IMG/VR virus record: IMGVR_UViG_3300002334_000124
Span: 20,765-84,764 of that record
Source of the DNA: a virus
Length of the DNA stretch: 64,000 nt
Reading direction: 5' to 3' (one strand)
The notes under the pieces are model-generated. The model did no database searches. It was not told the DNA's origin and worked only from the letters and a program-made list of their open reading frames with translations. The position numbers were made by a program, and so were the translations under genes. Positions 1 through 64,000 of this stretch are shown piece after piece (within the stretch, counting starts at the first letter, position 1; every line of letters begins with the position of its first letter).

Positions 1-1
1 T

Positions 2-859
2 GGTGACATGACGAATCCCTTGTTCGTGCTGCACCGTCTGCTTCGTTGTGTTGATATGGAATCGGAGAGCAATTACAACGTCAATGAGTACTACCGCATA
101 GATATCACCGATGAGTGGATTCAGGATATCGGTGGCAATGTTTTGAATCTGCTTGATCCTCCGACGGCACACAAGAAGTACAAGACTGTATGGATAGGAA
201 TGGATGTTGGTCTCACTAATCATCCTTCAGAGATACTGGTGTTCGCTGAAGAGAAGGTCAAAGGTGAGGAGGACACGTGTCTTAAACTGTTAGCTCGATA
301 TCACCTGGATCGAGTGTCTGCTCCTGATCAAACGAAGATCGTATTGTGGCTGATCGACTTTTACAACACCAGGGCTTTCGCCATGGACAAGACGGGTCTC
401 GGACTGCCTATCTTTCAGGAACTCCAGGCTCAGGCTGCTGAACTAGGTATCAAGAACGTTCTCGATAAGATCAAGGGTTACAACTTCGGCGAAAAGCTGC
501 TTGTTGATTTCGACGAGACAATCGACGTGGAGGAGTTCGGTGGTGACGAGATAGAGGATCGTGCCATCTACAAGAAGGCTCTGGAGTACTCCTCAGACAA
601 GCTTCGTGAATTGGTTGACGATCATCGTCTGTTGCTTCCTGACGACGACATAGTGAAAGAATTTCAGGGGCAGACGTGGACGATCGACAAGAGTGGTATG
701 AACATGTACGGGAAGAAAACCTATTCTCGCGGTTCGTTTCACGCCTTGGATGCCGCACGTATGGCTGCTTGTGCTTGGGCACAGTACAAGATAGAAGCCC
801 TCTTGCGCGAGCATCGTAAGGTAGATAAGCAAGAGCCTGTGTACGACGTGTTCTTTTAA
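2..859 (+). CDS. terL: Terminase large subunit, C-terminal RNase H-like nuclease domain (5' partial)
   Basis: Motifs GMDVG, AMDKTGLG and HALDAARMA; upstream of portal; frame open back to the window start. Confidence 0.8.
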   Translation, partial: GDMTNPLFVLHRLLRCVDMESESNYNVNEYYRIDITDEWIQDIGGNVLNLLDPPTAHKKYKTVWIGMDVGLTNHPSEILVFAEEKVKGEEDTCLKLLARYHLDRVSAPDQTKIVLWLIDFYNTRAFAMDKTGLGLPIFQELQAQAAELGIKNVLDKIKGYNFGEKLLVDFDETIDVEEFGGDEIEDRAIYKKALEYSSDKLRELVDDHRLLLPDDDIVKEFQGQTWTIDKSGMNMYGKKTYSRGSFHALDAARMAACAWAQYKIEALLREHRKVDKQEPVYDVFF

Positions 860-896
860 TAGGTCAAATTAGCCTTGGCGTAGCTCGAATTAGGTC

Positions 897-1256
897 TTGG
901 AGATGCCGATGAAGATAACAACCATACCGGAGACTCCGGTGCGTTCAGCCCCTCAACCAACAACCGTGAGGACTAAGTTGACTGAGTTTGAAGATGAGAT
1001 CGACAATTATTACGATGTCATGGTCGAATTCAAGAACATGGACAGCTCTGAGATCCTTGAGTCCCTGTCGGCGTTCACTGCCAGGGCAAGTCAAATCAGA
1101 GCAAATCTGATTCGTCAAGACAACAGGTCTGTCCAGGCTTTCAGAACCAAACAGCTTGATCCTTTCATAGCCGAATGTGAGCGTCAATTCAAAGTTTGGT
1201 CCAGAGTCATTTCAGTTCGTCAGTTCGAGTGGGAATCTAGCAGAGGTCAGAGATAA
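897..1256 (+). CDS. Hypothetical helical protein
   Basis: ORF fills the terL-portal gap and abuts the portal start. Confidence 0.6.
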   Translation: MEMPMKITTIPETPVRSAPQPTTVRTKLTEFEDEIDNYYDVMVEFKNMDSSEILESLSAFTARASQIRANLIRQDNRSVQAFRTKQLDPFIAECERQFKVWSRVISVRQFEWESSRGQR

Positions 1257-2936
1257 ATGTCAAGCGAAGAGTGGCACAATACAGACGGGTATAGCGTAAC
1301 GGTTGTTAAAGATCGAGATGTCGAAGTCTCCGATGAAGATCTTCATGCAGCTTTTGCAGGTTCGGCCGAACTTCAAACTATGACTGACTGGATCAAAAGC
1401 ATCCGCCCAGACACAGCAGCGATGGACCCTGAACGTCGGAATCGTGCGGGTCGTTCTGGTGGGATCTTCGAACGTGATCGCTACGCAACGCCTACGGGGA
1501 TATTTTCTCAATTCAAAGTGGCGAAAGACGCATCCGAGAACGACGACATAGTGTCAAATGTTCTCGAAACGACCGAGGCGTTGGTCTTCAATAAGGTGCG
1601 TGTTGAGTGTGGTGATGATGACGAAGAGAATATTTGGGACCAAATCCTTTCAGATATGGAACTGGATCTTCGTTTGCGCGAGATGTGGCGTGACCTGTTT
1701 GTGTTCAGCCAGTACTATGTGACCTCATTTTGGGAACGGCAAACATACCAGATAGAAGGTAAACGCAGGTCTCGTCGTGCTCGCAAGAAGTTTGATCTCA
1801 TTGTGCCAACTTCGTTGTCCATGTTGGACCCTATGAAGATCCTTCCCGTCGGAGACTTTCTTTTCGATAAAGAGAAACTGGTTCTTATTGCTAACGCTGG
1901 GACCGAAGCCCAAACAATTGATGATGTGGTTGCTGGCAAGAACACCACTGATTTAGTAATTCGCGAAATGGTTGTTGGTGCTTACGAACCGACCCCTACT
2001 GAAGAGTCTTTGCTTAGCGATCTAACTGGTGGTCGCGGCGTTGGTCGTAACAATCTGTTCGAGTTAGAGCCTAAACGTGTTTGGCGTCATACGTCGACGC
2101 GTCCTACGTATGAACGTTTTGCTCCTGTTCGAATGAAGTCGATCTTTGAATTGTTAGATCTCAAACATCAGTTACGTCAGATGGATCGCGCTCATCTTTT
2201 AGGCGCAACTAACTTCATAGTCTTGGTTCGAAAGGGGTCGGACAAAAAGCCTGCAACTACGGGTGAACTGGCCAGCCTTTCTGCTTCTGTTCGAACAGTA
2301 GCACGTACTCCGCTGATCGTTGGTGATCATCGTTTGACCGTCGATATCGTTACTCCGAAGATGGATGCCGTGTTGGATCCCAAGCGTTACAACAACATCG
2401 ACAGTCGAATTACTGCTCGTCTGTATCAGATCTTTCACTTGGGTGGATTTTCAGCAGGCGCCAGTGGTGACGACAGTCTCAAATTAGCCAGGGTGATCGC
2501 TCGGGGTCTAGAGTCACGTCGTACGGCCATAGCTCGTAACCTTGAGAAGAATCTCATCTTGCCTATATGGCGTGAGAACAAGTCGTTGACTCGTCGACCT
2601 AAGTTGGTCTTCACCCCTCGTCAAGTGGCTCTCGATTTCGATCCCAACTTTGTGAATCTGATGCGCGACCTCTTCTTGCATGGAGATATCAGCCGAGAGA
2701 CCATGTTGGGGGTTGTGGACATAGAACAAGAAGATGAAGCTCATCGCCGAGAAGTTGAGAAGGATGTGTACGACAAGTTGTTTCCTGAACGTGAAACGAA
2801 CAAGGGTCAGAAGGGTCGCGTCCAGGGAGGTAATCGTGGTGGGGGTGGAGAAAATCCTGATTCTAGAGTTCCGAATCCTGGGGATCGACGTCCTGATTCC
2901 GACATTCCGGAGGACGAGCTTAGGGACCGCACCTGA
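1257..2936 (+). CDS. Portal protein
   Basis: 559 aa between terminase and protease/scaffold; helical, with charged low-complexity C-terminus. Confidence 0.75.
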   Translation: MSSEEWHNTDGYSVTVVKDRDVEVSDEDLHAAFAGSAELQTMTDWIKSIRPDTAAMDPERRNRAGRSGGIFERDRYATPTGIFSQFKVAKDASENDDIVSNVLETTEALVFNKVRVECGDDDEENIWDQILSDMELDLRLREMWRDLFVFSQYYVTSFWERQTYQIEGKRRSRRARKKFDLIVPTSLSMLDPMKILPVGDFLFDKEKLVLIANAGTEAQTIDDVVAGKNTTDLVIREMVVGAYEPTPTEESLLSDLTGGRGVGRNNLFELEPKRVWRHTSTRPTYERFAPVRMKSIFELLDLKHQLRQMDRAHLLGATNFIVLVRKGSDKKPATTGELASLSASVRTVARTPLIVGDHRLTVDIVTPKMDAVLDPKRYNNIDSRITARLYQIFHLGGFSAGASGDDSLKLARVIARGLESRRTAIARNLEKNLILPIWRENKSLTRRPKLVFTPRQVALDFDPNFVNLMRDLFLHGDISRETMLGVVDIEQEDEAHRREVEKDVYDKLFPERETNKGQKGRVQGGNRGGGGENPDSRVPNPGDRRPDSDIPEDELRDRT

Positions 2937-2967
2937 ATAAGAGCTGCGCTTTGACCGAAAGAACATC

Positions 2968-3747
2968 ATGACCGCGATAACCTCAACTCCAACGCACATC
3001 ATGATGACTGATGCTTGCACTTTGCTTCCACAAGACCGTGACATTGCCGGGCATTGGGCGCAGGATTTGGTATCTGGCAATCCTGCGTTTCGGTATATTG
3101 TTGGGAAGTACATTGAAGCAGACAATCCGAACCGCAACATGCAGCAGTGGGTGTTGGCCGATCTTCCGGAAGCTCAGGGAAGCATCAAGAACTCCCCATT
3201 GAATGTGCTCCATCGTCAACAGCACATAGTTGGTTCTTTCTTGGGAAGTGAGTTGCTCTATCCCAAGGGTGGCGATTCCGCGGACGAAATCAATCCTTTC
3301 ATTGAGGCTCTATCTGCATTCTGGGCTGCCTGTTTTCCTGATGAGATGAAAGTCGTCGAGAAGGCTCACAATCAGGGCAGTCTTTTCTACTCGATGGAGT
3401 GCATCGGTGAGAGCATGACTTTCATCCGCCCTGATGGCACCCGCTCAAAAGAGATGCCCTACGTTGGCGCGCATAGCGACAAGTACGGCGAAGACGGAGC
3501 AAACCCGGAGAACATTCGGCAGATCAACAAGCCTCTGTTTCTTGGTGGTGCCCTCATATTCCCACCTAAACGACCTGGGTGGAAAGATGCCAAGATCTAC
3601 CAGGTGGCGGACCTAGTTGAAGCTAATCAACAGGAAGCAGAAGACCTGTACATCACGTTCGAAGCGGGTTCCCCACACCTTGATTCGGACGTTTGGGAGT
3701 CGATGATGCTTGAGGTGTTGACTTCAGCTAAGGGCATTGAAGGTTAA
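2968..3747 (+). CDS. Putative capsid maturation protease
   Basis: Between portal and scaffold; LNVLH...IVG and YSMEC motifs typical of prohead proteases. Confidence 0.6.
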   Translation: MTAITSTPTHIMMTDACTLLPQDRDIAGHWAQDLVSGNPAFRYIVGKYIEADNPNRNMQQWVLADLPEAQGSIKNSPLNVLHRQQHIVGSFLGSELLYPKGGDSADEINPFIEALSAFWAACFPDEMKVVEKAHNQGSLFYSMECIGESMTFIRPDGTRSKEMPYVGAHSDKYGEDGANPENIRQINKPLFLGGALIFPPKRPGWKDAKIYQVADLVEANQQEAEDLYITFEAGSPHLDSDVWESMMLEVLTSAKGIEG

Positions 3748-3786
3748 ATACTACAATACATCGAAACACTGCCGAAGATTACAAGC

Positions 3787-4539
3787 ATGAGTTCCATTAC
3801 AGCAGATGTTAAGAAGAAGCACGACCTTCTTCTGGAACACAAGCCGTCCGATGCGTCACATGATGCTTCGACTTGTCCAGTGTGTGAGTTGGGAGACGGA
3901 CCCCTTTCTCTTGCACACGATGACTCTCCACAAGGAGGTGCAGTACAAATGAGCGAATATACAGAAGAGCAGGTTCAGGCCCGTGTAGCCGAAGCGATCG
4001 CACCAATTCAAGCAAAGTTGGATGAAGTCGTTGCGTCTCAGGACCAAGCCTCAAACGACGCTCGTATCGCAGAGCTGGTCGAAGCCCATGAAGCGGCAGT
4101 AGCCGAACTTCAGGCCGAGGTCGATGCTGCTACCGCTGCTGCTGGATCTGCATCGAAGGCGTACGAGGATCTCGTTGCCTACCTTACAGAAGAGCAGGAG
4201 AAGGCAGACGCAAGCGCTGCGTTCGAAGTTCGGAAGACTGAGGTTGCTGAGGTTATCGGCGATCGATTCTCTGATGAATACGTCGAAGCAAATGTTAGTC
4301 GCTGGGCTTCTCTTGAAGCCGAAGCGTTCGAAGCCCTTATTGCCGACTGGGAAGCAGCATCAGTTGCATCCAAGGCAGCAGCAAAGGCAAAGTCAGCCAC
4401 TTCAGCGTCCGCCCCAGTTACTGCCATGACGGCAGGAGCTGCGTCGAACGATGACGAGGCTCAAGATGTTGCTTCAATCCGCAAGGGATTGCAACTTAAC
4501 CGCCAGGCAGTACGTGCTGTCGGCGCTCGCACATACTAG
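3787..4539 (+). CDS. Capsid scaffolding protein (probable second in-frame start at 3949)
   Basis: Ala/Glu-rich coiled coil before capsid genes; AAGGAGGT RBS before in-frame ATG 3949. Confidence 0.7.
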   Translation: MSSITADVKKKHDLLLEHKPSDASHDASTCPVCELGDGPLSLAHDDSPQGGAVQMSEYTEEQVQARVAEAIAPIQAKLDEVVASQDQASNDARIAELVEAHEAAVAELQAEVDAATAAAGSASKAYEDLVAYLTEEQEKADASAAFEVRKTEVAEVIGDRFSDEYVEANVSRWASLEAEAFEALIADWEAASVASKAAAKAKSATSASAPVTAMTAGAASNDDEAQDVASIRKGLQLNRQAVRAVGARTY

Positions 4540-4551
4540 GAGGTATGACAC

Positions 4552-5127
4552 GTGAGTAACTATGGACGCAATTTCGTCCTCACTGTGCCACCTCATGGTC
4601 GCGATCGGAAGGGCCGTTTCTATAACGCACAAGGCGCAGCGATTCCGATCGGTGTTCCAGTTGTAGCAACTGACGGAACGCCAAACGCGTTGGGCCTAGA
4701 GCCTGTCACGTTGGCGACTCTGCCTCAGGCTCCTCCTCTCGCAGGTCGTGGTGGTATCGCAGTCTACGAGTACGGTCCCAACGCATTCGAGGGTACCGAT
4801 CCGGCCTTAACGGTCGGTAGTGATTTGGACACTGTTCCAGATACTAACGCAGTTCAGGTTGTTAGTGGGGCCTATATCAAGGTTCTTCTCATCAACACTG
4901 CAGCATCATCTCTCTTCCTCAACACACGGACTTACACAGGCCGCGTGATGGTAGCAGGGTTGAATGGTGCAACTAGCTCGATTGCAGTAGGGGATTACCT
5001 TACTCCGGGCTCAGGAAACGACACCGACGGATACTGGAATGAAACCACAACTGCTTCTGAAGCATGGATGGTTGTCACGAAGGTAGACGCTGATCGAGAT
5101 GAGCTTGAAGCTCAGCTCACTTTCTAA
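4552..5127 (+). CDS. Head decoration/cement protein
   Basis: 191-aa beta-rich protein directly before the MCP; AGGAGGT RBS. Confidence 0.6.
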   Translation: MSNYGRNFVLTVPPHGRDRKGRFYNAQGAAIPIGVPVVATDGTPNALGLEPVTLATLPQAPPLAGRGGIAVYEYGPNAFEGTDPALTVGSDLDTVPDTNAVQVVSGAYIKVLLINTAASSLFLNTRTYTGRVMVAGLNGATSSIAVGDYLTPGSGNDTDGYWNETTTASEAWMVVTKVDADRDELEAQLTF

Positions 5128-5143
5128 GGAGGAGGTGAACAAA

Positions 5144-6100
5144 ATGGGAACATCCACATACATCGATAACCTCGGTCGCAACAGCGAAGAGCGTGCAAAG
5201 ATTCAGGCAGAGATCGCAATGGTCAACGCCGATGCAGAAGAGAACTGGGACGATCCTGCATGGCGTAAGACCATGGCTCAGGAAATGTCAGAGACAATTC
5301 TGCAAGGATTCGAGCACGAAAACCTCCTCCAGATTATGAGCCAGGTTGAGAATGCACCGTTCAACGGTCGGATTCTGATTAAGGAAGTCCGTGGTCTCCG
5401 CGCTCATTGGGTTGCGCGTGGCGGTTACATCGAAGTTAGCACGTTGCGTTCAAACGTAATGGAGCTTCCTCGGGACACCATCGGATTCCACGTGATGGAC
5501 TTCGAAGACAAGATTCGGACTAACTTCGCTGAGACTCAGAGTGACTTGATTACTCTTGGTCAGGAGCGAATGGATGCTGAGGTAAACCTCCGGGTTCTAG
5601 CTCTCTTCCAGTCTGCAATCGGTACTGGTTCTGACTTCTACGTCAGCGGCGCAGGTCTTAGCCTGTCTGCATTGAACACAGCACTTCGTGAGGTTCGTGA
5701 CGAAAGCAAGGTCAACGAAGTTGTCATTGTTGGTCGGTCGACTATGACCGATCAGATTATGGACAACCTCCTCGGCGGCTCTTTCAATGGTTCTGGCTTC
5801 CTGCCAGAAACTAACGAACAGCTTGTCAAGCGTGGTGTCTTGGGCGTTTATCGTAACGCTAGGATCCTCACTCTTGTCAACCACAAGGATGACGCTGACA
5901 TCAGCTTCTTCCCTGCAAACGAACTTTATGTCGTCGCTCGCGATGCCAGCAAGTTTGCTTTCTGGGGCGGTCTGATGTTCAAGGAGTACAGCGAACTCGA
6001 CGCTTGGTACTGGCACTACATTGCCCGCCGTGATTTCGGTGGCGTAGTTCATCGTCCTGAGCGTATGCGCCGGATGGTCGACACTAGCATCTCAGCTTAG
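5144..6100 (+). CDS. Major capsid protein
   Basis: AAGGAGGAGGT RBS before ATG 5144; 318 aa; synteny; strong terminator follows. Confidence 0.8.
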   Translation: MGTSTYIDNLGRNSEERAKIQAEIAMVNADAEENWDDPAWRKTMAQEMSETILQGFEHENLLQIMSQVENAPFNGRILIKEVRGLRAHWVARGGYIEVSTLRSNVMELPRDTIGFHVMDFEDKIRTNFAETQSDLITLGQERMDAEVNLRVLALFQSAIGTGSDFYVSGAGLSLSALNTALREVRDESKVNEVVIVGRSTMTDQIMDNLLGGSFNGSGFLPETNEQLVKRGVLGVYRNARILTLVNHKDDADISFFPANELYVVARDASKFAFWGGLMFKEYSELDAWYWHYIARRDFGGVVHRPERMRRMVDTSISA

Positions 6101-6126
6101 TCGATTGATCTAGCGAAATAGCGCTA

Positions 6127-6158
6127 AAAGGGCCCTCGGTTTCGACCGGGGGTTCTTT
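6127..6158 (+). terminator. Rho-independent terminator after capsid operon
   Basis: AAAGGGCCCTCGGT-TTCG-ACCGGGGGTTCTTT hairpin. Confidence 0.7.
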
Positions 6159-6257
6159 CGTCGTGCCCCGAACTTTATTCGAATTGCCATGTATTGTCTG
6201 GTTAAGCAAGCTACAGTACTGTTTGCATGCAATCTACGTAGATCAGGAGAGAGCAGT

Positions 6258-6818
6258 ATGGCAAGCCAATCGAAAGAACAGTGGAAGAATGTGAGCCGTG
6301 GCATCGCATTGGTTAACGTGTACGACTCCACCGGGAATCGCGTCGACCAGGAAATAGTCCGCTCCGGTCGCACTGTTGTCTTGTCACCCGAAGAGCGACG
6401 TCTTCTCAACCAGGATCGCACAGCTAGTGATTCTTTGGATATTTTCTCTAATGGGGTTTTGAGGCCTCTGTCTTTGGCAGACGACAGCGAAGACCTTTCT
6501 GAGAATCCAAATCACATGACCGAGGGTGACATGCGAGACATTTTCAGCCTCCGTAACCATCTCAAATTTAAGTCTGCTCTGTCTGAAATAGAGTCGGTAC
6601 CCGTCCTGCAGCGGCTTTTGTTTCTTGTGGATAACGACGACGACGAGGGTGATGAGAGTCTAAACCCGACAGTGAAGCAACGTGAGAGCATCGTCACTCG
6701 TCTTGACAAACTTCAGGTTCGTGCTGTGGATGTAGTCGAGGTCACCAATGTTGGCCATGTGAGTGGGAGCTTCGGCGAAGACGAACGCAGTCAGGTGCAA
6801 CCTTTCCGCTCCGAATAG
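6258..6818 (+). CDS. Hypothetical protein
   Basis: AGGAGA RBS before ATG 6258 (MASQSKEQ). Confidence 0.6.
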   Translation: MASQSKEQWKNVSRGIALVNVYDSTGNRVDQEIVRSGRTVVLSPEERRLLNQDRTASDSLDIFSNGVLRPLSLADDSEDLSENPNHMTEGDMRDIFSLRNHLKFKSALSEIESVPVLQRLLFLVDNDDDEGDESLNPTVKQRESIVTRLDKLQVRAVDVVEVTNVGHVSGSFGEDERSQVQPFRSE

Positions 6819-6867
6819 GACGCTGACAGTAATAGATCAAATACCTGTGCGGTAGTTGACGAAGGAC

Positions 6868-6890
6868 GCCCCTCAAAGAGGGGCTCTTTC
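6868..6890 (+). terminator. Putative terminator hairpin
   Basis: GCCCCTC-AAA-GAGGGGC followed by TCTTT. Confidence 0.5.
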
Positions 6891-6907
6891 GCGTCGATAA
6901 GAGGTAG

Positions 6908-9900
6908 ATGAATACTGATATTCCACCAGTACTTAAAGAGATCACTATCTACGAAGCGGCCACTTACTTTAAGGAGTTTGCTGTCGTTGACGTCGACGGC
7001 GCCGTCGTAGACATTTCAGGCTGGACAGGTGAAGCTCTTGCCGTCACTGCTATAGGTGGAGTCCTTCAGGGTACTTTCGAAGTCCACATCGTTGATGGAT
7101 CAGCTGGCACCTTCTCTTTGTACATGAGCGAGTCACAGACAGCTAACATGTCTGTGGGTGTTTACGACGTCATCTTGACCAGCGATGAAGCTACACCTGG
7201 TTTGTACGCTGTCAGGCACGGTCCTCTTGATTTCGTGAGAGAGGCATCCTATAGCAGCGTTGTTGAGGGTGTCCCTCTCCCCGACGTGGAGAGCCTCAAC
7301 GATCTCACAGACGTAGTACTCGTCACTCCTCTTAGCGGGCAGGTGTTGTCGTACAATGGCACCACGTGGGTCAATTCTGCAGCCTCAGGCTTGGGTGACA
7401 TGCTGGCGTCCACTTACGACCCAGCGACAATTGCGGAGCAACTGGTTGGTCTCACGGCGACTCAGACGTTAACCAACAAGACGCTGACTGCGCCTGTCAT
7501 CTCCGGGAACCTGACTACTGACGGTCTGATTGACGGCGTCGATGTCGCTACAGATGTGGCAGCCAACACCGCGAAGGTGACTTACCCTTCAGCTGATAGC
7601 ACCAAGCTAGCTGGCATCGAAACAGCCGCCGACGTGACGGACGAAACTAATGTGGCAGCGACGGCATCAGTCATAGCTAATACCGCGAAAGTCACGAATG
7701 CCAATCACACAGGTGAAGTTACTGGTAGTACCGCTCTGACGGTTGACAAGACGGTTATCTCGGGACAGACTTTGGTCACGGCTGTAGGAGCTGACCATGT
7801 ACTCATCGGCGACGCATCTAATGCAGACAATCTGAAGAGGGCACTTGTTTCTGATTTGACTGGTGGTGGTATCGCCAACATTGTCGAGGACGCAACGCCT
7901 CAGCTTGGCGGCAACTTGGATGTCAACGGCTTCACTGTGGACGGCCGCGATCCATCAGTCGACGGAACCAAGCTCGACGCCATTGAAGACAACGCAACAA
8001 TAGACCAGACGAATGCTGAGATTCGTACCGCCGTAGAGGCGGCTACAGACAGCAATGTTTTCACCGATAACGACCACACGAAACTGAACGCGATTGAAGC
8101 GCTAGCTGATGTAACTGATGTCGCAAACGTCGGAACAGCTGGTGCGCCGATAATTTCAGCTGGCGCTGGTGCGCCCTCGTCCACACCCACTAAAGTCGGC
8201 GACGTATACGTTGATACGACTGGTGACAACGTATATGCGGCAGCTGGTACTGCGTCCTCAGCCGATTGGAAGCAAGCCACTGGAGCGGGCGGTGGAGACT
8301 TGCTCGCTGCAAACAACCTGTCCGACGTTGCTAGCGCTCCGACGTCACGGACCAACCTAGGTTTGGCAATCGGATCTGACGTACAAGCTCACGACGCCGT
8401 GCTTGACGCTACGACAGCGTCGTTCCTTATCGCTGACGAGACCAAGCTAGATGCCATCGAAGCTCTGGCGGACGTCACGGATACAACCAACGTCACTGCT
8501 GCTGGCGCACTGATGGATTCAGAAGTTGATGCTGACATAAAGACTCTGGCATTGCCAGCCAACACAACAATTACCGCTGCTGCTGCCACCGTTCTGGACG
8601 ATGCCACTACGGGGGCCATGCTGACTACCTTGGGTGGTGCCACAGCAGCTCAGGGCACTACGGCCGATTCGGCGATGCAGGACCTGGTTGATGACGTCAC
8701 TCCGCAATTGGGTGGCGCTCTAGATGTCAGCGGACAGTCCATTGTGTCTGTGTCGGCTGGTGACATACCACTAACGCCCGACACTACTGGCAATGTAATC
8801 ATCGACGGAGTCAAGCATCCACAAGCGGACGGATCAGCAAATCAGTTGATGAAGACTGATGGCGCAGCACAGCTTGCGTTTGCTGACGTCAACAGTCTTC
8901 CGGTTTCCCGTATCTCCGGTAGCACATACAGCACGATTCAGCACCTCCAAGACATTTTCCATTCTGTAGGTCTTACTTCAGGTGGTGTGATCACCGACGA
9001 CGGCGACGGGACCATTACTGTAGCTACTGGTACTGGAGTAATCAGGGCGACTAACTCAGCTGTAGCGGAAATCCTCTTCTTTGACTGGGCAGCCGAGTCG
9101 GGTGTGGCTGTCGCTGTAACTGATAATGCGATGAACTACGTTTACGCCGAGTACAACTCGGGGTCTCCACAGGCTGTAGCTACGATCTCAAAGCGCACCG
9201 ATTTGATGACCAACGTTCTTCTCGGTACTGTTTACCGAGAGGGCACCGACCTTCATATCACTCTGTCTACAGCTCCTGGGGTAGGCAACCATGCCGCTCA
9301 GATGGTACAGAGAATGCACGAGACGTTGCCATTCGCTCGGGCCTCTGGTGGTGTGCTATCTGAAATTGGCACCCGCAACATTGCGATTTCTGCCGGGTCT
9401 TGGTGGGATGGATTAACGAACTTTGCAACCAGCGCTCTAGACACGAGTGTTGCCGGAACATTCAGATATTTCTACTCTGATGGCTCTGGCGGGTTCACTG
9501 AGATCACTGCTCAAACGCAGATCAACAACACTCAGTATGATGATGGCTCAGGCAGCTTGGCTACGCTTTCAAATAACAGGTATGGGGCTCACTGGGTCTA
9601 CGTTTCACAGAATGATGCCTATCTGGTAGTGTTCGGAACCGTTGATGGGACGCTGTCTGTTGCCGAAGATGCCCCTGAACCTTCGTCATTGCCTCCATTC
9701 TTTGCAGAAACACATGCTCGTCTCATTGGCAAGATTATCATCCTGAAATCAGCGTCAACGTTCCACTCTACACAGTCGGCGTTTGACCTAACATTCAGCC
9801 TACAGACAGCCTCAGATCATGGGGGCCTTGTCGGGCTCGGTGATGATGATCATTCACAATACATTCTGGTTGATGGTACTCGTGCACTAACAGGCGACCT

Positions 9901-11884
9901 CGCTACGTCGGGGACGTTCGATGGTCGCGATGTGGCGGCTGACGGATCAAAGCTAGACGGCATCGAGACCTCTGCGACTGCCGATCAGACAAATGCTGAG
10001 ATTCGTACGGCGGTGGAAGCCGCTACTGACAGCAACATCTTCACCGATGCTGAGAATACGAAACTCGGTGCCATCGAAGCTAGCGCTGATGTAACGGATG
10101 CTACTAATGTAGCGGCAGCTGGTGCTCCGATTATCACAGCCCAGGCAGGAGCGCCTTCGTCGACCCCAGCTACTGAGGGTGATATCAACATAGACACCAC
10201 AGGTGACCGGGTATACATCGCGACTGGCACCGTGTCATCTGCAGATTGGGACCTAGTCCCTATCACTGGTGCGCAGATAAAGGCTCTGTACGAAGCTGAA
10301 TCTAACGCATTTACGGATACTAAGAACACCAAGCTGGCAGGTATCGAGACGGCTGCAGACGTAACCGACGAAACCAACGTTGCGGCCACTGCATCGGTAA
10401 TAGCTAACTCGGCAAAGGTGACCAACGCCAATCATACGGGTGACGTCACGGGTTCCACAGCTTTGACTGTTGACAAGACTGCCATTTCTGGGCAGGTTCT
10501 TGTTACTGCAGTTGGCACAGACCACGTACTGATTGGAGATGCGTCTGATACAGATAATCTGAAGAAAGCCTTGGTGTCTGATCTAACGGGTAGTGGTATC
10601 GCTAACGTCGTAGAAGACACTTCACCTCAGCTTGGTGGTCATCTTGACGTTAACGGTCAGGTGATTGGTGACGGTACCCGCGAACTTCTGACTTTCGTCG
10701 AAGATGGTTCCGCCGTCAATCACGTGGAGATTGAGAATCAAGCAACGGGTAGCGGTCCTATCGTCAGAGCTACGGGTGACGATGCCAATGTCGATCTTCA
10801 TTTGGACACAAAGGGTACAGGCAACATCAAAGCCGACGACGACCTTGATGTCACTGGCAACGTTACGGTCACCGGCACCGTCGATGCACGTGATATCGCG
10901 ACCGACGGATCAAAGCTAGATGGCATCGAGACTTCGGCAACGGCCGATCAAACTGACGCCGAAATTCGTACCGCGGTTGAAGCAGCAACTGATAGCAACG
11001 TCTTCACAGACAACGACCATACGAAACTGAACGCCGTAGAAGCGTTAGCGGACGTCACTGACACAACTAACGTGACCTCTGCAGGCGCTCTGATGGATTC
11101 TGAAGTCGACGTCGACATCAAGACCCTTGTGCTGCCAGCGAGTACAACAATTACGGCTGCAGCGGCTACCGTCCTAGACGACGCAACAGTAGCGGCAATG
11201 GTTGACACCCTTGGCGGGGCGAGCAGCGGAGGCACAGGAGGCCTCGCACGTCTTGTGTCTCCGAGCTTCACCACACCGGCCTTGGGGACCCCCAGTGCTG
11301 CTGTGTTGACGAACGCAACTGGCACAGCCGCTAGTCTAACAGTAGGAGCCACTACAGGGGTCGAAGCCGGTGCGGATGTAACAGATACAACCAATGTGAC
11401 TGCAGCAGGCGCTCTGATGGATTCAGAGGTTGATGCTGATATCAAGACTTTGGCACTTCCGGCTAATACGACCATCTCGACATTTGGCGCGACGGTAATT
11501 GATGACGCCAGTGCCGCAGCAGCTCGCGTGACGCTAGGTACTGATATCACCTCGGCTAGCGATGTTGATGATCTAACCAAGATCGCTGCTGTCAACTACA
11601 CCGGCACTACCGACACTCTGGCGCTCACTGACGCTTTTGCGCTGCTGTACTACAGCAACGCTTCGCAGGTGACGGTCACGATACCAACCAATGCTTCGGT
11701 AGCGTTCGCTGTGGGTACCAGGATTTGCTTGATGTCCACAGGAGCGGGTGGAATCACGCTAACAACTACATCTTTGACTCTGTTGGGATCTTCTCCGAAC
11801 AAGACAGTCGTTCAGAATGAAGCGTTCTACATTGAGAAGGTCGCTACGGATACCTGGGCGATCATCGGAGGCACAGCAGCATGA
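6908..11884 (+). CDS. Large repetitive fibre protein (head fibre/whisker or tail fibre), 1658 aa
   Basis: Repeated KLDGIE/KLNAIE..ADVTD fibre motifs; Ala/Thr/Asp/Gly rich; N-terminal BppU-like adaptor region. Confidence 0.75.
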   Translation: MNTDIPPVLKEITIYEAATYFKEFAVVDVDGAVVDISGWTGEALAVTAIGGVLQGTFEVHIVDGSAGTFSLYMSESQTANMSVGVYDVILTSDEATPGLYAVRHGPLDFVREASYSSVVEGVPLPDVESLNDLTDVVLVTPLSGQVLSYNGTTWVNSAASGLGDMLASTYDPATIAEQLVGLTATQTLTNKTLTAPVISGNLTTDGLIDGVDVATDVAANTAKVTYPSADSTKLAGIETAADVTDETNVAATASVIANTAKVTNANHTGEVTGSTALTVDKTVISGQTLVTAVGADHVLIGDASNADNLKRALVSDLTGGGIANIVEDATPQLGGNLDVNGFTVDGRDPSVDGTKLDAIEDNATIDQTNAEIRTAVEAATDSNVFTDNDHTKLNAIEALADVTDVANVGTAGAPIISAGAGAPSSTPTKVGDVYVDTTGDNVYAAAGTASSADWKQATGAGGGDLLAANNLSDVASAPTSRTNLGLAIGSDVQAHDAVLDATTASFLIADETKLDAIEALADVTDTTNVTAAGALMDSEVDADIKTLALPANTTITAAAATVLDDATTGAMLTTLGGATAAQGTTADSAMQDLVDDVTPQLGGALDVSGQSIVSVSAGDIPLTPDTTGNVIIDGVKHPQADGSANQLMKTDGAAQLAFADVNSLPVSRISGSTYSTIQHLQDIFHSVGLTSGGVITDDGDGTITVATGTGVIRATNSAVAEILFFDWAAESGVAVAVTDNAMNYVYAEYNSGSPQAVATISKRTDLMTNVLLGTVYREGTDLHITLSTAPGVGNHAAQMVQRMHETLPFARASGGVLSEIGTRNIAISAGSWWDGLTNFATSALDTSVAGTFRYFYSDGSGGFTEITAQTQINNTQYDDGSGSLATLSNNRYGAHWVYVSQNDAYLVVFGTVDGTLSVAEDAPEPSSLPPFFAETHARLIGKIIILKSASTFHSTQSAFDLTFSLQTASDHGGLVGLGDDDHSQYILVDGTRALTGDLATSGTFDGRDVAADGSKLDGIETSATADQTNAEIRTAVEAATDSNIFTDAENTKLGAIEASADVTDATNVAAAGAPIITAQAGAPSSTPATEGDINIDTTGDRVYIATGTVSSADWDLVPITGAQIKALYEAESNAFTDTKNTKLAGIETAADVTDETNVAATASVIANSAKVTNANHTGDVTGSTALTVDKTAISGQVLVTAVGTDHVLIGDASDTDNLKKALVSDLTGSGIANVVEDTSPQLGGHLDVNGQVIGDGTRELLTFVEDGSAVNHVEIENQATGSGPIVRATGDDANVDLHLDTKGTGNIKADDDLDVTGNVTVTGTVDARDIATDGSKLDGIETSATADQTDAEIRTAVEAATDSNVFTDNDHTKLNAVEALADVTDTTNVTSAGALMDSEVDVDIKTLVLPASTTITAAAATVLDDATVAAMVDTLGGASSGGTGGLARLVSPSFTTPALGTPSAAVLTNATGTAASLTVGATTGVEAGADVTDTTNVTAAGALMDSEVDADIKTLALPANTTISTFGATVIDDASAAAARVTLGTDITSASDVDDLTKIAAVNYTGTTDTLALTDAFALLYYSNASQVTVTIPTNASVAFAVGTRICLMSTGAGGITLTTTSLTLLGSSPNKTVVQNEAFYIEKVATDTWAIIGGTAA

Positions 11885-12558
11885 CTCTACTGATCCCTCT
11901 TGGAGGGATACTCCAACAGCAGGGCGCCGCTGAGGCGGACCCACCTGACTTTCGATCTGTTGCAACAGCACAGATTGACAACTCGGAGACCATTACGATC
12001 GGGAAACCCGCAGGCACAGTTCAGAATGACGTTATGATTTGCCTCATTGGGACTTCATCTGTTACAGCGACACAGCCGACCCTGGCAGGCTGGACTGAAG
12101 TGGGCTCGGGTCTATCGGGTTCTAGTATGTCAGGAGCTTCTTGGTGCTACTATAGAGTAGCGGGTGCGTCTGAGGGCTCTGATTACACATTTGACGGTTT
12201 GAGGTCCACCGACGATTCGTCAGGGTTTATCGCTTCTCTCACGGGTATAGATACCAGTACTCCGTTTGACGCATTTGGCGCCAGTCAGGGGGGTTCCCCA
12301 AACACCACCTCTGTCACTACTGTTGTGAATAACGCCTATATTGTTGGTCTTACGCATTCAGATAGTTCGGGTGCCCAGTCGTATTCTTCTAGTAGTTTCG
12401 ATGCCGAACGCCTAGATTTTCGCTTCACGAACAAGGATCACATAATGGCTATGTACACGGAAGACGATGCAGGAGCGGCCGGGCTAAAGAACCGGACTGT
12501 TGCCTTTACAGGGGGTGGGGCCGGACTTTGGGTGGTTAGTTTCCAGCCAGCATCATGA
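11881..12558 (+). CDS. Virion beta-sandwich protein (fibre tip/adhesin-like)
   Basis: ATGA overlap with the fibre gene; KPAGTVQNDVMI...WTEV motif of phage virion proteins. Confidence 0.55.
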   Translation: MTLLIPLGGILQQQGAAEADPPDFRSVATAQIDNSETITIGKPAGTVQNDVMICLIGTSSVTATQPTLAGWTEVGSGLSGSSMSGASWCYYRVAGASEGSDYTFDGLRSTDDSSGFIASLTGIDTSTPFDAFGASQGGSPNTTSVTTVVNNAYIVGLTHSDSSGAQSYSSSSFDAERLDFRFTNKDHIMAMYTEDDAGAAGLKNRTVAFTGGGAGLWVVSFQPAS

Positions 12559-12944
12559 GTTACGCATTTAGTCTCGATGGAACTACGATCGACAAGGTCT
12601 CTGACTCTTTGCCTAGAGAGACCTGGGTGGATACCACTACTCCTGGCGGGGTTTCCAAAGGAACCTTTGTTGATCTCACGGAAGCGAACAAGAACAGTTA
12701 CAACTGGTACTTCTTTGACGATACCGTTGTTCAACCATCTCTAGATCATGTGTCCAGAGGTGCGGAACGCGTGGGCAATGAGTTCTCTATTGTTTGGGTG
12801 TTTGACCAAGGACTGCAAGACAATCGTTTAGCGAATGAGGCGAGGAATACTAAACGACTGTCTGACATATCAGACCTTAGAGCGGGAAGGACAAGTGCTG
12901 CCGATTTGAGAGATCTAATGGCGGAGATTCTAGAGGAACTATGA
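12555..12944 (+). CDS. Hypothetical protein (possible fibre assembly chaperone)
   Basis: ATGA overlap; follows the fibre genes. Confidence 0.5.
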   Translation: MSYAFSLDGTTIDKVSDSLPRETWVDTTTPGGVSKGTFVDLTEANKNSYNWYFFDDTVVQPSLDHVSRGAERVGNEFSIVWVFDQGLQDNRLANEARNTKRLSDISDLRAGRTSAADLRDLMAEILEEL

Positions 12945-12955
12945 GCTACCTCTGT

Positions 12956-12981
12956 TTGATTTATGCTTCCTGATTGCCGAT
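12956..12981 (+). promoter_or_regulatory. Putative late promoter TTGAT-N15-GCCGAT
   Basis: Same bipartite motif with 15-nt spacing at 18520, 30025, 31473 and 48736. Confidence 0.55.
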
Positions 12982-12999
12982 CTAATAACAGGAGGAATA

Positions 13000-13512
13000 A
13001 TGACTGTCTTTCTTTCGGATCTGGTGTCGTCTCTAAAACGTGAAGTTCAATCGCCGGGAACAAACACGTATCCGTTAGCCACGGTTGAGGATTGGCAGGG
13101 CTATCTGGCCGATGCATTTTGGGAAGTAGCCCTCCTGGGAATAATCAACATTACCGTCTTCACTGAAGCTGATTACGAGGTCTCCCCTGTTACTAGTGGT
13201 GGCGCAGATTTGGGTCGTGACTATCAACAGCTTCTCGTTCTTTGGGCGGGCGCTAGAGTGGTGTCTGCGAAGATCCTGGAGTACAACTCGACTTTCCGTG
13301 CCGTAGCTGGCCCAGTGGAGTTTGAACAGCAGAAGGCCGCGTCGGTCATGACGGCCGTCCTTGAAGGCATCCAAAAGCGTCTTGCTGCTGTTCTAGAACA
13401 TCTACCCAACAGCGTGAACACTAATACGATCCAGTATTTTGATGTAATCACAGAGCGCACGCTCTACAACCATTCTCCGGCTGACTTTTATAACGGCTTT
13501 GTGGGGTACTAG
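13000..13512 (+). CDS. Head-to-tail adaptor (putative)
   Basis: Synteny, size, AGGAGG RBS. Confidence 0.55.
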   Translation: MTVFLSDLVSSLKREVQSPGTNTYPLATVEDWQGYLADAFWEVALLGIINITVFTEADYEVSPVTSGGADLGRDYQQLLVLWAGARVVSAKILEYNSTFRAVAGPVEFEQQKAASVMTAVLEGIQKRLAAVLEHLPNSVNTNTIQYFDVITERTLYNHSPADFYNGFVGY

Positions 13513-13515
13513 GTC

Positions 13516-13998
13516 ATGGAGACTGGCAACCCCCTACAAGATGGCTTCGATCCTACCGAGTTTCGCACCGCGATCGAATTTGCCATGGCTATGGGTCTTC
13601 CTGGAACTCAGAGTGAACGGATCACTTTTCAGTGGGATGATGAGAAAACTTTCGCTGACGCTGATGAACGTGGTAGTCCGTATACCTGGACAGATTCCCC
13701 AACATCTACTGTTTCGGCGGTTGATATTCCGTCATCTTTGACTGTGCCTTGTGCTGTCGAGTTCTCGGCTCGTCGCTCGTCTTCGGGTGATACGATCATA
13801 GGTTCTTTTGACGCTTCGGCTATCACCCTCACCCTTCTGGATACTCAGTATGCGTTGATACGGGACGTTAATCTGCAGCTTCCTAACAAGGTCATTGTGG
13901 ATGGCAATACTTACGACATCAGTTTCTGGGGTCCTCCTGTTGGTCTCTTCACTGTGACTGTATATCAGGCTCACGCGCAGGCGCGCGACGAGTCTTAG
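13516..13998 (+). CDS. Head-to-tail stopper (putative)
   Basis: Synteny; beta-rich C-terminus VIVDGNTYDI. Confidence 0.5.
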   Translation: METGNPLQDGFDPTEFRTAIEFAMAMGLPGTQSERITFQWDDEKTFADADERGSPYTWTDSPTSTVSAVDIPSSLTVPCAVEFSARRSSSGDTIIGSFDASAITLTLLDTQYALIRDVNLQLPNKVIVDGNTYDISFWGPPVGLFTVTVYQAHAQARDES

Positions 13999-14006
13999 GA
14001 GTAAGG

Positions 14007-14534
14007 ATGACTATTGTAGGCGGTCTTAGGACCAGACTTCTTTTCGACTCGTTGTACAACGAGATAGAGAGAGCGTTGACAGCCCTCGGATGGTTCGACT
14101 CTGGTCGTCAGCATCTTCCAATCAATTTCATCAACGAACCGGTGGATGAGAAAGAAGAAGTTGCTTTTAACACGCTTGTTCTTTATGCGGAAGATGGAGA
14201 CACCCGCCAGGAAGAGATGGGTAGCGACCTGTCCGAGCACAGACGTACGTTCTACTTAGACTTCTACGCCGAGAACATCTCGGTGGGGGAGCATTTGATC
14301 TTTGATTGTCAGGCGATTCTCGAAGGTCGTATGAGTTCGGTCGGTCGTTCCTCTCATTTCTTTGACATCTTCGATTATCAGCAGGCTACACCTCCTGTAA
14401 TCGCTAGTGCAGAGATTGGCGAGGACGTAATCATCGATCGAGCCATCACGTACAGTTTTCCGTGGCAGAAGCATTGGTATAGCTGCCAGTTCACTGTTTC
14501 GGATTTCTATGGAACGGAAGACGATGACGCATAG
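14007..14534 (+). CDS. Tail terminator/completion protein (putative)
   Basis: Synteny; acidic 175-aa protein with FYLDFYAE. Confidence 0.5.
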   Translation: MTIVGGLRTRLLFDSLYNEIERALTALGWFDSGRQHLPINFINEPVDEKEEVAFNTLVLYAEDGDTRQEEMGSDLSEHRRTFYLDFYAENISVGEHLIFDCQAILEGRMSSVGRSSHFFDIFDYQQATPPVIASAEIGEDVIIDRAITYSFPWQKHWYSCQFTVSDFYGTEDDDA

Positions 14535-14545
14535 GAGCGTGGGTA

Positions 14546-14833
14546 ATGCAGGATGCTGTGAGGGACTTAATCCAGAGCAGATGTAAGAGGACTTGTCGGA
14601 TCATTTTGGATGCCAAGGAGGAGTTATGTGATGTACACATGAGTCCCGAAGCCTCTGATCGGTTCAGGGAAGTGGTGTTGGATCAGATCAACGACTTCAA
14701 GAGTCTGTTTCTGACTTTGCTGGAATCGCTTGACGGGAGCGACATTCAGCTCAACCAGTTGTGGTTGGATCGTCTTGAGGAAATGTATGAGGTGATTCAA
14801 TCCATTGCCCCGGATGACGACATTACTGTATGA
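14546..14833 (+). CDS. Hypothetical protein
   Basis: AGGAG RBS; overlaps next gene. Confidence 0.55.
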   Translation: MQDAVRDLIQSRCKRTCRIILDAKEELCDVHMSPEASDRFREVVLDQINDFKSLFLTLLESLDGSDIQLNQLWLDRLEEMYEVIQSIAPDDDITV

Positions 14834-15927
14834 GCAGTCTTGACGCCATAGCTAGGGGCCATGTCACCCGTCGTGCTGGTTTCGCGCATACGAATCGCGT
14901 TATGGCGAAGCTGTATGAGGATGCCGTTGAGGGTTTGGGTTTCTCTAGCACGTTGTTTGCTAGGGACATCATCAACCAGGCAACTGAAAAGATTACCAGC
15001 GAACTAGCTGAAGAGATGCAGCTGTTTGCTATTGCCATGTCAGATAGGTCAGCTCGTAACCGTGATGGTCGCGTTACTAGGATCCATCAATTAGCTGGTG
15101 AGCGAGCAGTAGAGGCGACCGTACGGTCATACAATCGCACTAGGGCCAAGAGACGTAAGACTGCTGCCTCGTTCGAGGTTGGATTCATTCGTGATGATGG
15201 AGAGGTCGGGGTTCGCAAGGCTAGAGAGTCTATTGGTGCTTCGGTTAGACGCAAGGATCGTTTTGCCAATGGAAAATTACTTCGTGCTTTAGCCAGTCCT
15301 CAGATGTTTGATGCTCGTTGGGACGGCGTGAGCTTCATCAACAAGGCATGGTTGGATCGTAATGCGGCCCAATGGTATCGGTTGGCTTTCGGAGCTGGGC
15401 CGCGTGGTGCTGGCACTCCTTTACACAAGAATCACAGTATCCAGTTCTTTGGTCAGACCGCATTCTCGATGAGTTTGCAAGGCTTCGGTCCGTCAGCTGG
15501 TTTCTCTATGCCTGCCGGTCTTTGGTTTGGATTTGGTGGCTCTAATCTTTCTCCTGCCGACAATGACGGACAGTCAGTCAATTACGCACGCGGTGGTGCC
15601 CCCAATCCGGCACGTCGTGGTCTTGACCAGTTCATCCCAGGAGCCGGATCCTTTGCAGGGAGATCATTTCGTGGCCGTCGCACTAAAGGTATCAAGGGTA
15701 CGGCGTATCTTGATGCTGGTGTATTTGCCCTTACTCGTGAGTTGGGGCGTGGTTGGTCTGTGATTATGACGGAATGGTTCGAAGAGGCGGCTACTCAGGA
15801 TACGGGTCCGATTGCTACGATCGGTGTTTCGCCTGAAGCAGCTGCCACCTCATCGGCGAAACTCAAGAGTGAGCTAGCTTCGATGAAAATTGTCGCGGCT
15901 CGATACAGGTCTTCGTTAGCTCTGTAA
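14830..15927 (+). CDS. Basic virion morphogenesis protein (hypothetical)
   Basis: Arg/Gly-rich 365-aa ORF in the neck region. Confidence 0.5.
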   Translation: MSSLDAIARGHVTRRAGFAHTNRVMAKLYEDAVEGLGFSSTLFARDIINQATEKITSELAEEMQLFAIAMSDRSARNRDGRVTRIHQLAGERAVEATVRSYNRTRAKRRKTAASFEVGFIRDDGEVGVRKARESIGASVRRKDRFANGKLLRALASPQMFDARWDGVSFINKAWLDRNAAQWYRLAFGAGPRGAGTPLHKNHSIQFFGQTAFSMSLQGFGPSAGFSMPAGLWFGFGGSNLSPADNDGQSVNYARGGAPNPARRGLDQFIPGAGSFAGRSFRGRRTKGIKGTAYLDAGVFALTRELGRGWSVIMTEWFEEAATQDTGPIATIGVSPEAAATSSAKLKSELASMKIVAARYRSSLAL

Positions 15928-16054
15928 CGCTAAAAGAACCAGGCGTGTTGACCGATAGTCCTGATACGTAGATCTTGAAGTTTGTGACGTACCCGATAAT
16001 ACACGTTCGGGCAGAAACGGGCTTTATTTGAAGTATTCCTAACAGGAGGCAATA

Positions 16055-17263
16055 ATGGCCATTAAGGCAGGGCAAATCCTTCACGACGTGAATGGTTATG
16101 TCATCAACCGTATCCAGTCTGCTGGTCCGGGCAACGTCAACGTCCCCGAAGAGAAGGTATTCGAGCTTGGTAACTTCGAGTCTGTATGTACGATTCGTGA
16201 CATCCCCGACCTGAGTTTCGACATGGAGTCTCTCTCTACCTCAACCGAGGTGGAAGCTCTGCTAACTAACTTGGATCCGGAATTGACTCTCGACGGTCAG
16301 GAGTTCGATCTTTCGGATTCTCAGCCCATCGATGTTCTCTCGCCGTTCAAGTCTGCGACCAATCAGTTCGACATTGTTAACGGCATCATCGTTCCGCACC
16401 TCACTCTTGAGCGTGCGAGCTACAGGTTCGGCCTGCGTCAGAACGCTACGCAGCAATTCACGTTGCGCGGCGATTCGATCTACTACGTTCCGGGAACTCC
16501 GTATAAGGAAACTCACGCCCACATCGGCGCGACGACTTACACGTTCTCGACTCTACCTACGATCACCTACAGCGAGGCTGGCGATACGTTCTTCGCTTAC
16601 AACATTACGTTGAAGAGCGGTGCTACGAACCTATTCAAGCGTCTCTTCCTTGGTACCGACTACACCAACACTTCCACAGGTTTCACTCTGTTGGCTGACG
16701 AGTCGGGCACCTACGATCAGATCCACGTGGTTTACGGTTCGACTACCCCTACGACATATCCTTCTTCAGTCCACAAGGATGCCACTGTGCAGCCTTGTGC
16801 CATTCGTGGTAAGGACATTGACGTGTATGTCGGCGACGGTGCCGCTACTCAGCTCTTGGTTCGCTGGACAGGCGTTCAGAGTTTCGAGACCACATGGTCA
16901 GTGACTTTGGAAAACGATGAGGAATTCGGCAACAGCAAGCTTGTGTCTACCGACTTCGATGTCCCTGAAGTAACGGGCTCTCTTGGTCTTAAGCCACTTG
17001 ATGCTGCTGAGCTGTTCACACGTATCGCAAACATCGCTGGTGTTGCCACCAACGTAACTGCGGGCGCTCTAACCACAGACCCTCTCCCAGTAGAGGTTCG
17101 CTTGAGCGATCCGGATACCGGTTCCGTTGTGAAGACCTTCTACATCTCGGATGCCCGTTTCACCGTTCCTTCAATCTCAGGTCGGATCCAGACGAAGTTG
17201 GAGACAACATTCAACTTCACTTCGGATTCGGGCTCTCTGAAGATTTACCAGGGTAGCCGATAG
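16055..17263 (+). CDS. Major tail (tube) protein
   Basis: AGGAGG RBS; precedes chaperone and tape measure; followed by a terminator. Confidence 0.75.
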   Translation: MAIKAGQILHDVNGYVINRIQSAGPGNVNVPEEKVFELGNFESVCTIRDIPDLSFDMESLSTSTEVEALLTNLDPELTLDGQEFDLSDSQPIDVLSPFKSATNQFDIVNGIIVPHLTLERASYRFGLRQNATQQFTLRGDSIYYVPGTPYKETHAHIGATTYTFSTLPTITYSEAGDTFFAYNITLKSGATNLFKRLFLGTDYTNTSTGFTLLADESGTYDQIHVVYGSTTPTTYPSSVHKDATVQPCAIRGKDIDVYVGDGAATQLLVRWTGVQSFETTWSVTLENDEEFGNSKLVSTDFDVPEVTGSLGLKPLDAAELFTRIANIAGVATNVTAGALTTDPLPVEVRLSDPDTGSVVKTFYISDARFTVPSISGRIQTKLETTFNFTSDSGSLKIYQGSR

Positions 17264-17277
17264 TAAGTTCTGATAGG

Positions 17278-17301
17278 AGAGGGGCCTTTGGGTCCCTCTC
17301 T
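17278..17301 (+). terminator. Putative terminator
   Basis: AGAGGGGCC-TTT-GGGTCCCTCT hairpin. Confidence 0.5.
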
Positions 17302-17379
17302 GGATCGCCCTCTAAGGCATGAGGCGATATGGTAAGGTAGTGTCATACAAAGCAGTACAGGCAAAGAGGAGAAAGAAGA

Positions 17380-18189
17380 ATGAGTTTCGCACGTGCTCTA
17401 TTGCAGGATCTCTACATCAAGGAAGCCCTTGTTGAGATCCCTAGACCCGCAGAACCCGAACTGGACGAAGAGGGTAGTCCGGTTTTGGATGACGACGGTA
17501 ATGCCGTCATGGTCGACCAGGACCCGATTGTCTTCTATGCACGGAAGATGAACCCTCTCCAGCAGGAGTCTGCTGCACGTAGGGCGTCAGCGGCTCAGAT
17601 TCATATGCGTCGTCTTGTTTTTCGTCCTGATGATCCCGATTATTCAATCATGGAATCGGCCGTCGACGAAATCGAAGATCTGTCAATGTTTGTTGCCAGA
17701 GTCGAAAGCAATAACGACACCGACAAGATGCAACAAGAGCTCTCGGAAGAAGACGAATGGGCGAAAGACAACTACTACCAGTCGTTGATTGATGCGTGGA
17801 CTCCCAAGATGAAGAGGGACTGGACCGAAAATACCGAAGAGGAACGTGATCCAGAGTCGAAAAGGATCTGGGCCGAGCTGAAGCGTTTCGATGACATTCT
17901 AGAAGACAAGATGAAGTCGCGTCGTACGAATCGTGCAGCTGAAGTTGAAGCTAAGCCCGAAGAAGAGCAACGAAAATTGGTCTTCAAGATCCTCTTGGAA
18001 CAGCAATGCAACGGGGAGTGGATGCGTGTATTCAATCTGTGGCGTCAGATTTATGGCATCGTGGACAAGAACAAGGATCGGGTCTTCGAGGATGAAGACG
18101 ATGCTATGTCGTCACCAATTGAAGCTCAACGGATCTTCCGCCAGGCCCTTGACCGCATCACCCTTAGCGTCACAGATGTAAAATCCTAG
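17380..18189 (+). CDS. Tail assembly chaperone (G)
   Basis: Between tail tube and tape measure; acidic, helical. Confidence 0.65.
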   Translation: MSFARALLQDLYIKEALVEIPRPAEPELDEEGSPVLDDDGNAVMVDQDPIVFYARKMNPLQQESAARRASAAQIHMRRLVFRPDDPDYSIMESAVDEIEDLSMFVARVESNNDTDKMQQELSEEDEWAKDNYYQSLIDAWTPKMKRDWTENTEEERDPESKRIWAELKRFDDILEDKMKSRRTNRAAEVEAKPEEEQRKLVFKILLEQQCNGEWMRVFNLWRQIYGIVDKNKDRVFEDEDDAMSSPIEAQRIFRQALDRITLSVTDVKS

Positions 18190-18518
18190 CGGGTAGCGCC
18201 TCTTTCCTTAGCATGGCTAGGGCTGCTCGCGACACTGGCCATGGGGCCATGCTTTTCCCTGCTGGAATAGATTCAGTGGAAGATATCCATTGGGATCTTG
18301 CCTTTGCGATTGAACACGCTAACACGGTAATCAGTTGGCAACGGAACCTGTCTAAGAAAGAGATGCCTCCACGTTGGATGTGGCCTTTCCCCGACGAGCT
18401 AGAGATCTGGTTTGAAGAAGTTGAGATGATCCGCGACAAGGAGAGTGGCGGAAGCTCAGATGACGAGTCTATGGATTCGAATGTTTTGGCTAAAGAGGGA
18501 GTGAGACAGCAGCTCTAG
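18168..18518 (+). CDS. Tail assembly chaperone -1 frameshift extension (GT)
   Basis: -1 frame open from 18168 across the G stop; GTA-AAA shift candidate at 18178-18183. Confidence 0.6.
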   Translation, partial: RHRCKILAGSASFLSMARAARDTGHGAMLFPAGIDSVEDIHWDLAFAIEHANTVISWQRNLSKKEMPPRWMWPFPDELEIWFEEVEMIRDKESGGSSDDESMDSNVLAKEGVRQQL

Positions 18519-18519
18519 C

Positions 18520-18545
18520 TTGAACAAATGGTCATAGATCCCGAT
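18520..18545 (+). promoter_or_regulatory. Putative late promoter TTGAA-N15-CCCGAT
   Basis: Recurrent motif, directly upstream of tape measure. Confidence 0.55.
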
Positions 18546-18574
18546 GATTTAGAGAGGATGAGGAGGGAAAAGAA

Positions 18575-21500
18575 ATGGTAGCAGGCACACAACAGTTTGT
18601 ACTTCAGTTCACAGCTGATACTACGGGAATGCAAACTTCTCTGCGCGGGTTTGCAGGCACGGCCAAGACTTTGCTTGCCGAGATCCAGACTATTGCCTCT
18701 CGTCCTATTAAGCCTGGCGGTATTTCTCCTGCTGCCAGTGCTGGCCTGGGAGACATTGGTCCTTTGGCGGGGGTCTCAGCTCCTCTGCTCGGTGGTTTCC
18801 AACAGGACATCACTAGTCAGGCCAGGGCTGGTGGCGCATCTTCGATTGGGGCACGTAGGGCTGGTCAGGAAGCACTTCGTCAAGCTGAAATAGCATTGGC
18901 ACAGCAGTACAATCTGACTAAATCTGAACAGATCCTCCTGTCTCGTTCTATTGAGAGGCACATCGGCGCCGAAAACAATGCTGTACGAGCAACCGAGACT
19001 CGCGCGCTTCGTGAATTTCAGGCTGCGGAATCTCTTCGTGGAGATACAGCTCGTGAGCGTGTTGCTTCAGAGAGCGCACTACGCGCCAAGGCTCAGCGTA
19101 TCGTTGCCGAGCAGCAGGAAGCTGAGGTTCTTCGACGTCTGACTCGACAAGAGGCTCGTCTTGCTGGCCTCCGTGGAGCAGAGGCTCGTGCTGCCATATC
19201 TCGTGCTTCGCAGTCGGGTGCTGCTGGTGCTGTTGGTCAACGTCCAGGCGAGTTCTTGGGAGGCGGCTTCAGACAAACGCTTCGTTTTGCTATCCCTTCT
19301 GCTTTGTTGTTCGGTGCTGCTGCTGGCATTCGGTCGATCGTCCAGGAAGCCGAAGAACTGGAACAGATCAATGTTCGTCTCACTTCACAATTTGAGAACC
19401 TTGGTAGTCTAAATGTCTTCGATGACCTGATCAAATCTTTCGGCCAGATCCCGGATGAAGCAAATCGTGCTGCTGTCGCCACTGAAGAGCTTAACTCTTT
19501 CCGCGAAGCCACTGCTGGAATTGCTCTTGATACGGGCGTTGCCGCTGATCAGGTGCTGGCTCTCGGTAGTTCATTTGTCGGTTTGTTCGCTTCGTTCGAT
19601 GGTTCTGACGACAACTTCCGTCGACTGGCTCAAGAGGCCACAAAGATAACTTCAGAGTTCAGCGTCATTACTGGTCTGAATCCTGAAGAAGCCTTCAATG
19701 ATCTGGTAGGTGCTGTTCGTACCTTTGCAAATGAAGCTCCAGATGTCAACGTATTGCTGAAGAATCTGTCTGACGACTTGGTGTCGGTGGCAGACGTTTC
19801 TGGTGTTGCTGCTGAAGAGCTTGCTGATTTCGTTGGCCGTATAGCACCTGTTTCCGAGACAGCTGGGTTCCTCATTGAGGAAGTCGCGGCTATCGGTGGT
19901 GCTTTGCTCCAGGCTTCTGGTCTCGGTGGTGCTGTACTTGCCGAGCAGTTTGGTCGTATTGTTTCTACCTTCGGTGACGGACTTGACGAAGAGCTTGCCG
20001 ACCTGGCCATTAACGTCCCTGAAATTGGTCTGAACCTTGAAGACATCTTCTCGGGCAACACTAAAGATGTCCTCTTTCAGCTGATTGAGGGCTTTGAAGG
20101 ACTATCCGAGGCACAACAGCGTCAGATCATTTCCAGTGTAGGTAGTCGTCGTGAAGGTAACACCCTTGCTACTTTGCTTCAGAACAACACTGCGGTCTTC
20201 ACGGCTTTAGCAGCCCAGCAAGACAATGCGGGCGCAGCTACGGAACGTTTTGGAAAGATATCCGAAACTCTGACTGTTAGCTTCAATCAGCTCAAGGTCG
20301 AACTCGAACTGCTTGGTCAGGAATTGTTGCAAGGTGGACTTGGCGACATCCTTCAAGATCTCATCGCTGTTGCTAGTACTTTCGCCGACATCCTTGACAA
20401 AGGTCTCGGCCCCGCGATTGCCGGGATTTCCAGTATTGTTGGAGTCTTCCCTCCTGAACTTCTGGCTCTCAGTGTCGCCATGGCTCTTGGCTCTCGTTCG
20501 GCTATAGCTTTGGGTAAGGGCCTCCTTTCTGCACGTAGTGCAACTACCGGTATCACTACTGAGTTCAGCAAACTTGGAGGATCTGCAGCGGGAGCCTCAA
20601 CCGCGACAAGTGGTCTAAGAACTGCTGCCCGTGGGCTCACAGGTGCCCTTGCGGCGGCAATTATCGTTTCTGCCGCATGGAGTGCGGGTTCTGCTCTGTA
20701 CTCCGCCAATACCGAGAGGGCAAAACGTCAGACAGAAGAGTTCACGTCTGTTCTTCGTGATTCTGGTTCAGAATTTGTGGCTATCGCTGATCGTGCCCGT
20801 GAATTGAATGTAGAACTGGAAGAGACTATTCGTCTCGAAGGGGCCGCTTCGGCAGGAAGAGGAGGAGGAGGCTCTGTTGATCCAACTGGGTTTGGAGCAG
20901 GTCTTGTTAGTTTGGCTCGTGGACGTGATGATCTCGAAGATATCAACAAGCTTCTTGATTTTGCTGGATTAAACGCTAGTCAATTAGTTGCTGAGTTGAT
21001 CAAAGTTGAACAAGAGACAGGTCGCCTAAATTCACCACAGGTTGCGTCTGTACTCACTAGCGAGAGCGGAAGTTTTGAGCAACTTCTCGGGGACGAACCG
21101 TCAAAGAGCCGCGTTGCATTAGTGAATGCTCTTGATCGTCTGGCTAAAGATGAAGGTCTGTCACAGGGTCAGATCATTGATGTATTCGACACTCTGTTTG
21201 ACGCTACCGATGCTGCTGAAGGCACCGCAGCGGCGCAAGCTGATGCCGTTTCTGATTTCTTAGACACATTACAATCTGCCAACTCACAGAATGATGACAT
21301 TCGTGCCCAGATTAGTGAACTGAAGTCGATTCGTGATGACACTACTGAAGGTGAAATTGATTTTGTAATTGCCGCTGCTCTTGCTTTTCCTGATCTTGCG
21401 GAAGCTGCCAATAAAGCTGCTGCTGAAGTACAAGGTATTCGTAATGAGATAAATCAAGGTGCTACTGACCTTGCTGTGGTTCGCGCCCAGCTTGAAGCTG

Positions 21501-23752
21501 GGCTCGCCACACAGCAAGAATTTGCTTCCGCCGCAGGTGAACAGGTTGAGAATTTACGTACACAACTTCAGGCTGCGGCGGCGGTGGGCAGTCAAGAACA
21601 GGTTCTCCGAATCATTGAGAGTATGACAGCTATCGAACAAGAGGTCGCAAAGTTTGCTTTGGACCGCTTTGAGAAGGACCAAAGAATCCTTGCCCTTCTC
21701 GGTCAGCCAACCGACGATATCGCTGATCTGCAGGCACTCGCTTTAGATCCAGCTATTCAGAAAGATGCTGAGAGATTTCTTGATACTGTCGAGAAATTGG
21801 TTGAGGCTGAAAAAGCATTGGTATTTGAAGCAGCCGAGCGTGTCGGTTCAGCAGAAGAAGCTCGTGTGATCCTCGATGGATTTTCTTTATCCATAGAGAC
21901 TGGGGATTTATTTGTTGAGGCTCAATTGGGTGCTGAATCGGCTTTCCTTGAGGATCTCCTGTCTTTGCAAGGGGCAAGCGAAGAAGAGATTGAGAGCACT
22001 TTTGCATTCATCGCGGAACAAATCAATTTAGGACGAGATCTCGAAAACATCCTGTTCCAGCTTCTGACACAACAAATTGCTGATCTGGAAGTCGTTCTTT
22101 CTGAAGGTTCTGAATTTGGTCATATTGTCCAGGATATTAGTGCACAAATTGCGGCTATCAAGTCGACGCGAGGATCGTTAGAAACGGCTGACCTTCCTAG
22201 CATTGCGCCTGGTTCTGAGGTTGGTCTTGACACCGACAAGGTCGCCGATGCAGTTGAAAATCTGAATGATCAGTACGAGCGTGTTCTTGAGGGAATCGAA
22301 CGTGACTCCAAGATTCTTCGTGCGTTCGGGATTGACAACACTCCAGAACAGTTGGCCGACGAAGCTGCTCAGCTCGCCACAATTCTGTCTGACCCAAACT
22401 TCACAGATTCCGATGCCCGTTTCGAAGCAGCTGTTCAACTTGCTGGTGTGTTGCAAGCGATAGCGCTACTTGAGGGTGCAGAACTTATTGCGGCTAGTCA
22501 GGCTTTAGAATTGCTGACAAATGCAGCAGACTTGGAGCAACTGGTTACGGCTGAAGCTGTGTTCGCATCTATTAGCGCTGCTGGTAGTGCGTTTCAGAAT
22601 TTCCTAAACCAGTATTTAGATGTTGGCGAGGAGACCCTCAATGCCTTGCTCCGTTCAATCGCCGAGTTTGTGGCTGCGGGTGCAAGTTCAGCGGAGGCCC
22701 TGGCCAAGGCTTCTAGCATTGTGTTTGGCGCACAGATTGACAGCCTTAGAGGAAACGCGCGACTCCTAAACGAATTGGGTCTCAGTTCAACCATAATTGA
22801 CAACCAGATCAGTGAACTTTCCACACAGAGCCAGGCTCTTAATGCCAACTCTGCTGATATTCCGAAGATCAACATTGGTGGAGTCGACATTGCAGATATT
22901 GGACCTATTGGGGGGGGTAGTGGAGGAGGAGGCGGAAAGGATGTTGAAGACGTTGCTTCGGCATTGGCCCAGGCCCGATTCGAAAGACTTCGTGCCCGGT
23001 TTGCTCTGGATCCCGTACGTCTAGCTCGTATCGCCCAGAGAGAAGCTGACCAGGCTCTGGCGGACGCGAAGAATAAGGCCGAACGGATTAGCGCGAAGGC
23101 ACAGCGGTTGAACGCCGATCGTGAATTCGCGACAGCTATCCGGGATGTATTCGACGCTCAAACTGAACTTGCTATCTCTCTTGCAGAGATCGCTGGTGAC
23201 ACAGAAGAGGCTCTCTCACTCGGAGTCCAGCAGGCTATAGATGCATTGGCGTTCTTGAGGTCTCAAGGGGCAGGTGACGCTTCTGTCGCGAATGCAAAGC
23301 AGCAACTGGCCGAAGCACAGGAAAGAGAATTCGAGGGTCTGATCCAGGATCAGCTGGGAGACCTTGACTTCTTGTTCAATCTGGGAGACCTGACTTCGCA
23401 GCAGTACGTAGCTCAGCTGCAGACCGTTCTTGCTGGTTTGGATCCTATAGCTGACGAGGATCTGTTCAGAGATTTGACTCTACAGATTAAGGATTTGCGT
23501 GGACGCACGAACGACCTCTCATCCAATCTAGGTGACTTTGACTTCCCTAGCTTGTTCGAGGTTCGACGTCTAGCCCAGACAGGTTTCGGTGGTACCCCAG
23601 ATCAGGCGGGTCCGGGTGGACGAGTAGACAATAGGCAGATCAGTGTGGTCTTCAATATTTCTGATGGTGTGAGTTGGGAAGACGCGGTTGACGTGATCAA
23701 TGACGCTATAGGAACGGACACGCCCGTATCGTTCGAGACTAGGATTTACTAG
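18575..23752 (+). CDS. Tape measure protein
   Basis: 1725 aa, Ala/Leu/Glu-rich helical protein after the chaperone pair. Confidence 0.9.
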   Translation: MVAGTQQFVLQFTADTTGMQTSLRGFAGTAKTLLAEIQTIASRPIKPGGISPAASAGLGDIGPLAGVSAPLLGGFQQDITSQARAGGASSIGARRAGQEALRQAEIALAQQYNLTKSEQILLSRSIERHIGAENNAVRATETRALREFQAAESLRGDTARERVASESALRAKAQRIVAEQQEAEVLRRLTRQEARLAGLRGAEARAAISRASQSGAAGAVGQRPGEFLGGGFRQTLRFAIPSALLFGAAAGIRSIVQEAEELEQINVRLTSQFENLGSLNVFDDLIKSFGQIPDEANRAAVATEELNSFREATAGIALDTGVAADQVLALGSSFVGLFASFDGSDDNFRRLAQEATKITSEFSVITGLNPEEAFNDLVGAVRTFANEAPDVNVLLKNLSDDLVSVADVSGVAAEELADFVGRIAPVSETAGFLIEEVAAIGGALLQASGLGGAVLAEQFGRIVSTFGDGLDEELADLAINVPEIGLNLEDIFSGNTKDVLFQLIEGFEGLSEAQQRQIISSVGSRREGNTLATLLQNNTAVFTALAAQQDNAGAATERFGKISETLTVSFNQLKVELELLGQELLQGGLGDILQDLIAVASTFADILDKGLGPAIAGISSIVGVFPPELLALSVAMALGSRSAIALGKGLLSARSATTGITTEFSKLGGSAAGASTATSGLRTAARGLTGALAAAIIVSAAWSAGSALYSANTERAKRQTEEFTSVLRDSGSEFVAIADRARELNVELEETIRLEGAASAGRGGGGSVDPTGFGAGLVSLARGRDDLEDINKLLDFAGLNASQLVAELIKVEQETGRLNSPQVASVLTSESGSFEQLLGDEPSKSRVALVNALDRLAKDEGLSQGQIIDVFDTLFDATDAAEGTAAAQADAVSDFLDTLQSANSQNDDIRAQISELKSIRDDTTEGEIDFVIAAALAFPDLAEAANKAAAEVQGIRNEINQGATDLAVVRAQLEAGLATQQEFASAAGEQVENLRTQLQAAAAVGSQEQVLRIIESMTAIEQEVAKFALDRFEKDQRILALLGQPTDDIADLQALALDPAIQKDAERFLDTVEKLVEAEKALVFEAAERVGSAEEARVILDGFSLSIETGDLFVEAQLGAESAFLEDLLSLQGASEEEIESTFAFIAEQINLGRDLENILFQLLTQQIADLEVVLSEGSEFGHIVQDISAQIAAIKSTRGSLETADLPSIAPGSEVGLDTDKVADAVENLNDQYERVLEGIERDSKILRAFGIDNTPEQLADEAAQLATILSDPNFTDSDARFEAAVQLAGVLQAIALLEGAELIAASQALELLTNAADLEQLVTAEAVFASISAAGSAFQNFLNQYLDVGEETLNALLRSIAEFVAAGASSAEALAKASSIVFGAQIDSLRGNARLLNELGLSSTIIDNQISELSTQSQALNANSADIPKINIGGVDIADIGPIGGGSGGGGGKDVEDVASALAQARFERLRARFALDPVRLARIAQREADQALADAKNKAERISAKAQRLNADREFATAIRDVFDAQTELAISLAEIAGDTEEALSLGVQQAIDALAFLRSQGAGDASVANAKQQLAEAQEREFEGLIQDQLGDLDFLFNLGDLTSQQYVAQLQTVLAGLDPIADEDLFRDLTLQIKDLRGRTNDLSSNLGDFDFPSLFEVRRLAQTGFGGTPDQAGPGGRVDNRQISVVFNISDGVSWEDAVDVINDAIGTDTPVSFETRIY

Positions 23753-23761
23753 GAGGTAATC

Positions 23762-24151
23762 ATGCCAGTAGGAGTAACCCGATGGACGTTCTTCGACCCG
23801 ACTGACAGCAGCACGTATGAGTTTGCTATCAACCCTAACGAAGGCGGTTCCCCTGACTACAGGAAGAACATCACTTACACAAACACGGCGGGCCAGAACG
23901 GAAACGTACTAGCTTTCGAGGGTAGGGACGCGCCGAAACAACATACAATCTCGGGAACTATCTTGACTCAGGTGCATTTGGAAGCGTTTGTCACGTGGTT
24001 TGAGAAACGTCATGCCATCACGGTTACTGACGACCTTCTGCGTACCTTTTCGATATACATTACAGGCTTTGCGCCCCGACGTCAGCGTTCTGCCCTGCAT
24101 CCGTACAAGCATACATATACGATGACATACGTCGAACTAGACTGGCCATAA
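23762..24151 (+). CDS. Distal tail protein (Dit-like, putative)
   Basis: Directly after TMP; AGGAGGT RBS; FAINPNE motif. Confidence 0.55.
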   Translation: MPVGVTRWTFFDPTDSSTYEFAINPNEGGSPDYRKNITYTNTAGQNGNVLAFEGRDAPKQHTISGTILTQVHLEAFVTWFEKRHAITVTDDLLRTFSIYITGFAPRRQRSALHPYKHTYTMTYVELDWP

Positions 24152-24163
24152 GGATTTGGAACT

Positions 24164-26449
24164 GTGAGAACGCTCACTACTATTCGAGGACTCTGGGAGT
24201 CCAACGACGGAAAAATGATCGGCGACAAGCGACCTCATTGTCGCGTCACGGTAGAGGCCAACTGGCAACTGAATCTAACAGGGGCCAGCTACGGGACCTC
24301 TGAGAAAGGTCCGTTCCGTTACTGGTTCTTTGCAGACCAATCACAGGTTGAGACAGAGGTTCCCCACATCAGGAATGTGGTCATGAACAGCGGTCTTGAC
24401 AAGGACACGGCAGACTGCACGATCACTATCTTCAACACCTCTCATGAAGACAATGCCAATGCAGAAAATGAACAGCCTGGCGTGCTTGGAAACCCTGGTT
24501 ATCTCGGTTTCAATTACGGGCAGAGCGACGAGGCCGCGGCAATATACGGTCAGACAGCTAATTCTTGGGCAGGCGTGCTTGTCCCCAATGCCTTAATTCG
24601 TACCTATCAGGGCTACGGTGGTTTTGAGGCTGATGGTGTCACTCCGAAGTCTATTGTTGATGCGGTGGCTGATGGCAATCTTGCTATTACTGGCACTTGG
24701 ATGATCGACACGGCGAGGACTGGCACGAGTGGATTAATGACCCTCAAATGCAGAGACATGGGTAAGCTGCTCATCGATCAATCCGTTTACCTGCCTCTTG
24801 TTCCTGACCGCTATTACCCTCTCAGATATTGTCGTTTCCTTTACGAACTTGTTCCTGGCTCACCAGCCGTAGATCCGGTTCCGGGGACTCAGAACTCTAC
24901 GAATACGGAACCGGTGACCCTCACCCATTTCGACAGCAACGTACAAAGATGGTATCCAAGTCTGGCCGACAATGATCTATATCACGGCCGCAGGGTCAAC
25001 GCGTGGGTTGATGGTGACAGGAAGACCGAGACGTGGTCCGTTGGTACTGTCCATCCTTCACGTATCTTCTCTCGCGTTTGGTGGGAAGCAAGAGCACATG
25101 GAGCTAGTGTCAGTGAAGTTTACATCAAATCAAGTTACAATTCGTTTGGTACCACCTGGATCTCGATCAGAGAAGGTGGTGTTTGGCAAGGGGCTCGGGT
25201 TATCCCGTGGGATGACGCAAATGGGGACGGTAAATCCGACTCGCTCAATGCTTCTCAGAACACAGCAGTAGAAGACACAGACATCAATTACGTGAGACGC
25301 GCCTCCGTGTCAAATGCGGGCAGGTGGTACAAGTTGGATCGGACTTACACGGCGCAGCGGATTCGAATCACCACAATTGAGAATTGGATTTCTCCGATTG
25401 GTCCATTCTTCTATCGTGCGGTCCTAAGAGAAGTGCAGGCTCGCCATGTCAGCGAAAGCATAGATGGTACTCCTGGCACTCCGGGCGTGGATGAGATCCC
25501 AGATTCCACGTTGCGTACGGATGGAAACATTCAGGACTGGACCGATCCCGTGAAAGACATCTTGTTGTGGTCTGGATTCTTGTTTTATGAAGGAGTTGCT
25601 CCTGCTGGAGGGGCTGAGGTGCATGGCCTGATTGAAACTGCTGGCAATGCACCTACTGAATGCATGGAAGAAGACTTCTTTGACAAGAAAAGTCCGATGG
25701 AGGTCATTACAGCCGTCAAGGAAATATTGGGCTACATCTTCTTCATTGATGAACAGGGTGCCGTCAGGTTTCATTCTCCTAACTGGTGGTCGGCAGGCAA
25801 CACCACTGAACTAGGAGAGCGCACCTCATACATTCCCGAGTTGTTAGACAGTCAAGTTATTGTTGATTACACATCTGAGCATTCCGACAAGTCTATGCGT
25901 TCGGAGATCATTGTAGGGTCAAATGTTCCTAGCGAAACAGATGATCGCACACAGTTTGTGCGTCATATTCCTGAGCAGGTGTCTCTACTGAGAGGCATGG
26001 TGAAGCCAGCCATGTTGATCAACGAGATATATCAGCTTGAGATAGAGCAGAGATTGACTGCCGCTCTGATTGGATTGCACATTATGTTCCAGTCGCGGAG
26101 TGGTCGCGTGACTATTCTTGCTAATCCAGAGATCCAGATCAACGACCAGATTCGCATTACAGAACGTAATACTTCTGAGTCTTACATTCACTATGTTCGC
26201 AGTATCTCTTCGAACCACAATTTGGACACTAACGAGTGGACCATGACTCTCGAAACGAACTGGCTAGGAGAAGAAGACGACTGGGTTTTCAATCGTGATT
26301 TCTTCATCAGTACGTATTTCCCTGATACTGAGATTCCACCTCTAGATGGCTTCGATAGCGGAATTCAGAATGTACTACTGGACATCAACACTCCCATCCC
26401 AATCGCTTTTGTTCCGGATCCAGGCGGAGACGGAGCAGGGTCAATCTAA
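24164..26449 (+). CDS. Baseplate hub/tail tip protein with central inserted domain
   Basis: LKCRDMGKLL, FFIDEQGAVRF and ANPEIQINDQI hub-type motifs. Confidence 0.7.
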   Translation: MRTLTTIRGLWESNDGKMIGDKRPHCRVTVEANWQLNLTGASYGTSEKGPFRYWFFADQSQVETEVPHIRNVVMNSGLDKDTADCTITIFNTSHEDNANAENEQPGVLGNPGYLGFNYGQSDEAAAIYGQTANSWAGVLVPNALIRTYQGYGGFEADGVTPKSIVDAVADGNLAITGTWMIDTARTGTSGLMTLKCRDMGKLLIDQSVYLPLVPDRYYPLRYCRFLYELVPGSPAVDPVPGTQNSTNTEPVTLTHFDSNVQRWYPSLADNDLYHGRRVNAWVDGDRKTETWSVGTVHPSRIFSRVWWEARAHGASVSEVYIKSSYNSFGTTWISIREGGVWQGARVIPWDDANGDGKSDSLNASQNTAVEDTDINYVRRASVSNAGRWYKLDRTYTAQRIRITTIENWISPIGPFFYRAVLREVQARHVSESIDGTPGTPGVDEIPDSTLRTDGNIQDWTDPVKDILLWSGFLFYEGVAPAGGAEVHGLIETAGNAPTECMEEDFFDKKSPMEVITAVKEILGYIFFIDEQGAVRFHSPNWWSAGNTTELGERTSYIPELLDSQVIVDYTSEHSDKSMRSEIIVGSNVPSETDDRTQFVRHIPEQVSLLRGMVKPAMLINEIYQLEIEQRLTAALIGLHIMFQSRSGRVTILANPEIQINDQIRITERNTSESYIHYVRSISSNHNLDTNEWTMTLETNWLGEEDDWVFNRDFFISTYFPDTEIPPLDGFDSGIQNVLLDINTPIPIAFVPDPGGDGAGSI

Positions 26450-26952
26450 TGCCTAGCATTCCCACATTTCCAGGTCCTAGAGACGGATCTGTTGGTAGTA
26501 GCACCTCACGTGCTCGTGCGACATCTCTGCCTGCTGCTACTGCTAGGGGCAAGCAGAACCTACAACGCAATCGTGATGTTCTTCCTGCCGAATACGTTAT
26601 CAAGGGCAGAACAAGAGTTCTTGGCTTGGGAGAGGCCACAGTCGATATTAGGTTCCCTGTCATATACATTGAGCCTCCGATCTTCCAATTTGGTGGAGAA
26701 CTAGCTGAGGGCTCGTCGTTGGTTCAGGGTACGTTTCCCACAATCAGCGCTATTGTCTCACAGTGGGAGATAGACGAGCCAGACCTTGATTTGTTTGGTC
26801 AGTCTCTGCGTATCTGGTATAGGGGTGCAACTCTTGCAATAGTGACCACAGGCCCACCAGATACAGATGTGTATTTGCATTGGACCTTTACGGGGAGGGC
26901 CGTCTCTAATCCAGTGGCAGGGTCGGAGACTGTCCCGCCGATCACTATCTAA
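26449..26952 (+). CDS. Minor tail protein
   Basis: TAATG-coupled in tail-tip cluster. Confidence 0.55.
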   Translation: MPSIPTFPGPRDGSVGSSTSRARATSLPAATARGKQNLQRNRDVLPAEYVIKGRTRVLGLGEATVDIRFPVIYIEPPIFQFGGELAEGSSLVQGTFPTISAIVSQWEIDEPDLDLFGQSLRIWYRGATLAIVTTGPPDTDVYLHWTFTGRAVSNPVAGSETVPPITI

Positions 26953-26954
26953 TC

Positions 26955-27749
26955 ATGCCGAGCCGACTTGTATACGTACGCAATCGAAACACCGAAACGG
27001 TTTCGGCGAATCGTCGTGTCGTCGCGGCTGGAGATACCGACCTTTACAGTGCCGTTTTTACGGAAGTAACTGGATCGATTCTTGCTTACAACTCTGACGG
27101 AGTGTCTACAGACACCCAGACTTTTACCGTCCCGACAGACTTGGAAGACGGGGACTTTTGTTACCACCTGAATCACAAGACAGACAACCTTGACATCCTC
27201 TACGCTCGCACAGGTTGGACTGAACATCGTTCGACATCTGGATCTGGCGGTTCCCCTGATCGTGGCATCTCGACCCGTTACATGACAGTTACGGATGCAG
27301 CTGCAGAGATAGCGGGTGGCACATGGGAGTTTACTACGCCTGGTGCAGACGTGAACGTAGGGTTTGTTTGGATAATTAAAGGGGTCAGAGCTACCGGCAA
27401 CCCCATAGATTCGTCGTTCCTCATCAATACCAGTTTCAAGAGGAACCCCTTCAGGACTCGGTCTAACACGGTCATCAATGACAATACGATCCTTCTTAGC
27501 GCTTCTACGGCAGGTGGCCTGGTTGCGAACACGCCCGGTGTGAGGACAACTGCACCTCCACCACATGTGTCTGTAGGTAACTATCTTGACAGTCCTGCTG
27601 TTGATGGGATCAGCGAAAGGGCTTGGGGGGCGGCAGTGTTCTGGACTCAAGACTTGAGTGGTGCATCGACACAAGATGACTACACTATGGCAAACACTGG
27701 TGTGGACTGGGGCGTCGGCGAATTCACCGTGGCATTGAGGAAAGCATAA
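26955..27749 (+). CDS. Minor tail/virion protein
   Basis: Thr-rich beta protein; VPTDLEDGD motif resembles gene 11881. Confidence 0.55.
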   Translation: MPSRLVYVRNRNTETVSANRRVVAAGDTDLYSAVFTEVTGSILAYNSDGVSTDTQTFTVPTDLEDGDFCYHLNHKTDNLDILYARTGWTEHRSTSGSGGSPDRGISTRYMTVTDAAAEIAGGTWEFTTPGADVNVGFVWIIKGVRATGNPIDSSFLINTSFKRNPFRTRSNTVINDNTILLSASTAGGLVANTPGVRTTAPPPHVSVGNYLDSPAVDGISERAWGAAVFWTQDLSGASTQDDYTMANTGVDWGVGEFTVALRKA

Positions 27750-28066
27750 TGGCTCTAGTAAGTCGCACCATCACTCTCCAGGAACAAAGCACCATCTTGC
27801 TCGTGGGATATGCAAACAACACAACATCTACTTCGCTCACCTTTGTCATCAATGGAGTGGAGGCGTCCTTGGGTCCTGTCGTTACTTCTCCATCGGGCGC
27901 TACGGGTGCGGAACCCGTCATCTTTGGTGTCACTACTCTTGCTGCAGGCTGCCACGAAATCGTTATGAGTAGCATCAATGATGACTTGGTAAGTGGATGG
28001 CTGTGGGTCGTGGTGGGCCAGGACACCGACAACACCGATGACAACACTACGTTGAGTTTCCCTTAG
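27749..28066 (+). CDS. Minor virion protein
   Basis: TAATG-coupled; beta-rich. Confidence 0.5.
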   Translation: MALVSRTITLQEQSTILLVGYANNTTSTSLTFVINGVEASLGPVVTSPSGATGAEPVIFGVTTLAAGCHEIVMSSINDDLVSGWLWVVVGQDTDNTDDNTTLSFP

Positions 28067-28081
28067 TAGAATCGATGAATC

Positions 28082-29542
28082 ATGCCTAACGTTATTCGCA
28101 ACAGAGACGGAGAAGCCGCTCCTTCCGGAAGTCATGCTTCCGAGGCTGGTGGGGCCATATATGCCATCACGGGTTTGATAAGGGACGGCACGGTCTGGAG
28201 GAGCGATCCTGTTAACATCTTTGTGTCTGACGATGCTGACCTAACTGCTACTGTTTTCATGGTCGCATGCATCACGCCCGAGGTCGATTCGGGTACGCCG
28301 GTGAATGCCTACACGCTCTATTTCAATATGGATGGCGTTCGTTTGACGGACTTTCCACACAGCGGCATTGGCGTTACAGAGAGAATAGGCACGCGTCACG
28401 TAACAGGGATGAGGATTCCGGGTGCTGGTTCTCATACGATATATGCCGAACTGGATGATCCAGGGTCAGAAATCACTACGTTTCACGGAGAATGGTCAGG
28501 GTTCCTCATGTTGGGGACAGACGGAACGTTCATCCCGGAAGATTGCCCAACTCCGATAGTTTTGCACGACCCAACTTTCTCTACTGACTTCACTATTGGT
28601 GGCTCCGTCGGCCTAAGTAGCACTGGCGACCTATTGAGCTATTCCCGGTCTCTCAGTTCGACTACGAAAGAGCTACGCACACTAGATCTGGTTTCTGGAG
28701 TGGATTCTTTGATCGCTTCGATCGGATTTACCAACCCATTCAACGGCGCTAATAGCGCTGGGATGACCCATGATGGAGTCCCGTACTGGGTAATAGATGG
28801 TCATTGGGATGGCAATAGCTCCAACTCGGAATGGGGTTACGGTTTAGGGGCCTCACCGATAGCAACGTTTGACAGCAACACCTATGGCACTGGACCCGAA
28901 ATAATGTGGGACGCAACACAGGGTCACTGGTGGGTTGGGACGTGGGGAGACACAAACAACACCACATGGGGAGATGATGCAACTGCCAGAAACGAAGGCG
29001 CGCTGTGGTCGATGACTCTCGGTGGTTCAGCATCGGAACTCTTCTCGGAGGCAAGTCATGGTGACGAATCATCACCAGCAGCGTGCTTCCTGTCTATGAA
29101 ACCCGTTGCTCCTGACGGGCAAGGCGGCGTTTATTTCTCGGTCGGGCATCTCCATCTTAACGAAGTGAGTGGGTCATTCATTTCGTGGGATCATGACCTC
29201 AGACACTATTCGCCCACTGATGGCATTACGACTGGCCTGGGCCACGGTGTTGGCTTCAGATTTAACAACATCCCATTGCTTGTCACCCCTGCAGGCGGTC
29301 TCTATGTTTGGAGTGAGACACATCAATGTGTCGCTTTCATTTCTCCATCACCAGATCTTGTGACCACTATTGTTAAGTGCCTAGGACCAGAGACTTCACC
29401 AATCGGCAACAACCAGAACAACAATGCGACTGGGTTTGCTTTTACTGACACGAGCGGAGAGACATCGATCGCTGCCTTTCCTCAGAGTGACTCAGATCGT
29501 GGACCTTGGGGTGTTGAGTCTAGGGTGGAGGTTTCAACGTGA
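28082..29542 (+). CDS. Virion protein, possible beta-propeller receptor-binding domain
   Basis: Gly/Ser/Thr/Trp-rich; APDGQGGVYF and TPAGGLYVW blade-like segments. Confidence 0.5.
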   Translation: MPNVIRNRDGEAAPSGSHASEAGGAIYAITGLIRDGTVWRSDPVNIFVSDDADLTATVFMVACITPEVDSGTPVNAYTLYFNMDGVRLTDFPHSGIGVTERIGTRHVTGMRIPGAGSHTIYAELDDPGSEITTFHGEWSGFLMLGTDGTFIPEDCPTPIVLHDPTFSTDFTIGGSVGLSSTGDLLSYSRSLSSTTKELRTLDLVSGVDSLIASIGFTNPFNGANSAGMTHDGVPYWVIDGHWDGNSSNSEWGYGLGASPIATFDSNTYGTGPEIMWDATQGHWWVGTWGDTNNTTWGDDATARNEGALWSMTLGGSASELFSEASHGDESSPAACFLSMKPVAPDGQGGVYFSVGHLHLNEVSGSFISWDHDLRHYSPTDGITTGLGHGVGFRFNNIPLLVTPAGGLYVWSETHQCVAFISPSPDLVTTIVKCLGPETSPIGNNQNNNATGFAFTDTSGETSIAAFPQSDSDRGPWGVESRVEVST

Positions 29543-30039
29543 GAGACATAGTCGTTCTTCGTACCCGTCAAACTGAAGGGGTGTCCTCTGCACGTGCTAT
29601 AGGTGGTGGCACTCCCATCATCAGGGGTTTCTTCACGGACATCTCGGGAGATCCTTCTGAAGATACTCTCATTGGGGAGGACGTAGAAATAGTCCTTGAG
29701 AATTCTGCTTCTGTAGTCCTCATTTTCCATGGACAGCTAACACACAGTGGCGGCTCGGGGAGCGTCTTTACCGCCCAGGCTTATTTCGTAGTGAATGGTA
29801 CGACCTATTGGGGAGGGCCTGTGGGAGGTCAGAAGTACGACGCTTCCGGCGCTGATCATTTCAATCTAGACATGACCGCGACACACTCATTGGGCGCAGG
29901 CACTCACACCTTCAACGTCTGGGTACAGACCGACAGGACCAACTGGACTGCTTCGTATTTGTCGTTTCTTGTCGTTGAAGGTGGGTTTACGGGAACATCA
30001 AGTCTAATCACCGGTAGCTCAGCCTTGATATCGGAATGA
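29539..30039 (+). CDS. Minor virion protein
   Basis: GTGA overlap; LGAGTHTF beta-sandwich motif. Confidence 0.5.
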   Translation: MRDIVVLRTRQTEGVSSARAIGGGTPIIRGFFTDISGDPSEDTLIGEDVEIVLENSASVVLIFHGQLTHSGGSGSVFTAQAYFVVNGTTYWGGPVGGQKYDASGADHFNLDMTATHSLGAGTHTFNVWVQTDRTNWTASYLSFLVVEGGFTGTSSLITGSSALISE

Positions 30040-30050
30040 TATGGACCGAC
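30025..30050 (+). promoter_or_regulatory. Putative late promoter TTGAT-N15-ACCGAC
   Basis: Recurrent motif. Confidence 0.45.
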
Positions 30051-30078
30051 ATAGTTAGAAGGACCAGAGGATAGGAAG

Positions 30079-31476
30079 ATGGCTTCAAAAACACTGAACT
30101 ACGGACTCACTAAGCTCGCTCCTGGTGACAGCCTAAGCGCGAACGGATACGCATTTGTTGACAGCGATCGTGATCGTATCGATGGATTGCTTGCTCTTGG
30201 TAGGGAACACGAGCATACGGGCTCCGCTGTAAGTATCGCCGATCCGACATTGGCGCCTACGCTTGTCCTCGACACGGCTTCAGGTGCGTTGACTGCTGGT
30301 CAAACCTGGCGATACAGATACAGCTATGTAGACCAGTTCGGGTCTGAGACGACCGCCTCTCCTGAGGCCACCCTTGCCACAGCTGCTCCTGTAGTGTCTC
30401 CTGGTGGCGTTTCGTTGTCATCTGTCACTACAGGGGGTTCTCTGGCTGGTGGCCTCTACAACTACGCCCTGACGGCTTACGTGGACACTTCGTCTAGGGA
30501 GACGCGTCGCGGTACGGTTACGGCTATTTCTATGGCCTTTGCGACAATCACCAACATAATAACACTCGCTCTACCGTCGTTGCCTTCTGGTGCGACCGGT
30601 TTCAACGTCTACCGCAGGGCTCCTGGAGAGGCGAACTACAACTTCCTCGCTTCCGTCGACATGTCGGTTGCGACTCCTCCAACCGAATACATTGATAATG
30701 GAACGATCAATCCAAACTGTGATCGTCATCCACCGATCAGCAACAGCACGAACTCTCAGAACAATATCACCGTCACCCTCCCAGGTGCCACTCCAGTAGT
30801 GCCAGCAGGAGCTACGTGGAGGATCTATCGTTCGAAAACTGCTGGTGTTTGGGAAGCCACCGATCTGGTATCAGTCACCGAAACGGTATCAGACCTGGAT
30901 CCGACAGTAGTTACCTCATACATCGACGTTGGCACTCCGACAGGATTCAAAACAGCCCCTGAGGTATCTCAGATCGTTGGACAGCCAGACAAGATAACTC
31001 TCACCAATGCTGCGAACGTCGACGGGTACCTCCCTCCCGGTTTGCTCACGATTCCTTACACCATCACGTGGCAGCAGAAAGGGACCGTGATCATCGATCA
31101 GGCTCTTGACATGTGGCGTTGCCCATTTGACAATGCAGAGATTCAGGAGATAGCAATCACTCTCGGAGATCCGAGCTACGCAGCGGCTAGTCAGTACATC
31201 ATCACAGATGTGAACTACTACAGCACCAATCAGGCCACCCCCGGCTGGACTACGGTGTTCACGACGCAAGCTAATCGTCCTGAGATTCCTATCACGGAGT
31301 GGTTCGGATTGGTGACAACGCCTGACGTTATTGCTCTCACAAAGGGTGACTTGCTCAATTGGGACATAGATCAGGACGGTGGTGGTGCGACTCCAACCGA
31401 CTTTGATTTGACCATCACGATTTTGCTGCATGTAAAACAGGGTTCCGAAACAGTGACCAATGACCTAACAGATTGA
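30079..31476 (+). CDS. Minor tail/virion protein with Ig/FN3-like repeats
   Basis: YRYSYVD..GSET, GATGFNVYRR and WRIYRS motifs; Thr-rich. Confidence 0.6.
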   Translation: MASKTLNYGLTKLAPGDSLSANGYAFVDSDRDRIDGLLALGREHEHTGSAVSIADPTLAPTLVLDTASGALTAGQTWRYRYSYVDQFGSETTASPEATLATAAPVVSPGGVSLSSVTTGGSLAGGLYNYALTAYVDTSSRETRRGTVTAISMAFATITNIITLALPSLPSGATGFNVYRRAPGEANYNFLASVDMSVATPPTEYIDNGTINPNCDRHPPISNSTNSQNNITVTLPGATPVVPAGATWRIYRSKTAGVWEATDLVSVTETVSDLDPTVVTSYIDVGTPTGFKTAPEVSQIVGQPDKITLTNAANVDGYLPPGLLTIPYTITWQQKGTVIIDQALDMWRCPFDNAEIQEIAITLGDPSYAAASQYIITDVNYYSTNQATPGWTTVFTTQANRPEIPITEWFGLVTTPDVIALTKGDLLNWDIDQDGGGATPTDFDLTITILLHVKQGSETVTNDLTD

Positions 31477-31498
31477 TCTCTTGGGTCGCAATGCCGAT
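31473..31498 (+). promoter_or_regulatory. Putative late promoter TTGAT-N15-GCCGAT
   Basis: Recurrent motif. Confidence 0.5.
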
Positions 31499-31506
31499 GA
31501 TGAGGT

Positions 31507-31908
31507 GTGGATAAATCAGCGGATGTCTTGTCAGCCTCTCTACCAGAGAGTGCTGTCCACGACTTATTTGAGGGGGAACAAGTGATTCCATTTCTAGCTT
31601 TGATGAAGATCACTGCATTCCAGAAAGTCATTGCTTATGGAATGTATATTTGGGGGATGATGGTGGGGGGTTTGTACACGCTTGCCTCCTCTAACGACCT
31701 AGACGCAGTCTTCCTGGGGATGATCGGTGCTGTCGCTGTGTCGGTCATGTTCGCATTGCGTCGGTTGGTTCTACTGTTGATTCAAATCGGTGAGGCGGCA
31801 GCAGAGAAGAAGTTGCGCGACTTCGCAGTCAAGACAGGCCTGACTGAAGAAGAGATTCATAACATCGTTGCTACGAAGATAGAGGATTACAAATCTGAAC
31901 TGGACTGA
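31507..31908 (+). CDS. Membrane protein (holin-like); start uncertain
   Basis: Two hydrophobic segments plus a charged tail. Confidence 0.45.
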   Translation: MDKSADVLSASLPESAVHDLFEGEQVIPFLALMKITAFQKVIAYGMYIWGMMVGGLYTLASSNDLDAVFLGMIGAVAVSVMFALRRLVLLLIQIGEAAAEKKLRDFAVKTGLTEEEIHNIVATKIEDYKSELD

Positions 31909-31947
31909 TAGTCGCAGTTTGCCTCGCATCATGTAGTCCGTCTGGCC

Positions 31948-31953
31948 TATACT
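31948..31953 (+). promoter_or_regulatory. -10 box TATACT for a probably leaderless transcript
   Basis: TATACT 6 nt before GTG 31960; no SD sequence. Confidence 0.4.
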
Positions 31954-31959
31954 CTGGCC

Positions 31960-32517
31960 GTGGACATAGACAAGGTTCTAAACCTAGCCCAAAGCATCCA
32001 TAAGCGTCGAGTATTTGTAGCCCCTGAGGCTCCTCGTTCTCTGTCGACAGCTGAAGCTGTGATGGACAGCATGTATGGTCTGGAGCTGGATCTGGATAGC
32101 TACGACGACAGGATGGTGCTGAATGTGCGGGATGAGCGCAACCGTAAGGTGTGTGTTGTCGCGTACAAACGCCCTCCGTTCAGAGTGGATCCTCTGTACG
32201 AACAGGATTACGATGTCATTGTCTTCGTTGAGGGTGACAGTCTCGATGAAGTAGACATCTTGGGATGGCTTCCTGCAAGCAGGCTTCTTGGTGCCCCTCG
32301 GCATCCAATCACTGCGATACAATGGGAATTCGAAGTTGATCCGGACTTCTTGTTTCCTATGCCTGAGACCTTCGACTTCGGCGAACCTCCTATTGATGAG
32401 ATTCCTCGTTTGTGGGACTACGATAAGGGTGGGTGGTGGACTCCGATGGGGTTCTACGTTTATGACGCCGCCGCAATGCTCGAAGTCGCGAGGCTAGACG
32501 ATGAACTTGCTAGGTGA
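31960..32517 (+). CDS. Hypothetical protein
   Basis: 185-aa ORF with YDVIVFV...ILGWL. Confidence 0.55.
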   Translation: MDIDKVLNLAQSIHKRRVFVAPEAPRSLSTAEAVMDSMYGLELDLDSYDDRMVLNVRDERNRKVCVVAYKRPPFRVDPLYEQDYDVIVFVEGDSLDEVDILGWLPASRLLGAPRHPITAIQWEFEVDPDFLFPMPETFDFGEPPIDEIPRLWDYDKGGWWTPMGFYVYDAAAMLEVARLDDELAR

Positions 32518-32740
32518 GACGATTAGATACCACCGACAGTTAATGGGCATGTCGGCTGCTGCTCTGTCACGTGAGGTCGACATGTCGTCCAGTTACGTGG
32601 CCAAGGTCGAGTCAGGGAAGATTGATCCTTCGGTAAAGGCTTTCTCTAAGATCGCTTTGGTTCTGGGGTTGAAAGATATTGAGATTGCATGGCTGGTCAG
32701 AGCGATCGCCGTGGAGAAGGAGACCGATGCAGTATCGTAA
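32501..32740 (+). CDS. XRE-family helix-turn-helix regulator
   Basis: IRYHRQLMGMSAAALSREVDMSSSYVAKVESGKIDPS. Confidence 0.85.
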   Translation: MNLLGETIRYHRQLMGMSAAALSREVDMSSSYVAKVESGKIDPSVKAFSKIALVLGLKDIEIAWLVRAIAVEKETDAVS

Positions 32741-33017
32741 GAAGCCATTACCAGTGGATGCCTGGCGTGTGAGCGAATTGAATTATGCAGCAGAACATGA
32801 TTGGCTTGCGCTTCCGAAAGCAGTCAGGGATGCCTACGAAAAAGGGGGCTGGGTTTTTGGTGCGCTCAAAGATGACAATACTCGGAGCATCTTCTTACCC
32901 ACTCTTGAGGGCACTATGGAGGCCAGACACAATGACTGGATCATCAAGGGTCTGGTGGGTGAGTTCTACCCATGCAAACCTGATGCATTCGCGGCCGGAT
33001 TTGAGGCAGTGGTGTGA
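32727..33017 (+). CDS. Conserved small phage protein (PGDYG-like)
   Basis: YRKKP...TLEG.M.A...DWIIKG..GEFYPCKPD.F; GAAGGAG RBS before ATG 32727. Confidence 0.65.
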   Translation: MQYRKKPLPVDAWRVSELNYAAEHDWLALPKAVRDAYEKGGWVFGALKDDNTRSIFLPTLEGTMEARHNDWIIKGLVGEFYPCKPDAFAAGFEAVV

Positions 33018-33847
33018 AATTCTCAGCCAGCATGATCAAGAACTGGATGGCCTGCCCTTTGCAGAGCCACTTCAAGGATGTCCTCAAGATTGACGAACCG
33101 GTTCACGCGAAGACGGTGTTTGGTTCTTGCATTCACGAAGCTCTAGAGCTGTACAATATCACGGGTGACATCAAAGAAGCTAAGGAACATTTCCGTGAGG
33201 TTTGGGTAAACCCAAGCAAGCTCAAGCATCCTGCTGAGATTGGGATGTGGCCACCCAAGATGTCTTGGGGTGAACTAGAAGTCAAAGGCTATGAGTTCCT
33301 AGAGAAGTTTCATGAGGAGTGTCGTTGGGAGAAGCGAAAGATCGTCGCAGCAGAGCACCGTTTCGTCGTTCCTTTCGGCGAACATATCCTAAAGGGCTTC
33401 GTGGACTGCATAGAGATCGTCGGCTCGGGTTCAAACAAAGAGCTGAGAATAATTGACTACAAGACCTCAAGCTACAGACCCACACATCTTGAGCTTCGTT
33501 TTGATATGCAGTTCACTGTTTACCTGTATGCGTCTATGCAGCCTGAGTTCTGGGATTCGTTCCCCAATGGTGAAGAGCTGTACGAGCGTTTCAAGAATTA
33601 CAAACGTCGTGGTGTGTGGCATGCGATTTGGCACAACAAGACTTTAGATGTTGGCCCTCGTGAAGAGTTAGACTTCATGCGTATGGCGCGTGTGATCAAA
33701 GAGATCGCTCACGCTGAAGAGATGGACGTGCACGTTCCTGACATCTCTGGGAAATCTTGTATTTGGTGTTCATACACCGATTTGTGTGCAACTACACTAC
33801 CACTAGAGCATGTAGTTCTTGAGGCCAGGGCTGAGAGAATCAGATGA
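33014..33847 (+). CDS. Cas4/RecB-like PD-(D/E)XK exonuclease with four-Cys (Fe-S type) motif
   Basis: GSCIHEALE, GFVDCI, IIDYKT, QFTVY; N-terminal CP plus CIWCSYTDLC. Confidence 0.85.
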   Translation: MKFSASMIKNWMACPLQSHFKDVLKIDEPVHAKTVFGSCIHEALELYNITGDIKEAKEHFREVWVNPSKLKHPAEIGMWPPKMSWGELEVKGYEFLEKFHEECRWEKRKIVAAEHRFVVPFGEHILKGFVDCIEIVGSGSNKELRIIDYKTSSYRPTHLELRFDMQFTVYLYASMQPEFWDSFPNGEELYERFKNYKRRGVWHAIWHNKTLDVGPREELDFMRMARVIKEIAHAEEMDVHVPDISGKSCIWCSYTDLCATTLPLEHVVLEARAERIR

Positions 33848-34089
33848 TCGATGAAGGTCAGATTCTTGAAGAGGGGATTGCCTTAGCCAAGGCGTGTGCT
33901 TCTGCAATAATGATGGGCGACCCTAACGTGGTTTACGATTTGCTTGACGCTGTTGATGAACCGGAGGTTCTGCATACCGCCTTCATATATTCGGTCACGC
34001 AGTGGTCACACGCACTGGAAGTATTCATGGAAGAAGGAGAGTGGGCACAATGGCTACTAAGCAAGGAGCTGGAAGATGATCAGAGTTAG
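33844..34089 (+). CDS. Hypothetical protein
   Basis: Overlaps both neighbours. Confidence 0.55.
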   Translation: MIDEGQILEEGIALAKACASAIMMGDPNVVYDLLDAVDEPEVLHTAFIYSVTQWSHALEVFMEEGEWAQWLLSKELEDDQS

Positions 34090-35503
34090 CAGAACCGGGT
34101 CCGTTGATTATGGGCCTTGGTGGAATTTCTTGCTTTCGGGTAGGCCAGGTGTCGGAAAGACTCCTTTTGCTACTACGGCTCCGAATCCGTTGTTGTTGAA
34201 TGTGGATGCCGGTCTCACATCTATTGCAGACAGGGGGATACTCGTCTATCCCGCACGTGATGACGATCCAGAGACGCCCAATCGTATCGAGAATTCTGAT
34301 CAGCTCGAAGAGATTGTCGCGTTCTTATCCAATGGTCCTGAATTCGTGGAGGAACAGTTCGGTACGCCAGTCAACACCATCATTGTTGACACAATCGATG
34401 AAGTGGCGCGGATCCTACAGAATGAGCGCAAGGAATCAAAACGCCGTGATGAGATGCAGGCTGGCGACTGGGATTGGCTGGCTACTCAACTCAATGTTTT
34501 CACTCGTGCTCTGTGCTCTATGGACTACAACGTCATATTCATCAGTCACATTAAGGATGTTCATGATGGCGAAACAGGAGCGACCAGCTACAAGCTAGAC
34601 ATTTCTGGTGCAGGGGCTCATCAGATACCACAGGCCGTTGACGTCGCCCTGTTCATGGATGACAGGTCCATAGCTCTGGTGGAGCACCGCGACGAGGACG
34701 AAGAGGCCGAATACGAGAAGATCTCTAACGTCTACACCCAGAAGCTCGACAAGTTTGAGTGGATCAAGGACCGTACTGAGACTTTGCCAGCATTGATTGA
34801 ATGCGATTTCGAGACTGGGTTCGTCGACATCATCGTTCGCATCAATGAACGCATTTCTGAGATGGAAGAGCGAGAAATTATCGATGTAGACTTCGAAGCT
34901 GAGGCACCCACGGCTCCACCTCTAGAGCCAACCACTCAGAGAAGGTCTAAGCCTGAGACAAGCATCCCGACCGTTGAGGATGTCGTAGAGAAAACCGCCG
35001 CCGCCGCCGCCAGACTGGCTGCCGCGAAACAGGCTGCGCTGGAACGTGCGAAAAAGGATGCTCCCACTCCAGCGCCTGCAGCTAAACCCAAACCGGGCGA
35101 CACTGTGGAACGTGCCACAGTAGTCACAGAAGACGACCCTTCTCGATCTTCAGATCAGGCTAAGGTTGATTTAGAGACGCTTAACGATGGTGCGTCTGTC
35201 ACTGTTGATGAGGGCATGGGTTTCCAATTCTCGAAGGCCGGTGTTGTCATGCAAATAATGGGTATGCGTTACGTATATGAGGTGGATGGCACCAAGATCC
35301 TTAGTAGAGTTAAGCTCCCTGATAGAAGTGTCCGACCCATACCAAATGAGTCTATGGATACTGGACTATTCTGTCAAGTCACAGGTGTGGAGATCACACC
35401 TAGAGAAGCAAACTTGTCTAGATTGAGGGTACGCAAGTTCCTCTGTGAAGACGAGTACACCAAAGAAATCAGCCAAGCCAAGAAAAACATGAGTAGGACA
35501 TAA
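34076..35503 (+). CDS. AAA_24/Sak4-like ATPase (recombination) with C-terminal extension
   Basis: Walker A GRPGVGKT, Walker B IIVDTIDE, VIFISH; between exonuclease and SSB. Confidence 0.8.
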   Translation: MIRVSRTGSVDYGPWWNFLLSGRPGVGKTPFATTAPNPLLLNVDAGLTSIADRGILVYPARDDDPETPNRIENSDQLEEIVAFLSNGPEFVEEQFGTPVNTIIVDTIDEVARILQNERKESKRRDEMQAGDWDWLATQLNVFTRALCSMDYNVIFISHIKDVHDGETGATSYKLDISGAGAHQIPQAVDVALFMDDRSIALVEHRDEDEEAEYEKISNVYTQKLDKFEWIKDRTETLPALIECDFETGFVDIIVRINERISEMEEREIIDVDFEAEAPTAPPLEPTTQRRSKPETSIPTVEDVVEKTAAAAARLAAAKQAALERAKKDAPTPAPAAKPKPGDTVERATVVTEDDPSRSSDQAKVDLETLNDGASVTVDEGMGFQFSKAGVVMQIMGMRYVYEVDGTKILSRVKLPDRSVRPIPNESMDTGLFCQVTGVEITPREANLSRLRVRKFLCEDEYTKEISQAKKNMSRT

Positions 35504-35504
35504 C

Positions 35505-36074
35505 ATGACAGTCATAAAACTGAAGAGTGGAAATAACGACGACGATGATCGTACGCAGATCTCGGAAGAGTCTGTATTTGAAGTGACGGTTCTCGACGTC
35601 GCTGAACGAGAGACTCAATGGTACGCCACCGATCGTGACACCCAGAAACAGCTCCTGAATGCCGACGGTAATCCCTACAAGAATCGCGAATTCAATTTCA
35701 AGTTCAAGATCATTGACCCCGACGGACCATACAACAACAGATTTGTGTGGGGGACTACAGGCCTGCTGTTGGGAACGTGGCCGACCTGCAAGCTGTCGAA
35801 CTGGATCAGGGCGATCCTGGACGAACCGGTACTGCCTGAAGGCTTCGCAATCGACCTCGACGGTTCGGAGAACGATGACAAAGTTGGTGGCCTTGACGGT
35901 CTTCGATGCCGTGTTGTCGTGAAGGCCAAGAAACGCGACAATGGATCCTTCAGCAACTGGGTTTCTGATGTCTATCCCGCCAAAGCCGACCAGACAGTTC
36001 AGGAACGAGTTCAGGAACATCTCGCTCCGAACGAGAATGCTGGATACGACCCCAACGAAGAGCCTTTTGGCTAG
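35505..36074 (+). CDS. Single-stranded DNA-binding protein (putative)
   Basis: OB-like beta pattern, acidic tail ending EEPFG, next to Sak4-like gene. Confidence 0.65.
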   Translation: MTVIKLKSGNNDDDDRTQISEESVFEVTVLDVAERETQWYATDRDTQKQLLNADGNPYKNREFNFKFKIIDPDGPYNNRFVWGTTGLLLGTWPTCKLSNWIRAILDEPVLPEGFAIDLDGSENDDKVGGLDGLRCRVVVKAKKRDNGSFSNWVSDVYPAKADQTVQERVQEHLAPNENAGYDPNEEPFG

Positions 36075-36088
36075 ACCCTTTGAGGCCC

Positions 36089-36120
36089 AAGAGGGGTGAG
36101 TTAGACCACCCCTCTTCTTT
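36089..36120 (+). terminator. Rho-independent terminator
   Basis: AAGAGGGGTG...CACCCCTCTT then CTTT. Confidence 0.7.
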
Positions 36121-36121
36121 G

Positions 36122-36150
36122 TTGACCTGTCAAGACGTTTCGGATATACT
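36122..36150 (+). promoter_or_regulatory. SigA-type promoter TTGACC-N17-TATACT with palindromic -35 (TTGACCTGTCAA)
   Basis: Near-consensus boxes, 17-nt spacer, ATG 8 nt downstream. Confidence 0.65.
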
Positions 36151-36158
36151 AGGACCTA

Positions 36159-38150
36159 ATGAGCAACGTAGTCTCATACCTTGAATCTAAAAACATCGAA
36201 CTTCATCCAGCTTCGAACGGCAATGTTCGGACTCTGTGTTGGTTCCATGGTGAAGATGGCGAGGCTAAAACTGGACGGCTATACATCCAGGCCGACTCAG
36301 AACACCCCCACTTCGGGCAGTTCTTCTGTCACAGGTGTGACGAGCGCGGCACGTTCAACAAGATCCGCCATCATTTTGGTGACGCCCCAGACGGTGAAGT
36401 CACTCCTGTAGAGAAGTCCAAACGTCTACAGATACTGTCTCAGGCTGCTCAATACTACCATGAACGTCTGATCTACGGAGAAGGCACTGAGAGTGACCCT
36501 CAGCCGAACCTGGAAGCCTTAGAGTACCTGCAGCAAGAGCGCGGTCTGTCTATGGACGTGATCTTGCGTTTCAAACTGGGCGTGGCAGATGGTCAGCTTG
36601 GCGATTACTTATTGATGAACGGGCATCAAAGAGACCACATAAGTAGTACTGGTTTGGTGTGGGATACGGGCAAGGACTTCTTCACGCCCGGCATGATCAT
36701 GATTCCGTACTTCGTGCAGGGTACGTGTGCTCAGATCCGCGGTCGAGACCTCGGTGCAGTCAAGAACAAGTACAAGACCCCTCCTGGTCAGCTACCTATT
36801 CCTTTCAATATCGACATAGTGCTCGAAGAAAACTCTTTCATAGTCTTCACTGAAGGTGAGTTTGATGCCATCTTGCTTGAAGATCTGGGCTACTCAGCGA
36901 TAGGTATACCCGGAGCTAGAAGTTTCCAAGAAGAATGGCTGCGTTCGTTCGCCGATGTGCGAAAGGTCTTCATCTGTTTCGACAACGATGAGCCTGGATG
37001 TGAGGGGGCAGAGAAGATTGCTGGTTGGCTTGGTGGTAAATCTCGCATCGTGGAGATGCCCACCCCTCCACTCGGGGAGAAGAAGATAGATGTCACAGAC
37101 TATTTCATCAAGTACGGCTACAAAGTCGAAGATTTCGATCAACTCCTCCGACGCGCTTCTTCTGGACAGCTCGTGTCCGTTATGGACGCATTCGAAATGT
37201 GGAGAGAGCGAGAAGGAAATCCAACACTCACAGGTGTTGAGTTGGGCTTTGACCTCCTTGACACTGCCATTCGTCCGGGGCTCTTGCCAGGACAGGTGAT
37301 GGTAATGCTTGCCCGCACAGGGACAGGAAAGACGATAGCTGCGATTAACGTCATACAGCGCCAGGTGAAGATGTACCCCGACCGCACCAAGATTCTGTTT
37401 GTGTCTCTGGAGCAGACTCAGAATGAATGGTTCGAGCGTGCGCGTCGTATCCACGGATTCTACAATCCTCATCTCATTCCGAGTGCGGCAATCGAAGGTG
37501 AAGCAAAGGGGAAAACCCTGGAGGATTCAACTGTAGATTTCTATCGCAACAACTTCATGATGATCGACAAGAATCGGTTGTCTCCTGATGATCTGCGCAC
37601 CAATATTCGTCAGGCCGAAGATGAATTGCAAGGCGACATCACTATGGTGGTCGTCGATTATCTTGGATACTGGGCACGTGCTTTTAAGGGCGAGCCGTAT
37701 GTTCGTACATCTGAGGCAATCATGGCCATGAAGGAGATTGCCAAGGACATGCAGGTCCCGATCTACGCTCCTCATCAGGTGAATCGCGGATCAGAACCTG
37801 GGAAGCCAATCAAGTTGAACGACGCTCGTGAGTCAGGCGTGATCGAAGAAACAGCAGACTTTGTGATCTCCTTGATGAACGACATGAACGATCCAGGAGT
37901 TGGTCCTGCTGAAACTAACGGTTCTTGGGAGATAGAGTATTTGAAATCTCGTCACGGTGGAGTTGGGGTGAGTGCTGCACTGCGATTCGCTCCGGTTTCC
38001 CTTGCGCTTGTGCCGTTGCATGATACTGTGTATGGCGACGACGATCTTCGAAGGGCCAAAGATGAGTTGCACTTGTGGAAGAAGAGTCATTTTGACTACA
38101 CGGAAGTCCTGCGTAGGCACAGAGAAGGCGATAGGAGTTTTGTGCGATGA
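36159..38150 (+). CDS. DNA primase-helicase (Zn finger, TOPRIM, SF4 DnaB-like helicase)
   Basis: CWFH..CHRC; TEGEFDA; FDNDEPG; ARTGTGKT; VVDYLG; HQVNR; KSRHG. Confidence 0.92.
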   Translation: MSNVVSYLESKNIELHPASNGNVRTLCWFHGEDGEAKTGRLYIQADSEHPHFGQFFCHRCDERGTFNKIRHHFGDAPDGEVTPVEKSKRLQILSQAAQYYHERLIYGEGTESDPQPNLEALEYLQQERGLSMDVILRFKLGVADGQLGDYLLMNGHQRDHISSTGLVWDTGKDFFTPGMIMIPYFVQGTCAQIRGRDLGAVKNKYKTPPGQLPIPFNIDIVLEENSFIVFTEGEFDAILLEDLGYSAIGIPGARSFQEEWLRSFADVRKVFICFDNDEPGCEGAEKIAGWLGGKSRIVEMPTPPLGEKKIDVTDYFIKYGYKVEDFDQLLRRASSGQLVSVMDAFEMWREREGNPTLTGVELGFDLLDTAIRPGLLPGQVMVMLARTGTGKTIAAINVIQRQVKMYPDRTKILFVSLEQTQNEWFERARRIHGFYNPHLIPSAAIEGEAKGKTLEDSTVDFYRNNFMMIDKNRLSPDDLRTNIRQAEDELQGDITMVVVDYLGYWARAFKGEPYVRTSEAIMAMKEIAKDMQVPIYAPHQVNRGSEPGKPIKLNDARESGVIEETADFVISLMNDMNDPGVGPAETNGSWEIEYLKSRHGGVGVSAALRFAPVSLALVPLHDTVYGDDDLRRAKDELHLWKKSHFDYTEVLRRHREGDRSFVR

Positions 38151-38662
38151 ATGTAGATGAAGCGATGAGATTGGCGTACATGCAGGCTCGGATGTCTCCC
38201 GATCCGTCGACCCAAACGGGAGCAGTGATCCTCAGTGCTTACGGTCATCTAATCTCAGCATGTCGAAATGATTACCCATGGGGGGTTCGTCAAAGTCCGG
38301 AACGTCTGATTCGTCCGCTTAAGTATCAGGTGATCGAACACGCTGAACGCAATGCCGTGTACAGTGCAGGAGTTAGCGGAGCTTCGTGTGCAGAAGGGAC
38401 TATGGTTGCCTTGTGGGCAGCTTGCCCTGACTGTGCACGCGCTATTATCCAGTCGGGTATCGCCCGTCTTGTTTCCCATTCGTATTACCGTACAGTTGAT
38501 CTTGATCAGTCAGAAAGCAATCGTCGTAACTGGGCCGAGTCGATCGACATCGCCTTCATGATGCTCGAAGAGTCTGGCGTGCAAGTCGAATTCACTGATA
38601 CCCAAGTCATGGGGGAAGACGACCCTCCGCTTCTTTTCAATGGCGAGTACGTAAGATTTTGA
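38147..38662 (+). CDS. dCMP deaminase
   Basis: SPDPSTQTGAVI, HAERNA and ACPDCARAIIQSGI. Confidence 0.9.
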   Translation: MNVDEAMRLAYMQARMSPDPSTQTGAVILSAYGHLISACRNDYPWGVRQSPERLIRPLKYQVIEHAERNAVYSAGVSGASCAEGTMVALWAACPDCARAIIQSGIARLVSHSYYRTVDLDQSESNRRNWAESIDIAFMMLEESGVQVEFTDTQVMGEDDPPLLFNGEYVRF

Positions 38663-38663
38663 C

Positions 38664-39344
38664 GTGCCGCGCCTAAACAACAACAGGCAGAAATTTATCA
38701 AGATGATAACACCAGAGGACGTTGTAGATCTCAATTCGTGGGCTGATTACGCCCATCAGAAGTTAGGCGTCGCTCATCCGACAGCGAAGCTACTTCCAGC
38801 TTTGCATAAGATCGCCAATGGTTTCTTTGAAGAATACCCTGATGCCACATGGTTAGCTCTGGTTGATGTGGTCAGGTGGGCCAAGCACACTCGTAAGGTG
38901 AAGCATTTCGATATTGAGAAGCTGTTGGGTTCCTGGAAGTATGCCCATCAGGATGGGTACATGAGGATCCTCGCTAGGTTAGGCACCAACGATGAAGAAA
39001 CCTTACGAGAAATGCTGAAGTCGGTGCATGACAACCACTATGCAGATAGGATGAAGATAGCACGGACCGCAACTGAACGCGATGAGGTTTATCAGGAATA
39101 CCTGACTGCCACGGACGGTGGTGATCTCCCAACGTATGAGGATACATCTCCGGTGTTCACCTCTCCCTTGTTGCGAGGCGGGATGGTTGTTCGGTATCGA
39201 TTGACCGTTGCTGACTATCCAAGAATGGGAACCCTCTTGCGCCAGGACAATGAGAAGCTGGTGATCTATACTGGTGACAGAGAGGTCGCGCTAGAGGTTA
39301 AGCTGCTTCAGGTCAAGATTGATGGGAGTTGGGAACCGCTATGA
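38664..39344 (+). CDS. Hypothetical protein
   Basis: 226-aa ORF in operon. Confidence 0.55.
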   Translation: MPRLNNNRQKFIKMITPEDVVDLNSWADYAHQKLGVAHPTAKLLPALHKIANGFFEEYPDATWLALVDVVRWAKHTRKVKHFDIEKLLGSWKYAHQDGYMRILARLGTNDEETLREMLKSVHDNHYADRMKIARTATERDEVYQEYLTATDGGDLPTYEDTSPVFTSPLLRGGMVVRYRLTVADYPRMGTLLRQDNEKLVIYTGDREVALEVKLLQVKIDGSWEPL

Positions 39345-39679
39345 CAGTCATGTTCGGGCCTTTTGAGCCTTTTGAACCAGAGCTGGGACCACCTATGCCG
39401 CTCTGTCCTGTTGGTCCGATCGGGCATAACTGGATACTTACGATCGAAGAGGGCCAGGTCCAGTTAGATCCGGACTGCGAACGTTGTCGTGATGAGGTTT
39501 TATCCCCGGTTGGCGGAGAAGATATCTTCATGGATATTGAAGTTAGAGGTAAGCTTGAGTCTCATCTTGAGACTTATGGGTGGGAAACCCCTGAGTACGA
39601 CCATTGGTGGAAATTCCAACCAGAGAGTATCAAAGGACTAGATCACGAACAGGAGAAGGAGCTAGATAATGGATGCTAA
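39341..39679 (+). CDS. Hypothetical protein
   Basis: ATGA-coupled start; C..H...CERC. Confidence 0.5.
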   Translation: MTVMFGPFEPFEPELGPPMPLCPVGPIGHNWILTIEEGQVQLDPDCERCRDEVLSPVGGEDIFMDIEVRGKLESHLETYGWETPEYDHWWKFQPESIKGLDHEQEKELDNGC

Positions 39680-39803
39680 TCAGGATATCCGAATGAGAGC
39701 AGTGGAACAGGCCGTTCAGAGTTTCATAGGGAGGGAGGAGGACAGGTCAAACGAGGATCTCGTTCGTAGGGCAGCCGCACTGGCGCAGTTCGTTATGGGA
39801 TGA
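39669..39803 (+). CDS. Small hypothetical protein (44 aa, MDANQDIRMRAVEQ...)
   Basis: Read from sequence, below ORF-track cutoff; AAGGAG RBS; ATGA overlap with the methylase. Confidence 0.5.
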   Translation: MDANQDIRMRAVEQAVQSFIGREEDRSNEDLVRRAAALAQFVMG

Positions 39804-40414
39804 CCTCTAAGCCAGTGATGGCTATATCCGAGGCTAAGAACAACGCACAGCTGATAGCTCAGTGTGCACAGCTCGGGTATCTTCGAAAGAACTGGACGAT
39901 TCTGGACCCTACGTATGGCAAGGGCAGGTTCTGGAACGATTGGCAACCGAACCGTCTTGTGATTTCTGATCTGGATCCCAATAGCGATGCCACGATCCAT
40001 CACGATTTCACTGCCTTGCCACATATGGATAGGGTCTTTGACGCGGTGGTGTTCGATCCTCCCTACAAGCTAAACGGCACCCCGACTAGCAAAGGTCCTG
40101 CTTCTGGAGACGAGAGCTACGGTGTCAATAAATACGTGCCGATTGACGAACGTCATCAACTGATATACGATGGCCTCGACGAGTGTCTACGTGTCCTGAA
40201 ACCTAAGGGCATGCTGCTCGCCAAGTGTCAGGATCAGGTGTCTTCTGGTCGAGTTCATTGGCAGACGATGTTGATTACACAACATCTAGCTGATGATGCG
40301 ACTCTAGTTGATATGCTGCACCTACCTGGCTACAGACGTCAGCCTCTGGGTCGTCGACAGATTCATGCTAGACGCAACTACTCGACTCTCTTGATCTTTA
40401 GGAAGGACAGATGA
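39800..40414 (+). CDS. DNA amino-methyltransferase (N6-A/N4-C)
   Basis: LDPTYGKG SAM motif and FDPPY catalytic motif. Confidence 0.85.
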   Translation: MTSKPVMAISEAKNNAQLIAQCAQLGYLRKNWTILDPTYGKGRFWNDWQPNRLVISDLDPNSDATIHHDFTALPHMDRVFDAVVFDPPYKLNGTPTSKGPASGDESYGVNKYVPIDERHQLIYDGLDECLRVLKPKGMLLAKCQDQVSSGRVHWQTMLITQHLADDATLVDMLHLPGYRRQPLGRRQIHARRNYSTLLIFRKDR

Positions 40415-40581
40415 AATACTTAGCACGGGTTTGGATGACCGTCTTGGTCTTGATAATTTTGTCGACTATCGCTATTGGTCTGGGCGCAGATTCTTTTGAA
40501 TCATTCGCACTTTTTGTGGCTGCAGAGGTAGCCGTATGTGCTGTGGCGGGGATTACGGTATGGGCTTTGGAGGCGATGTGA
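40411..40581 (+). CDS. Small two-TM membrane protein (56 aa, MKYLARVWMTVLVLIIL...)
   Basis: Read from sequence; 4-nt overlaps on both sides. Confidence 0.55.
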   Translation: MKYLARVWMTVLVLIILSTIAIGLGADSFESFALFVAAEVAVCAVAGITVWALEAM

Positions 40582-41255
40582 TAGGAACCCCCGTACTCGA
40601 AGGCATTGTCGGTTCGACCGCGTATGGCCTTGCAACACCTGAGTCTGACATTGATAAGTTGGGGGTCTTTGCTGCCCCCCTCGACACGCTGTTGGGGATG
40701 CCGTTCTTCAAGGCGTCCGTGTCTTGTAACGACCCAGACGTGACGTATCACGAACTCAAGAAGTACATGTACCTCGCAGGAAGAAGTAACCCAGCGGTGT
40801 TGGAGTTGTTGTACCTCAACGACTACACGGTCGCGACCGATGATATTGGTAAGGTGCTGGTCGAGAATCGTGACATGTTCATCTCTCAGAGGATCCGTGA
40901 CTCTTATGGAGGCTACGCCCTGCAACAGGTGAGACGTCTAGAACGTAGAGGTGACGGTTCGTTCAAGTCTAAGCTGCGCAAACGTAAGAATAAACACAAA
41001 CGCCACATCGCACGATTGGTGGTCCAGTGTGAGCAAGCCCTAGACGAAGGTTTTCTGCAAGTGCGACTCACTCCCAGTCAGATCGAAGAGGTGCGATTCG
41101 TAGAGCAAATGGACGATGATCAACTTTCGATTTGGTTTGAAATGAAGCTTGTCCGCATCGACAGTACGCCCTCAGGCCTACCAGAAAGCGCAGACTGGGA
41201 TAAGATCAACGATCTACTTCTTGAATTCAGGAGAACACAATGGCAATCCCAGTAA
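40578..41255 (+). CDS. Nucleotidyltransferase, DNA pol beta superfamily (RlaP/YcgL-like)
   Basis: GSTAYGLATPESDIDKLGVF, HELKKY, NPAVLELLY. Confidence 0.85.
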   Translation: MIGTPVLEGIVGSTAYGLATPESDIDKLGVFAAPLDTLLGMPFFKASVSCNDPDVTYHELKKYMYLAGRSNPAVLELLYLNDYTVATDDIGKVLVENRDMFISQRIRDSYGGYALQQVRRLERRGDGSFKSKLRKRKNKHKRHIARLVVQCEQALDEGFLQVRLTPSQIEEVRFVEQMDDDQLSIWFEMKLVRIDSTPSGLPESADWDKINDLLLEFRRTQWQSQ

Positions 41256-41701
41256 ATATCACCATAGTTGCCAAAGTAGGTGCCGCGTCGTTCGAGATTA
41301 ATTCGGTGGAAGGTGACGTTTTGCATCACATCACTGGTCCTGACTTTATGAAGCAGCTCATGGACCTTGCTGGTTTTGTGGCTGCTCCTGATGCAGAGGT
41401 CGAACCGCCGAATGCACATAAAGTGACCGAACTGAACTCTGCCGCGGTCACAGGAGGTGGGGTTGAGGATGACTCAGCGAGTATGGGTAGTGTTGAAAGT
41501 TTCACCCAGCGAGGAGTCCGCACGACTCCACTTGACGGAGATGGGGTAATGGAAGAGGAACCAATCTTCTCTCCTGGCTCAAGTAATGCTGAGAAGCCGT
41601 TGAAAACATTCGGTGCTGATTACGACAACACCGAAGAGGGTCGAAAAAAGAGAGAGGCGATGGCAAGCATTCGAGATGAAGGAGGATGGACCAAGACATG
41701 A
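41240..41701 (+). CDS. Hypothetical protein
   Basis: AGGAGA RBS. Confidence 0.55.
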   Translation: MAIPVNITIVAKVGAASFEINSVEGDVLHHITGPDFMKQLMDLAGFVAAPDAEVEPPNAHKVTELNSAAVTGGGVEDDSASMGSVESFTQRGVRTTPLDGDGVMEEEPIFSPGSSNAEKPLKTFGADYDNTEEGRKKREAMASIRDEGGWTKT

Positions 41702-42000
41702 GCATCCTTGGAGACTACATCATCACCAACATATCGTTTGGGAAGGAAGGTATACGGATCGATTACATGGAGCAGCGCTTCCAGACTGACGGCGCAGGTC
41801 TTGAATCCGGATTGACTTTGGTTGACCTGGATGACACTAAGACTGCTGTGATTGTTGAGATCCAAGCAGTCTTGAGTGATTTCATTGACGAGTACAAAGA
41901 GAACCTTCCCGACCGTAACCGTCCAGATACTCTTCCTGATAATCGTTTCCAAAGAATTCGAAAGGGTGATGATGGGAACAAAACCGTTGATGAGGCCTGA
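41686..42000 (+). CDS. Hypothetical protein
   Basis: AGGAGG upstream; start may be 41698. Confidence 0.5.
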   Translation: MDQDMSILGDYIITNISFGKEGIRIDYMEQRFQTDGAGLESGLTLVDLDDTKTAVIVEIQAVLSDFIDEYKENLPDRNRPDTLPDNRFQRIRKGDDGNKTVDEA

Positions 42001-42148
42001 CTGTCAGAATTGTAAGATTCCTACCGTTCATCATTGTCCTGAGACTCAGATCTGTGACTGGTGGAAGTGCCCTAGGTGTAATTCGTTCGGCAATCTGAAA
42101 TGCTGGTACGACACCCAGTCTAAGAAACTAATCAATGACCCGGCGTAG
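41990..42148 (+). CDS. Small Cys-rich Zn-ribbon protein
   Basis: CQNC...HC....C...CPRC. Confidence 0.45.
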   Translation: MRPDCQNCKIPTVHHCPETQICDWWKCPRCNSFGNLKCWYDTQSKKLINDPA

Positions 42149-42578
42149 GTGTAGTGGATGTCGAGATTATTTCGAGGAGATGTGGCATGTGTCAACCATT
42201 GAGGCATTCTGTTCCGAACGTTGCGCGTTGGCGAAGAGTGATCAGCGTAGGAAAGTTCTTCATGCGCCGAATAAGGACGACATTCCACAGGATGTGCGCG
42301 CCGCGGTTCTAAAGCGGGACTCTGTTTGTCAGATGTGTGAGGAGACATCGAAACTGAATGTTCATCACATATTCTTTCGTAGTGAAGCCCCGATCGAGTG
42401 GCGTCACGACCCGTCCAACCTGATTGTTCTATGCAGGGGGGATCATGATTTGGTTCATTCTGACAAAGAGAAATATCAACGTGTATTGCTAGACAAGATG
42501 ACTCGTTTGGGTTATGCTGTCGATTACGACACGGCCATCGATAATGGTTGCCCCATGCCAGTAGGAGTAAGCTCTTGA
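42135..42578 (+). CDS. HNH endonuclease
   Basis: RDSVCQMCE..LNVHHI...NLIVLCRGDHDLVH. Confidence 0.85.
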   Translation: MTRRRCSGCRDYFEEMWHVSTIEAFCSERCALAKSDQRRKVLHAPNKDDIPQDVRAAVLKRDSVCQMCEETSKLNVHHIFFRSEAPIEWRHDPSNLIVLCRGDHDLVHSDKEKYQRVLLDKMTRLGYAVDYDTAIDNGCPMPVGVSS

Positions 42579-42991
42579 AGATACGACTAAGCAATCCCGA
42601 CAATCTCTATGCCTCCACTCTGTACACTGAGGGATGCGATGTAGAGATCACCGAAGCTTTCATAGGACCGATGCTGACTACCGTGGACGGTGAGAAGATT
42701 GGCATCTCGATGCGTGATTCGGGTTTTGAGGTGTGCTACACCTCACATGATGGAGCGGAACCTCAATGGTTCTCGTTTCAAGGTGGGGCTGTCAAACCCA
42801 ATCCCAAGAACTACGGAAATGATGATGCAATGATGGCTGCTTGGCTGTTGATTGCCAACGCATGGGGTGGGAACTGGGACGCTGCTCCTAACGAGTGGAG
42901 TGACGCCGCTACCAGATGGCGCGACGAACATCTCAATTCGTATTTGGCAGCAACAAAAGAACAACGTCCGATGGAAGATGAAATCAAATGA
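42548..42991 (+). CDS. Hypothetical protein (start uncertain)
   Basis: ORF overlapping neighbours. Confidence 0.5.
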   Translation: MPHASRSKLLKIRLSNPDNLYASTLYTEGCDVEITEAFIGPMLTTVDGEKIGISMRDSGFEVCYTSHDGAEPQWFSFQGGAVKPNPKNYGNDDAMMAAWLLIANAWGGNWDAAPNEWSDAATRWRDEHLNSYLAATKEQRPMEDEIK

Positions 42992-43860
42992 AGACACATA
43001 TAATCAGTCATGGCGGCTGTCCCGACGGATTCACTAGCGCATGGCTACTGAATCGACATTACGAAGGCCAAGACGTTGTTCATCATTTTGCATACGACCG
43101 TCTGAATTCGCCCAAAGAAATTGAGCCAGGAGATCGGGTTCTCATCGCGGACTGGAGTTACCCACGCCAGGTACTTCTTGATCTGTCTGAGACGACCTAT
43201 GTGACTTTGCTTGATCATCACAAAACGGCTGAAGCAGACCTTGAAGGGTTGGACTGCCCTGGCCTTGACATCATCTTTGACATGAACAAGAGCGGTGCCA
43301 TGCTGGTGTGGGACTGGATAGGTCAGCCCGACGGGGCAGAAGCCTTGGTGTATTATGTCCAGGACTACGACCTGTGGACCAAAGAGAAGCCAGACACTGA
43401 AGAGATCAACGCTATTGTCCAGAGTACCCCGATGAAGTTCGAGGACTGGGACAATCTAGCATACGACTTGGCTTTCAATCGTAAGGACGTGGTCAGAGAA
43501 GGCACGGCAGTACGCCGGTATCAACGTAAGATCATCGATGCGGCAAAGAAGGACGCCAGACGTATGAACATCGGAGGGTACTCTGTTTGGGTCACTCAGG
43601 CTCCTTACGCGTTGGGTTCCATGATCGCAGGTGAACTTGCAGAAGAGTATCCTGACGATGCGTTCGCGGCCTATTACATAGCTCTACCCGGAGAGTTTCA
43701 GTTTGGTCTGCGTTCGCGCAATGACGATGGTCCCGGCTTTGACGTGTCTGAAGTCGCACAAATTTTCGGCGGTGGAGGTCATCACAACGCATCTGGTTTC
43801 AAGATAAAATGGTCTGAGTCTATGGACCCATTGCAGGTTCTGCTTGATGTGCAAAGTTGA
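42988..43860 (+). CDS. DHH/DHHA1 phosphoesterase (NrnB-like nanoRNase)
   Basis: HGGCPDG, IADWS, LDHHKT, QDYDLW, GGGHHNASG. Confidence 0.9.
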   Translation: MKTHIISHGGCPDGFTSAWLLNRHYEGQDVVHHFAYDRLNSPKEIEPGDRVLIADWSYPRQVLLDLSETTYVTLLDHHKTAEADLEGLDCPGLDIIFDMNKSGAMLVWDWIGQPDGAEALVYYVQDYDLWTKEKPDTEEINAIVQSTPMKFEDWDNLAYDLAFNRKDVVREGTAVRRYQRKIIDAAKKDARRMNIGGYSVWVTQAPYALGSMIAGELAEEYPDDAFAAYYIALPGEFQFGLRSRNDDGPGFDVSEVAQIFGGGGHHNASGFKIKWSESMDPLQVLLDVQS

Positions 43861-44269
43861 GGACTGCGAGTCAGTCAAGATTATGGCTAGAGGGATGTGC
43901 AATAGTCACTATCTCAGGTGGTACAGGTATGGAAGCGCTCTTGCTGGAGGTACTCCCAATGGAGCCCCTATGACATTTCTGCAAGATGCCATGACCAGTT
44001 CAACGGATGAATGTATCCTGTGGCCTTACGGGGCTTCTAATGGATATGGGGAAGTACTCATTGAAGGGAAGCCGACTTACGCTCATCGTCAAGTTCTCGC
44101 GATGACAACAAAGACTAACCCTTCTGATATGTATGCTTGTCACAAACCGATTGTGTGTCATACTCCACTATGTGTCAATCCTCGTCATCTTAAATGGTGC
44201 ACCCCCACGGAGAATGCAGCCGACATGGTTACAGATGGAACAAGAGCCAATGGGACCGGACTGGTATGA
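43844..44269 (+). CDS. HNH homing endonuclease
   Basis: CKVEDC..ARGMCNSHY; ECILWP; YAHR; CH...CVNPRHL....TEN. Confidence 0.85.
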   Translation: MMCKVEDCESVKIMARGMCNSHYLRWYRYGSALAGGTPNGAPMTFLQDAMTSSTDECILWPYGASNGYGEVLIEGKPTYAHRQVLAMTTKTNPSDMYACHKPIVCHTPLCVNPRHLKWCTPTENAADMVTDGTRANGTGLV

Positions 44270-44640
44270 GTATCACAGATACAAAGGGAAAGACGTTAAT
44301 GAACGACTTCGAAGTTACGCTAGAAGGAGTTAGAGATTCTCCGGACACTTGGGACGACACTCCGATGACAGGTCGGATCATTGCTGTTCGGCATGAGATA
44401 GGGTTTGATCCGGTTGTGATCTTTTTAGATACCGATAAGGAAGAACACGAAATCAATTTGGGTTCGTACGGTGCGCTGCTGCAGATAAGGTTCTTGCGTC
44501 AGCATGAATCTGACGGCCTGGTCTACACGAGCAACCCACCTCAACGTAAATGCTTGAACTGTGGACTCTTCTACTGGACATCAGGAAACGAAGGTGAATG
44601 TGTCCCAACTAATTCGAATCTTCAAAATCCCCCCATTTAA
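44266..44640 (+). CDS. Hypothetical protein
   Basis: ATGA-coupled start (MSITDTK); C-terminal CLNC. Confidence 0.45.
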   Translation: MSITDTKGKTLMNDFEVTLEGVRDSPDTWDDTPMTGRIIAVRHEIGFDPVVIFLDTDKEEHEINLGSYGALLQIRFLRQHESDGLVYTSNPPQRKCLNCGLFYWTSGNEGECVPTNSNLQNPPI

Positions 44641-44866
44641 GTGCCCAACGTGTGAGAATGAAATCATTATCGACGTTCTTAAACCAGAAGGCGATCAGCA
44701 TGTAGTTCGTCGTGTTCTCCGTGGGTGTCCGGATAAAGAAAAGATCATGCATCCGAGCTATCCTGGACTGTATCAACTGTCAAGAGATGAACTCATAGGC
44801 GACTACCTGAAGTTGAGGGCGAAATTGAAAACCGCACAAAACAGACGATTTTGGAAACGAGATTAA
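44597..44866 (+). CDS. Hypothetical protein
   Basis: CPTC motif; start uncertain. Confidence 0.4.
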   Translation, partial: NVSQLIRIFKIPPFKCPTCENEIIIDVLKPEGDQHVVRRVLRGCPDKEKIMHPSYPGLYQLSRDELIGDYLKLRAKLKTAQNRRFWKRD

Positions 44867-44869
44867 CAC

Positions 44870-45283
44870 ATGTTCCATCGACAGACGATACTTCACGATG
44901 ATGATCAAGGTCAGGCAGGGAACTGTCTTCAAGCTGCAGTTGCTTCTTACCTAGACTGGGACTCGATGGACGCGGTGCCCCATTTTCTGCGTTATTCCAA
45001 GCATGAAAATGATGATCCAGATGATCTATGGTGGCTTGCTTATGCAGGGTTCGCTGCGTTGTTGACTCCAAGTCACGTCCTTATGTTTGAAGACGTGACC
45101 GAAGTTCCTTCTGAGGGCAAGTTTATAGTGACGGGAAAGAGTCCGCGAGGAGAGTTCTGTCACGTTGTGGTCTATGAAAATGGTAAGCTTCTTTGGGATC
45201 CCCATCCTAGCGACGACGGGATAGACGACGTGCGAAGGATCGAATGGTTCGCACCTGTTGCTCCGACGGCTAATGTTTCCTGA
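44870..45283 (+). CDS. Hypothetical protein with papain-like Cys/His/Asp pattern
   Basis: GNCLQAAVAS...CHVVV...WDPHP. Confidence 0.5.
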   Translation: MFHRQTILHDDDQGQAGNCLQAAVASYLDWDSMDAVPHFLRYSKHENDDPDDLWWLAYAGFAALLTPSHVLMFEDVTEVPSEGKFIVTGKSPRGEFCHVVVYENGKLLWDPHPSDDGIDDVRRIEWFAPVAPTANVS

Positions 45284-45491
45284 GGGAGATAACCCACTGT
45301 ACCTGGAGGACGGGAGCGTTTGCTATCAAGAGCACTGCGCCCAGTTTCTTCCAGCTGACAACACTTACGTATTTTGTGGCTGTCCTGTCAGTGACATACC
45401 CAACAATGAGAAAGAGGTAATTTGTGAACACACTCTTGGCATGGACTTCGATTCGTACGACTTCGTCGCGGGTTCCGAACCTGGACACTGA
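45273..45491 (+). CDS. Small Cys-rich hypothetical protein
   Basis: ATG 45273 overlaps previous gene. Confidence 0.35.
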   Translation: MFPEGDNPLYLEDGSVCYQEHCAQFLPADNTYVFCGCPVSDIPNNEKEVICEHTLGMDFDSYDFVAGSEPGH

Positions 45492-46041
45492 TGCAGGTAT
45501 TGGTGATCGCCTACTTGAGGTGGGCATCTGGGTAACTGATGCTGATCATCCATGGAAATTCCGTGGCGCCGTCAATCATGTGCTTGAGCCTTGGCCTAGT
45601 TTGGAACTGGTTAAGGTTCGCTGTGACGAAGAGGCCATCGTTCAGAACGAAGCACTTGGTGTCTTCCAGCTCATGGAAATGAACGTGATGCAAGATGCCG
45701 AAACTATCCAGCATGAGGTCATAGATCTGTTGGGTCGTTATGGTGATCCAGGTGAGTTTATCCTGGCCGGACGTGGAGTTGCGATAATCGAACGACCCAT
45801 GATCGCGGAGTGGCTTCCTGAAGTATCTAGCTGGTTCAACCCGGATTTGGTTCTGGACGTTTCGGGGATCAGCTACGCAATGGCAATGGCTGGGCTGTCT
45901 GAGGAGCTAGAGCCACACTACGAGCCGAGCGGCACAAGAGCAATGCATGCTGCGCAGTTGTCATTTCTGGAATTTGAGCACTACACTAGGGTTCTCCAAA
46001 CGGTGCCCCTAGTAGAGCCATCCGATACGCCCGAGGAGTAG
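45424..46041 (+). CDS. Oligoribonuclease (Orn/DEDDh)-like protein with degenerate active site
   Basis: LLEVGIWVTD, LAGRGV, LDVSGI and EFEHY match the Orn scaffold; ExoI D-x-E position reads S-I-R. Confidence 0.6.
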   Translation: MNTLLAWTSIRTTSSRVPNLDTDAGIGDRLLEVGIWVTDADHPWKFRGAVNHVLEPWPSLELVKVRCDEEAIVQNEALGVFQLMEMNVMQDAETIQHEVIDLLGRYGDPGEFILAGRGVAIIERPMIAEWLPEVSSWFNPDLVLDVSGISYAMAMAGLSEELEPHYEPSGTRAMHAAQLSFLEFEHYTRVLQTVPLVEPSDTPEE

Positions 46042-46042
46042 C

Positions 46043-47026
46043 ATGCCAATCGACATTCCCAGGTCAGAGTGGGGCCTGAAAGAACCTAACGAAGTAGTGG
46101 CGCATCCGGTAACCTCCAAAGGCCAGGCCGTCTCGCTTGTGGTCCTGCATCACAGCGTGACCAACGAGACGCCTTTTGTTCGGACGATGCAAGCCATTGA
46201 GAGAGCCCACATCAGTGGGGACTTCTTTGACTACGCTTACAACGCTTCGGCTTCTAACGTGTCAGCCCACACGGCTGAAGGACGTGGTGCCTTGGTGAGA
46301 GGCGGAGCGACCGGTAACGGGGTAGATTCGTATTCGTTGTCTATTGTTCTTATCGGTTCGTTCCACAAGCCAAGCGACAAGCGGTACCACATCGTGCGTG
46401 ACGTGGCAGTCGATAACGTTGCCCACAAGATCGTTAGTTGGATTCGGGCAGGCTACGTATCCCGCAACTTCAAACTAGACCCTCACCATGATCACTACCA
46501 GACTGCATGTTGCGGAGATGCTCTGTCTGTTCGCATACCAGACATCATGACCCGCGTCAACCAATTACTTGATGGAGATTCAGGAGAAACTATGATCGTT
46601 ATTCGGATGTCGCAGTGGGACAACCACTTCAACGAACTTGAAGACTACAACCTGCCTGACGGCGTCGTTGAGTGGTACCAGGAGGGTCTCACCACTCTGG
46701 GGTTCTATTCGGGTGCCATTGATGGAGTGAAGGGTCCCAAGACTCGTGCTGCTTGGTTCGCATTTGAGCAGTCCCAAGGCTACCCCAACGCGAACGATCG
46801 TCCTGGTAATTCCAGCACTGCAGCGTTCCGTCGTCGTCTAGCTGAGATAGGAGATACGGTTGAGACCATTACCAAAGTAGAGGTCGAAGTCGAACGCATT
46901 GTTGAGGTTAAAGTCGAAGTGCCGGTAGTCCCAGCAGGTCTCCAAGCCTCAGTTGACGCGGCCTTGGTGTCGATAAAGGCTGCCAAGCGAATTGTCGACA
47001 CGACAATTATTACCGGGAGTGCATAG
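46043..47026 (+). CDS. Endolysin 1: N-acetylmuramoyl-L-alanine amidase plus peptidoglycan-binding domain
   Basis: VLHHS, AYN, EGRG, H.....TACCG; LGFYSGAIDGVKGPKTRAA. Confidence 0.88.
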   Translation: MPIDIPRSEWGLKEPNEVVAHPVTSKGQAVSLVVLHHSVTNETPFVRTMQAIERAHISGDFFDYAYNASASNVSAHTAEGRGALVRGGATGNGVDSYSLSIVLIGSFHKPSDKRYHIVRDVAVDNVAHKIVSWIRAGYVSRNFKLDPHHDHYQTACCGDALSVRIPDIMTRVNQLLDGDSGETMIVIRMSQWDNHFNELEDYNLPDGVVEWYQEGLTTLGFYSGAIDGVKGPKTRAAWFAFEQSQGYPNANDRPGNSSTAAFRRRLAEIGDTVETITKVEVEVERIVEVKVEVPVVPAGLQASVDAALVSIKAAKRIVDTTIITGSA

Positions 47027-47473
47027 ATGAATGCCCAACGAATAATGAAACTGAGAGATGCGATCATCCTCGGGATGACATTTCTCCTCATCACGTTGGG
47101 GAACAAGCACGACGTTAATGTTCCGGATTGGGCAGGAGAATTCTTCGGCGCCTCAGATGGGACCATGCGTAATGCGATCATTGTCACTGTGCTGTTCTCT
47201 CTTCGTGTGGCCTCAAGGAAATCTCCTTCAGTCGATAAGGTCCTCCATCTGGGTAACGTCTTCCCAGCTCGTGAGATAGAACATACGGGGGCCGAGAAGC
47301 TACTTCATCTACATGACGCGTTGGAAATCGAAGAAGTGATCATTGAAATCCAGGAACAGGTTCCATCTGTCAAATGGCGGGCTACTGAAGACAGTGCATG
47401 GCTCGGAGAAGCAGAAGATGAGGGTTACGTTGATTGGGCCACTGACGTGTTGAGATCTTTGGGGGAGAAATGA
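47027..47473 (+). CDS. Holin-like membrane protein
   Basis: Two short hydrophobic segments; between two lysins. Confidence 0.45.
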   Translation: MNAQRIMKLRDAIILGMTFLLITLGNKHDVNVPDWAGEFFGASDGTMRNAIIVTVLFSLRVASRKSPSVDKVLHLGNVFPAREIEHTGAEKLLHLHDALEIEEVIIEIQEQVPSVKWRATEDSAWLGEAEDEGYVDWATDVLRSLGEK

Positions 47474-48351
47474 ACGTTTTTGAACGGTATAGCCCAGAAG
47501 AGGCTGAAAAGTTTCTGAAGAAGCGGACAACAGCTCCTTCCGTCAACGTATCCAAGCTTCATCCTGTCATGCAAGGACGTTTAGTCGCTGGCTACGAGAA
47601 ATGGGAAGAGAACTATCCAGGCGTTCGTCTTCGCATGCTGTCGGGGACGCGTACCTACAAACAACAGGCCTATTTATACAAGAAGTATGGTTCGCCAAGA
47701 GCTGCTCATCCGAAGTATTCTCGTGGAAGAGACTTCGAAAAGATCAAGGTTGTTGGTTCTCTTCATCAAAAGAAGGGTCGTCGAGGTCAAAAGAAGTACG
47801 GTTGGGCCGTAGATTTCGAACGTCCTTCTGTTGGGTGGCAGCCAGTGTGGGACATCTTCGAGTCGAAAGGCATTGTCTTTGTACTGAGAAAGCTGCCAGG
47901 ACGGCAACGTGAACAGTGGCATGCGACTGTGCGCGCTCAGCGTGGCTGGTTCAGTGGACCTTTCCCGAAGGTGCCTGGGGTGTGGCGCAAGCTGTTCCTC
48001 AACGACATTGGGGCAGACGTCAAGGTCCTGCAGAAGCAATTGGGTGGCCTGTCTATTGATGGCCACTTCGGACGCACCACGAGAACCCGTGTAGTCGCCG
48101 TACAGGCGTCTCTTGGCGTTAAGAGGGACGGCAACTGGGGTTCGACCGATCAGAGGCGCTACGAGGCCGTACACGAGACCAAGCTACGCATTGTGATCCC
48201 CGACAGCGAAGCCATCAAGGCTGTGGTTTCGGAAGCGAAACGCGATGTGGTCGCCATCGTAGCGAACGCACATAGCAAGTCCTTGGTCTTAGAGACCGCC
48301 GCTCAACTGAATAGACGTCTCGATCAGATCAGCACAATCGTTTCAGACTAA
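47470..48351 (+). CDS. Endolysin 2: M15-family peptidase plus peptidoglycan-binding domain
   Basis: RTYKQQAYLY, SLH...AVD, EQWH; GADVKVLQKQL..IDGHFG..T. Confidence 0.85.
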   Translation: MNVFERYSPEEAEKFLKKRTTAPSVNVSKLHPVMQGRLVAGYEKWEENYPGVRLRMLSGTRTYKQQAYLYKKYGSPRAAHPKYSRGRDFEKIKVVGSLHQKKGRRGQKKYGWAVDFERPSVGWQPVWDIFESKGIVFVLRKLPGRQREQWHATVRAQRGWFSGPFPKVPGVWRKLFLNDIGADVKVLQKQLGGLSIDGHFGRTTRTRVVAVQASLGVKRDGNWGSTDQRRYEAVHETKLRIVIPDSEAIKAVVSEAKRDVVAIVANAHSKSLVLETAAQLNRRLDQISTIVSD

Positions 48352-48527
48352 TGGGTAATTGAAAGGGTTGCGGATCACGCCGTGAGCGTATCTTCTTGTT
48401 AGACGGTCGAGTATTCGCACATCCTCAACATGCGCGGACGTATGCTCATGCGAATGACGTACCCGCTACCGGAATCACTCGATGGTTCAGAGACCCTGAC
48501 GGAACCTTGTCACTAAAGGCAGGCTAG
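48351..48527 (+). CDS. 58-codon ORF with in-frame TGA at codon 4 (MGN*KGCGSRRERIF...): candidate selenoprotein/readthrough or pseudogene
   Basis: TAATG coupling upstream, TAGTG coupling downstream, single internal stop in a C-x-x-C position. Confidence 0.5.
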
Positions 48528-48733
48528 TGCCAGTTACAGCTGAAGCGAAAGCGCAGTTCATTGCGACCCTTAAAGACATCGGAGCCGACCAGGCCACGAT
48601 AGATGCAGCTGAACGTGTGAAGATCGAGAGTCCAGAAGATATAGCGCAACGCCCTTCACTCCCAATTCGCCGTTTTCCTGGACTGCGCTCGCGAGCTTCC
48701 AGGATACAAGCGTGGTTGCGTCCCAAGCTTTAG
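48527..48733 (+). CDS. Hypothetical protein
   Basis: GTG start overlapping previous TAG. Confidence 0.5.
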   Translation: MPVTAEAKAQFIATLKDIGADQATIDAAERVKIESPEDIAQRPSLPIRRFPGLRSRASRIQAWLRPKL

Positions 48734-48735
48734 GA

Positions 48736-48761
48736 TTGAATTGCCATCGGCTTTGTCCGAT
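48736..48761 (+). promoter_or_regulatory. Putative late promoter TTGAA-N15-TCCGAT
   Basis: Recurrent motif ahead of the virion-like cassette. Confidence 0.55.
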
Positions 48762-48782
48762 AGTATCTGAGGAGGGACGACC

Positions 48783-49061
48783 ATGGCATTTGCTGGTACT
48801 CAAATTAGGGCTGACGGGGTCAGGTACACGACAGGGACTGGCCCGACGGTTAATCCTGTTCCTACTGAAGGAGATCATCTCATCTATGATGAGACATCAG
48901 GTAAGTATGAACCTACTGCCGTCTCTGCTGGTGGGGTGACTGATCACGGGGCTCTGACTGGTCTCGCTGACGACGACCACACCATCTATCAGCCTGTCCA
49001 TGTGGGCACCACGGCGCCTTCTACTCCTGCAACTGGCGACCTTTGGGTGGATACAAACTAA
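48783..49061 (+). CDS. Small virion/fibre-related protein
   Basis: DHGALTGLADDDH motif shared with gene 6908; GTTAPSTPATGDLWVDT. Confidence 0.6.
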   Translation: MAFAGTQIRADGVRYTTGTGPTVNPVPTEGDHLIYDETSGKYEPTAVSAGGVTDHGALTGLADDDHTIYQPVHVGTTAPSTPATGDLWVDTN

Positions 49062-50098
49062 TGACTCTCTCAATCAAGTTCGCGACTGGCTTCGAGAACG
49101 GCCTCGCTACAGGTAACGCCGAAGGTTCCCTCAGTGGTCCCAACGGTATTCTAGCTGCAGCGAAACGTACGGGTGATTACGGTCTTGACATTGACGCGTC
49201 CGACGACTTCACAGTTACGCCTTTCCCATTTGATTTCACTAAGGCGTTCCATGTTGGATTTGCCATACGTCACGTTGGGTCGTTCTCGGCCGCTGTAGCG
49301 CTGTTGGATATTCTGGAGTCTACGACTACCAACTATTTCAACTTCTATATGGATGCCTCTGGCAGTCTTACGGTAGGCAAGGATAATACTCAGACCGGAG
49401 CGCCCACTCCCGCATATTCATGTGGATCATTCACTGTAGATACCTGGCATTATGTCGAAATAACCGCTCTAATCCATAACTCTGCGGGTGCGATCAAAAT
49501 TAAGATTGACGGCGTCCAAACACTTGATGTGTCCGGGATAGATACCCAGAATAGTGCTACTGCGCCGACGGCTGGTAATAACGCTATCCTTAAATTCGAA
49601 GCTACTGTATCAAAAGATCTCTGGATTGATGACCTAGTTATGGCCGAGGCCTCAAGCACTACTCTAGAATTCTTGGGCGAAGTAGCCATACTCCCTGGTC
49701 GTCCGGACTCTTCCGTGACTTCCGACATGACAGGTAGCGACGGCAACCAGGTCAACAACCATCTACTTGTTGATGAGGACCCACCTGATACCGCTGACTA
49801 TGTAGAGTCGGCAACGGTCGGACATAAAGATACCTACGGCACGGATCTGGCTATTGCGTCGGGAACCACAATTCTCGGCGTAGCCGTTAAGTCGTATGCC
49901 CTCAAGGATGATGGTGGTGCCCGTACCATGGGTCTCTACATTAAAGAGAATGCCACCGCGGACACTTCTGCCGGGAAGGGTCTATCAACAAGCCCTGCGA
50001 TCATCTCTGAGATATGGGAGGTCAACCCTGATACTTCTTCAGCTTGGACCGTGACTGCAGTTAATGCCGCAGAAATCGGCGTAGAGATTGTAAGCTAA
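49061..50098 (+). CDS. Virion protein with LamG/concanavalin-like domain
   Basis: TAATG-coupled; DTWHYVEI, IKIDGVQ, WIDDLV. Confidence 0.65.
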   Translation: MTLSIKFATGFENGLATGNAEGSLSGPNGILAAAKRTGDYGLDIDASDDFTVTPFPFDFTKAFHVGFAIRHVGSFSAAVALLDILESTTTNYFNFYMDASGSLTVGKDNTQTGAPTPAYSCGSFTVDTWHYVEITALIHNSAGAIKIKIDGVQTLDVSGIDTQNSATAPTAGNNAILKFEATVSKDLWIDDLVMAEASSTTLEFLGEVAILPGRPDSSVTSDMTGSDGNQVNNHLLVDEDPPDTADYVESATVGHKDTYGTDLAIASGTTILGVAVKSYALKDDGGARTMGLYIKENATADTSAGKGLSTSPAIISEIWEVNPDTSSAWTVTAVNAAEIGVEIVS

Positions 50099-50102
50099 TC
50101 CC

Positions 50103-50387
50103 ATGACGGTAGGTAGAGCGACCCAGGTCTATACCGAGGTCATAGCGCAACCCGATCCTACGGGTCGTGCCACTCAGGTATATGCAGAAGTAATCGCACA
50201 GCCTTCTCCGAACGGTCGCGCCACTCAGGTGTACATCGAAGTAATCACTTTGGTGACGACTACTTCCCAAGTGAAGTACTGGACCGGCGCCGCGTGGGAA
50301 TTAAAAGATCTCAAGCGTTGGGATGGGGCGGAGTGGGCAGACACGACGCTGAAGCGTTGGAACGGTTCCTCTTGGGTGACTGTCTAA
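50103..50387 (+). CDS. Small virion protein with internal repeats
   Basis: 3x GRATQVYxEVI and 3x W-x-G-x-x-W. Confidence 0.6.
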   Translation: MTVGRATQVYTEVIAQPDPTGRATQVYAEVIAQPSPNGRATQVYIEVITLVTTTSQVKYWTGAAWELKDLKRWDGAEWADTTLKRWNGSSWVTV

Positions 50388-50393
50388 ACTAGA

Positions 50394-50420
50394 AGAGACC
50401 CCCTCGAAAGGGGGCCTCCT
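50394..50420. terminator. Hairpin between convergent arms (possible bidirectional terminator)
   Basis: GAGACCCCCT-CGAA-AGGGGGCCTC. Confidence 0.55.
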
Positions 50421-50552
50421 CGCTTTGAGTCGAAGAATCTCCATGCGTCCCCAAGGGGACTGTCACATGATTGGTCCTCCTCTCACCCACCTGCAACGGG
50501 GTTCGATGTCAGCATCATTATTCTATCGGTATTTGGGGCCACAAATCAAGAG

Positions 50553-50774
50553 CTAATTGGATTTACGTCGCGCTCTACGTGCAAGTCGTTCCCGTTTCCT
50601 GACAGCGATACAGATCTTGCACGCACTACGAAGGTCTGATGCGTGAGGTAGTCCACATCTATTCTTCGGGATGGGACAGCCACCTAAGCTACGTAGCGCA
50701 GTCTGATACGCGAGTTCGTAGTCGGGGTCTATTCGTCGTTCTCTGAAGTAACGCTCAGCACCAGTGGGAGACAT
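50553..50774 (-). CDS. Small basic Cys-rich protein
   Basis: C.....C...H......CKIC plus Arg-rich tail. Confidence 0.45.
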   Translation of the reverse strand: MSPTGAERYFRERRIDPDYELAYQTALRSLGGCPIPKNRCGLPHASDLRSACKICIAVRKRERLARRARRKSN

Positions 50775-50790
50775 GCAACTACCATACAGG

Positions 50791-53250
50791 TTAAGACGCT
50801 TCAGTCATCGCCTTGCGAAGAGCGACGACGCTGGTGGAGTACTCGTCGGGGAGTCGCATGGTTCTACCCATGTAACGTACGGTAACGGGTCCGTCGCCTT
50901 TGCTTTTGAGAATCAGTTCTTTGAGCATCTCGGGTGAGTAGCTATCGGGTAGCCAGACGTGCACGTTGCGGCAGGTAGAGAGAGCACGCTGGAAGAGTTT
51001 GCAGGTCTCAACCAGGATCTTGGTGCCGTTGCGGTCGTCTTCGGGTCTGCCATTCACGTATACGACTGCGTCTTCTTCGATGAACTGGCCGAACAACTTA
51101 GTCTGACGAGGAAATAAGACGCAGCTAATGGTGCCTGTCATGTCTTCGATGTCAAATATCTTCATTAGGTCACCTTTCTTGGTCCACTTGTTGTCGACCT
51201 TGGTGATGATCCCTGCGATGGTGCCCTTGTACCAACTATCTTCTTCCATCTCGTTGAGTTCAGCGATGGTGTACGAGATGTCCTCATCCAGTATTTCCTG
51301 TATGTCAGCGAGGGGATGGCCCGAGATGTATGCGCCTAGGTACTCTTTCTCTAGAGAGAGGAGCTCTGCCTGGTCGTAGTGCAGGTCAGGGATGCCTACC
51401 TTGGCGACCTCGGGTTCGACACTGAACAGCTGCAGGTCACCTAGTTTCTCGATTCGTTTGGAGTCTTTCTTCATCTGCGCCTGGATCTGAGGGTAGATCT
51501 GTACCAGGCCGCGACGTGGATGACCGAGAGCATCGAACGCACCTGATGACACTAGGGCATTGACGACGCTCTTGTTAAGGGCTTTCGCTCCGACACGTTC
51601 GGTGTAGTCAAAGAAGTCTTTGTAGTCCCCTTCGGCTTCGCGTTGCTCCACGATTTCCTGTGCCGGACCTTCACCTACGTCACGGATCCCGAGGAACCCG
51701 CATATCAGCGTAGTGTCATCCAACGGGCGGAAGTTTCGTTCGCTCCGGTTGATCTGTGGCCCCATCACAGTCAGACCCATGCGTTTACATTCGGACAGGT
51801 AGATGCTCAGCTTGTCTTGCTTCCTCTGAGCGCTGGTAAGGAGGGCAGCCATGAACTCTATTGGGTAGTTAGACTTCAGGTAGGCAGCCCAGTACGTAAT
51901 GAGGCCGTAACCCACAGAGTGGGATTTATTGAAGGCATAATTTGAAAACTCAGCTACCGTGCTGAACAGTTTGTCGGCTAGTTCTTGACCAAAGCCGCGA
52001 TCTACCATGCCTCCTACGAACTTGTCTTCTTCTTCCGCCATGGCTTCGGGTAGTTTCTTGGCACAGGTCTTGAGCAGTAGGTATGCCTCACCGAGGGAGT
52101 AGCCAGCGAAGTGCTGTGCTACGTCCATTAGTTGCTCCTGATATATCATCAGACCGTAGGTCTCTTTGAGCATCTTCCTGGCATCTTCGTGGAACACTTC
52201 GATCGATGCGCGTCCATTCTTGCGGTCTGCGTAGTCGATGTGCATGTTCGCAGCGAGAGGACCGGGACGATAGAGCGCCAGCACGGCAGCGATGTGTTCG
52301 AACTCGGTGGGTATTAGATCACGCAACAACGCACGCATCTGTGTGCCTTCGAGCTGGAACACTCCAATGGTTTCGCCTGCCTGGAGTGTCTCGAATGTCT
52401 TCTCGTCGCCTAGAGGCAGAGCGTTCAGGTCGATGTCTACTTGGTGACGTTCGAAGATCAATTTGAGCGCGTCAGAGAGCACGTCTAGAGTGGTTAGTCC
52501 GAGGAAGTCTTCCTTCAGCAGGCCGAGATCTTCGATCGCATGCATCTCGTACTGGGTGGTGATGGGACCATCCGGTTTCTTCTGGATCGGAGTGTAGTTG
52601 ATCAGTGGTTTGGGGGCTATCACCACAGCAGCAGCATGAATGCCATAGGATCGTCGCAGACCCTCTAATCCCATGGCTACATCTACGACTTCACGCACGT
52701 TGGAGTCCGCCGAGTACATGGAGCGTAGAGTCCCGGCTTGGTCGTATCCGTCTTTGTACCTCTCGGATTCGACAAGGCATGCCTTCAGCGGAGTGTCCCG
52801 ACCGAACAACAGAGGGGGCAGGGCTTTGGCGATGAGATCTCCTGTACTGTACGGCTTGTCGAGCACTCGGGCAGCATCTCGTACGGCTTGACGGCTCTTG
52901 ATCGTGCCGAAGGTGATGATCTGTGCCACATGGTCTTCGCCGTAGGTCTTAGCACAGTAGTTGATCATGTGTTCCCGGTAGCGTGAGTCGATGTCGATGT
53001 CGATATCACATAGAGAAGCTGCTTTGCCATACTGAACTGACAACCCCTCAGGGATCTTCATTGGCTTTTCGTTGGTTAGTCCTATAACGTACAATACGGT
53101 TGAGCTTTGCGGATTCGAATATGTGGACTCAGATGTATCGAACATCTCCACGATAGCGTCGACCATGCCTGGCGTCGCGAAGATAGCTGCGGCCTCGTCA
53201 TCTAGCCATTGTTTGTTCGCTGAATCCTTCCTCGGAGAGAAAGTGATCAT
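50791..53250 (-). CDS. dnaE: DNA polymerase III alpha, C-terminal part (catalytic Asp residues, fingers, HhH, OB); start uncertain, frame open to 53352
   Basis: CDIDID, QIITFG, GIHAAAVV, KEDFLGL, GVFQLE, YAFNKSH, YISGHPL. Confidence 0.92.
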   Translation of the reverse strand: MITFSPRKDSANKQWLDDEAAAIFATPGMVDAIVEMFDTSESTYSNPQSSTVLYVIGLTNEKPMKIPEGLSVQYGKAASLCDIDIDIDSRYREHMINYCAKTYGEDHVAQIITFGTIKSRQAVRDAARVLDKPYSTGDLIAKALPPLLFGRDTPLKACLVESERYKDGYDQAGTLRSMYSADSNVREVVDVAMGLEGLRRSYGIHAAAVVIAPKPLINYTPIQKKPDGPITTQYEMHAIEDLGLLKEDFLGLTTLDVLSDALKLIFERHQVDIDLNALPLGDEKTFETLQAGETIGVFQLEGTQMRALLRDLIPTEFEHIAAVLALYRPGPLAANMHIDYADRKNGRASIEVFHEDARKMLKETYGLMIYQEQLMDVAQHFAGYSLGEAYLLLKTCAKKLPEAMAEEEDKFVGGMVDRGFGQELADKLFSTVAEFSNYAFNKSHSVGYGLITYWAAYLKSNYPIEFMAALLTSAQRKQDKLSIYLSECKRMGLTVMGPQINRSERNFRPLDDTTLICGFLGIRDVGEGPAQEIVEQREAEGDYKDFFDYTERVGAKALNKSVVNALVSSGAFDALGHPRRGLVQIYPQIQAQMKKDSKRIEKLGDLQLFSVEPEVAKVGIPDLHYDQAELLSLEKEYLGAYISGHPLADIQEILDEDISYTIAELNEMEEDSWYKGTIAGIITKVDNKWTKKGDLMKIFDIEDMTGTISCVLFPRQTKLFGQFIEEDAVVYVNGRPEDDRNGTKILVETCKLFQRALSTCRNVHVWLPDSYSPEMLKELILKSKGDGPVTVRYMGRTMRLPDEYSTSVVALRKAMTEAS

Positions 53251-53260
53251 GTTGCGAAAT

Positions 53261-54013
53261 CTAGAAGAGTTGCTTAGCTCGTTCATATTTCCTATCCAGG
53301 CTAATGTTCGAATCTTTGTATAGCCAGATGATGGTATCTCTATGAGCTTCAAGTGCCCATATGGATTTGTGTTTCATTATGGACCCAGATCGTGGCAGTT
53401 CTTGTTTTAGCCAGGACATCATCGCATGCGTCCCAACCACTTTCAGCCTAAAAGTTTTGCCCGATATGGCCACGCTCCCATCACCGTCGACAAAACCACG
53501 AATGAAATGTCGAATCAATTCTTCGTCGTCTATGTTCGGCGGATTGAGATCGTGTGTTTTGTTTGGATGACAACCATGACTCCAAAGATCTGTGACCATC
53601 TGATGACTGGTTATCGCTAAGCGCGCTACTTTTGCTTTGCCATAAGACGTGACTTGTGAGAATAGGTGAACTGGATATGTAGACGAAAGATCTTTAGCCA
53701 GCCTTACGAGATGTGTTTGGTCTTTGTCGCTGAGGTCGACCTTGAGCACGTATTGACCGTCGTAACAACCTGAGGAACTGTCAGCATAGAGAAAGCCTAG
53801 CCAATAGGCTTTCTTTTCGTTGTTGATTTCGGAGAAGAAGGAGTGATTGACCTCATACCTCCTACTGTTCACCTTGTTTGATCGACATTCGATGCCTTCG
53901 CGCTTGAGTATCCAGTAAACTTGATGGGCCTTGAGCCCAATTTCGTGCCCGACGATCGCGGCTGACTTGCCTTCATCGTACAATTCCAAGATTCTCTGAG
54001 TATGATTTTCCAT
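53261..54013 (-). mobile_element. LAGLIDADG homing endonuclease with N-terminal HTH, inserted in dnaE
   Basis: KAYWLGFLYADS and RHFIRGFVDGDG; own RBS AGGGAGGT. Confidence 0.88.
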
Positions 54014-55319
54014 TATACGTGACCTCCCTACTGTTGCTATCGACTTCGAGAGCCGTCAATTCAACTTGGTACTTGAAAACATCGTCCATAGCACCACGGG
54101 CAGGATTCAGGAAACGTTCGAAGAGTAGCCCGTACTTGAGGGGGTCTACGTCTGTGATCCCGAGACAGTAAGCCACGGCGCAGCCACCTGCTGAGCCACG
54201 ACCAGGACCTACCATGATGCCTACGCTTTTGGCGTGACGAATCAGGTCCCATGTGATAAGGAAGTAGCCAGGGAATCCCATCTGACATATGACGTCAAGC
54301 TCATATTCGAGCCGGTTCACAACCTCGCTGGTTAGTGTCCCGTATCTACGTTCTGCACCATCTATGACGAGGGCGCGCAGATAGTCTTCTTCGTCCGCGT
54401 ACCCGTCGGGGATATCGAAGTGTGGCATGTGGACCGTGTCGAAGTCGATGTCGATGTCAGCCCGTTCAGCGATCAGCAACGTATTGTCGCACGCCACTTC
54501 TACTTCACGGAACAGATGCCTCATTTCGTAGGCTGACTTGAGGTAATGCTCGTGTCCGTGGAACTTGAACCGGTTCGGGTCGGACATCTTCGACCCTGTC
54601 TGTACGCAAAGTAACGCAGAATGGGCCATAGAGTCAGATGACAAGGTGTAGTGCGAATCGTTGGTGGCTACTAGGGGCGCGCCTATAGCTTTAGAGATCT
54701 CGATGAGCTGCGGGTTTGTCTGTGTCTGTTCAGGAATCCCGTGGTCTTGTATCTCGATGAAGAAGTTTTCTTTACCAACGATGTCCTGGAACCTGCTGGC
54801 TGCTTCTGTGGCTGCTCCCACGTCGCCGCGTAGCAATTCCTGAAGGACGATGCCCCCCAGACAGCCCGACGTCACTATGAGGCCCTCAGCGTGGTCTGAG
54901 AGGATGTCCCAATCAATGCGAGGCTTACGCCAGAACCCCTTGAGGAACGCATCTGACGACAGCTTCATCAGATTCTGATAGCCCTCGTTGTTGTGGGCGA
55001 TGACAGTTAGATGATGAAATGCCTTCTGACCGTCTTCGGTCTCGCCCCCGAAGTCGTCTATGGTTTTCTTCTTCGGCTTCGGACGGTCGGCCACACTGTG
55101 TCGCGCCATGTAAAGCTCGTTGCCGATGAGAGGTTTGATGCCCTGCTTCTTGCATTCCTTGTAGAAAGGGATCGCCCCGTACATGTTTCCATGGTCGGTG
55201 CAGGCTATGGCAGGTTGCCCATCAGCAACTGCGGCGCTTACCAGTTCCTCAATTTTCGAAGCCCCGTCAAGCATGCTGTACTCGCTATGGACATGACAGT
55301 GCACAAACGAATCAGTCAT
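53973..55319 (-). CDS. dnaE: DNA polymerase III alpha, N-terminal part (PHP domain plus start of palm)
   Basis: [41 protein letters not shown]; start MTDSF at 55319. Confidence 0.92.
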
Positions 55320-55650
55320 CAATCGTTGCCTTTTTCCATGGGATGGCATCACACAGATATTCTAGGTAAGGAGGTAGTAGCACAATTGCAGTCATGGGCG
55401 AACTTGAATACTTGCCGAGGGCACGTTCGAGGGAAGCTAATCTTTCACAGACGTCGCAACTATAAAAATCTAGCCACGCCTGTGGAGTGTTGTTTCTGCC
55501 ACACTGGCAACATCTACCGGGAAAATCGGAGGTTGCTAAGACTGCTGCTCGCATTCGGCCATCATGCAGCAAAATGCCATCTTGATATGGAGCCCAAGAA
55601 AGCGAAACCCCCAGGATCACCAGTCCGCGAGGCGTCATTAAGTTGACCAT
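55312..55650 (-). CDS. Zn-finger paralogue 7
   Basis: [43 protein letters not shown]. Confidence 0.75.
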
Positions 55651-55958
55651 TGGGTTGTTGCTCCTTTCCATGATGTGTCGCTGCATAGGTATGCTAGATG
55701 TAAAGGTAACTGCACGATCCGGGTCTTCACGAACGGAACGGAACGTGGGCAGACTTCACAACGATATTCATCTGCCCGTCGCTGCATGAAGTTGGCACGA
55801 CCACATCTGCAGCACCTACCGAGAATATCAGGAGTCGCTAAGACTATCGGAAATATTGATGATAGATGTTCAACGTACAGAACTCCATCTTGATACGGAG
55901 CCCAAGATATCGGGACTCCGAGGATTACCAATCCTTCGTACGTTACGAAGCTAACCAT
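55638..55958 (-). CDS. Zn-finger paralogue 6
   Basis: MVSFVTYEGLVILG..QDGVL..GRCCRCG..CEVC..LPLHLAYLC. Confidence 0.75.
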   Translation of the reverse strand: MVSFVTYEGLVILGVPISWAPYQDGVLYVEHLSSIFPIVLATPDILGRCCRCGRANFMQRRADEYRCEVCPRSVPFVKTRIVQLPLHLAYLCSDTSWKGATTQWST

Positions 55959-56319
55959 ATCTACACCGTGCGTCGCAGAGGTACTCCAGATGGGGGGGCA
56001 CAATCACGACTGAAGTTAAAACATTGAGTCCCAGATATGACGAACGCGTCCCAAGGATATTCAGACAGTGTCCACAACAATAGATATTTCTGTACGGCCA
56101 ATCGATAGGGAGACGTTTACACCAATAACCTGTTCCGATAGATCGATGAGTGTCAGATCGACCACATTCGCAACACCTGCTGCGGTGGCTACCACTGGCT
56201 AAGACTATTGACTGACTCTTCGAACCGTCCCACACAATGCCATCTCGGTGTGGGATCGAATCATGTTTGACTGCGTCCAGCATCACCAATCCTTCTCGGA
56301 TCATGAAGTTAACTGTCAT
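55951..56319 (-). CDS. Zn-finger paralogue 5
   Basis: MTVNFMIREGLVML..RDGIV..RCCECG..CGHC..PPHLEYLC. Confidence 0.75.
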   Translation of the reverse strand: MTVNFMIREGLVMLDAVKHDSIPHRDGIVWDGSKSQSIVLASGSHRSRCCECGRSDTHRSIGTGYWCKRLPIDWPYRNIYCCGHCLNILGTRSSYLGLNVLTSVVIVPPHLEYLCDARCRYG

Positions 56320-56641
56320 CGCAGAGATACTCCAGATAACGAGGCAGCCTCAGAATGGCAGTTAGCACCACGTTGAGTTTGCGATTGACGCCTCTGCCTT
56401 TGCAATTTACACAACAATGAACATTCGCCCATAGCCACTCAATGCTGAACAGGGTGCAGATGCCTCTGTCCTCATACGCAAAGCCATTTCCACTACCACA
56501 GGTGCCGCATTTGCTTCTGTCTCCGGGTCCGACTAGGACTATCTTCTGACGGTGCGGGCCATTGAATAGGATGCCGTCTTCGCATTTCTCGCCTATCCCG
56601 AGTATGACCAATCCTTGCGGGATCATGATGTTAACGGTCAC
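56309..56641 (-). CDS. Zn-finger paralogue 4
   Basis: MTVNIMIPQGLVILG..EDGIL..KCGTCG..CVNC..LPRYLEYLC. Confidence 0.75.
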   Translation of the reverse strand: MTVNIMIPQGLVILGIGEKCEDGILFNGPHRQKIVLVGPGDRSKCGTCGSGNGFAYEDRGICTLFSIEWLWANVHCCVNCKGRGVNRKLNVVLTAILRLPRYLEYLCDDS

Positions 56642-56915
56642 GACACAACCATTCTAGATGATGCGGCAGTGTCAGGACTGCAGTGGCTGTCGGACATGTT
56701 GGACAATAGTAGGTTTTAAAGCTAAGCTTCATAGGGATCCCGTCCACGGTCTCCCCACATTGACAACATCTACCGGGGTTGTCGGAAGTTGTAAAGACTA
56801 CTGGGACTCGCCAGCCGCTATCTCTGACTAGGACACCGTCGTGATGTAGTGTCTCGTCATCGAATTCCACGTCCAGTATGATCAACCCTTCTGACGTCAT
56901 CAGGTTAATGGTCAT
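56631..56915 (-). CDS. Zn-finger paralogue 3
   Basis: MTINLMTSEGLIIL..HDGVL..GRCCQCG..CPTC..LPHHLEWLC. Confidence 0.75.
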   Translation of the reverse strand: MTINLMTSEGLIILDVEFDDETLHHDGVLVRDSGWRVPVVFTTSDNPGRCCQCGETVDGIPMKLSFKTYYCPTCPTATAVLTLPHHLEWLCRDR

Positions 56916-56923
56916 GGCACAGG

Positions 56924-57286
56924 TTAACAGTCACGACATAGGAACTCCAGGTGAGAGGGCAGAGGTAAAAGTGCCGTTAAGATCATGTCGTACTGTGGTC
57001 CTGACTTACATCCTACACAACGGTAAGTGTCAGCCCATGGCCAGTCGATGGGGAATATCGAGCAAAGCCCTCCAGGATCCACTGCTGGGGCGCTTTCCTT
57101 GCCACAACCCCAACACCTACCCTTGTAGCAGCGGGTTGTTAGAACTATTGGTTGAACCCGGTTGGCGTTCATCAGGATGCCATCCTCGTATCCTTTTAAG
57201 CGAGCGGTGATTTTGGTGTAAACTCCGCCGCGATATACGCCGCCGAGTATCACCAATCCTTTTGGGATCATCAGGTTGACAGTCAT
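56924..57286 (-). CDS. Zn-finger paralogue 2
   Basis: MTVNLMIPKGLVILG..EDGIL..GRCWGCG..CVGC..LPSHLEFLC. Confidence 0.75.
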   Translation of the reverse strand: MTVNLMIPKGLVILGGVYRGGVYTKITARLKGYEDGILMNANRVQPIVLTTRCYKGRCWGCGKESAPAVDPGGLCSIFPIDWPWADTYRCVGCKSGPQYDMILTALLPLPSHLEFLCRDC

Positions 57287-57678
57287 ATGGGACTCAAATT
57301 GACTGTCCATGATTTGCCACCGCTCCATGGCTCACTGGTGCACAGATACTCCAGGCAAGGAGGGAGGAAGATCAGCAGAGTTGTTTTGGTCCCACTAATG
57401 GGAAGACCCGGACAGTCTATACAGGTATGAGTACCGACGTAGGCGTAGTAGGCGCCGGTCGAGTATTTCTGTTTCTTGTTGTGCGAACCACATCTGGAAC
57501 ACCTACCCCAGTATCGTGACGTTGCCAATACTATTGATCGCATTATCTGATAACGATGATTGAACAGGATGCCATCCTGGTACGGATCCCAATACGATAG
57601 GTCCGACTTTTCCGCGGCACATCGAGCCGATACGCCCAGTAGAACTAGACCTTCTTTGACGGGTATGTTGACAGTCAT
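57283..57678 (-). CDS. Zn-finger paralogue 1
   Basis: AGGAGGT RBS; MTVNIPVKEGLVLLG..QDGIL..GRCSRCG..CIDC..LPPCLEYLC. Confidence 0.75.
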   Translation of the reverse strand: MTVNIPVKEGLVLLGVSARCAAEKSDLSYWDPYQDGILFNHRYQIMRSIVLATSRYWGRCSRCGSHNKKQKYSTGAYYAYVGTHTCIDCPGLPISGTKTTLLIFLPPCLEYLCTSEPWSGGKSWTVNLSPI

Positions 57679-57712
57679 TCAGGACCTCCTGTCTGGGTTG
57701 TGGACGTAACAG

Positions 57713-57741
57713 AAGCTAGCAGTGTAGTAGAGATGCGTCAA
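57713..57741 (-). promoter_or_regulatory. SigA-type promoter TTGACG-N17-TAGCTT with extended -10 TG
   Basis: Direct reading; near twin at 60015-60043. Confidence 0.65.
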
Positions 57742-57754
57742 GCTGAAAGACTTA

Positions 57755-58281
57755 GGAGAGGCGCGATAGGTATGGGTTTCGTGGTGAGCGTGGCCCCTCC
57801 CTTAGAATCGAAGTTGGCTGGCGCGTGAGTTTTGGGTTCCGACGCTCTTTTGGCCAGACCAACTTCAGAGTTGTCAAGAAATAACCGGAGTGCGGCGTCA
57901 GTTTCATGGGTTTCGCACCTGTCATGGCTGCACCCCGGTAGAGAATGGAACTGGCTGGCGATGCTCGTTTGGGTTCAGACATGTCCTTGGCCAACCAGTT
58001 CCAAGAGGTAACCGAGCGTGACGAAGTATTAAGGGGTTTCGCAGCATCCTGGTCACGCTCGGTAGAAATGAGGATTGCCCTGGTTGACGGTGACACTCTG
58101 GGTTTCGCGAAGTTCAAGATCAACCAGGGTAGAAAAAGTAGGGAAGGTAGAAAGGGTAGAAAATGATCCCCTACCGCGGACTCACAGTGGGTTTCGTCGT
58201 TACTCTGGCAGGTAGGGGATCAGAGAATGGTGGACTGGCGGCTTTTCCGTGGGTTTCGCGTCATGGTTGGCCAGCCCGCCA
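57755..58281 (-). ncRNA. TIGR-like stem-loop guide array, 8 units
   Basis: Each unit on - strand: stem-GGCCA-N9-CGAAACCCA-N9-CGCC-stem; loop repeats at + 57773, 57833, 57907, 57970, 58033, 58099, 58188, 58250. Confidence 0.88.
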
Positions 58282-58290
58282 GAATAAAAC

Positions 58291-59058
58291 CTATGCGGAG
58301 TCCACAGCGACCCACAGGTCTTTGAGTAGGTTCTTCTTGATGATCCTGAGACCATGATTGTTTACGTGTCCCGGTTTCCAATCTGGATGGGCCAGAGCAG
58401 CTGACGTTTTGGCGTCGTAGTAGTAGTCGCAGTATCTTTCGTTCTTCAACCTCACCATGTTTCCAGCGATGACATGCAGGATTATTCCTGCGTTCTGGTT
58501 GCCTAAAGCCTGAGCGGCTTCCTGTGTCATGCCCGTTTTCCGTCTTTCTTGGCTACCTACACCACAGTACTGCCAAAGCATGCTCACTGAACGGGGTACG
58601 GTTTTGCCTGACACGAGGATCTGTTCAGGCGTATCGTCCCGCTTCTTTTTTCCCGTGGGGTCGTCTTCATGCCACATCGGAGTCTTCCAGCATGGGTGAC
58701 CGATCGCGCCGAGCAAACGGCCGAACGACTTATCGTTCAGTCCACGTGTCTCTTCCATGAATCCGACGAAGACGGGCGGGAGTACTTTGATTTGCGTTCC
58801 AAGTAGCGTTACAAGTTTGGTTTCCTGGTCAAGCATCACCGCGGCGTACTCGAACACTTCAGGGGCTGCGCTCACATTGCGAACAATCAGCTTGTCTTCT
58901 TTACCTTCGCGGATCTTCCTGCTGATGTTTGCCTTGCCTTCGATCCCGAGTCTGTTGTCTAAGGAGATCCGGTACTTCATTGAGCTTTCAAGGAGCAAAG
59001 AGGTCATGGCGACCAGTTTGAAATCTCCGAGTACTTTCTTGGTTGGCTTCTTGGCCAT
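58291..59058 (-). CDS. tasA: Nop-domain/IS110-related RNA-binding protein without nuclease domain (TasA-like)
   Basis: RISLDNRL coiled coil, RGLNDKSFGRLLGAIG, SVSMLWQYCG, YYYDAK, HVNNHGLRIIKKNLLKDLW; no RuvC or HNH; flanked by dual-spacer arrays. Confidence 0.8.
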   Translation of the reverse strand: MAKKPTKKVLGDFKLVAMTSLLLESSMKYRISLDNRLGIEGKANISRKIREGKEDKLIVRNVSAAPEVFEYAAVMLDQETKLVTLLGTQIKVLPPVFVGFMEETRGLNDKSFGRLLGAIGHPCWKTPMWHEDDPTGKKKRDDTPEQILVSGKTVPRSVSMLWQYCGVGSQERRKTGMTQEAAQALGNQNAGIILHVIAGNMVRLKNERYCDYYYDAKTSAALAHPDWKPGHVNNHGLRIIKKNLLKDLWVAVDSA

Positions 59059-59101
59059 TGGGTTTCGCTTTCTATTTGGGTTTAGTTGGTGTTATTGAAC
59101 T

Positions 59102-59239
59102 TAGAGGGCTGGCGCAGCGGCTCTGGGTTTCGAAGCTGTAATGGCCAGCCCTCTAGAAATTAACCCCTGACTGCCAGTCAAGGGAAAGTGCGGGCTGGCG
59201 CCTATTCTGTGGGTTTCGAGCCATTCCTGGCCAGCCCGC
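59102..59239 (-). ncRNA. TIGR-like guide sub-array, 2 units
   Basis: Loop repeats at 59124 and 59210, 9-nt spacers, near-perfect enclosing stems. Confidence 0.88.
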
Positions 59240-59250
59240 TGAGATTGAAC

Positions 59251-59823
59251 TTAGGTGATGTCTGGGACTTCGTATTCGGGACGCTTCTTCAGCACCGCCC
59301 TCAATGACTTGACACCTTCGGCGTTCATGTCGTCGATGGCTTGCTGATGTCCGCTGATCGTCTTCTCGATACCGTTGACATCCTTTTGCAAGAACTTGAT
59401 GCGAGCCTCATGCTGTTCGGGGGTGGCGTCCAGATAGTTGGCACGATGAGCGTTACCTTCATCATCGATCCAGGGGAACTCGACATGAGATAGGTACGCC
59501 CACGGATTCCGCTGCTCTACGACTGTGCCTCCGCCTTTCTTTCCCTTCTTGCCTTTGGCTGCCCTCTGTTGGGTGTCGATGTCCTTGCGTTCCTCGAATA
59601 CAGCCGCGACTATAGGCTGGGTTACACTGTTCCTGACCATGGGGACCACAGCTCCAATGATGCTCGGGATGACAGAGTCTTCTGCCCCGTCGCTCCTGAT
59701 GGAGTTCCAGGCCATCAAACCGTGGTCGTAGTTGGAGAACGTTGGGTTGTTGATCAACGAATCTTTGATGTAGTCCCGATAGGACTTCGTCGCGACCTTG
59801 GTCTTCTTGGTTTTCACTGCCAT
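59251..59823 (-). CDS. Unknown protein embedded in the TIGR-like locus (190 aa)
   Basis: AAGGAAAG RBS before ATG 59823 (MAVKTKK); basic patches; C-terminal coiled coil. Confidence 0.75.
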   Translation of the reverse strand: MAVKTKKTKVATKSYRDYIKDSLINNPTFSNYDHGLMAWNSIRSDGAEDSVIPSIIGAVVPMVRNSVTQPIVAAVFEERKDIDTQQRAAKGKKGKKGGGTVVEQRNPWAYLSHVEFPWIDDEGNAHRANYLDATPEQHEARIKFLQKDVNGIEKTISGHQQAIDDMNAEGVKSLRAVLKKRPEYEVPDIT

Positions 59824-59854
59824 GTTTGCTTTCCTTGTAGTTGGTGGAGAAAGG

Positions 59855-59975
59855 TTGATCGGGCTGACGGGCGCTTGATGGGTTTCGCGTGCAGGATGGC
59901 CAGCCCGATCAAGGGTGTTTCCCTGGCTGGCGAAGCGTAATTGGGTTTCGTTCCGTTTCTGGACAGCCAAGGAAA
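59855..59975 (-). ncRNA. TIGR-like guide sub-array, 2 leader-proximal units
   Basis: Loop repeats at 59879 and 59942, 9-nt spacers, enclosing stems. Confidence 0.88.
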
Positions 59976-60014
59976 GAATGTTGACATCCCCTCGAATCTC
60001 GGGAGTCTAGAAAG

Positions 60015-60043
60015 AACTTAGCAGGTTTACGGGTCTGCGTCAA
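60015..60043 (-). promoter_or_regulatory. SigA-type promoter TTGACG-N17-TAAGTT (extended -10) upstream of the TIGR-like operon
   Basis: Direct reading; about 40 nt upstream of the first unit. Confidence 0.65.
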
Positions 60044-60432
60044 ATGTCGACGTCAACAATCTCCCAGTCCATTGCGTCAGCGAGGCCTCTCATGTGAGCT
60101 GTCCCTCGTCCACCGGGGCACGCCACGAGGATCGTCTTGTTAAACAAAGACTCAAACAACGAGGGATGTGATTCACAAGTGACAGCAGTAGCCAGCATCC
60201 CCATCCGCTTGTTCCTCTGAGGGCCAGCACTACGTCCTTCAGCGTCCCACAGTGCAGGCATCGTGACGAAAGGGATCCCCTTGTCTAAGGCGTACCGAGC
60301 ACCGATAGCATCGGCCCCTTTGGCCCCTCCGTTGATGATGAAGGTGGGTTGGACTTCGTCGAGTGTGGCATACAGGGCTTGCGTCCCATTGTAGTTGCGG
60401 CCACCACAAACTATGACGGTACGTTCAAACAT
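60040..60432 (-). CDS. SLOG-family (DUF2493/YspA-like) protein
   Basis: VCGGRNY, INGGAKGAD, AGPQRN, PGGRGT. Confidence 0.85.
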   Translation of the reverse strand: MFERTVIVCGGRNYNGTQALYATLDEVQPTFIINGGAKGADAIGARYALDKGIPFVTMPALWDAEGRSAGPQRNKRMGMLATAVTCESHPSLFESLFNKTILVACPGGRGTAHMRGLADAMDWEIVDVDI

Positions 60433-60802
60433 AGCTCTTCTTCGTTAGGGTTCGTCTACGCTTCTTTGGTATCTCCAGAATGGGGTTCGGTCGTTTACCT
60501 CCAGTGATGTGAAGCTCGGGGGGTGTGACGTGAGCTTCGAGTTTGACCCACTTCTGATCGCAGAACACTCCTACGAATATGATCCTCGTGATCTTGCGGT
60601 CTGGCTTCTTTTCGTCTTTGAGCCAGCGACGGAGAGAATTCCATCGTACGTATCGCCAGACCTTATGACCGCGTTGGCCTTCTTCCATCGATTCGAGCAG
60701 CAACTGGAACAGACGTTCCTCGAATTTCTTTTCGTCTTCAAAGTACTCGATCTCGCTTGATGAAGAGCCGTTTCTCGACCATGCATAATGGATCTTCCAC
60801 AT
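60425..60802 (-). CDS. Hypothetical protein
   Basis: ORF in operon, overlapping neighbour. Confidence 0.55.
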   Translation of the reverse strand: MWKIHYAWSRNGSSSSEIEYFEDEKKFEERLFQLLLESMEEGQRGHKVWRYVRWNSLRRWLKDEKKPDRKITRIIFVGVFCDQKWVKLEAHVTPPELHITGGKRPNPILEIPKKRRRTLTKKSYV

Positions 60803-60804
60803 GG

Positions 60805-61365
60805 CTATTTACGTCCTGCCCACGAACCATCATCGTTATATCCACACAGTTCGGTGAACTTGTCTATGAAGGCGAAGTAGACCGCCTTGTGGGTAGGGGC
60901 TTCTCTGAGGTGGTTGTCACGAAACATGACTTTCTCCCACGCACAGATGGCGTTGTCGGCTTCCTTGATGATGACGTCGTCGAACGGGATGGAGAGGTTG
61001 AACTTCTTCATGATGACCTCTTCGATCCGTGCTTCAATGTCAAGGAACGACTGCATCTCAGGTGCATGCTTGAGTGGTCGCACCATGTCACCGATGTAAG
61101 CTTCGGCAGCGTCATGCAGTAAAGCAGACAGTGACCATTCACGTATCTGCCGTTCGTCTGCCCCACCTCGGATCGACTTGTGTTCGACGTGTTTCGACAC
61201 GTACAGGCTGTGCTCGCCCACCGAGTAGAACACCTGAAGGTGCCCGTTGTAACGACACTGCATCGCTAACGAATGAGCGATGTCTTTGATGTCGATGTCG
61301 TCGACTACAACGTTGATCGGGTCGACCATCCTGCCCGAGAGGACTCGGATTTCATTACCTGTCAT
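60805..61365 (-). CDS. HD-domain 5'-deoxynucleotidase (YfdR/YfbR-like)
   Basis: DIAHSLA..CRYNGH...YSVGEHS...ALLHDAAEAYIGD. Confidence 0.88.
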   Translation of the reverse strand: MTGNEIRVLSGRMVDPINVVVDDIDIKDIAHSLAMQCRYNGHLQVFYSVGEHSLYVSKHVEHKSIRGGADERQIREWSLSALLHDAAEAYIGDMVRPLKHAPEMQSFLDIEARIEEVIMKKFNLSIPFDDVIIKEADNAICAWEKVMFRDNHLREAPTHKAVYFAFIDKFTELCGYNDDGSWAGRK

Positions 61366-61820
61366 ACCTTTCCTTTCGGTTGCCATTTTTCGCAGTCTTT
61401 GGGTCTGTGAACACGAACAAGTTTGAATCGTTCGCACTCCATGGCACAGTGGGCGGTCTCTGAATCCCAGGTTCCAACTAGATCATCACCGGCTAGGAAT
61501 TTACACGTTGAACATGTCGCTGTCCGCGGATCCTTGTGACACCCGTCGGTGATGTGGTAGAAGCATGCACTTCGCTTAGCCCAGGTTTTACGACAGAATG
61601 GGCAACGATATCGAACGGCGTCGTATTCGATCACGTCATCCATTGCGTTCTCGATCTGGAAAGGAGGTATCGGATCTGCAACTTCGAGAACGTTGCCTAG
61701 TCGGCCTAAGGTTACGGTTGTTGAGGGTGAGTTGGTCAAAGTCGTCAACGTGTTGGTCGAAGTTTTCAAAGTCGCAGAGAAGTTGACAGTAATGTCTTCA
61801 GATTTAGCCATGTCAACCAC
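61362..61820 (-). CDS. Cys-rich Zn-finger protein (true start possibly about 61643)
   Basis: YRCPFC...H....CH.DP....CSTC. Confidence 0.5.
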   Translation of the reverse strand: MVDMAKSEDITVNFSATLKTSTNTLTTLTNSPSTTVTLGRLGNVLEVADPIPPFQIENAMDDVIEYDAVRYRCPFCRKTWAKRSACFYHITDGCHKDPRTATCSTCKFLAGDDLVGTWDSETAHCAMECERFKLVRVHRPKDCEKWQPKGKV

Positions 61821-61930
61821 TCGTTGACATGACGGTCAGCTCGTGCAGGCAGTACATACACCTGAGAAGAACAGTGTGGACTGCTTCGCCCTCTGCTGTG
61901 CAACCAGGAGTTGTGCAAATACGACCTACT

Positions 61931-62230
61931 TCAGGCATCGCGGCCCTCCACTAAGATCGACAGGTCGATGCCTGGCTCGTGCCGATTCGTGGTGACACAT
62001 TCGTAGTCCTTCAACAGGGTCGATAGCTGCAGGGTGATGGTCTTGGGTTGACGCCTACCCTCAGTCTGGTATCGACGTCTGTACTTCTTGCGAGGAGGCT
62101 CATCCAAGTAGAAGGATCTCAGCTTGACTTCTTTGTTCTCGCATACATCTAGAATGCGTAAGCGACGAAACCTATCACCTTTACCTTTCTTGAACTTCCA
62201 AACGGTGTTCCCGATTACCTCTTCAGCCAT
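61931..62230 (-). CDS. Hypothetical basic protein
   Basis: ORF in operon. Confidence 0.5.
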   Translation of the reverse strand: MAEEVIGNTVWKFKKGKGDRFRRLRILDVCENKEVKLRSFYLDEPPRKKYRRRYQTEGRRQPKTITLQLSTLLKDYECVTTNRHEPGIDLSILVEGRDA

Positions 62231-62400
62231 CTGCTGAGCCTTCCTATCGCCCTCTTCACGAAGTCAACAAGGGGTTGCAACGCCTCTTGTCTCAATTCTT
62301 GTCTCAGTTCGCGTGCATATGAGGCAGAACAACGGATGCAACGCTTCCTGTGCTCCTCATCGTCGTAGTCCCCGAAGCCTTGACCACAGGCTGTCATCAT
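62215..62400 (-). CDS. Small hypothetical protein
   Basis: ATGA-coupled; C...H...CIRC. Confidence 0.45.
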   Translation of the reverse strand: MMTACGQGFGDYDDEEHRKRCIRCSASYARELRQELRQEALQPLVDFVKRAIGRLSRWLKR

Positions 62401-63029
62401 GCTCCATCCTCATGCTTATTGGTGTCCGTAGGGACTTTCCACATGGCCTTCGCGGCTTCGGTCAGGTTGCCGTCGTTGTCTGCGTACAGATCGTATCTGC
62501 CTACGGTCTGAATCAACTGTGACGGGTAGGCATCATTGATGTCGAGGCTTACGTCCGCGATTCGTGTACATTCGTCTGTCCACATCTCGTAAAATGCTTC
62601 TGCCTTTTTACGGGGAGAGCTGGATCGCATCTCACTCTGTTGTGTCGAGTCTATCGGAAAGTTAGATTTCCAGCTCAGAATAAACTCGGGATGGATTTCA
62701 CCCATCTGTTCTCCGAACATTCCGGATCGCAACCACGAAGAGACAACAGCTTCTTGATCACGGTAGACATGAATGATTTTCAGTTTGTGATTGTCCTTCT
62801 TGATCAAATCTAGCCACGGCACAGCCATAAAAGAAACCTCACCGTCAACGCCATCCCAGTCAATGGTGAAGTCACCGACCTGGTGGACGGGGCCTTCAGC
62901 CGACAGGGTCTTGAAGGTGAAGAGTTTCTGGTGTGTGACGTTTAACCCGGCTGCACTTAGAACTTGCTGACAGTACGTGGTCCCACATCTACCTGTCCCA
63001 ACAATCAGGAACTTATCCATCGCGTTCAA
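62397..63029 (-). CDS. Sulfotransferase-like P-loop protein
   Basis: IVGTGRCGTT (5'-PSB-like) and IIHVYRDQEAVVSS (3'-PB-like). Confidence 0.7.
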   Translation of the reverse strand: MNAMDKFLIVGTGRCGTTYCQQVLSAAGLNVTHQKLFTFKTLSAEGPVHQVGDFTIDWDGVDGEVSFMAVPWLDLIKKDNHKLKIIHVYRDQEAVVSSWLRSGMFGEQMGEIHPEFILSWKSNFPIDSTQQSEMRSSSPRKKAEAFYEMWTDECTRIADVSLDINDAYPSQLIQTVGRYDLYADNDGNLTEAAKAMWKVPTDTNKHEDGA

Positions 63030-63267
63030 TCCTGCGTGCTATCTGTTCGGTCCGTTCCTCACTGTGGACCACTTCAAACCATTCGCCTGTGTTCTGACTG
63101 ACAACGAACCATTCTTCTCCGGCGTAACGGAATGCAATCTCGAACTCATATTGATCTGCGTGGCTTGATGCGTTGATCTCACCAAGGTCCTCTTCTAGTT
63201 TGTTGGCTGCTTTGAGGGCTGCCACCATAATTTCGGCTATGGCTGTGTCTATGTAGAAATACTTCAT
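63013..63267 (-). CDS. Hypothetical protein
   Basis: Coupled ORF. Confidence 0.5.
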   Translation of the reverse strand: MKYFYIDTAIAEIMVAALKAANKLEEDLGEINASSHADQYEFEIAFRYAGEEWFVVSQNTGEWFEVVHSEERTEQIARRIERDG

Positions 63268-63983
63268 CGAATTAGGTCTTCTAGTTCAAGTATCACGTAG
63301 CTCTCTTCTATAGAAGCGAATGAATGATGACTCTCAGGATCGCACGAAAGACCGATACAGTCAAGTTCTTCGTCGTTCCCTTCCAAGTCTCTGTATTCCA
63401 TTGAGTAGTCGAGACGGGTGTGGTAGTGGCCGTGGATCAATAGCTTGGGTTTAGTTGCCCGCACTACTTCGAGGAGTTGACGCCTACATCTGCGAGACTC
63501 GTCCTCTAACGTCTTGTTCAGCGTCAAGTTGGTGAGTCTGCCGAGAGGAGCCCCGCTGGGTACGTCGTGAGAGACAAGCACGTCTATGCCGTCGAACCAA
63601 CATGCAGCACTCTTCGCGTCTGCTATCTCGGCGTCGGTGATCATTTCTTCGGGCCACCAACACATGTTGCCTTGTCTGTTCATGCGTTGTCGGTAGGAGA
63701 TGTCGACCGAGAAAGCCCCACCCATGAACTGCATGGTTACACCATCGGTGACATCAACGGCGTTAAATGGGTATCCACGCACAGAACCGCGATGCTGGTA
63801 TTGAATCACAGGTTTCATGTCTCGCGTCACCGACGGCTTCCCTGCGTAATGAGACTTGCTGCGTATCACTGACGCGCCACCGGCATTGTGGTACTTAGAC
63901 CAGAGTAGCGGATGGTTGTCGTGGTTACCGTCAATGAATCGGAGAGCACAAGGAAGGATGTTGGCAAGGACATCTAGATATGC
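63264..63983 (-). CDS. Calcineurin-like metallophosphoesterase (5' partial)
   Basis: In-frame upstream FIDGNHDNHP, plus GGAFSVD, SHDVP and HGHYH. Confidence 0.85.
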   Translation of the reverse strand, partial: AYLDVLANILPCALRFIDGNHDNHPLLWSKYHNAGGASVIRSKSHYAGKPSVTRDMKPVIQYQHRGSVRGYPFNAVDVTDGVTMQFMGGAFSVDISYRQRMNRQGNMCWWPEEMITDAEIADAKSAACWFDGIDVLVSHDVPSGAPLGRLTNLTLNKTLEDESRRCRRQLLEVVRATKPKLLIHGHYHTRLDYSMEYRDLEGNDEELDCIGLSCDPESHHSFASIEESYVILELEDLIR

Positions 63984-64000
63984 AGATCGGAAGAGCGTCG
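63984..64000 (+). other. Illumina adapter remnant
   Basis: AGATCGGAAGAGCGTCG matches the TruSeq adapter read-through sequence. Confidence 0.95.

Follow-up and report, generated by a model that had tools for sequence, protein, structure and literature searches.

A tandem array of seven putative zinc-ribbon genes between a TIGR-like guide array and dnaE in a viral genome

Seven genes on the minus strand of the window (the whole 64,000-nucleotide stretch of viral DNA analysed here) lie in tandem at 55312-57678, flanked by a TIGR-like guide array and dnaE, and encode paralogous proteins of 94-131 aa when their starts are set by the common N-terminal motif. It is proposed, as our best guess and with somewhat less than even confidence, that they form a lineage-specific zinc-ribbon family whose seven old tandem copies may act as binding modules with different specificities, expressed together with the replication genes.

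Results

Organization of the array and its neighbourhood

The ORF list and alignment confirmed what an earlier note on this DNA had described as seven tandem paralogues of 94-131 aa with common motifs. All seven copies have open frames, and six of them are found by public gene callers. The features of the region are as follows; bit scores are from leave-one-out HMMs.

53973-55319, minus strand: dnaE, N-terminal part, with PHP and pol III alpha domains (Pfam PF02811, 6e-54; PF07733, 9.6e-40)
55312-55650, minus strand: g7, 112 aa, with AAGGAG 10 nt 5' of its ATG (88.0 bits)
55638-55958, minus strand: g6, 106 aa (ORF list, alignment, 71.4 bits)
55951-56319, minus strand: g5, 122 aa (ORF list, alignment, 95.7 bits)
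56309-56641, minus strand: g4, 110 aa, with a GTG start within the end of g3 (11-nt overlap; 81.2 bits)
56631-56915, minus strand: g3, 94 aa, the shortest copy, acidic with pI 4.9 (ORF list, alignment, 67.7 bits)
56901-56938, minus strand: g2/g3 junction, start motif duplicated in tandem over 19 nt (repeat search, alignment)
56924-57286, minus strand: g2, 120 aa from the motif ATG (ORF list, alignment, 88.9 bits)
57263-57310, minus strand: g1/g2 junction, two adjacent start-motif copies of about 24 nt, the upstream one degenerate (pairwise alignment)
57283-57678, minus strand: g1, 131 aa, the first gene of the array (ORF list, alignment, 75.5 bits)
57685-57690, minus strand: Shine-Dalgarno sequence AGGAGG, 6 nt 5' of the g1 ATG, the strongest ribosome site of the array
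57755-58290, minus strand: TIGR-like stem-loop guide units with core CGAAACCC, directly 5' of g1
58291-59058, minus strand: Tas-like protein, 255 aa (phrog_4285 'transposase', 1.6e-21)

The flanks are as the earlier note claimed: the core CGAAACCC has 83 minus-strand matches at no more than one mismatch against 46.7 expected, with its exact copies clustered at 57774-59950, and Pfam identifies a PHP-domain DnaE on the other side. The array begins about 75 nt past the last guide unit on the same strand, and a search for a terminator-like site between the guide units and g1 found none. Besides the Tas-like protein and DnaE, the neighbouring genes encode a dNMP phosphatase/HD protein, a SLOG protein, a metallophosphoesterase and a LAGLIDADG endonuclease; the setting can tentatively be read as the early or replication arm of a tailed phage. 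The N-terminal part of DnaE is 64% identical to DnaE of Ilumatobacteraceae/Acidimicrobiales MAGs, and relatives of the Tas-like protein occur in Mycobacterium, Arthrobacter and Rhodococcus phages; the host is probably an actinobacterium, possibly a member of the Acidimicrobiia.

The stop codon of each gene sits within the first codons of the next one, with overlaps of 4, 11, 11, 8 and 13 nt at five of the six within-array junctions, as expected from the earlier remark that the junction DNA encodes both one C-terminus and the following start; g2/g3, with an 8-nt gap, is the sole exception. The g7 stop in turn overlaps the dnaE ATG (55317-55319) by 8 nt, making dnaE the last member of the string. 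Because of these overlaps of 4-13 nt, the array genes look translationally coupled to dnaE. Clear ribosome sites are present only at g1 (a strong Shine-Dalgarno sequence) and g7 (AAGGAG), and a search of the array and the DNA preceding it turned up no terminator-like site. The partial start-motif duplications previously reported at two junctions are both real by repeat search or pairwise alignment: at g1/g2 the segments 57287-57310 and 57263-57286 align with indels, and at g2/g3 the segments 56920-56938 and 56901-56919 are identical at 15 of 19 positions, the upstream GTG copy opening only a short dead frame. In-frame ATGs upstream of the g2 motif start, at 57310 and 57328, would extend that protein to 128 or 134 aa, and the public gene call P0001 takes the one at 57310.

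A conserved protein frame with variable segments

The seven proteins share a frame consisting of a beta-strand-like N-terminal segment carrying the common motif (GLVILG, DGIL, IVLAT), two CxxC knuckles and a C-terminal LPxHLEYLC, while the four segments between the conserved blocks vary freely in length and sequence. Pairwise identity is 30-53%, with g6 and g7 the closest pair (53%), and 16 alignment columns are invariant: G, L, L, D, G and V; C and C-G of the first CxxCG; C and C of the second CxxC; and T, P, L, L and C. BLASTP detected all 21 pairs, 17 of them at E<=1e-3 (nominal 1e9-residue database), and the leave-one-out HMMs scored each copy at 67.7-95.7 bits, far above the at most 10.7 bits of shuffled sequences (200 per copy), so the similarity is significant on alignment. 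An extra segment between the two CxxC motifs (C..F/L.I-D/E-W.W/Y) is common to g2, g4 and g5, and the C-terminal tail of g1 (..PWSGGKSWTVNLSPI) resembles those of g6 and g7. The pI of the copies ranges from 4.9 to 8.9; because the net charge is unremarkable, neither a DNA mimic nor a strong nucleic-acid binder is indicated.

Across the 16 invariant columns the first two codon positions never vary except through Leu synonymy, while identity at the third position falls to 0.24-0.71 in 15 of the 16. Because the first two positions are conserved while the third varies, the codons demonstrate selection at the protein level, that is, purifying selection on the common frame, with all seven copies intact and protein-coding. 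It would be scarcely credible, given this pattern, that the region is a degenerate repeat in the DNA and its open frames a by-product, a reading that could appeal to the lack of homologues; it would also have to accommodate seven open frames out of seven, conserved Cys motifs and six genes called by public gene callers.

Homologue searches and zinc-ribbon assignment

The family was not recognised by the earlier note, and database searches with an HMM leave it an orphan. In a profile search of 1.84 billion representative proteins the sole hits were the proteins of the window itself and two repeat proteins that are spurious, and no significant match to the family was obtained in Pfam, PHROGs, PADLOC, NCBIfam or PDB; no known family of fixed copy number, nor any set of homologues, was found. 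The best E-values in the defence and phage libraries (PADLOC, PHROGs, NCBIfam) were 0.011 (one copy, to a Cas12f zinc-finger region), 0.056 and 0.13. Curated zinc-ribbon models in Pfam matched one copy only, and not significantly (C1_1, E 0.0076), and Pfam gave no match to a primase or SSB family. The PDB profile search reached E 0.68 at best, and its top weak matches were the C4 ribosomal zinc ribbons eS27 and eL43 (E 0.7-1.8). The nearest ESM-Atlas feature clusters of g3 (score 0.92-0.93) comprise small viral proteins, of which one carries the automatic name of a TFIIB-type zinc finger; models from that atlas are of poor quality (pLDDT 0.31 and 0.49).

The two CxxC knuckles (C60, C63, C86 and C89 in g1 numbering) are invariant in all seven copies and lie 14-29 residues apart, an arrangement shared with C4 zinc ribbons such as small phage ones and eS27 and eL43. 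In contrast to these, the array family adds an N-terminal segment of about 45-59 residues and a C-terminal LPxHLEYLC with a fifth invariant Cys, and has no significant match to any curated model. A small, single-domain, lineage-specific zinc-ribbon family is thus predicted, at the same tentative level as the overall proposal.

Age of the copies

The earlier note's view that a single unrecognised family has multiplied in tandem, keeping a conserved frame around very variable segments, stands; its proposal of an accordion-like or cassette-shuffling mode of change is not supported. By the NG86 method dS is 1.29-3.39 in 17 of the 21 copy pairs and undefined (saturated) in the other four, with dN of 0.42-0.79. 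The longest exact DNA run common to two copies is 14 nt, where shuffled sequences reach 11 nt, and several of the longest runs consist simply of the overlapping junction bases themselves; the flanks of the copies are 61-80% identical over 46 nt. Identical residues use the same codon at a frequency of only 0.46, when the codon usage of these genes would by itself give 0.35. All 21 pairs are old by these measures, and the expansion to seven would have happened long ago. Near-identical recent tandem copies, as in a gene accordion, are ruled out by the 30-53% identity, by a dS of at least 1.29 or undefined and by the 14-nt runs. A silent-cassette system is likewise unsupported, since every copy has its own start codon and full open frame, and homologous shuffling has no present substrate because no copies match over more than 14 bases.

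A dynamic system in which recombination at conserved ends rapidly changes copy number or content, supplying variation for an arms race, would fit conserved ends with variable middles, and the short start-motif duplications could be footprints of slippage or unequal exchange; these two duplications are the only hint of such past events. Against it stand the saturated dS, the short common runs, the modest codon agreement, the starts and open frames of all copies and the public record, in which six of the proteins are each represented by a single sequence on 6-7 contigs, their 90% clusters holding no near-identical variants; the record scans covered records other than near-identical ones. For the present state of the array we regard this reading as highly improbable and largely refuted. 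Poxvirus gene accordions (K3L amplification) also multiply a small viral gene in tandem, it is thought for host interaction, and their copies are recent, near-identical and variable in number, whereas here the copies are diverged, dS is saturated and no variation is recorded. Multigene families of large DNA viruses are also similar in pattern, for example the MGF110 family of African swine fever virus, small Cys-rich secretory-pathway proteins of about 100-130 aa that are old, diverged tandem paralogues of one virus lineage, with conserved cysteines and a variable remainder; they belong to a eukaryotic virus and have no sequence relation to the present family, which lies in an apparently translationally coupled operon of bacterial type ending in dnaE.

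Relation to the TIGR-Tas locus

Two reports (Faure et al. 2025, PMC12045711; Xu et al. 2026, 10.64898/2026.09.09.750476) describe TasA-type systems as repressors guided by RNA and leave open what they naturally do in phages. The array is the immediate same-strand neighbour of such a locus, and the earlier note had allowed for a link. Its products could serve the adjacent TIGR-TasA system as accessory proteins or effectors, for instance as partners that a nuclease-less Tas-tigRNA complex recruits or as aids to tigRNA maturation; the distance of about 75 nt from the last guide unit, the shared strand and the lack of a terminator-like site between them would allow this. According to the preprint (10.64898/2026.09.09.750476), an extra downstream flank with several CDS sharpened tigRNA processing at a different TasA locus; the passages searched there make no mention of zinc, accessory, paralogue or neighbouring genes.

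A search of contigs with Tas-like relatives detected the family in none of 14 viral and none of 26 metagenome contigs (0/40; best scores at most 6.7 bits), and it is also absent from the inspected neighbourhood of a mycobacteriophage Tas relative. For tigRNA targets, 12 spacer pairs or units were searched in two arrangements, with gaps of 0-2, on both strands of the 84.7-kb record; one match at 16/18 and two at 15/18 were found, compared with 0.4 and 3.9 in shuffles, so that the counts stay at the level of chance, and none lies inside the array. A Tas-bearing lineage represented by contigs L078 and L076 does carry five tandem small zinc-ribbon paralogues (L078, 13685-14652; the same array in L076) that are alike in architecture: copies of 62-83 aa are conserved at the N-end and at the C-end (..IVPWQPS) and contain CxxCG and a second Cys pair, neighbouring genes share at least 16 nt, and the phage also encodes a Tas-like protein. 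They are not detectably homologous to the present family (hhalign probability 3%, only the CxxCG knuckle aligning), lack the N-terminal segment, are separated from tas by 4.9 kb, sit on the opposite strand to it and do not adjoin dnaE. Analogous arrays thus occur in one lineage among the 14 viral contigs and in none of 61 control loci, a difference that is not significant. With neither co-occurrence nor tigRNA targeting, the link to TIGR gains no support and a role as its accessory proteins is quite improbable.

Discussion

Under the proposed reading, one transcript would yield the seven proteins and the polymerase by termination-reinitiation coupling, and each copy would combine the same fold with different loops. 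The set might then serve, in the early phase of infection, as a panel of binders whose targets differ and could be nucleic acid or proteins of host or phage, most likely for host takeover or counter-defence; support for an anti-defence or host-takeover role was sought in Pfam, PHROGs and PADLOC, with none found. The variable loops may instead stem from relaxed constraint and not from differences in specificity, a role in replication suits the tight link to dnaE at least as well as counter-defence does, and no homologue with a known role is present in any library searched.

That link makes replisome accessory proteins the main alternative, an unlikely one: the copies might be template-recognising or polymerase-tethering modules working with the phage DnaE, for which the zinc-binding domain of primases offers a parallel, or parts of one complex made in fixed proportion. 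The apparent coupling of the whole string down to the overlap of g7 with dnaE, the lack of a terminator-like site between array and dnaE, and a setting of replication and nucleotide-metabolism genes are all consistent with it. Confinement to one phage lineage, in contrast, is not expected of a replisome part: the family was found in none of 61 viral loci with related DnaE (hmmsearch, six-frame ORFs) nor in the five closest whole records, small genes of an unrelated kind occupy this place in the closest relative (L008, 53% DnaE identity), and no copy matches a primase or SSB family in Pfam. Because many intact old copies with a common core are arranged in a coupled string, the paralogues could also be subunits of a single hetero-oligomeric assembly, made in fixed proportion with DnaE by coupling, in which the frame would provide interfaces and the variable loops position-specific surfaces; it would act at the replisome or together with the RNA-guided TasA encoded next to it. 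We consider this very improbable; if true, it would be a multi-paralogue, phage-built zinc-ribbon complex of a kind not described in phages.

Phages commonly encode small zinc-ribbon proteins and carry gene families specific to one lineage, so the array is of a familiar kind. What is unusual here is that all seven copies have remained intact over the time needed to saturate synonymous sites, that overlapping stops and starts link them in a chain to a polymerase gene, and that no relative was found among 1.84 billion representative proteins, which together argues that each copy likely does something different and useful. The array would thus offer, in compact and natural form, a series of variants built on a single scaffold, which could help to identify the targets that a phage of poorly studied Actinomycetota has to bind in the early phase of infection, and the second, unrelated array of like design in another Tas-bearing phage suggests that this may be a recurring solution.

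The seven-gene array between the guide units and dnaE

The IMG/VR virus record is 84,764 nt long, classed as linear and estimated to be 57% complete, the window being its right-hand 64 kb. The interval from the TIGR-like guide units to dnaE contains seven minus-strand ORFs, here named g1 to g7 from the guide-unit side toward dnaE, whose products (94-131 aa) align over their full length. Starts were assigned by the common N-terminal motif, and each gene was defined by its ORF and the alignment.

57283-57678, minus strand: g1
56924-57286, minus strand: g2
56631-56915, minus strand: g3
56309-56641, minus strand: g4, with a GTG start
55951-56319, minus strand: g5
55638-55958, minus strand: g6
55312-55650, minus strand: g7

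The seven tandem paralogues at 55312-57678 that the earlier note had described between the guide array and dnaE are genuine and were precisely delimited, and every motif that it listed is present in the alignment, which has 16 invariant columns and reads, in order, M(T)VN..GLVILG, DG(I/V)L, (I/V)VLAT, CxxCG, CxxC and T....LPxHLEYLC. When the entire record was searched with a profile, exactly seven sites were returned, which are g1-g7. Pairwise identity is 30-53%, g6 and g7 being the closest pair (53%). The spacing of the two CxxC motifs is 14-29 residues, with an extra conserved segment between them in g2, g4 and g5; a C-terminal tail with W..G/K...W is common to g1, g6 and g7, and the pI of the products ranges from 4.9 to 8.9. 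Judged from these sequences, the array proteins would adopt a zinc-ribbon fold.

Significance and age of the family

All 21 pairs were recovered by BLASTP among g1-g7, with 17 reaching E<=1e-3 when a database of 1e9 residues is assumed, and hidden Markov models built from six copies scored the seventh at 67.7-95.7 bits, against at most 10.7 bits for the best of 200 shuffles each. Within the invariant amino-acid columns, conservation covers codon positions 1 and 2, while third-position identity is 0.24-0.71 in 15 of the 16, and therefore the conservation acts on the protein and not on the DNA. By the NG86 method dN is 0.42-0.79 among the pairs, and dS ranges from 1.29 to 3.39 in 17 pairs and is saturated, hence undefined, in the other four; at identical residues the same codon is used with a frequency of 0.46, compared with 0.35 expected from the codon usage of g1-g7. 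The saturation of dS and the codon divergence indicate that the copies are old, and all seven are still intact. The proposal of an accordion-like expansion or cassette shuffling finds no support in the present state of the locus, since dS is saturated. The genes g1-g7 form a real, old and lineage-restricted family. Its proteins conserve two CxxC knuckles, and purifying selection maintains their common frame.

Junctions and expression

The stop of each array gene sits within the first codons of the next, with overlaps of 4, 11, 11, 8 and 13 nt; the sole non-overlapping junction is g2/g3, with an 8-nt gap, and the g7 stop overlaps the dnaE ATG (55317-55319) by 8 nt. The array is thus a string of overlapping genes that ends in dnaE. 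The gap at g2/g3 is due to a 19-nt tandem duplication of the start motif at 56901-56938 (15/19 identical), and a second such duplication, a pair of about 24 nt, lies at 57263-57310. The partial start-motif duplications reported earlier at these two junctions are real, and both point to past slippage or unequal exchange.

AGGAGG is found 6 nt before the g1 ATG and AAGGAG 10 nt before that of g7; the remaining starts have GGAG at most, at 11-13 nt, within the conserved L-E-Y codons of the preceding gene. No terminator-like site was found within the array or just upstream of g1, and a promoter scan gave nothing above the shuffle level. TTGACG-N17-TAGCTT, read by eye upstream of g1, fell below the threshold of that scan and was rejected as a promoter. 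The array genes would be co-translated, and the arrangement of the junctions suggests a single transcript with termination-reinitiation coupling through to DnaE.

Search for relatives

The family had not been recognised from the sequence, and in all libraries searched the array proteins are orphans. Searches of Pfam, PHROGs, PADLOC and NCBIfam with all seven copies gave isolated weak matches only, one copy each; the N-terminal segment by itself has no match in Pfam or PDB, and the best match of the PDB profile search has an E of 0.68, the top matches being C4 ribosomal zinc ribbons. A word-indexed search of 5.8 billion proteins returned five matches, every one the window's own, and a profile search of 1.84 billion representatives returned eight, six of them the array's own proteins and two long repeat proteins. 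The latter, a C2H2 repeat protein and a surface-repeat protein, were judged spurious as relatives from their sequences. No match was found in 50,697 INPHARED phage records, either by tblastn of g7 and g2 or by blastn of the array, and a g5-based search found no related locus among viral (15 pattern matches) or metagenome (97 pattern matches) contigs, in collections that may leave out records near-identical to the window. Six of the seven array proteins each occur as a single sequence on 6-7 JGI contigs, and their 90% clusters hold no near-identical variants.

The ESM Atlas has low-confidence models of two array proteins (pLDDT 0.31 and 0.49), and the nearest feature clusters of g3 are small viral proteins at a score of 0.92-0.93, a lead only. 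As the fold, an OB- or Sm-like barrel with a zinc ribbon inserted into it was considered and then dropped, as was a supposed resemblance to actinobacterial RNA-polymerase-binding zinc proteins. Nothing was found in the literature on tandem paralogues in phage anti-defence, and none of the papers found on gene accordions in bacteriophages was relevant by title or abstract.

The TIGR-Tas neighbour

Directly upstream of g1 are the guide units and a Tas-like gene, and a link between the array and this TIGR locus had been raised as a possibility.

57755-60043: stem-loop guide units, in three groups around the 255-aa Tas-like gene

The guide-unit core is CGAAACCC(A), with flanking stems GGCTGGCC / GCCAGCC. 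The Tas-like protein (255 aa) matches phrog_4285 'transposase' (1.6e-21) and has a 72%-identical relative on a 15,265-nt Logan contig. The tigRNAs (the guide RNAs) are reported to contain two short spacers, which base-pair with adjacent halves of the target on opposite strands, and targeting tolerates gaps of 1-2 bp (PMC12045711); TasA and inactive TasR are described as repressors guided by RNA, their natural role in phages being left open (10.64898/2026.09.09.750476). The present locus may be among those listed in the supplementary tables of these papers.

Of the contigs with Tas-like relatives, 14 viral and 26 metagenome ones, none has the array family, nor has the mycobacteriophage Tas neighbourhood that was inspected. 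The enrichment test is of low power, and 21 of the 26 metagenome contigs are shorter than 8 kb. For targeting, 12 of the approximately 13-14 guide units were scanned, variant units near 57971 and 59078 being omitted; spacers were defined, by our own choice, as the 9 nt on each side of the guide core, and pairs were sought in two arrangements, allowing gaps of 0-2, along either strand of the 84.7-kb record. The scan yielded one match of 16/18 and two of 15/18, against 0.4 and 3.9 in shuffles, none above chance, and no spacer-pair match falls within the array. One exact copy of the guide-core octamer lies inside g7 (55603-55610, plus strand), on the strand opposite to the guide array; it is probably there by chance, because its flanks form no stem of the unit type.

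An analogous array is present in another Tas-bearing phage, represented by two contigs of 129 kb and 185 kb from one sample (L078 and L076).

12874-14652 of L078, minus strand: array of five zinc-ribbon paralogues plus a 227-aa gene; the same array is at 9798-10765 of L076

Its five tandem paralogues (62-83 aa) have conserved ends (MAAIVSD..WxCxxCG.. ..IVPWQPS), overlap at their junctions by at least 16 nt, and are followed by the 227-aa gene, which has two copies of a WQCEVCG..WCRxCH module; the array lies on the strand opposite to tas, at a distance of 4.9 kb. In design it matches the window array, both being made of small zinc-ribbon paralogues in tandem whose ends are conserved and whose junctions overlap, whereas homology between the two is not detectable (hhalign probability 3%). 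Such arrays amount to one case among 14 Tas-related viral contigs versus 0/61 control loci, too few to claim enrichment near tas. The tests of co-occurrence, targeting and analogy thus lend no support to the suggested link, which is unlikely.

Phage context and host

The minus-strand block comprises a metallophosphoesterase-like gene, an HD/dNMP phosphatase, a SLOG-family protein, the Tas-like gene with its guide units, g1-g7 and DnaE; the plus strand carries long genes of structural size. The dnaE gene (50791-55319) is in two parts, with an endonuclease gene between them in another frame.

53261-54013: LAGLIDADG endonuclease gene (phrog_4645 'endonuclease', 7.8e-47)

A search of Rfam with 50500-60300 at E<=1 gave no match, group I introns included. 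The N-terminal part of DnaE (53973-55319) shares 64% identity with cellular DnaE of Ilumatobacteraceae/Acidimicrobiales MAGs, above the 53% of the best IMG/VR phage match, which may point to the host and to acquisition of the host polymerase gene fairly recently. All relatives of the Tas-like protein in cultured phages (83 records) come from Mycobacterium, Arthrobacter and Rhodococcus phages. From the MAG-like DnaE and these actinobacteriophage relatives we infer that the host is an actinobacterium, perhaps one of the Acidimicrobiia.

Among 61 viral loci with a related DnaE neither the array family nor any tandem array of at least three small paralogues was found, and a search of the five closest whole records gave no match either. 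The contig with the closest related DnaE (L008, 113 kb, viral) has unrelated small genes upstream of dnaE. Also upstream of its dnaE is a 1273-aa primase-helicase-like ORF (3864-7685), which from its translation looks interrupted by intein-like insertions.

Possible role of the array

No tie was found between the array and the neighbouring RNA-guided system. Our guess is that the array serves host takeover or counter-defence rather than replication, and the variable segments of the seven products would carry seven different binding specificities. The age and the intactness of all seven copies are the main argument for each being separately useful, and the array is of moderate interest both architecturally and because seven diverged copies have persisted.

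Follow-up and report, generated by a model that had tools for sequence, protein, structure and literature searches.

The closest described systems are the stem-loop TIGR-TasA loci. PlTasA comes from a Peromyscus leucopus gut contig whose 13 stem-loops form three sub-arrays (PMC12045711; bioRxiv 10.64898/2026.08.11.744272), and its structure in complex with a stem-loop guide was determined by cryo-EM (bioRxiv 10.64898/2026.08.11.744272). BlTasA and MbTasA are further published examples of stem-loop TIGR TasA proteins, and a reporter assay and EMSA showed that TasA acts as a repressor guided by RNA (bioRxiv 10.64898/2026.09.09.750476). As described in the same preprint, stem-loop TIGR systems have flexible unit positions, 9-nt loops and a CUU motif at the stem base, and the corresponding Tas clade is devoid of the C-terminal Y/H processing loop of dual-repeat Tas proteins (bioRxiv 10.64898/2026.09.09.750476).

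In this study, we examined a stretch of 64,000 nucleotides (the window) from an IMG/VR virus record that carries DNA polymerase and primase-helicase genes; the whole contig has 84,764 bases and is 57% complete according to CheckV. Taken as a whole, the best explanation for a locus in this window is that a tailed phage carries a TIGR-TasA system of the stem-loop type, a reading to which we assign a probability of about 0.88. Since the literature already describes TasA with stem-loop TIGR arrays, arrays split into sub-arrays and RNA-guided repression by TasA (PMC12045711; bioRxiv 10.64898/2026.09.09.750476), the locus represents a further example of a known system. On its own it is confirmatory, a clean 12-guide example of a family that has been described and is being engineered, but side results of the analysis could bear on natural targets, on the maturation of stem-loop guides and on the native role of a nuclease-free TasA. 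Less expected than the array itself is a conserved, unannotated companion gene that accompanies tasA in this clade.

Layout of the locus and its guide units

Between positions 57754 and 59975, the minus strand carries 12 two-spacer stem-loop units, arranged as two units, a gene, two units, a second gene and eight units (Table 1). The original prediction had placed 12 units here in exactly this arrangement, and all of them were located. Each unit lies within 920 nt of tasA and shares its strand. A promoter-like element directly upstream of unit 1 overlaps the stop of a SLOG/YspA-like gene, and its near-twin is situated just past unit 12, at the downstream edge of the locus where zinc-ribbon paralogue genes begin. 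The original prediction had also set all units behind a single promoter; a sigma-70 scan of positions 57000-60600 called no minus-strand promoters, and no Rfam family matched in this interval at an E value of ≤1. The short hairpin between units 3 and 4 looks like a terminator. With regard to the half unit at the start of tasA, a start-adjacent loop did not recur regularly among 40 related loci, and the five flagged cases lay inside arrays.

Table 1. Features of the predicted TIGR-TasA locus in order of transcription
Feature	Position	Strand	Description
Promoter-like element	60015..60043	-	TTGACGCA-N-CTGCTAAGTT; own looser regular expression, putative function
tigRNA unit 1	59918..59975	-	13-pair stem, TCCA-N9-CGAAACCCA-N9-CG
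tigRNA unit 2	59855..59912	-	14-pair stem
Companion gene	59251..59823	-	190 aa, between sub-arrays
Loop-like 9-mer	59570..59578	-	CGACACCCA, within companion gene, no enclosing stem
tigRNA unit 3	59190..59239	-	10-pair stem
Hairpin	59164..59184	-	9 pairs and T-rich tail, no guide core
tigRNA unit 4	59102..59155	-	12-pair stem
Half unit	59056..59083	-	CCA-N9-CGAAACCCA, abuts tasA ATG, no stem, no closing CG
tasA	58291..59058	-	255-aa Nop-domain protein without nuclease domain
tigRNA unit 5	58228..58281	-	11-pair stem
tigRNA unit 6	58164..58222	-	12-pair stem
tigRNA unit 7	58078..58129	-	11-pair stem, TCT replaces CCA
tigRNA unit 8	58011..58063	-	Loop CGAAACCCC
tigRNA unit 9	57946..58003	-	Loop CTGAACCCA
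tigRNA unit 10	57884..57939	-	
tigRNA unit 11	57809..57867	-	Loop CGGAACCCA
tigRNA unit 12	57754..57801	-	9-pair stem
Near-twin promoter-like element	57713..57741	-	TTGACGCA-N-CTGCTAGCTT; own looser regular expression

A regular expression for CCA-N8-10-loop-N8-10-CG, with up to two substitutions allowed in the loop, recovered 11 of the 12 units; the one missed was unit 7 (loop at 58099-58107), with its TCT for CCA. The same expression gave one further match at 42756, which is stemless and due to chance. The exact core CCA-N9-CGAAACCCA-N9-CG was found eight times in the whole 84,764-base contig, always at the locus and always on the minus strand, and a reversed control pattern yielded no match in the contig. 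A GGCCA...CGCC core of 36 nt had been proposed, which holds as a consensus but not as a rule, as only units 3, 4, 5 and 12 combine it with the loop CGAAACCCA. In units 9 and 11, GGCCA...CGCC surrounds variant loops, and unit 8 has both a variant loop and a spacer A of 8 nt when anchored on CCA. Likewise, the length of 36 nt applies to the core only, whereas the units measure 48-59 nt from stem to stem. Invariant alignment positions across the 12 units are C14, C25, A28 to C32, C43 and G44.

The spacers agree with those read originally, including their uniqueness (24 of 24 distinct, minimum Hamming distance of 2). A CCA precedes each 9-nt spacer and a CG follows it, so that the core reads CCA-N9-CG, AAAC, CCA-N9-CG and has a two-fold symmetric, box C/D-like design. 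Judging from position and symmetry, CCA would correspond to box C and CG to box D.

The cores are enclosed by stems of 9 to 15 pairs. Stem cells were paired to 79.7%, compared to 53.9% in shuffles, with none of 500 shuffles reaching the observed value, and sliding the stem registers reduced pairing to 29-50%. As had been noted from the letters, the inverted repeats differ between units while pairing is kept, with compensatory changes on both sides at 12 of 12 stem pairs, but the inner stem GCTGG/CCAGC is common to about eight units. Nearly every stem is preceded by or begins with TTCT, CTCT or CTT; a strict CUU is inconstant, and the motif is mostly TTCT-like. Other stems in the 84.7-kb contig were chance matches of 6-7 pairs and one 10-pair stem, the inner sequence of which is off-design and has no CCA-N9/N9-CG spacing.

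The TasA protein and its relatives

Searches with the single 255-aa sequence encoded at 58291-59058 gave no match in either Pfam or the PDB, and Pfam searches with all 90 Tas homologues returned a single stray match to DUF5830. A profile of these 90 homologues matched TIGR-TasR (PDB 9MTY) with an E value of 6e-27 and TasH with 1.2e-21, but IS621 only with 0.3; the alignment to TasR begins at chain residue 116, past the TasR RuvC domain. AlphaFold2 yielded a model with a pLDDT of 91.6 and a pTM of 0.87. In Foldseek, ranks 1-10 were occupied by TasR and TasH chains (E values of 1.5e-6 to 8e-5, probability of 1.00, TM of 0.55-0.63, 14-16% identity in the fold alignments), and ranks 11-17 include the IS110-family recombinases ISCro4 and IS621. 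A comparison with Nop and IS110 domains had been suggested as a check of the predicted nuclease-less, Nop/IS110-like TasA; with Tas Nop matches ranked above the IS110 family, this assignment stands.

The first coiled-coil helix of the model starts at residue 7, and the last helix comprises residues 229-254. A length of 255 aa, a coiled coil from residue 7 and the lack of a Pfam match leave no room for a nuclease domain, and since the last helix extends to residue 254 of 255, there is neither a C-terminal tail nor a Y/H tigRNA-processing loop. On the basis of profile and model, we assign the protein to the Tas family as a Nop protein lacking a nuclease domain; its homology, in sequence and fold, is to the region of TasR and TasH that comprises the coiled coil and the Nop domain. 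By their spacing, residues H224, W227, H231, R238 and K242 are candidate counterparts of H292, W295, H299, R306 and K310 of PlTasA, which are described as its box-C contacts. W227, H231, R238 and K242 are conserved to at least 90% in alignment A1.

Homologues of the protein form 539 cluster representatives at an E value of ≤1e-3. The nearest of these show about 35-40% identity, apart from one sister with 72% (P0002, with P0154) that has the same length and is known as a protein only. PHROG 4285, labelled "transposase", matches the protein with an E value of 1.6e-21, and homologues from cultured phages frequently carry a transposase annotation as well. We examined 39 IMG/VR loci that encode a Tas homologue and counted units with stems of at least 7 pairs: 118 share the strand of tas and 10 lie on the opposite one, and 20 of the 39 loci have at least three units on the tas strand. 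No related loci were obtained from viral contigs with a single-protein query or from metagenome contigs with a two-sequence alignment query. Scans with the core pattern yielded many loci, none with a Tas protein above about 35% identity. The exact core GGCCA-N9-CGAAACCCA-N9-CGCC is present in many unrelated viral and metagenomic contigs and is thus usable as a simple search handle.

A conserved companion gene

The start of the 190-aa companion gene was taken as the ATG at 59823, with AAGGAAAG before it. It belongs to an unannotated family with a homologue in 18 of the 39 related viral loci, always on the tas strand and directly upstream in 16; of the 12 best Tas matches, 11 are accompanied by such a homologue. 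The companion of the Tas sister with 72% identity is also 72% identical. Proteins of this family (150-190 aa) share a module of a beta-hairpin and a long helix bearing invariant His, Arg and His residues, and an alignment of 10 sequences revealed a conserved C-terminal motif with H138, R141, I142, H159 and L174 invariant. The AlphaFold2 model is confident only at residues ~110-185, the N-terminal half being of low confidence, and the only ESM Atlas proteins similar to residues 103-185 are unnamed viral ones with a length of about 95 aa.

Pfam gave no match for the companion, its single-sequence PDB search returned coiled-coil noise only, and in a comparison with PHROGs one family member matched one unnamed family. 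ParB was found by Pfam in none of 10 members at an E value of ≤0.1, nor were ParB chains among the results of the PDB profile and fold searches, the latter made with a model of low confidence in its N-terminal half. Foldseek of the model against the PDB gave no match at an E value of ≤0.001; a wide fold search with VIA had a best Z of 5.3 and covered mostly residues 12-114, so that the confident C-terminal module was barely tested. The PDB profile search matched only the coiled coil of the mitochondrial ATPase inhibitor (2.6e-4), which was read as a match of helical composition. The C-terminal module was also considered as beta-beta-alpha (HNH-like), an idea that was dropped, as there is no conserved hairpin His and no TasH/HNH match.

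In two relatives (L018 and L029), a complete guide unit lies inside the companion ORF at the place matching the loop-like 9-mer of Table 1. The companion profile furthermore matched gp72 of Mycobacterium phage Bethlehem (E value of 4e-8), and stem-loop units are located between gp72 and gp71 of this phage. The module of companion, guide units and tasA is present in cultured cluster-A-like mycobacteriophages with a laboratory host, so the native role of TasA could be tested directly in Mycobacterium smegmatis. Within this clade, the companion gene is conserved next to tasA, and its product is probably a partner of the TIGR-TasA system, although gene neighbourhood by itself is no proof of this. 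Only tentatively, and with more doubt than confidence, we propose that stem-loop TIGR-TasA of this actinophage-linked clade might be a two-protein system, with the companion serving TasA as its dedicated partner, for instance as a tigRNA maturation factor of stem-loop systems or as an effector that TasA delivers to DNA sites.

Mode of action and relation to described systems

Following the published relatives, a transcript of the region would be processed into individual stem-loop tigRNAs by cleavage close to the pyrimidine-rich bases of the stems, and a TasA dimer would hold one tigRNA via the box C/D motifs. [quoted passage not shown] Bound TasA may then obstruct transcription or some other process on the DNA at as many as 12 different sites, which could belong to the host, to a competing element or to the phage's own genome; a block rather than cutting is proposed because there is no nuclease. 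Such non-cutting, programmable DNA binding for repression would be analogous to what was demonstrated experimentally for another TasA (bioRxiv 10.64898/2026.09.09.750476), and at 14-16% identity to solved Tas proteins both DNA binding and repression are extrapolated.

The search for 18-mer targets that had been suggested with the prediction was carried out in both orders (reverse complement of A then B; B then reverse complement of A) and found nothing above controls in the contig itself or in 1.46 Mb of retrieved loci. In the 84.7-kb contig, estimated as 57% complete, there was no match with ≤1 mismatch, and the best one (unit 5, two mismatches) lies at position 17496 of the window inside an ORF. 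At ≤3 mismatches, paired spacers gave 3 matches of 24 compared to 16 of 264 for mis-paired controls, i.e., no excess. The best match in the retrieved loci had three mismatches, equal to controls, and the Bethlehem units had none with ≤3 mismatches in the first 50,000 of the 52,250 bases of that phage.

The lack of targets would also fit a decaying relic, in which units and gene are recognizable but no longer work together, as would the consensus deviations (unit 7 without CCA, loop variants in units 8, 9 and 11, the 8-nt spacer of unit 8) and the stemless fragments at 59056-59083 and 59570-59578. We consider this improbable, since the tasA ORF is intact and contains the near-invariant residues of the 90 homologues, the protein model is highly confident, compensatory change keeps the stems at 12 of 12 pairs, and the sister protein is of the same length with a companion that is likewise 72% identical. 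Slightly less probable still is that the ribonucleoprotein is directed to RNA, in the manner of a box C/D snoRNP, instead of binding DNA. A Nop domain and box C/D-like guides are described as common to snoRNPs (PMC12045711) and no DNA targets were found in our searches, but the Tas proteins tested so far all act on DNA, TasR is described as inactive on RNA substrates and published TasA as binding double-stranded DNA and repressing transcription, and Pfam detected nothing besides a SLOG domain in four ORFs around the locus.

An IS110-like RNA-guided recombinase or mobile element, with the hairpins resembling bridge RNAs, is very improbable: while the transposase labels of PHROG 4285 and of homologues in cultured phages and the fold ranks 11-17 of IS621 and ISCro4 point in this direction, the profile prefers TasR (6e-27) to IS621 (0.3), a coiled coil from residue 7 leaves no DEDD/RuvC-like catalytic domain, and there are 12 tandem two-spacer units instead of one two-loop bridge RNA. 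Ordinary intergenic stem-loops, i.e., terminators or repeat elements next to a Nop-like gene by chance, for which the coreless terminator-like hairpin at 59164-59184 might speak, are refuted as far as sequence allows, because the two-spacer core is kept inside every stem, the same design flanks homologous phage genes strand-specifically (118 versus 10) and the rest of the contig offers only 6-7-pair chance matches and the off-design 10-pair stem.

As a stem-loop TIGR-TasA locus, the region can be placed among several described systems. With IS621 and ISCro4 it shares a related RNA-binding Nop-like fold (Foldseek ranks 11-17), but it lacks a DEDD domain, contains many guides in tandem and gives no indication of mobility. 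TaTasR (PDB 9MTY) and SpTasH (PDB 9W04) have a homologous coiled coil and Nop domain as well as the 9+9+9 order of spacer, loop and spacer; in contrast to the locus studied here, they carry an N-terminal RuvC or HNH nuclease and have constant edge repeats instead of variable stems and 36-nt mature guides, and SpTasH possesses the C-terminal Y/H processing loop that is absent from the 255-aa protein. TasA-TasParB operons (PMC12045711) are similar in that a second conserved gene accompanies tasA with array units in between. Their loci are, however, described with dual-repeat arrays (PMC12045711), and the Pfam, PDB profile and fold searches with the companion found here gave no ParB signal.

Differences to the published stem-loop TIGR-TasA systems concern the sequence, which is distant here (about 35-40% identity to the nearest non-sister representatives), the box motifs (CCA/CG compared to CUU/UG described for PateTasR), the stem base (TTCT-like compared to the published CUU) and the companion of 150-190 aa inside the locus, which the main texts of the TIGR papers cited here do not mention. 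Common to both are a Nop-only Tas protein without Y/H loop, sub-arrays beside and between genes and a viral or metagenomic origin, and the tigRNAs described for these systems are likewise built from a 9-nt loop between two 9-nt spacers, with flanks resembling box C/D and palindromic stems of variable sequence.

Guide units and their arrangement

Inspection of the sequence revealed 12 units of a single design on the minus strand (59975-57754), each composed of a stem of 9 to 15 pairs, (C)CA, nine variable nucleotides, the loop CGAAACCCA, nine further variable nucleotides, CG, and the closing stem arm. The core consists of two equal CCA-N9-CG halves with AAAC as their joint, and these symmetric halves read as the box C/spacer/box D arrangement expected for a tandem-spacer guide; judged by position, CCA would be box C and CG box D. 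The original prediction of one core for all 12 units holds for the overall design, with deviations in single units: unit 7 (in transcript order) carries TCT in place of the CCA of other units, the loops of units 8, 9, and 11 are variants by one base, and spacer A of unit 8 has 8 nt when anchored on CCA. A relaxed regular expression recovered 11 of the 12 units plus one stemless chance match at 42756. The exact pattern CCA-N9-CGAAACCCA-N9-CG occurs eight times in the 84,764-base record, always at the guide locus and on the minus strand, and its reversed control pattern does not occur in that record. A looser detector recovered all 12 genuine minus-strand units; elsewhere in the record it returned weak matches of 6 to 7 pairs and, at contig position 11888, a stem of 10 pairs, the inner sequence of which lacks the CCA-N9/N9-CG spacing.

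The predicted layout of two units, a gene, two units, a gene, and eight units was observed in the same order. A half unit, CCA-N9-CGAAACCCA, abuts the ATG of tasA exactly and spans the likely ribosome-binding site; no regular counterpart of it was found among 40 related loci.

Features of the guide locus and its neighborhood in the window
Feature	Position	Strand	Remarks
SLOG/YspA-like protein, 130 aa	60040-60432	-	Immediately upstream of guide locus
Promoter-like twin element, first copy	60015-60043	-	
Sub-array 1, two units		-	Upstream of companion
Companion ORF, 190 aa	59251-59823	-	
Sub-array 2, two units		-	Between companion and tasA
Coreless terminator-like hairpin	59164-59184	-	Between the units of sub-array 2
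Half unit	59056-59083	-	
tasA ORF, 255 aa	58291-59058	-	
Sub-array 3, eight units		-	Downstream of tasA; units 60-89 nt apart
Promoter-like twin element, second copy	57713-57741	-	
Row of small paralogous proteins	55638-57678	-	Immediately downstream of guides
DnaE-like polymerase, two ORFs	50791-55352	-	Another ORF in between

The 12-unit alignment was scored for covariation with an outer 12-pair helix. Paired cells amounted to 79.7%, compared to 53.9% in shuffles, all 12 stem pairs showed changes on both sides, and the covariation score was 0.641 versus 0.190 in the control. None of 500 shuffles attained any observed value, and slid registers left 29 to 50% of the cells paired. The observed pairing figures are lowered by a one-column shift of unit 8 in the alignment. 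Pairing is accordingly kept by compensatory change, as had been claimed; the claim that the stem sequence differs between units applies to the outer stem, since the inner stem, GCTGG/CCAGC, is common to about eight units. This combination agrees with the pattern published for stem-loop tigRNAs, in which conservation is limited to the bases beside the boxes, as described in a preprint on TasA repression (bioRxiv 10.64898/2026.09.09.750476). At nearly all units, the stem base carries a pyrimidine-rich TTCT, CTCT, or CTT, which comes close to the published CUU processing motif without matching it exactly. No two of the 24 spacers are the same, as predicted; the two most similar ones have 2 differences over their 9 positions, a minimum that lies at about chance level for 276 spacer comparisons by a simple estimate.

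A promoter-like element, TTGACGCA-N-CTGCTAAGTT, is located at 60043, with a near twin at 57741, just beyond unit 12. The two represent two of only six matches to a loose regular expression on both strands of the whole window, and neither was called by a standard promoter scanner. One promoter for the guide locus is plausible. Both elements have the form TTGACGCA-N12-CTGCTA[AG][GC]TT and flank the guide locus on both sides, and the second stands at the head of a series of small paralogous zinc-ribbon genes, whose products all share an MTVN... start and CxxC pairs. The SLOG/YspA-like protein matches Pfam PF10686 (4.5e-14) and PHROG 289 ("GTP-binding domain"). Both parts of the DnaE-like polymerase match PHROG 405, with best matches in Streptomyces phages (37% identity). 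The record itself is a linear IMG/VR viral contig of 51% G+C, estimated by CheckV to be 57% complete; it also carries a primase-helicase gene, and no tRNA was found in the window.

The TasA protein

The 255-aa protein has no Pfam match but matches PHROG 4285, labeled "transposase," at 1.6e-21 over residues 23 to 251. An exhaustive HMMER search yielded 539 cluster representatives at an E value of ≤1e-3, mostly with 30 to 40% identity, and a word-index search found a single close relative with 72% identity and likewise 255 aa. A profile of the query and 89 homologues reached 6e-27 with the TIGR-TasR chain 9MTY, where two separate stretches aligned, one over the coiled coil and one over the Nop part at the C terminus; TasH (21KL, 9W04, and others) gave 1.2e-21 and IS621 only 0.3. 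The AlphaFold2 model (pLDDT 91.6, pTM 0.87) shows long helices at residues 7 to 37 and 66 to 92 and, after them, a helical domain at the C terminus that contains a small beta insertion (128 to 150). In a Foldseek search against the PDB, TasR and TasH chains occupied ranks 1 to 10 (E values of 1.5e-6 to 8e-5, TM scores of 0.55 to 0.63), followed by the IS110-family recombinases ISCro4 and IS621. Since there is no space for an HNH or RuvC domain, the protein is a TasA, and the prediction of a nuclease-less Nop protein withstood both profile and fold checks.

The final helix of the model stops at residue 254 of 255, leaving no C-terminal tail able to hold the Y/H processing dyad, which belongs to dual-repeat Tas proteins; its absence is given as a trait of stem-loop Tas clades in the repression preprint (bioRxiv 10.64898/2026.09.09.750476). 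A structural preprint names H292, W295, H299, R306, and K310 as box-C contacts of PlTasA, the published stem-loop TasA (bioRxiv 10.64898/2026.08.11.744272). Residues H224, W227, H231, R238, and K242 have the same spacing, a match of spacing and not of an alignment to PlTasA, and four of the five are conserved at ≥90% among 90 homologues.

Going by experiments on relatives, the sub-arrays would be transcribed, the transcript would be cleaved close to the stem bases to release individual stem-loop guides, and one guide would be bound per TasA dimer, which, without a nuclease, would act by steric repression of transcription. While the parts and the homology are seen directly in the present locus, this working mode is most likely shared with those relatives.

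Related loci, the companion family, and targets

Using the 90-sequence alignment, we fetched 39 IMG/VR loci with a Tas homologue. Many contain units of the same design with the loops CGATACCCA, CGAATACCCA, CGACACCCA, or CGAAACCCA; stem-enclosed loops (at least 7 pairs) numbered 118 on the tas strand versus 10 on the other, and at least three tas-strand units were present in 20 of the 39 loci. The exact core GGCCA-N9-CGAAACCCA-N9-CGCC was found in 50 viral-contig and at least 120 metagenome-contig stretches. With the divergent 255-aa protein as the query, tblastn detected a Tas homologue in 13 of the 50 viral stretches and, among the matches listed, in 17 of the 120 metagenome stretches, none of them above about 35% identity. 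On the 117-kb contig IMGVR_UViG_3300036790_000270, exact cores occur in seven separate stretches (L049, L051, L057, L063, L077, L078, and L081), and its guides seem to be scattered through the genome rather than collected in one array.

A three-unit block in locus L018 (L018:2438-2800, IMGVR_UViG_3300046532_002079) is duplicated in tandem, repeating every ~177 nt. Paired copies have identical stems but wholly or partly different spacers: one pair shares spacer A and has two changes in spacer B, and the other pairs differ in both. Spacer turnover is therefore faster than stem turnover, and the duplication is relevant to the process of spacer gain in TIGR arrays.

Among cultured phages, 83 records (81 Mycobacterium, 1 Arthrobacter, and 1 Rhodococcus) carry a homologue, annotated as a hypothetical protein or transposase. 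Mycobacterium phage Bethlehem carries its homologue as gp71, with three or more stem-loop units built the same way in the 335-nt gp72-gp71 spacer. Two more long-stem hairpins in this spacer (L098:2675-3009) have loops that lost the CGA-ACCCA motif and may be degenerate guides.

The 190-aa companion has no Pfam match, no useful PHROG match, and a single close relative with 72% identity. This relative is probably on the same contigs as the 72% TasA sister, because contig count and longest contig are equal for both. By tblastn, 8 of the 39 loci have a counterpart of the last ~50 companion residues in an open reading frame immediately upstream of tas. A 10-sequence alignment showed the motif W-x-EAT-x-E[DQ]H-x-ARI...RHQ-x-AI, with H138, R141, I142, H159, and L174 invariant. 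Of the 39 loci, 18 contain a family member by the resulting profile, 8 of which had contributed to the profile itself; the member is always on the tas strand, and it accompanies 11 of the 12 strongest Tas matches. In 16 of the 18, no more than roughly 600 nt separate the end of the companion from the Tas match that follows it (about 400 nt in L013); in the other two (L009 and L019), the companion lies downstream of tas. Bethlehem gp72 matches the profile over its full length (E = 4e-8). Family, profile, and fold searches assigned no function; the model is confident only for a C-terminal beta-hairpin and long helix, a part barely covered by the wide fold search.

No natural target was found in the contig, the fetched related loci, or the Bethlehem search, and the proposed 18-mers of spacers A and B gave no match better than mis-paired controls in the contig and loci. 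With up to three mismatches in the contig, 3 of 24 candidate 18-mers from correctly paired spacers had sites, compared to 16 of 264 controls; the best site (two mismatches) lies inside an open reading frame at window position 17496. In 1.46 Mb of related loci, the best match had three mismatches, equal to controls, and the three Bethlehem units had no site with up to three mismatches in the first 50 kb of that genome. The repression preprint describes targets as hard to call from short spacers in a metagenomic context (bioRxiv 10.64898/2026.09.09.750476), and 43% of the phage genome may be missing from the record.

Relation to known TIGR systems

As far as sequence can tell, every defining structural feature of a stem-loop TIGR-TasA locus is present, and the original identification of the type was correct. 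The kind was published in 2025 (PMC12045711) and a 2026 preprint describes TasA as a repressor (bioRxiv 10.64898/2026.09.09.750476), so the present locus adds a member to a known kind. The main claim is confirmatory, with one testable new lead. Mycobacteriophages have already been cited as TIGR carriers (Faure et al.); additions relative to the published main texts consulted are the conserved companion family, the three-part module in cultured mycobacteriophages, and a guide unit in the companion coding sequence of relatives. The words "accessory," "neighbor," and "ParB" are absent from the repression preprint's main text (bioRxiv 10.64898/2026.09.09.750476), and "accessory" in the structural preprint (bioRxiv 10.64898/2026.08.11.744272) refers to protein hairpins. 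Two relatives (L018:1955-2410 and L029:2033-2479) have an entire guide unit within the linker of the companion open reading frame, its loop encoding ...DTQ...; the counterpart in the window is a stemless CGACACCCA at 59570-59578. Published intragenic units sit in tas, whereas in these two loci the neighboring gene hosts the unit.

Follow-up and report, generated by a model that had tools for sequence, protein, structure and literature searches.

The closest described counterparts of the locus reported here are the stem-loop TIGR-TasA systems, of which the TasA of a Peromyscus gut contig (Faure 2025, PMC12045711) and BlTasA and MbTasA (Xu 2026, bioRxiv 10.64898/2026.09.09.750476) are examples. 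According to the main text of Faure 2025 (PMC12045711), box C is CCA and box D is a two-base UG; both boxes are read base-specifically, with each protomer of the Tas dimer reading one box D/box C pair in the TasR structures, and edge and loop repeats make near-identical contacts with two Tas-dimer protomers. The main text of Xu 2026 (10.64898/2026.09.09.750476) describes the loop of stem-loop systems as mostly 9 nt in length, with C or U in box D depending on the clade, and its TIGRFinder refers to 'degenerate repeats at array boundaries'. Units located in the 5' end of tas are already reported in the same text, together with the suggestion of a possible link between tigRNA maturation and Tas translation. 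The balance between effector and guides, as well as the expression of tas and of the guides, are stated open points for TIGR-Tas.

The locus was found in a 64-kb window, the whole stretch of DNA that was analysed (GC 0.51), which belongs to an 84,764-bp IMG/VR virus record estimated to be ~57% complete. Similar to the stem-loop TIGR-TasA systems, as far as these are described in the main texts, it combines a solo-Nop effector with a phage carrier and has sub-arrays upstream of, between and downstream of its genes, in the order two units, ORF190, two units, tasA and eight units. Different from the stem-loop TIGR-TasA systems in Faure 2025, box D here is CG, not UG; with its 9-nt loop and a C in box D, the array agrees with what Xu 2026 describes for stem-loop systems. 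The 12 units follow the grammar 5' arm / CCA / N9 / CG-AAAC-CCA / N9 / CG / 3' arm; nine have the exact loop repeat CGAAACCCA and three a loop changed at one or two bases. The strict CCA-N9-CG grammar fits 10 of the 12, the remaining two having a deviant first box, and the closing CG (box D) is present in all of them. Each unit has a stem of 5-14 contiguous pairs with arms that differ from unit to unit, and for unit 4 the computed folding energy is -29 kcal/mol (z -4.95), a value equalled by none of 200 shuffles. Loop spacings within sub-arrays are 60-66 nt in six of nine cases. A search of Rfam returned no family at E up to 1. Taken as a whole, the system is an ordinary member of the family described in 2025-2026.

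The sequence-only reading had called the effector gene tasA-like, and profile searches bear this out. Profile A1 (50 sequences) had only two matches in the PDB, TasR (9MTY, the TasR model of Faure 2025, PMC12045711; E 8.4e-27) and TasH (E 2.4e-20), and aligned to residues 116-297 of the 331 of TasR, that is, after the RuvC part. Profile A2, made of two sequences, had 9MTY as its top match (E 0.009), the TasA sequence alone gave no PDB match, and PHROG 4285 matches TasA at 1.6e-21. No Pfam family was found in TasA, with neither HNH nor RuvC at E up to 1, and one of the 50 aligned homologues matched Transposase_20. Because the profiles match TasR and TasH and the alignment is confined to the part after RuvC, the gene is assigned as tasA and its product as a TasA with a predicted Tas-type Nop domain and no nuclease domain. 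A phmmer search against 1.84 billion representatives identified 539 TasA homologues. A single close homologue, P0002, is 72% identical to TasA and shares its first nine residues; one weak homologue accompanies it. In the tasA frame, a TAA lies 36 nt upstream of the ATG with no start codon in between, so that the ATG at 59058-59056 is the first possible tasA start.

TasA-like genes are also present in 81 Mycobacterium phage records (e.g., Bethlehem, BPBiebs31, and Rufus), in which genes annotated as 'transposase' or hypothetical encode products ~26% identical to TasA. Units with the box grammar lie upstream of the TasA-like gene in 10 of the 12 Mycobacterium phage loci examined (L024-L035), and the 'transposase' label on these genes is probably wrong.

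The minus strand at 59083-59056 reads AAACCCA, AATAGAAAG, CGAAACCCA and ATG, exactly as it had been described from the letters alone. The Shine-Dalgarno (SD)-like AGAAAG falls within the 9 nt after CCA, and the perfect loop repeat then occupies the entire gap from this hexamer to the ATG, which it abuts. The window holds 10 exact copies of the 9-mer; they all fall within 57773-59950 of the minus strand, nine in stem-loop units and the tenth in the tasA leader (Table 1; boxes in the leader loop repeat are assigned following the main text of Faure 2025, PMC12045711). The spacing from CCA through N9 to the loop is the same as in real units; the element is a partial guide unit in exact array register, in line with the half unit of the earlier description. 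Of the four box motifs, the element retains three, and its loop repeat matches at 9/9 positions. The element thus has the 5' box C, the 9-nt spacer A and the loop repeat of a functional unit (59079-59059); it is not a full unit because the stem and the closing box D are missing. Both absences had been claimed and were confirmed: the second 9 nt are followed by AA in place of CG, leaving no closing CGCC, and the best flanking pairing is 3 bp vs the 5-14 contiguous bp of the 12 units, with a fold near random (leader plus first codons, 77 nt, -4.7 kcal/mol, z -0.48; 58 of 200 shuffles as good). Since it is unstructured, the tasA leader is predicted to be accessible. By its motif content and spacing, the leader element belongs to the phage's own TIGR array as a pseudo-unit without a stem, and it forms the whole translation-initiation region of tasA.

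Table 1. Features of the TIGR-TasA locus and of the tasA leader (positions in the 64-kb window).
Feature	Position	Strand	Remarks
Units 1 and 2	59855..59985	-	Upstream of ORF190
ORF190, partner gene	59251..59823	-	Leader and first codons paralogous to those of tasA; three box motifs absent
Unit 3	59190..59245	-	Stem-loop unit
Unit 4	59100..59160	-	Last complete stem-loop unit before tasA; loop 65 nt upstream of the leader copy
Loop-repeat-like motif CTAAACCCA	59077..59085	-	8/9 to the loop repeat (1 mismatch)
CCA, 5' box C of the pseudo-unit	59079-59077	-	Last three bases of CTAAACCCA
Spacer-A position, 9 nt AATAGAAAG	59068..59076	-	Spacing identical to real units
SD-like AGAAAG	59073-59068	-	Ends 9 nt before the ATG
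Exact loop repeat CGAAACCCA	59059..59067	-	Box D CG, linker AAAC, box C CCA; 0 mismatches
Spacer-B position ATGGCCAAG	59050..59058	-	Start codon and tasA codons 2-3
AA in place of box D CG	59049-59048	-	After the spacer-B position
tasA	58291..59058	-	255-aa solo-Nop TIGR-associated protein, without nuclease domain
Units 5-12	57750..58285	-	Downstream of tasA

A chance origin of the leader element is excluded. The half-unit CCA-N9-CGAAACCCA occurs nine times (eight in full units, one in the tasA leader) against 0.02 expected from 100 shuffles, and the full 28-nt pattern, allowing up to two mismatches, occurs once against an expectation of 0.00 in shuffles, for an element that was selected post hoc for its tidy look. 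These expectations also argue against the view that the loop likeness is a by-product of composition in a generic initiation context, in which this phage would prefer leaders rich in A and C and free of structure because ribosomes load on them readily. We consider this explanation unlikely. From the local base composition of the leader, the 9-mer alone would have a probability of ~1e-3 by our own estimate, and of 213 crude ORF starts only 6 have A[AC]CCCA in the 30 nt before them, among these six tasA itself and a spurious frame that runs through unit 7. The leader is indeed unstructured, as a generic context would have it, and AACCCA also stands directly 5' of the ATG of an unrelated gene at 55650 (minus strand), which speaks for composition and counts against a dedicated role of the motif in tasA. 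The gene at 55650 encodes 112 aa and belongs to a tandem small-gene family downstream of the array.

The leader of ORF190 served as an internal control. When the region from the end of unit 2 to ORF190 codon 12 was aligned with that from the end of unit 4 to tasA codon 12, the score was 46.5 vs 23.8 +/- 4.8 for shuffled sequences, none of 500 shuffles reaching it, which indicates that the two translation-start modules are paralogous. The ORF190 leader, like that of tasA, is rich in A and C, and both contain CACCAACTA, an SD ending in AGC, and AAAC, a similarity that a generic initiation context would also account for. The two leaders differ mainly by small indels, at the first CCA, at the G of CG and at the second CCA. 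Because these indels remove exactly the boxes from the ORF190 leader, the boxes are specific to the tasA leader in this two-sequence comparison, from which the derived state is not assignable.

ORF190 itself matched no Pfam and no PHROG family. Its relatives lie immediately upstream of tas in six of 48 IMG/VR loci (tblastn E 3e-7 to 4e-4, mostly over the C-terminal 50 residues), and it looks like a conserved partner gene in this Tas clade, judging from this gene order.

Ribosomal proteins are subject to feedback through mimics of rRNA sites. A precedent from a related RNP is the archaeal protein L7Ae, which binds a k-turn located in the 5' leader of its own mRNA (PMC5539422, PMC6298567), and, as far as that work is described in these papers, the present case resembles it in that the recognition motif of a guide-RNA/RNP protein is copied in the initiation region of its own mRNA, with titration by the main RNA ligand as the proposed principle. 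For L7Ae, binding and regulation were shown experimentally, whereas here they are predicted from sequence, and the candidate site is a linear one of box C/D type for a Nop domain, not a k-turn. With the loop repeat taken as a protomer site from the main text of Faure 2025 (PMC12045711), a copy of the recognition motif lies in the initiation region of tasA, between the SD-like AGAAAG and the start codon. We tentatively interpret the leader element as a TasA-binding translational operator, which we regard as a good possibility though short of probable.

How such an operator could work may be outlined as follows. The loop repeat carries box D and box C in cis, and since both boxes are in cis, the leader loop may represent one complete protomer site between SD and AUG. 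A second box C lies exactly one spacer upstream of the loop repeat; this second protomer site is incomplete for lack of a closing box D and of a stem. TasA free of mature tigRNAs would bind the leader and block the 30S subunit from the SD and AUG, and plentiful guides would titrate TasA off the leader, whereupon translation would resume. With neither stem nor closing box D, the leader should be bound yet not excised from the mRNA. The element might in this way act as a stemless, processing-proof tigRNA mimic that lets TasA synthesis track guide supply, a scheme that is possible and that we put forward with some reserve. The sequence-only reading had suggested that free protein could bind or process its own leader. 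Binding of TasA to its own leader is plausible; processing is unlikely because the stem is absent and published processing maps to the stem base. We infer binding and repression by TasA and its titration by guides; autoregulation is, for now, a reasonable idea. In favor of an operator, the leader loop is exact at 9/9 positions in a place with neither coding nor stem constraint, while 3 of the 12 real units carry one or two loop changes. Counted on the same side are the unit-like CCA-N9-CG spacing, the 65-nt distance to the loop of unit 4, the exact fit of the loop between SD and AUG, the box-specific difference from the ORF190 leader, the unstructured state of the leader, the published base-specific reading of the boxes and the recurrent overlap of units with the tas 5' end.

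Alternatively, the element might be an inert array-boundary remnant, produced either by degeneration of a terminal unit or by slippage that copied loop and spacer, at the point where the sub-array of units 3 and 4 meets tasA; the tasA leader would then be of an ordinary kind, rich in A and C and weak in its SD, and any TasA binding would be without effect. We rate this account as possible, with some doubt. The main texts of Faure 2025 (PMC12045711) and Xu 2026 (bioRxiv 10.64898/2026.09.09.750476) describe truncated or degenerate repeats as something ordinary where arrays end, which favors a remnant and weighs against an operator, and the element shares with them that it is incomplete, in register and at a sub-array end. 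Its loop comes 65 nt, one array period, after that of unit 4, and the codons after the ATG resemble the usual 3' arm GCCAGCC at six of seven positions as read by eye. Unlike the published terminal repeats, which consist of half an edge repeat, the element keeps a full loop repeat, has lost edge and stem, and coincides with the ribosome-binding site. Decay that went as far as abolishing all stem pairing should also have damaged the loop and the spacing of the unit, but the 9-nt loop and the 9-nt spacing are both intact, and its 5' side is a second loop-like copy (8/9) rather than a decayed stem arm. The departure of the paralogous ORF190 leader exactly at the boxes is likewise against a remnant.

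Conservation bears on both readings. No close TasA relatives were found in IMG/VR, JGI metagenomes or GTDB genomes, and blastn against phage records gave no match. The comparison covers 58 distant loci (22-37% identity), comprising 48 from IMG/VR and 10 of 14 from GTDB, L082, L089, L091 and L093 being left out as matches without the N-terminal part or cut by a contig end. Of the 48 IMG/VR loci, 34 carry arrays of this grammar upstream of a tas gene in the same orientation, and several of the related IMG/VR loci have a loop repeat identical to CGAAACCCA. The sequence-only reading had proposed conservation of the motif at related tas starts as a check, and the outcome was divided. The stemless copy did not recur: no loop repeat with up to one mismatch lies within 20 nt of the tas start in any of the 19 related loci with a separate start, that is, those classed as having the tas start after the last unit, with start codons picked by inspection. 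Three of the 19 do have exact loops, at -37 to -43, but as part of the last full unit. Found in none of these 19 distant loci, the leader motif appears not to be generally conserved ahead of tas, which counts against an operator and agrees with a remnant. Among the loci compared, this phage is so far the only one with a stemless loop copy at the ribosome-binding site.

What did recur is the overlap of tas with complete units, seen at the 5' end of the gene in 15 of 58 related loci (10 of 48 from IMG/VR, 5 of 10 from GTDB). In these loci the tas frame runs open across one or more of the last units, and the first start codon in frame does not come between unit and conserved N-terminal helix, so that the overlap follows. 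In one locus (L016) the ATG lies within the 5' stem arm, and in another (L086) the sole start is directly adjacent to the 3' arm. Judging from these gene starts, it is common for the beginning of tas to be entangled with guide units. The leader element resembles the units in the tas 5' end that are described in the main text of Xu 2026 (10.64898/2026.09.09.750476) in that guide-unit sequence covers the tas start on the same strand. Unlike it, those overlaps are complete, stem-bearing, processable and in-frame, whereas here a stemless three-box fragment, mostly in the 5' untranslated region, lies over the SD. In three of the loci (L002, L013, and L020; ~2430-2830 in each), an SD and ATG are followed a few bases on by several in-frame stem-loop units, which continue up to the conserved Tas helix. 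Their loop repeat translates as D/E-T-H/Q, and the same motifs are present in the N-terminal extensions of P0010-P0012.

Scanning IMG/VR for CCA-N9-CGAAACCCA-ATG yielded 30 stretches, seven of which lie in arrays with at least five units per 1.5 kb; all seven are complete units with a spacer B that starts with ATG. In one of the 30 (L063) the ATG heads a Tas ORF (hmmsearch E 4.7e-45). This locus was rejected as a parallel: its unit is enclosed by a complete stem, spacer A is devoid of an SD, and a second in-frame ATG 14 codons on follows an SD-like AAGGGA. A CCA at or overlapping the start codon in five of the relatives (L007, L016, L040, L045, and L049) was also set aside, being near chance in GC-rich DNA.

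TasA proteins are RNA-guided transcriptional repressors according to the main text of Xu 2026 (10.64898/2026.09.09.750476), and control could accordingly be imagined at the DNA level, with the leader DNA targeted by TasA-tigRNA for transcriptional self-repression or with the pseudo-unit itself loaded as a guide. The spacers of the 12 units and the pseudo-unit, in both arrangements, were searched against the 84,764-bp record (57% complete), which revealed no perfect or one-mismatch site and no match in the tasA leader. Sites at two, three and four mismatches numbered 1, 4 and 18; the 132 mis-paired controls, after scaling to 13 units, gave matching values of 0.3, 3.1 and 23, and on these counts self-targeting was rejected for the 12 units and for the pseudo-unit alike. 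The pseudo-unit also lacks the closing box D, and we consider control at the DNA level very improbable. The one two-mismatch site, at 17496 (plus strand), matches the unit 5 spacers in the layout of B followed by reverse-complement A (2 mismatches in 18); with ~0.3 expected, it is within chance. Antisense pairing between spacers and leader was likewise discarded, as the best pairing (8/9) was reached by 27 of 300 shuffled leaders.

If the leader element is a TasA-binding operator, it would provide the first feedback circuit described for TIGR-Tas, and a single loop repeat, preceded at nine bases by a box C, would define a minimal linear RNA tag sufficient for Tas binding. In the literature surveyed, no work joining tigRNA and autoregulation was found, the text of Xu 2026 as available to us containing neither autoregulation nor UTR; no description of a stemless leader element was found in the main texts of Faure 2025 and Xu 2026, and their supplements and TIGRSafari may list this record or such elements. 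Compared with the units of stem-loop TIGR-TasA systems in these main texts, the leader element differs in being without stem and closing box D. Its short and mutable sequence offers a cheap, direct handle on whether Tas senses guide supply via its own mRNA and on whether a loop repeat suffices for binding. If it is inert, the locus would document a sub-array that ends at a gene start and would warn array finders of stemless boundary copies.

Several further features accompany the locus. The sequence CTAAGTTC occurs three times in the 64-kb window, in each case on the minus strand within the TIGR locus: before unit 1 (60014-60021), before unit 3 (59247-59254) and before the tasA leader (59097-59104). 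The total count alone is not significant, as 22 of 100 shuffles reach three. A TTGACG (60043-60038, minus strand), a candidate -35 element, lies 17 nt upstream of the TAAGTT in the first copy. This copy together with TTGACG may constitute the promoter of the locus, although it is absent from the output of a simple sigma-70 scan of 57400-60700, in which no minus-strand promoter met the rule. A gene for a YspA/SLOG-family protein (PF10686, E 4.5e-14) is located just upstream of the array at 60040-60432 (minus strand). Units 3 and 4 are flanked by an exact 11-nt direct repeat (59094-59104 and 59244-59254, 150 nt apart), which may be a trace of insertion or duplication of the unit 3-4 block. Between these two units, a 9-bp hairpin with a T-rich tail (59164-59184, minus strand), without box motifs and flagged as terminator-like, accounts for their long spacing of 86 nt.
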